From Escherichia coli (lineage in GTDB: Bacteria > Pseudomonadota > Gammaproteobacteria > Enterobacterales > Enterobacteriaceae): a DNA stretch of 64,000 bases. The translations under genes and the position numbers were made by a program. Positions within the stretch are counted from its first letter, which is position 1. Each line of letters begins with the position of its first letter. Shown here piece after piece: positions 1 to 64,000 of the stretch. The notes beneath the pieces were generated by a model. It ran no database searches and was not told the DNA's origin. It saw only the letters and a program-made list of their open reading frames with translations. The stretch lies in the NCBI RefSeq assembly GCF_002854065.1, contig NZ_CP024147.1; one strand, written 5' to 3'.

Positions 1-21063: not shown

Positions 21064-23598
21064 ATGGCCGGGAATGACCGCGAGCCAATTGGACGCAAAG
21101 GGAAACCGACGCGTCCGGTCAAACAAAAGGTAAGCCGTCGTCGTTACGAAGATGACGATGATTACGACGATTATGATGACTATGAGGATGAAGAACCGAT
21201 GCCGCGCAAAGGTAAGGGCAAAGGCAAAGGGCGTAAGCCTCGTGGCAAACGCGGCTGGCTATGGCTGCTGTTAAAACTGGCTATCGTTTTTGCCGTGCTG
21301 ATCGCCATTTACGGCGTTTATCTCGATCAAAAAATTCGTAGCCGTATTGATGGCAAGGTCTGGCAACTGCCTGCGGCAGTTTATGGTCGAATGGTCAACC
21401 TTGAGCCAGACATGACCATCAGCAAGAACGAGATGGTGAAGCTGCTGGAGGCAACACAGTATCGTCAGGTGTCGAAAATGACCCGTCCTGGCGAATTTAC
21501 TGTGCAGGCTAACAGCATTGAGATGATCCGCCGTCCGTTTGATTTCCCGGACAGCAAAGAAGGGCAGGTGCGTGCGCGTCTGACCTTTGATGGCGATCAT
21601 CTGGCGACCATCGTCAATATGGAGAACAACCGTCAGTTCGGTTTCTTCCGTCTTGATCCGCGCCTGATCACCATGATCTCCTCACCAAACGGTGAGCAAC
21701 GTCTGTTTGTGCCGCGCAGTGGTTTCCCGGATTTGCTGGTGGATACTTTGCTGGCGACAGAAGACCGTCATTTTTACGAGCATGATGGGATCAGTCTCTA
21801 CTCCATCGGACGTGCGGTGCTGGCAAACCTGACAGCCGGACGCACGGTGCAGGGGGCGAGTACGCTGACGCAACAGCTGGTGAAAAACCTGTTCCTCTCC
21901 AGCGAGCGCTCTTATTGGCGTAAAGCGAATGAAGCCTACATGGCGCTGATCATGGACGCGCGTTACAGCAAAGACCGTATTCTTGAGCTGTATATGAACG
22001 AGGTGTATCTCGGTCAGAGCGGCGACAACGAAATCCGCGGCTTCCCGCTGGCGAGCTTGTATTACTTTGGTCGCCCGGTAGAAGAATTGAGCCTCGATCA
22101 GCAGGCGCTGTTAGTCGGTATGGTGAAAGGAGCGTCCATCTACAACCCGTGGCGTAACCCGAAACTGGCGCTGGAGCGACGTAATCTGGTACTGCGTCTG
22201 CTGCAACAGCAACAGATTATTGATCAAGAACTCTATGACATGTTGAGTGCGCGTCCGCTGGGTGTTCAGCCGCGCGGTGGGGTGATCTCTCCTCAGCCAG
22301 CCTTTATGCAACTGGTGCGTCAGGAGCTTCAGGCTAAATTAGGCGATAAGGTAAAAGATCTCTCCGGCGTGAAGATCTTCACTACCTTTGACTCGGTGGC
22401 CCAGGACGCGGCAGAAAAAGCCGCCGTGGAAGGCATTCCTGCACTGAAGAAACAGCGTAAGTTGAGCGATCTGGAAACCGCGATTGTGGTCGTCGACCGC
22501 TTTAGTGGTGAAGTTCGTGCGATGGTCGGAGGTTCTGAGCCGCAGTTTGCGGGCTACAACCGTGCGATGCAGGCGCGGCGTTCGATTGGTTCCCTTGCAA
22601 AACCAGCGACTTATCTGACGGCTTTAAGCCAGCCGAAAATCTATCGTCTGAATACGTGGATTGCGGATGCGCCAATCGCGCTACGTCAGCCGAATGGCCA
22701 GGTCTGGTCACCGCAGAACGATGACCGTCGTTATAGCGAAAGCGGCAGAGTGATGCTGGTGGATGCGTTGACCCGTTCGATGAACGTGCCGACGGTAAAT
22801 CTGGGGATGGCGCTGGGGCTGCCTACGGTTACGGATACCTGGATTAAACTGGGCGTACCGAAAGATCAGTTGCATCCGGTTCCGGCAATGCTGCTGGGGG
22901 CGTTGAACTTAACGCCAATCGAAGTGGCGCAGGCATTCCAGACCATCGCCAGCGGTGGTAACCGTGCACCGCTTTCTGCGCTGCGTTCGGTAATCGCGGA
23001 AGATGGTAAGGTGCTGTATCAGAGCTTCCCGCAGGCAGAACGCGCTGTTCCGGCACAGGCGGCGTATCTGACACTATGGACCATGCAGCAGGTGGTACAA
23101 CGTGGTACGGGTCGTCAGCTTGGGGCGAAATACCCGAACCTGCATCTGGCAGGGAAAACAGGGACTACCAACAATAACGTAGATACATGGTTTGCGGGCA
23201 TTGACGGCAGCACGGTGACCATCACCTGGGTCGGCCGTGATAACAACCAGCCGACCAAACTGTATGGTGCCAGCGGGGCAATGTCGATTTATCAGCGTTA
23301 TCTGGCTAACCAGACGCCAACGCCGCTGAATCTTGTTCCGCCAGAAGATATTGCAGATATGGGCGTGGACTACGACGGCAACTTTGTTTGCAGCGGTGGC
23401 ATGCGTGTCTTGCCGGTCTGGACCAGCGATCCGCAATCGCTGTGCCAGCAGAGTGAGATGCAGCAGCAGCCGTCAGGCAATCCGTTTGATCAGTCTTCTC
23501 AGCCGCAGCAACAGCCGCAACAGCAACCTGCTCAGCAAGAGCAGAAAGACAGCGACGGTGTAGCCGGTTGGATTAAAGATATGTTTGGTAGTAATTAA
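21064..23598 (+). CDS. mrcB: Penicillin-binding protein 1B (bifunctional glycosyltransferase/transpeptidase)
   Basis: Track ORF 21049..23598; start taken at [12 protein letters not shown] (844 aa); N-terminal acidic/basic tail, transmembrane segment, transglycosylase and transpeptidase domains. Confidence 0.95.
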
Positions 23599-23613
23599 CG
23601 TCTAAACGTGACA

Positions 23614-23645
23614 TACCGGATGGCGAGTTGCCATCCGGTAAAATA
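23614..23645 (+). terminator. Hairpin downstream of mrcB (putative terminator)
   Basis: Perfect palindrome TACCGGATGGC-gagtt-GCCATCCGGTA at 23614-23640, followed by A-rich sequence. Confidence 0.5.
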
Positions 23646-23761
23646 ACATCCCACCTAAAGTATTAACCCTTTCTTTTCATCTGGTTGTTTATTAACCCTT
23701 CAGGAACGCTCAGATTGCGTACCGCTTGCGAACCCGCCAGCGTTTCGAATATTATCTTACC

Positions 23762-23782
23762 TTTATAATAATCATTCTCGTT
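23762..23782 (+). promoter_or_regulatory. Putative Fur box in the fhuA promoter region
   Basis: TTATAATAATCATTCTC resembles the Fur consensus GATAATGATAATCATTATC; about 40 bp upstream of the fhuA ATG. Confidence 0.55.
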
Positions 23783-23817
23783 TACGTTATCATTCACTTT
23801 ACATCAGAGATATACCA

Positions 23818-26061
23818 ATGGCGCGTTCCAAAACTGCTCAGCCAAAACACTCACTGCGTAAAATCGCAGTTGTAGTAGCCACAGCGGTTAGCGGCATGTC
23901 TGTTTATGCACAGGCAGCGGTTGAACCGAAAGAAGACACTATCACCGTTACCGCTGCACCTGCGCCGCAAGAAAGCGCATGGGGGCCTGCTGCAACTATT
24001 GCGGCGCGACAGTCAGCTACCGGCACTAAAACCGATACGCCGATTCAAAAAGTGCCACAGTCTATTTCTGTTGTGACCGCTGAAGAGATGGCGCTGCATC
24101 AGCCTAAGTCGGTGAAAGAAGCGCTTAGCTACACGCCGGGTGTCTCTGTTGGTACGCGTGGCGCATCCAACACCTATGACCACCTGATCATTCGCGGTTT
24201 TGCGGCAGAAGGCCAAAGCCAGAATAACTATCTGAATGGCCTGAAGTTGCAGGGCAACTTCTATAACGATGCGGTCATTGATCCGTATATGCTGGAACGC
24301 GCTGAAATTATGCGTGGCCCGGTTTCCGTGCTTTACGGTAAAAGCAGTCCTGGCGGCCTGTTGAATATGGTCAGCAAGCGTCCGACCACCGAACCGCTGA
24401 AAGAAGTTCAGTTTAAAGCCGGTACTGACAGCCTGTTCCAGACTGGTTTTGACTTTAGCGATGCACTGGATGATGACGGCGTTTACTCTTATCGCCTGAC
24501 CGGCCTTGCGCGTTCTGCCAATGCCCAGCAGAAAGGGTCAGAAGAGCAGCGTTATGCTATTGCACCGGCGTTCACTTGGCGTCCGGATGATAAAACCAAT
24601 TTCACCTTCCTTTCTTACTTCCAGAACGAGCCGGAAACCGGTTATTACGGCTGGTTGCCGAAAGAGGGAACCGTTGAGCCGCTGCCGAACGGTAAGCGTC
24701 TGCCGACAGACTTTAATGAAGGGGCGAAGAACAACACCTATTCACGTAATGAGAAGATGGTGGGCTACAGCTTCGATCACGAATTTAACGACACCTTTAC
24801 TGTGCGTCAGAACCTGCGCTTTGCTGAAAACAAAACCTCGCAAAACAGCGTTTATGGTTACGGCGTCTGCTCCGATCCGGCGAATGCTTACAGCAAACAG
24901 TGTGCGGCATTAGCGCCAGCGGATAAAGGCCATTATCTGGCACGTAAATACGTCGTTGATGATGAGAAGCTGCAAAACTTCTCTGTTGATACCCAGTTGC
25001 AGAGCAAGTTTGCCACTGGCGATATCGACCACACCCTGCTGACCGGTGTCGACTTTATGCGTATGCGTAATGACATCAACGCCTGGTTTGGTTACGACGA
25101 CTCTGTGCCACTGCTCAATCTGTACAATCCGGTGAATACCGATTTCGACTTCAATGCCAAAGATCCGGCAAACTCCGGCCCTTACCGCATTCTGAATAAA
25201 CAGAAACAAACGGGCGTTTATGTTCAGGATCAGGCGCAGTGGGATAAAGTGCTGGTCACCCTGGGCGGTCGTTATGACTGGGCAGATCAAGAATCTCTTA
25301 ACCGCGTTGCCGGGACGACCGATAAACGTGATGACAAACAGTTTACCTGGCGTGGTGGTGTTAACTACCTGTTTGATAATGGCGTAACACCTTACTTCAG
25401 CTATAGCGAATCGTTTGAACCTTCTTCGCAAGTTGGGAAGGATGGTAATATTTTCGCACCGTCTAAAGGTAAGCAGTATGAAGTCGGCGTGAAATATGTA
25501 CCGGAAGATCGTCCGATTGTAGTTACTGGTGCCGTGTATAATCTCACTAAAACCAACAACCTGATGGCGGACCCTGAGGGTTCCTTCTTCTCGGTTGAAG
25601 GTGGCGAGATCCGCGCACGTGGCGTAGAAATCGAAGCGAAAGCGGCGCTGTCGGCGAGTGTTAACGTAGTCGGTTCTTATACTTACACCGATGCGGAATA
25701 CACCACCGATACTACCTATAAAGGCAATACGCCGGCACAGGTGCCAAAACACATGGCTTCGCTGTGGGCTGACTATACCTTCTTTGACGGTCCGCTTTCA
25801 GGTCTGACGCTGGGCACCGGTGGTCGTTATACTGGCTCCAGCTATGGTGATCCGGCTAACTCCTTTAAAGTGGGAAGTTATACGGTCGTGGATGCGTTAG
25901 TGCGTTATGATCTGGCGCGAGTCGGCATGGCGGGCTCCAACGTGGCGCTGCATGTTAACAACCTGTTCGATCGTGAATACGTCGCCAGCTGCTTTAACAC
26001 TTATGGCTGCTTCTGGGGCGCAGAACGTCAGGTCGTTGCAACCGCAACCTTCCGTTTCTAA
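23818..26061 (+). CDS. fhuA: Ferrichrome outer-membrane transporter (TonB-dependent receptor)
   Basis: 747-aa ORF with signal peptide, TonB-box region and terminal aromatic residue (...ATATFRF). Confidence 0.95.
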   Translation: MARSKTAQPKHSLRKIAVVVATAVSGMSVYAQAAVEPKEDTITVTAAPAPQESAWGPAATIAARQSATGTKTDTPIQKVPQSISVVTAEEMALHQPKSVKEALSYTPGVSVGTRGASNTYDHLIIRGFAAEGQSQNNYLNGLKLQGNFYNDAVIDPYMLERAEIMRGPVSVLYGKSSPGGLLNMVSKRPTTEPLKEVQFKAGTDSLFQTGFDFSDALDDDGVYSYRLTGLARSANAQQKGSEEQRYAIAPAFTWRPDDKTNFTFLSYFQNEPETGYYGWLPKEGTVEPLPNGKRLPTDFNEGAKNNTYSRNEKMVGYSFDHEFNDTFTVRQNLRFAENKTSQNSVYGYGVCSDPANAYSKQCAALAPADKGHYLARKYVVDDEKLQNFSVDTQLQSKFATGDIDHTLLTGVDFMRMRNDINAWFGYDDSVPLLNLYNPVNTDFDFNAKDPANSGPYRILNKQKQTGVYVQDQAQWDKVLVTLGGRYDWADQESLNRVAGTTDKRDDKQFTWRGGVNYLFDNGVTPYFSYSESFEPSSQVGKDGNIFAPSKGKQYEVGVKYVPEDRPIVVTGAVYNLTKTNNLMADPEGSFFSVEGGEIRARGVEIEAKAALSASVNVVGSYTYTDAEYTTDTTYKGNTPAQVPKHMASLWADYTFFDGPLSGLTLGTGGRYTGSSYGDPANSFKVGSYTVVDALVRYDLARVGMAGSNVALHVNNLFDREYVASCFNTYGCFWGAERQVVATATFRF

Positions 26062-26111
26062 TTTCTCTTTTGGGGCACGGATTTCCGTGCCCATTTCACA
26101 AGTTGGCTGTT

Positions 26112-26909
26112 ATGCAGGAATACACGAATCATTCCGATACCACTTTTGCACTGCGTAATATCTCCTTTCGTGTGCCCGGGCGCACGCTTTTGCATCCGCT
26201 GTCGTTAACCTTTCCTGCTGGGAAAGTGACCGGTCTGATTGGTCACAACGGTTCTGGTAAATCCACTCTGCTCAAAATGCTTGGCCGTCATCAGCCTCCG
26301 TCAGAAGGGGAGATTCTTCTTGATGCCCAGCCGCTGGAAAACTGGAGCAGCAAAGCGTTCGCCCGCAAAGTGGCTTATTTGCCGCAGCAGCTTCCTCCGG
26401 CAGAAGGGATGACCGTGCGTGAACTGGTGGCGATTGGTCGTTACCCGTGGCATGGCGCGCTGGGGCGCTTTGGGGCGGCAGATCGCGAAAAAGTCGAGGA
26501 AGCTATCTCGCTGGTTGGCTTAAAACCGCTGGCGCATCGGCTGGTCGATAGCCTCTCTGGCGGCGAACGTCAGCGGGCGTGGATCGCCATGCTGGTGGCG
26601 CAGGATAGCCGTTGTCTGTTGCTCGACGAGCCAACCTCGGCGCTGGATATCGCTCACCAGGTTGATGTGCTGGCACTGGTGCATCGTTTAAGTCAGGAAC
26701 GTGGCCTGACGGTCATTGCCGTGCTGCACGATATCAATATGGCTGCGCGTTACTGTGATTATCTGGTCGCCCTGCGCGGCGGTGAAATGATTGCTCAGGG
26801 AACGCCTGCGGAAATTATGCGCGGCGAAACCCTCGAAATGATTTATGGCATCCCGATGGGTATTTTGCCGCATCCGGCGGGTGCTGCACCTGTGAGTTTT
26901 GTTTATTGA
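26112..26909 (+). CDS. fhuC: Iron(III)-hydroxamate ABC transporter ATP-binding protein
   Basis: Track ORF 26070..26909; start at MQEYTNHSD (265 aa); Walker A GHNGSGKST and ABC signature LSGGERQR. Confidence 0.95.
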   Translation: MQEYTNHSDTTFALRNISFRVPGRTLLHPLSLTFPAGKVTGLIGHNGSGKSTLLKMLGRHQPPSEGEILLDAQPLENWSSKAFARKVAYLPQQLPPAEGMTVRELVAIGRYPWHGALGRFGAADREKVEEAISLVGLKPLAHRLVDSLSGGERQRAWIAMLVAQDSRCLLLDEPTSALDIAHQVDVLALVHRLSQERGLTVIAVLHDINMAARYCDYLVALRGGEMIAQGTPAEIMRGETLEMIYGIPMGILPHPAGAAPVSFVY

Positions 26910-27799
26910 TGAGCGGCTTACCTCTTATTTCGCGCCGTCGACTGTTAACGGCGATGGCGCTTTCTCCGTTGTTATGGCAGATGAATACCGCCCACGCGGC
27001 GGCTATTGATCCCAATCGTATTGTGGCGCTGGAGTGGTTGCCGGTGGAATTACTGCTGGCGCTCGGCATCGTGCCTTACGGCGTGGCGGACACCATCAAC
27101 TATCGCCTGTGGGTTAGCGAACCGCCATTGCCGGACTCAGTGATTGACGTTGGTTTGCGTACAGAACCTAACCTTGAACTGCTGACCGAAATGAAACCGT
27201 CGTTTATGGTCTGGTCGGCAGGATATGGCCCTTCACCAGAAATGCTGGCTCGTATTGCGCCGGGGCGTGGTTTTAACTTCAGCGACGGCAAACAGCCGCT
27301 GGCGATGGCGCGTAAATCGCTGACGGAAATGGCGGATTTACTTAACCTGCAAAGCGCAGCAGAAACGCATTTAGCGCAATATGAAGACTTTATCCGCAGC
27401 ATGAAACCCCGCTTTGTGAAGCGTGGTGCACGCCCGTTATTGCTGACGACGCTTATCGATCCGCGCCATATGTTGGTCTTCGGTCCAAACAGCTTGTTCC
27501 AGGAAATTCTTGATGAGTACGGTATCCCAAATGCCTGGCAAGGGGAAACCAACTTCTGGGGCAGCACCGCCGTCAGTATCGATCGTCTGGCGGCGTATAA
27601 AGATGTTGATGTGCTCTGTTTTGATCATGACAACAGCAAAGACATGGATGCGCTAATGGCAACGCCGCTGTGGCAGGCCATGCCGTTTGTCCGCGCCGGA
27701 CGCTTTCAGCGCGTACCTGCAGTCTGGTTTTATGGTGCGACGCTCTCGGCAATGCACTTTGTGCGCGTTCTGGATAACGCCATCGGAGGTAAAGCGTGA
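26909..27799 (+). CDS. fhuD: Iron(III)-hydroxamate periplasmic binding protein
   Basis: Track ORF 26906..27799; start at MSGLPLISRRRLL (Tat-like signal); ATGA overlap with the fhuC stop. Confidence 0.93.
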   Translation: MSGLPLISRRRLLTAMALSPLLWQMNTAHAAAIDPNRIVALEWLPVELLLALGIVPYGVADTINYRLWVSEPPLPDSVIDVGLRTEPNLELLTEMKPSFMVWSAGYGPSPEMLARIAPGRGFNFSDGKQPLAMARKSLTEMADLLNLQSAAETHLAQYEDFIRSMKPRFVKRGARPLLLTTLIDPRHMLVFGPNSLFQEILDEYGIPNAWQGETNFWGSTAVSIDRLAAYKDVDVLCFDHDNSKDMDALMATPLWQAMPFVRAGRFQRVPAVWFYGATLSAMHFVRVLDNAIGGKA

Positions 27800-29778
27800 G
27801 TAAACGAATTGCGCTTTTCCCGGCGTTATTGCTGGCGCTGTTAGTGATTGTCGCTACGGCGCTCACCTGGATGAACTTCTCGCAGGCGCTGCCGCGTAGC
27901 CAGTGGGCGCAGGCTGCCTGGTCGCCGGATATTGACGTCATCGAGCAGATGATTTTTCACTACAGCTTGTTGCCGCGTCTGGCGATTTCGCTGCTGGTGG
28001 GCGCGGGCCTGGGGCTGGTGGGCGTGCTGTTTCAGCAAGTGCTGCGTAACCCGCTGGCGGAACCGACGACACTTGGCGTTGCTACAGGCGCGCAACTGGG
28101 GATTACCGTCACTACGCTCTGGGCGATCCCAGGGGCGATGGCGAGTCAGTTTGCTGCGCTGGCGGGCGCTTGCGTTGTTGGCTTAATCGTCTTTGGCGTC
28201 GCGTGGGGGAAACGGCTTTCGCCGGTAACGCTGATCCTCGCGGGGCTGGTAGTGAGCCTTTATTGTGGGGCAATCAATCAGTTACTGGTTATCTTCCACC
28301 ATGACCAACTGCAAAGCATGTTCCTGTGGAGCACCGGAACGCTGACGCAAACCGACTGGGGCGGTGTTGAGCGTTTATGGCCGCAGTTGCTGGGCGGTGT
28401 GATGCTGACGTTGCTGCTACTTCGTCCGTTAACCCTGATGGGGCTTGATGATGGCGTGGCGCGCAATCTCGGGCTGGCCTTGTCGCTCGCGCGTCTGGCG
28501 GCGCTGTCGCTGGCGATAGTCATCAGTGCGCTGCTGGTGAACGCAGTGGGGATTATCGGCTTTATCGGGTTGTTCGCGCCGCTGCTGGCAAAAATGCTGG
28601 GGGCGCGGCGTCTGCTGCCGCGACTGATGCTGGCGTCGTTGATTGGTGCGCTGATCCTCTGGCTTTCCGATCAAATCATCCTCTGGCTGACTCGTGTGTG
28701 GATGGAAGTGTCCACCGGTTCGGTCACTGCGTTGATCGGTGCGCCGCTGCTACTGTGGCTGTTGCCGCGTTTACGCAGCATTAGCGCGCCGGATATGAAG
28801 GTCAACGATCGTGTCGCGGCTGAACGCCAACATGTGCTGGCGTTTGCCCTCGCGGGCGGCGTGCTGCTGTTGATGGCTGTGGTGGTGGCGCTGTCGTTTG
28901 GTCGTGATGCGCACGGCTGGACGTGGGCGAGCGGGGCGTTGCTCGATGATTTAATGCCCTGGCGCTGGCCGCGAATTATGGCGGCGCTATTTGCGGGCGT
29001 CATGCTGGCGGTGGCGGGCTGTATTATTCAGCGACTGACCGGCAACCCGATGGCAAGCCCGGAAGTGCTGGGGATTAGCTCCGGCGCAGCGTTTGGCGTG
29101 GTACTGATGCTGTTTCTGGTACCGGGTAATGCTTTTGGCTGGCTGTTACCCGCGGGAAGTATCGGTGCGGCGGTGACGCTGTTGATTATTATGATCGCCG
29201 CCGGGCGCGGTGGATTTTCCCCACACCGTATGTTACTGGCGGGGATGGCGTTAAGTACCGCATTCACCATGCTTTTGATGATGTTGCAGGCGAGCGGTGA
29301 CCCGCGAATGGCGCAAGTGCTGACCTGGATTTCCGGTTCGACCTACAACGCGACCGATGCGCAGGTCTGGCGTACCGGAATTGTGATGGTGATTTTGCTG
29401 GCGATTACCCCGCTGTACCGCCGCTGGCTGACCATTTTACCGCTGGGTGGTGATACCGCCCGAGCCGTAGGAATGGCGCTGACGCCGACGCGAATTGCGC
29501 TGCTGCTGTTAGCGGCTTGCCTGACGGCGACCGCGACGATGACTATTGGACCGTTGAGTTTTGTTGGTTTAATGGCACCGCATATTGCGCGGATGATGGG
29601 TTTTCGACGGACGATGCCACACATCGTAATTTCGGCGCTGGTGGGTGGTTTACTGCTGGTATTCGCTGACTGGTGTGGGCGGATGGTGCTGTTTCCATTC
29701 CAGATCCCGGCGGGGCTGCTGTCGACCTTTATCGGAGCGCCATATTTTATCTATTTGCTGAGAAAGCAGAGCCGTTAA
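27796..29778 (+). CDS. fhuB: Iron(III)-hydroxamate ABC transporter permease (fused double permease)
   Basis: 660-aa polytopic membrane protein with internally duplicated permease halves; overlaps the fhuD stop. Confidence 0.95.
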   Translation: MSKRIALFPALLLALLVIVATALTWMNFSQALPRSQWAQAAWSPDIDVIEQMIFHYSLLPRLAISLLVGAGLGLVGVLFQQVLRNPLAEPTTLGVATGAQLGITVTTLWAIPGAMASQFAALAGACVVGLIVFGVAWGKRLSPVTLILAGLVVSLYCGAINQLLVIFHHDQLQSMFLWSTGTLTQTDWGGVERLWPQLLGGVMLTLLLLRPLTLMGLDDGVARNLGLALSLARLAALSLAIVISALLVNAVGIIGFIGLFAPLLAKMLGARRLLPRLMLASLIGALILWLSDQIILWLTRVWMEVSTGSVTALIGAPLLLWLLPRLRSISAPDMKVNDRVAAERQHVLAFALAGGVLLLMAVVVALSFGRDAHGWTWASGALLDDLMPWRWPRIMAALFAGVMLAVAGCIIQRLTGNPMASPEVLGISSGAAFGVVLMLFLVPGNAFGWLLPAGSIGAAVTLLIIMIAAGRGGFSPHRMLLAGMALSTAFTMLLMMLQASGDPRMAQVLTWISGSTYNATDAQVWRTGIVMVILLAITPLYRRWLTILPLGGDTARAVGMALTPTRIALLLLAACLTATATMTIGPLSFVGLMAPHIARMMGFRRTMPHIVISALVGGLLLVFADWCGRMVLFPFQIPAGLLSTFIGAPYFIYLLRKQSR

Positions 29779-29784
29779 TAGAAT

Positions 29785-29805
29785 GCCTCGCCCGGTGGGC
29801 GAGGC
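29785..29805. terminator. Putative bidirectional terminator hairpin between fhuB and hemL
   Basis: Perfect inverted repeat GCCTCGCCC-ggt-GGGCGAGGC between convergent genes. Confidence 0.55.
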
Positions 29806-29812
29806 AAAATTA

Positions 29813-31093
29813 TCACAACTTCGCAAATACCCGACGTGCAGCATCGATGGTGTTATTGATATCTTCCCTGCTGTGCGCCACAGACATAAAGCCCGCTTCA
29901 AACGCTGACGGTGCCAGGTAAACACCTTCATCCAGCATCATATGGAAGAAACGCTTAAAGCGCTCGACGTCACAGGCCATCACATCCTGATAGCACGTCA
30001 CGGACTCGGCGTCGGTAAAGAAAATACCGAACATGCCGCCAACGTGGTTTACCACCAGCGGAATTCCGGCTTCTTCTGCCGCTTCCAGCAGACCTTCTGC
30101 CAGACGTGTTGTCAGCTCATCCAGCGTTTCGTGAACGCCCGGCTGCGCGACTTCATTCAGACAGGCGAAACCGGCTGCCATCGCAATCGGGTTACCGGAA
30201 AGCGTACCCGCCTGATAGACCGGACCCGTCGGGGCCAGCGCATCCATTACATCACGACGACCACCGAATGCGCCTACCGGCATTCCACCGCCGATGATTT
30301 TTCCGAGGCAGGTTAAATCTGGCACTACGCCGTAATAATCCTGTGCGCCAGCTAGCGCTACGCGGAAACCGGTCATCACTTCATCGATGATCAGCAACGC
30401 GCCAAATTCGTCGCACAGCGCGCGCAGACCTGGCAGGAAGTCTGGCAGCGGTGGAACACAGTTCATATTGCCTGCCACCGGCTCGACGATAATACAGGCA
30501 ATCTCTTGCGGGTATTGCTCAAACGCGGCGCGTACAGAAGCCAGATCGTTATAAGTACAGGTTAAGGTATGTTTGGCGAAATCTGCCGGAACGCCCGGCG
30601 AGTTTGGCTGACCTAACGTGAGTGCGCCAGAACCGGCTTTCACCAGCAGGCAGTCAGCGTGACCGTGGTAGCATCCTTCAAATTTAATAATTTTGTCGCG
30701 ACCGGTAAAACCACGGGCCAGGCGGATGGCGCTCATTGTCGCTTCAGTGCCGGAGTTCACCATGCGCACCATATCCATGGTCGGGACCAGTTCGGTCACC
30801 AGTTGCGCCATTTTCACTTCCATTTCGGTTGGTGCACCAAAGCTTAAACCACGCTCGGCGGCTTCAATCACGGCATTGCGGATCGCCGGATGGTTATGGC
30901 CCAGCACCATCGGCCCCCAGGAACCGACATAATCGATATAGGCTTTGCCATCAACATCGTACAGATAAGCGCCGTCCGCTTTTTCGATAAACAGTGGAGT
31001 GCCGCCCACGCCAGTAAAGGCGCGAACAGGGGAGTTCACACCGCCAGGGATCAGCTCGCGCGCTGCGCTGTAAAGATTTTCAGACTTACTCAT
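29813..31093 (-). CDS. hemL: Glutamate-1-semialdehyde 2,1-aminomutase
   Basis: 426-aa ORF recognised as HemL (class III aminotransferase). Confidence 0.95.
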
Positions 31094-31299
31094 GGAGGGT
31101 TCCTGATTCGTAGAAAAAGTGAATGGCTGCTATTCTATGTTATTCATAACAAGTTAAATACTCGTCAAACATCAGGCTGCTTGTACTGGTGCAATCCTGA
31201 TTTCTTAGAGTATAAAAGTTTTGTGCATTTGAAACATTACGCTTTGCAAAGGATTTTCATGGAACGTGCGAGTAAAATGCCGTCATCTTATTTGTATGA

Positions 31300-32739
<1,440 letters not shown>

Positions 32740-32820
32740 ACGAAATACCAGGGTATTAGATAATGGCGATTATTATTGGGTTAGAATTTGCCCAATTGCC
32801 GATGTCGTTTGGAGCAAAAT

Positions 32821-33165
32821 ATGAGTGATGACGTAGCACTGCCGCTGGAGTTTACCGACGCAGCAGCCAACAAAGTTAAAAGCCTGATCGCTGACGAAGA
32901 TAACCCGAATCTGAAATTACGCGTGTATATCACCGGTGGCGGTTGCAGCGGCTTCCAGTATGGTTTCACCTTTGATGATCAGGTGAACGAAGGCGATATG
33001 ACCATCGAAAAACAGGGCGTTGGCCTGGTGGTTGATCCGATGAGCCTGCAATATCTGGTCGGCGGTTCCGTTGACTATACCGAAGGACTGGAAGGTTCTC
33101 GTTTCATCGTGACCAACCCGAACGCGAAAAGCACCTGCGGTTGCGGTTCTTCCTTTAGTATCTAA
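32821..33165 (+). CDS. erpA: Iron-sulfur cluster insertion protein ErpA (A-type carrier)
   Basis: Track ORF 32788..33165; start at [11 protein letters not shown] (114 aa); C-terminal CGCGSSF motif. Confidence 0.93.
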
Positions 33166-33211
33166 TCTGTTGTTCATGTGCCGGATAAATTATCCGGCAC
33201 ATCTTCTCTCT

Positions 33212-33835
33212 TCAACGCCCATTCTCATCCAGCGCAAACGTCGGTAGCTTAAGATGCCAACGAATAGCCGCCAGCCGAATCAATAGCGTCACGACCATGC
33301 CCATCATACTGGCTGTTTCCAGTGGTACGGAAAATGTGTAATAAGCCGTAGCGTGGACAATACCGCCGATAATACAGGCAGTTGCGTAGATTTCTGTACG
33401 TAAAATCATGGGGATTTCGCGGGCCAGAACATCACGAATGATCCCGCCGCCAACGCCAGTAATGACGCCCATACAAACCGCGATTAACGGACCGGCTTCC
33501 GCATTAAAGGCTTTATTCACGCCAATGCCGACAAACACCGCCAGACCAACGGCGTCCAGCACCGGCAACATCCATTTTGGTAAGCGTCTTGGCTGGCGCA
33601 CCAGCACGATGGTCAGCATGCTGGTTACCATTGCAACGACCAGATCGGTGGGATCTTTCACCCAAAATACCGGGCCGTGATCCAGCGCCATGTCGCGAAT
33701 TGTTCCGCCGCCTACTGCGGTAACCACGCCCAATACCAGAACACCAAAAGGGTCCATACGCAATTTTCCGGCTAACAAAACGCCGGAGATGGCAAATACC
33801 GCTGTGCCGACTATATCCAGCCAATAGACGAGCAT
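33212..33835 (-). CDS. yadS: UPF0126 inner-membrane protein YadS
   Basis: 207-aa hydrophobic ORF recognised as YadS. Confidence 0.88.
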   Translation of the reverse strand: MLVYWLDIVGTAVFAISGVLLAGKLRMDPFGVLVLGVVTAVGGGTIRDMALDHGPVFWVKDPTDLVVAMVTSMLTIVLVRQPRRLPKWMLPVLDAVGLAVFVGIGVNKAFNAEAGPLIAVCMGVITGVGGGIIRDVLAREIPMILRTEIYATACIIGGIVHATAYYTFSVPLETASMMGMVVTLLIRLAAIRWHLKLPTFALDENGR

Positions 33836-33872
33836 TGTTCAATCCCCACTGAGCACCTAAAAAGGTCAGGCG

Positions 33873-64000: not shown

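Follow-up and report, generated by a model that had tools for sequence, protein, structure and literature searches.

Two in-frame translation starts for the long and short forms of PBP1b in Escherichia coli mrcB, compared across the Enterobacteriaceae

The mrcB (ponB) gene of Escherichia coli K-12 is described as having two start codons, a finding credited to Kato (1984), Broome-Smith (1985), and Chalut (2001) (cited in PMC13423804). Both products are annotated in the K-12 RefSeq record, as NP_414691.1 at 164730..167264 and as YP_010051172.1, "PBP-1Bgamma," at 164865..167264; the second begins 135 nt, or 45 codons, after the first. In an E. coli Ribo-RET study, mrcB, infB, and clpB were the three previously characterized internal starts, and all of them were recovered as initiation peaks. 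Ribo-RET likewise called both mrcB starts in Salmonella, where long-form-specific peptides were found and the extension was given as 42 amino acids (PMC11005335). Western blotting of PBP1b gave bands of 94.2 and 88.9 kDa, an M46L substitution was used to express the alpha form alone, and constructs with heterologous promoters placed upstream of mrcB produced the gamma form (PMC13423804, 2026, Nature Microbiology). In the same work, a GFP fusion to alpha was concentrated at midcell and gamma was peripheral. The first alpha residues were predicted to bind FtsA via an R6-E303 contact, in the pocket that takes the FtsZ C-terminal peptide, and the alpha N-terminal peptide displaced FtsZ from FtsA on supported bilayers. 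An R6E substitution abolished recruitment and septal protection, and the cells showed septal lysis as in a ponB deletion. The FtsA contact rests on an AlphaFold model together with indirect bilayer and POLAR assays, and the authors themselves call for biochemical and structural validation (PMC13423804). Two starts, two proteins, septal localization specific to alpha, and its dependence on R6 have thus been established by others in K-12.

There are several systems with which the locus studied here can be compared, and the closest is K-12 mrcB itself, which has the same Met1/Met46 spacing and the same residues 1 to 60 as the window, by which we mean the whole 64,000-nt stretch of E. coli DNA that was analyzed. 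The long and short MrcB proteoforms of Salmonella Typhimurium share its architecture, with a disordered extension that is basic and then acidic. They differ from the window in that the extension is 42 rather than 45 amino acids long, the acidic tract is shorter, and there is one Gly-Lys unit fewer; the 42-residue extension agrees with the Met43 found in the Salmonella locus that we compared (L009). The infB gene, with its IF2 forms, and clpB resemble mrcB in that one open reading frame yields two N-terminally nested proteins through an internal Shine-Dalgarno (SD) sequence and start codon. However, those proteins are unrelated to PBP1b, and what is present or absent in mrcB is a short, disordered, cytoplasmic targeting tail on a membrane anchor, not a folded domain. 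In Gram-positive class A penicillin-binding proteins, the cytoplasmic N-terminal tail likewise serves as a division-site address label (PMC13423804). The Gram-positive tails bind GpsB, whereas the tail of PBP1b-alpha is reported to bind FtsA, and the sequences are unrelated. We know of no dual-start arrangement in the GpsB-binding class A proteins of Gram-positive bacteria.

The gene in the window is mrcB, encoding the class A protein PBP1b, since curated equivalog cut-offs were exceeded. Its protein scored 1734.6 bits with NCBIfam NF007061 (PRK09506) over residues 1 to 843, where 1120 is the cut-off, and 1247.9 bits with TIGR02071 (PBP_1b), where the cut-off is 717.75. Four Pfam domains scored above their gathering thresholds, in the order PF14812 PBP1_TM (residues 1 to 79), PF14814 UB2H (113 to 197), PF00912 Transgly (209 to 379), and PF00905 Transpeptidase (473 to 714). 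The structures in PDB entries 3VMA, 3FWL, and 5FGZ match the protein up to residue 804; because they start at residue 53, 55, or 58, the alpha-specific tail is absent from any solved structure. The gene is flanked by hrpB and fhuA. A 601-nt query around the site had matches in 5424 of the 5426 complete E. coli genomes; strain CUWW06, in which hrpB, mrcB, and fhuA are annotated, was 100% identical to it. Between a point 108 nt 5' of the ATG and the end of codon 67, no base differs from K-12 MG1655. Codon 68 shows one synonymous difference, and the hrpB-mrcB spacer is 64 nt shorter in the window, where a GC-rich palindromic element is truncated; neither start is touched by any difference. Within the species, identity over the first 207 nt of mrcB is 99% or more in 5089 of 5424 genomes. 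Among the others are in-frame deletions of one Asp and/or one Gly-Lys unit, with Met46 retained in all three of the divergent genomes that were sampled. The 40 nt that cover the gamma SD and ATG were identical in 5293 of 5426 complete genomes.

The coordinates of the features are collected in Table 1. The preliminary description of this DNA had pointed to an in-frame Met 45 codons after the first ATG, to an acidic stretch preceding it, and to a charged, low-complexity N terminus, and each of these was borne out. The second ATG is codon 46, as seen in both the sequence and its translation, and it sits between an acidic and a basic tract, 19 residues before the membrane anchor. The net charge runs from +8 in residues 1 to 27 through -13 in residues 28 to 45 to +10 in residues 46 to 63, and charged residues make up 56% of residues 1 to 63, against 20% across the remainder of PBP1b. 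The acidic and Gly-Lys tracts are encoded by weak, degenerate tandem repeats, with a period of 9/18 at 21144-21191 and of 6 at 21206-21230. For the anchor, the presumed limits are those of the UniProt entry. The residues R6, P8, I9, G10, and R11 of the peptide reported to bind FtsA are all present; ftsA itself lies outside the window. A further in-frame candidate, the TTG at 21049 that heads the mechanically called reading frame, was rejected as a start, as it overlaps the alpha SD and has no SD of its own.

Table 1. Positions of the mrcB features within the window
Feature	Position	Strand	Basis and details
Conserved 5' leader	20985..21045	+	Invariant TTGAGAGAT 20985-20993, hairpin 1 20997-21020, hairpin 2 21028-21045; alignment of 81 sequences
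SD core GGAG of alpha start	21053..21056	+	7 nt 5' of ATG; anti-SD duplex -6.6 kcal/mol
mrcB CDS, PBP1b-alpha, 844 aa, 94.3 kDa	21064..23598	+	ATG 21064-21066, stop 23596-23598; translation, RefSeq annotation of the 100%-identical CUWW06 stretch, NCBIfam and Pfam matches
Alpha-specific N-terminal peptide, codons 1-14	21064..21105	+	Identical to the K-12 peptide of PMC13423804, a reported FtsA binder
Acidic tract, codons 29-44, also holding the gamma SD	21148..21195	+	Translation, charge count, period 9/18 repeat
Gamma SD GAGGA, from codons E41-D42	21184..21188	+	10 nt 5' of ATG; anti-SD duplex -6.1 kcal/mol
Nested CDS, PBP1b-gamma, 799 aa, 88.9 kDa	21199..23598	+	ATG 21199-21201 (Met46); homologous K-12 RefSeq CDS YP_010051172.1
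Basic Lys/Arg/Gly juxtamembrane tract, codons 47-63, common to both isoforms	21202..21252	+	Translation, charge count
Membrane anchor, about codons 64-87 (presumed limits)	21253..21324	+	Hydrophobic run in translation; PF14812 PBP1_TM covers residues 1-79

The pattern at Met46 was set against what the gene would offer by chance. Among the 27 in-frame ATG codons of mrcB, a strong duplex with the anti-SD was predicted only at Met1 (-6.6 kcal/mol) and Met46 (-6.1 kcal/mol), the next best being -3.8 kcal/mol. However, 7% of all mrcB positions reach -6.1 kcal/mol, so that about one to two such in-frame ATG codons are expected by chance, and acidic codons readily yield GAGG or AGGA strings. The 60-nt window around Met46 falls in the least structured 2% of the mrcB mRNA, with a minimum free energy of -8.0 against a mean of -15.5 +/- 3.8. 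When 100 nt of context was included on either side, the accessibility of Met46 was no higher than background (0.46 versus 0.38 +/- 0.11). Synonymous-site constraint at Met46 was also unexceptional in a comparison of 80 species that are too closely related for this test, with a normalized codon entropy of 0.57 over codons 41 to 50 versus 0.53 gene-wide. In these closely related species, GAG was used at Glu41 in 89%, and several other Glu columns were equally GAG biased. The lowest codon entropy in mrcB, 0.31, was found at codons 1 to 10. Taken by itself, the SD-plus-ATG pattern at Met46 is within chance expectation and is only weakly suggestive, and sequence alone is insufficient as proof that the dual start functions. 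The case for the internal start rests on comparative evidence and on published experiments, not on the local pattern.

The comparative evidence came from a scan of species-representative genomes, in which 439 loci were detected and 80 Enterobacteriaceae mrcB loci were compared. The alpha start and its SD (GCGGAGA or GTGGAGA) were kept in all 80 species. Residues 1 to 12 read MAG(N/D)DREPIGRK throughout, the sole variation being N4D in the Klebsiella/Raoultella group, and R6, P8, I9, G10, and R11 were invariant. Judged from these loci, the long form is universal among the 80 species compared.

The gamma position was more variable. Of the 80 species, 67 have ATG there and 7 have GTG (Klebsiella, two Leclercia, Silvania, and Kosakonia cowanii), and Superficieibacter (L069) has a GTG with an SD no more than a few codons from the aligned position. 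A start-competent codon is missing in the Kluyvera clade (CGT/CGC), in a pair formed by Phytobacter and "Kosakonia S29" (GCG/ACG), and in Pseudescherichia vulneris (GCG). A 4-nt SD core at -17 to -7 was present in 73 of the 74 species with a gamma start codon and in 2 of the 6 without one. This association gave a Fisher P value of 4.6e-5, which is uncorrected for phylogeny, the losses representing three independent lineages. In two of the three, Kluyvera and P. vulneris, start codon and SD were lost together. Kluyvera intermedia retains the YEDE residues, but a GAA codon removes the SD, and CGT stands at the start position. The gamma SD core was found at -15 in 61 of the species, at -12 in 2, and at -9 in another 9; because its position differs between genera and it is built from different codons, the gamma SD has been re-created and not simply inherited. 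Most species have 17 to 20 residues between the gamma start and the anchor, with 17 in most genera and 19 in Escherichia. The basic tract holds 8 to 10 Lys/Arg residues in every species and the acidic tract 9 to 16 Asp/Glu residues, and there was no charge compensation between the two across species (Spearman rho = -0.20; P = 0.07). In these alignments, the gamma start has turned into GTG several times and has been lost at least three times, and since Kluyvera, the Phytobacter group, and P. vulneris lack it, gamma would seem to be dispensable.

The short form might be made in some way other than by internal initiation on the full-length message. An internal promoter in the first 135 nt of the gene could give rise to a shorter transcript of its own, from which most of the gamma form would be translated, in which case transcription would set the isoform ratio. 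We consider this very unlikely. A consensus scan of positions 20700 to 21400 found no sigma-70-like site, and the sole transcription start site on record, from a genome-wide study, maps some 430 nt farther upstream, at K-12 164235 or approximately window 20633. A conserved and properly spaced SD is what internal initiation on the same mRNA requires, and published constructs with heterologous promoters in front of mrcB made gamma (PMC13423804).

A second alternative is that the short form arises by proteolytic trimming of alpha, with Met46 and its SD-like sequence a by-product of coding for an acidic tract. SD-like strings in Glu and Asp codons are expected by chance, as described above, and the synonymous conservation at Met46 is unremarkable, both of which fit such an origin. 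Cleavage of the tail does occur as well, since a third PBP1b band, beta, is ascribed to OmpT cleavage during sample preparation. Against trimming, both in E. coli and in Salmonella the internal start is occupied by initiating ribosomes arrested with retapamulin, and M46L has been employed to obtain alpha alone (PMC13423804). The joint disappearance of start codon and SD in Kluyvera and P. vulneris, and the re-creation of the SD elsewhere at shifted positions, also speak against a by-product, and we find this alternative scarcely credible. That Met46 is the sole physiological start and the upstream 45 codons an annotation artifact, as might be argued from crystal structures without residues 1 to 52 and from a mechanical reading frame that reaches even the TTG, so that upstream extension means little by itself, is almost certainly wrong given the conservation of residues 1 to 12 and their SD in all 80 species with only N4D varying, the minimal codon entropy of codons 1 to 10, and the long-form peptides in Salmonella (PMC11005335), and it was already refuted by the 94.2-kDa band and the R6E phenotype (PMC13423804).

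Internal initiation on a single message is thus the reading that we favor. We think it very likely that ribosomes enter the mrcB mRNA at two sites in a single frame, giving PBP1b-alpha and PBP1b-gamma, and that the alpha tail sends the enzyme to the septum. Initiation at the first ATG, with its GGAG, would yield the 844-residue alpha form, and initiation at the second, where the SD within the Glu41-Asp42 codons lies in a purine-rich and poorly structured region, would yield the 799-residue gamma form. The computed masses of the two isoforms, 94.3 and 88.9 kDa, agree with the published bands. The two forms have in common the basic juxtamembrane segment and the membrane anchor, followed by the UB2H, glycosyltransferase, and transpeptidase domains. 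The 45-residue extension would be present only on alpha, and its first 14 or so residues are modeled to bind FtsA and so to recruit the enzyme to the division site. There, alpha would reinforce septal peptidoglycan, with the rest of the charged, disordered extension acting as a tether. Gamma, which keeps only the basic juxtamembrane part of the cytoplasmic tail, would remain in the lateral membrane pool. How strong each start is relative to the other would therefore set the amount of PBP1b available to the septum, and the start ratio would act as a device that partitions the enzyme between the septum and the lateral pool. We expect the strain represented by the window to behave like K-12, with both starts used, in view of the identical start regions. 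The match to the known long and short PBP1b isoforms that had been proposed for this gene is supported by the K-12 identity, the dual RefSeq coding sequences, and the published Ribo-RET, western blot, and M46L results. The dual start was correctly observed and interpreted, but it has been known since 1984-85 and is annotated in the K-12 reference.

A separate observation was made next to the alpha start. About 80 nt 5' of the alpha ATG are strongly conserved in all 80 species, and the conservation sets in abruptly at the invariant TTGAGAGAT, whatever lies upstream. Two hairpins can be drawn in this leader. Hairpin 1 was predicted by RNAalifold, and its distal pairs covary, one pair occurring as G-C, A-U, U-A, and G-U and the next as C-G and U-A. 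Hairpin 2 is nearly invariant and ends 7 nt before the alpha SD. In a 15-pair model of the two hairpins, 94.4% of cells were paired, versus 48 to 59% with slid partners, and hairpin 1 alone gave 93.1%. Double-change cells in the two hairpins together numbered 87, compared with 26.7 +/- 6.0 after shuffling, and none of 500 shuffles reached the observed value. About 8% of the pair cells are G-U, which would be mismatches on the opposite strand, and an RNA in the mrcB orientation is therefore favored. The thermodynamic z-score of the leader is weak, at -1.08, so the case for hairpin 1 stands on covariation and not on stability.

We found no Rfam family at gathering score near mrcB, and a permissive Rfam search there returned chance-level matches only, namely MicF on the minus strand, with 22 bits against 79, and a viral snoRNA. 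A literature search turned up no paper describing an mrcB leader element. The genome-wide study cited above for the K-12 transcription start also placed that of Klebsiella mrcB, at 296 nt upstream; with both published positions, the hairpins would fall inside the 5' untranslated region. In a genomic-SELEX study, TTGAGA-17-TGTAAC is listed as a predicted promoter; its overlap with hairpin 1 counts against a purely RNA reading. The -10 element of this predicted promoter lies in the variable loop of hairpin 1 and is not conserved in other genera. An out-of-frame 31-codon reading frame from the invariant TTG at 20985, read by eye, was rejected, as it lacks an SD and no peptide is conserved through the compensatory changes of hairpin 1.

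We speculate that this undescribed structured leader, conserved across the Enterobacteriaceae, could act on alpha initiation alone and so tune the alpha:gamma ratio posttranscriptionally, although we regard such a role as improbable. An effect confined to alpha is conceivable because the leader is adjacent to the alpha start and 150 to 200 nt from the gamma start, and the ratio would be evolutionarily adjustable because two of the three lineages lost the gamma start and its SD independently. Of the elements described here, only the leader hairpin might merit further study.

A function for the two forms was assigned in 2025-26, with alpha binding FtsA and fortifying the septum, and mrcB thereby becomes a case in which one enzyme is split between two cellular sites through the choice of start codon. 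The codons that specify the acidic linker of the long form also supply part of the ribosome-binding signal for the short form. To this, the present comparison adds the universality of alpha among the species compared, the conversions of the gamma start to GTG, and the losses of the gamma start, with decay of the SD in two lineages. If the leader hairpin does control the alpha start, it would offer a way into the question of how the septal share of PBP1b is set, and an alpha:gamma ratio set in this way would fix the allocation of PBP1b between septal and lateral pools.

The in-frame gamma start of mrcB, the PBP1b gene, is not universal among the Enterobacteriaceae loci compared (designated L0xx). 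There were three lineages in which no such start codon was found at about codons 44 to 48, namely, the Kluyvera clade (L065, L070, and L073), the Phytobacter group (L080 and L081), and Pseudescherichia vulneris (L061), and in two of these three the Shine-Dalgarno core was lost as well. The start is GTG in Klebsiella, Leclercia, Silvania, and Kosakonia cowanii. We found no report of this distribution of losses and GTG variants in the literature examined.

Within E. coli, the N-terminal tail is shortened in frame in about 6% of complete genomes; these length variants, located at codons 29 to 56, lack a single Asp, a single Gly-Lys unit, or the two together. The variant loci sampled came from E. 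coli and close relatives (L083, L084, L085, L007, and L008), and every one of them retained Met46. The variants are consistent with slippage in short tandem repeats. Four tyrosines are spaced along the acidic tract of this tail, and they are conserved above the level of the surrounding, interchangeable Asp and Glu residues, tyrosine being present in 58 to 69 of the 81 sequences in three columns of the alignment. At the other end of the protein, a Gln/Pro-rich low-complexity tail is encoded at 23461-23580 (codons about 800 to 840); the solved PBP1b structures all end at residue 804, and the tail lies past that end.

Features located in the window
Feature	Position	Location	Remark
IS2 copy	8525-9855	outer-membrane usher gene, yad fimbrial operon	1331 bp
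Short GC-rich palindrome	20943-20966	hrpB-mrcB spacer	CTCCCTCTCCC TGT GGGAGAGGGG
Hairpin 1	20997-21020	mrcB leader	
Hairpin 2	21028-21045	mrcB leader	
Tyr28, Tyr34, Tyr37, Tyr40	21145-21183	acidic tract of mrcB tail	
HtrA/degP 5' UTR thermometer	37055-37100		Rfam match, 77 bits
t44 RNA	45257-45343	upstream of rpsB	Rfam match, 83.5 bits

The IS2 copy interrupts the usher gene in this strain. The closest complete genome, CUWW06, carries IS2 in the same gene at a site about 1.5 kb away, so that two near-identical strains have distinct insertions. The two Rfam matches are ordinary, known elements in expected places.

One record among the compared loci, L055, is titled Chryseobacterium sp. 18061, and its mrcB locus is of the Enterobacteriaceae type. 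The first 90 residues of its MrcB are identical to those of L053 ("Citrobacter sp. 18056," from the same study), and the last 80 nucleotides of the two leaders differ at only 3 positions. This record probably carries the wrong label or comes from a contaminated assembly.

Upstream of mrcB, the spacer palindrome is a truncated copy of an element that is 64 nucleotides longer in K-12, at a site where a 2016 paper listed two putative hairpin/G-quadruplex (HPGQ) elements. Some E. coli lack the element, and others have an inverted or different version; the spacer is thus polymorphic, whereas the leader downstream of it is not. The roughly 80 nucleotides preceding the mrcB ATG are kept in 80 of 80 Enterobacteriaceae species by alignment, and the conserved block (20985-21063) opens with TTGAGAGAT, which is invariant among them. 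Under a two-hairpin model, 94.4% of cells were paired, and double-change cells numbered 87, versus 26.7 ± 6 in shuffles; compensatory changes in hairpin 1 were seen from genus to genus. The leader overlaps a predicted promoter, TTGAGA-17-TGTAAC. No matching family was found in Rfam, and the literature examined contains no description of this leader, which may be a 5' element of mrcB that has not been described before.

Follow-up and report, generated by a model that had tools for sequence, protein, structure and literature searches.

Short intergenic spacers in an Escherichia coli yadE-dnaE segment as probable unoccupied, ancestral-type alleles of sites that carry palindromic repeats in K-12

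The 64,000-nucleotide stretch of Escherichia coli DNA analysed here (the window) has shorter spacers than K-12 at fhuB-hemL, hrpB-mrcB, rpsB-tsf and pyrH-frr, and these four are best explained as unoccupied intergenic alleles of sites that in K-12 carry a BIME, a Box C-like unit, an ERIC/IRU element and an RSA-like element, respectively, the short form being ancestral rather than a product of deletion at the three sites with outgroup data (fhuB-hemL, rpsB-tsf and pyrH-frr). We put the probability of this reading at about 0.88. Each site would hold a simple hairpin in the window and, in K-12, a palindromic non-coding repeat inside that hairpin or in its place, and both states would segregate in E. 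coli, reshuffled by recombination. The mobility of REPs is attributed to RAYT transposases (PMC2817692), and palindromic repeats inserting into small palindromes have been noted in other species (PMC3733652, PMC2229807).

The window runs from yadE to dnaE on the E. coli chromosome and corresponds to K-12 coordinates ~145,254-208,768, as judged from its ORF layout and BLAST against MG1655, which with its NC_000913.3 annotation served as the K-12 reference; window spacers were measured from ORF coordinates. The closest complete genome is that of CUWW06, a wastewater isolate from Thailand, with 100% identity over 18.5 kb and 4 mismatches in 38.8 kb. In the window an IS2 of 1,331 bp (8525..9855), flanked by a 5-bp target duplication, disrupts htrE, which encodes the yad-fimbrial usher, and in CUWW06 an IS2 lies in the same gene ~1.5 kb away, so that the sister strains have two different IS2 positions. 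The rpnC-panC spacer (2588..2960) measures 373 bp vs 73 bp in K-12 and carries a degenerate second copy (~80% identical) of the 3′ end of rpnC. Two structured RNAs are found as expected for E. coli, the HtrA 5′ UTR thermometer (RF02700, 37055..37100, 77 bits) upstream of degP and t44 RNA (RF00127, 45257..45343) upstream of rpsB.

A sequence-only reading of this DNA had stated that three spacers are shorter than in K-12, and pairwise alignment against K-12 bore this out, as the spacer lengths differ at all three. The fhuB-hemL spacer (29779..29812) is 34 bp here vs 157 bp in K-12 (difference 123 bp) and, as had been said, is essentially one hairpin. The spacers of rpsB-tsf (46097..46230, plus strand; 134 bp here vs 257 bp in K-12) and pyrH-frr (47955..48103, plus strand; 149 bp here vs 291 bp in K-12) are shorter by 123 and 142 bp, close to the 120-140 bp given in that reading. 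The accompanying statement that the other gene-to-gene distances agree holds for nearly all of them but not for two, which were the only other length differences in an indel scan (threshold 3 bp) of window positions 13,600-64,000, downstream of the variable yad fimbrial region: the hrpB-mrcB spacer, which that reading overlooked and which falls 64 bp short of the K-12 length, and yaeI, which is absent (~714 bp). The latter gene, 813 bp in K-12, is missing between yaeH and dapD, where 128 bp unrelated to K-12 (40457..40584) take the place of ~714 bp of K-12 DNA in the window, and this arrangement is common to CUWW06, R14 and E2348/69. The cdaR-yaeH spacer measures 88 bp in both the window and K-12 but 53 bp in R14 and E2348/69, a further small intergenic indel that segregates in E. 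coli.

The same reading had taken the pattern to fit REP/BIME-type repeats in the reference. The K-12-only DNA does consist of small dispersed intergenic repeats, and at fhuB-hemL it is assignable to a BIME, but in the alignment of the K-12-only segments that of rpsB-tsf is of the ERIC/IRU type and that of pyrH-frr is RSA-like and not a REP, and hence the DNA at these three spacers represents three different repeat families. No REP was detected anywhere in the 64-kb window by blastn-short with the K-12 Y and Z1 REPs, and a search for further dispersed repeats in positions 13,600..64,000 returned only chance matches inside coding sequence. The names of the repeats are not readable from the annotation, since the NC_000913.3 record used has no repeat_region features, and Rfam, which holds no family for these repeats, gave no match beyond t44, the htrA thermometer and CssrA, the last of these in K-12.

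The fhuB-hemL spacer lies, stop to stop, between the convergent genes fhuB (27796..29778, plus strand), the last gene of fhuACDB, and hemL (29813..31093, minus strand), both supported by the ORF list and the annotation of K-12 and CUWW06, and it represents a BIME-free allele of the ancestral type. Its G+C-rich hairpin TGCCTCGCCC-GGT-GGGCGAGGCA (29784..29806) has a 10-bp stem and a 3-nt loop, sits 5-6 nt from both stop codons (5 nt after that of fhuB), and has fold energies of -20.6 and -25.9 kcal/mol (z = -4.1 and -5.4). On the minus strand, that of hemL, 8 of the 10 pairs are G-C, 5 of the next 8 bases are T, and a terminator scan detects the hairpin; on the plus strand, that of fhuB, the stem is present, the tail AAAATTAT has no U-tract and the scan is silent. 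The hairpin resembles a terminator of hemL and is terminator-like on that strand alone. Across 10 species, seven of the ten stem pairs keep pairing by means of changes on both sides. As a 3′-end hairpin it may serve both convergent transcripts, being terminator-like for hemL and stabilising or blocking for fhuB. The hairpin occurs once in the window, the spacer together with its flanking DNA matches a median of 1 place per genome, which is not the high copy number of a REP or BIME, and the spacer shows neither a GTAG/CTAC tag nor a blastn-short match to the K-12 Y or Z1 REPs.

In the alignment, the K-12 fhuB-hemL spacer and the window's 33 bp share nothing, which indicates replacement and not a clean insertion. 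The K-12 spacer holds GCCCGATGCGACGCTGGCGCGTCTTATCGGGCCTAC and, in inverted orientation, GTAGGTCGGATAAGGCGTTCACGCCGCATCCGAC, two REPs with GTAG/CTAC ends that fold as separate hairpins, as well as a degenerate third upstream, and it matches at least 40 places per genome. We take the two REPs to be of the Z1-like and Y-like types. By its sequence the K-12-only DNA is a BIME, and its REP hairpins would have replaced the 34-bp hairpin in the 3′-end role.

For comparison with other species, the region around cdaR, 10 kb on each side, was collected from 80 species of Enterobacteriaceae and the three spacers were measured. At fhuB-hemL, 21 of 64 species have a spacer of 33-62 bp with one G+C-rich hairpin. 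Homologous hairpin spacers of 33-38 bp occur in Citrobacter, Kosakonia, Intestinirhabdus and an Enterobacter sp.; the window's GCCTCGCC...GGCGAGGC is also found in three Citrobacter species and Intestinirhabdus, and the hairpin of Kosakonia and the Enterobacter sp. reads GCCTCTCC...GGAGAGGC. REPs are present at this site in E. albertii, E. whittamii, Salmonella and several Citrobacter, the spacer of E. whittamii containing about ten of them in 440 bp. Box C-like units, 85-98% identical to the K-12 hrpB-mrcB unit, fill the spacer in Enterobacter, Leclercia, Lelliottia, Buttiauxella, Pluralibacter and others.

At rpsB-tsf the window has an ERIC-free allele, in which the 10 bp ACGCTCGTAC (46103..46112, plus strand) align in place of a 133-bp ERIC-containing segment of K-12 and form the apex of a weak hairpin (-10.1 kcal/mol, z = -1.7) just 3′ of the rpsB stop codons. 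The K-12-only segment can be identified as ERIC/IRU from several features: positions 190654-190697 match, at 38 of 44 positions, the core built from the ERIC1R and ERIC2 primers (sequences from PMC5938721), the 133 bp form an end-to-end palindrome (-70.1 kcal/mol, z = -8.0), and members of the family are detectable at a median of 9 places per genome. It is the only ERIC within 143-210 kb of K-12. In the window a search for the ERIC core that allowed 5 mismatches in each primer, or 11 of 44 in the two joined, gave no match, and the multi-copy intergenic palindrome of ~127 bp that defines an ERIC is seen in K-12 only, 10 unrelated bp standing there in the window. The attenuator/terminator hairpin GGGGGCCTGCATATGGCCCCC followed by TTTTT (46148..46173, plus strand), located before tsf, is intact and identical to that of K-12, and monocistronic rpsB transcripts are known to end at the attenuator before tsf (PMC2834685). 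Since this attenuator is untouched, the operon layout is preserved. The rpsB 3′ UTR would be 123 nt shorter here, which might slightly alter mRNA stability; ERICs in Yersinia have been reported to affect mRNA stability (reviewed in PMC2229807). Rfam CssrA (RF02798) scores 136 bits on the rpsB-tsf spacer of K-12 (L002 12685..12794), the 5′ half of the match being within the ERIC, and 53.6 bits, below the gathering score, in the window (46054..46168). The original paper placed cssrA between map and rpsB, which disagrees with the site of the Rfam model match.

The rpsB-tsf spacer measures 117-155 bp in 42 of 53 species, and the empty-site motif of the window is kept as GGCACGCTCGTTAGAGCC in Citrobacter, Kluyvera and others, with a related hairpin in Siccibacter. 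The ERIC of the K-12 type occurs with identical junctions in two other Escherichia species, Salmonella arizonae, one C. amalonaticus, Pseudocitrobacter and Intestinirhabdus. Different TA positions distinguish at least three independent ERIC insertions in this spacer, namely that of the K-12 type, that of C. youngae and Citrobacter On2M, and that of Buttiauxella. The aligner had paired GGCACGCTCG of the window with the ERIC-internal GGCAAGCTCG, as if the window form were an internally deleted ERIC. This was rejected, because the empty-site motif is conserved in genera that are free of the ERIC and because a true deletion derivative keeps the ERIC termini. An internally deleted ERIC of this kind is found in Pseudocitrobacter (locus L010), where both K-12-type termini are retained; the window has neither.

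The window allele at pyrH-frr is without an RSA-like element of ~145 bp and contains the hairpin GGGTAAGATTCCGCG...CGCGGGGGATCTTACCC (47975..48013, plus strand; -25.5 kcal/mol, z = -5.3). The K-12 element sits in the 3′ arm of this hairpin, where in the alignment its 145 bp replace the ATC at window positions 48005..48007. It is a long imperfect palindrome (z = -3.6) with imperfect terminal inverted repeats of ~17 bp, and has a median of 5 places per genome, with 8 as the maximum. RSA in the K-12 GenBank record is 150/151 bp in length with 6 copies (PMC5172473 Table 1), and the element is a putative RSA, as judged from size and copy number rather than from a consensus comparison. The 'RU-3' of Delihas was considered as a candidate for the element and dropped, since its printed sequence is a REP pair, i.e., a BIME. 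Further copies, which share ~140 bp and the terminal inverted repeats with the pyrH-frr element, lie in the spacers between the pheM leader and pheS (L087 1201..1321) and between qseG and qseE (L088 1201..1318), that is, inside regulatory or operon-internal spacers. Among 45 species the pyrH-frr spacer is 139-175 bp in 33, and the RSA-like element occupies it only in Escherichia. An uninterrupted hairpin, GGTAAGATTCCGCG...CGCGGG..CTTACCC, is found in C. amalonaticus (L025) and Intestinirhabdus (L077), and ERICs occupy the site in Citrobacter, Kluyvera, Klebsiella indica, Raoultella and others.

The fourth case, hrpB-mrcB, consists in the window of a single hairpin with the core CTCCCTCTCCC-TGT-GGGAGAGGG (20933..20973, plus strand; from alignment and fold). 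K-12 has an extra 64-bp G+C-rich palindrome in the loop of this hairpin, with a fold energy of -74.2 vs -26.5 kcal/mol here. The unit is a putative Box C, and blastn detects its family at a median of 6 places per genome, with 14 as the maximum; the name Box C is suggested by length, copy number and sequence rather than by a consensus comparison. Box C repeats are 56 bp in length with 33 copies in K-12 (PMC5172473 Table 1). Taking the DNA between the direct repeats CCCTCTCCCT..GGGAGAGGG out of K-12 yields the short form, and a 64-bp deletion between these repeats and an empty site are equally possible.

Taken over all four sites, the hrpB-mrcB geometry is one of the points that could be cited for the opposite polarity, namely that the occupied, K-12-like state is ancestral and that the window lineage lost its repeats by deletion. 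Replication slippage readily excises palindromic elements, and the occupied state is the majority at rpsB-tsf and pyrH-frr and is also present in other Escherichia species (L004, L005). However, the short alleles hold sequences, i.e., the 33-bp hairpin spacer, ACGCTCGTAC and the ATC, that are absent from K-12 and are conserved at the orthologous sites in distant genera, including Citrobacter, Kluyvera, Kosakonia, Intestinirhabdus and Siccibacter. Deletion cannot recreate such sequences, and a real deletion derivative of the ERIC keeps the ERIC termini, as seen in Pseudocitrobacter. Hence loss by deletion is refuted at the three sites with outgroup data, and as a general explanation it is quite improbable. 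The short alleles at fhuB-hemL, rpsB-tsf and pyrH-frr are, as far as sequence comparison reveals, ancestral-type empty sites. Occupied alleles are also found in other species and are old too, and 'ancestral' therefore holds at the level of the family and not necessarily for the last common ancestor of E. coli.

The population data come from 5,426 complete E. coli genomes. At fhuB-hemL the short allele is the majority (3,713 genomes) and the BIME-carrying K-12 state the minority (1,701). The ERIC is present at rpsB-tsf in 4,095 genomes and the RSA-like element at pyrH-frr in 3,560, leaving, as the complements of these counts, ~1,330 (~25%) and ~1,870 (~34%) short alleles, and the K-12 form of hrpB-mrcB is found in ~3,400-3,900. 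Short alleles that recur in thousands of independent complete genomes, and also in CUWW06 and R14, are not assembly artefacts. That the short spacers arose in sequencing or assembly, by collapse of palindromic repeats, or by genome engineering can be given next to no weight: long palindromes can indeed vanish in cloning or assembly and nothing points to it specifically here, but it is refuted by the identity of the short alleles, and the conservation of their replacement sequence, across thousands of genomes that were finished independently and come from many sources, and the genomes nearest to the window are those of natural isolates from wastewater and human sources.

The three empty alleles occur together in ~12 of 60 rank-spread genomes, i.e., about a fifth, as judged from span lengths, and their joint presence was confirmed directly in R14, which is ~98.1% identical to the window. 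E2348/69 combines the fhuB-hemL hairpin with the ERIC and the RSA-like element. Between rpsB and frr, 2 SNPs separate the window from K-12 and 9 separate it from R14, yet it has its empty alleles in common with R14. With so few SNPs to K-12 but the empty alleles of R14, occupancy is decoupled from the flanking haplotype, as expected under recombination.

This decoupling would also be seen if the sites turned over by repeated site-specific re-insertion together with exchange between species, the hairpins being hot spots of integration. The independent ERIC insertions at different TA positions of rpsB-tsf, of which there are at least three, are in line with such turnover, as are the ERICs that other genera have at pyrH-frr, where E. 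coli has the RSA-like element, and the alternation of REPs, Box C-like units or a plain hairpin at fhuB-hemL among 64 species. Against it, the junctions of the K-12-type ERIC are identical in all carrier genera, which fits a single event followed by inheritance or recombination better than re-insertion, and we regard such turnover as possible and rather unlikely. Old empty sites that became occupied in some lineages and were then reshuffled by recombination remain the preferred reading. All four empty sites fold as hairpins, that of rpsB-tsf weakly, each K-12 element of the stretch sits in, on or in place of its hairpin, and in different genera the spacers have been colonised independently by ERIC, REP, Box C-like and RSA-like repeats. 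A more speculative proposal, which we hold to be less probable still than repeated re-insertion, is that pre-existing 3′-end hairpins are preferred landing sites for several unrelated families of palindromic repeats.

The polymorphism is ordinary, already-known presence/absence variation of dispersed intergenic repeats between strains; the window itself has nothing unusual and its spacers are the plain state. The differences in spacer length from K-12 in this region trace to known repeats in the reference and not to an oddity of the strain, and intergenic lengths taken from K-12 serve poorly as a yardstick for other E. coli. Differences in ERIC-PCR and REP-PCR banding arise from such sites, and a feature modelled on K-12-like sequence may lack half of its extent in many strains, as with Rfam CssrA and its 5′ half in the ERIC. 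Two mildly interesting points are left. One is the repeated colonisation, in different genera, of the same hairpin-bearing spacers by different palindromic families. The other is that the ERIC allele with identical junctions coexists with the empty allele in several genera, both within E. coli and within C. amalonaticus, which, if true, would mean a very long-lived presence/absence polymorphism or intergeneric exchange of a ribosomal-operon spacer.

The known repeat systems that these sites resemble find their counterpart in the K-12 allele rather than in that of the window. The K-12 fhuB-hemL spacer has the properties of an E. coli BIME, with two imperfect palindromes of ~35 bp in inverted orientation, GTAG/CTAC ends, high copy number and a location after the 3′ ends of convergent genes, while the window has a unique, non-repeated hairpin without a REP (for REPs, BIMEs and RAYT transposases in general, see PMC2817692 and PMC3733652). 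The K-12 rpsB-tsf segment agrees with ERIC/IRU/RU-1, the 127-bp MITE-like element of enterobacteria, in its core match, its end-to-end palindrome and its position in co-transcribed intergenic DNA, and the copies of C. youngae and Buttiauxella have TA-flanked ends as described (PMC2229807); the K-12-type copy is different in replacing 10-11 bp of the old hairpin with no clean TA duplication, and the element is absent from the window. The pyrH-frr element of K-12 is like RSA in being intergenic and palindromic, with ~145-150 bp and ~5-8 copies per genome, a likeness of length and copy number and not of consensus, and it too is absent from the window. The putative Box C unit of hrpB-mrcB is, like Box C, a G+C-rich CCCTCTCCC/GGGAGAGGG palindrome dispersed through the genome, although the K-12 unit is 64 bp and the window keeps a single hairpin with a 9-bp stem. 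Finally, the fhuB-hemL hairpin of the window is similar to the intrinsic terminators of convergent genes in being a G+C-rich stem-loop 5-6 nt from the stops, with a T-rich minus-strand tail and compensatory changes in its stem, and differs from them in that the fhuB strand has no U-tract; a terminator function is predicted for hemL.
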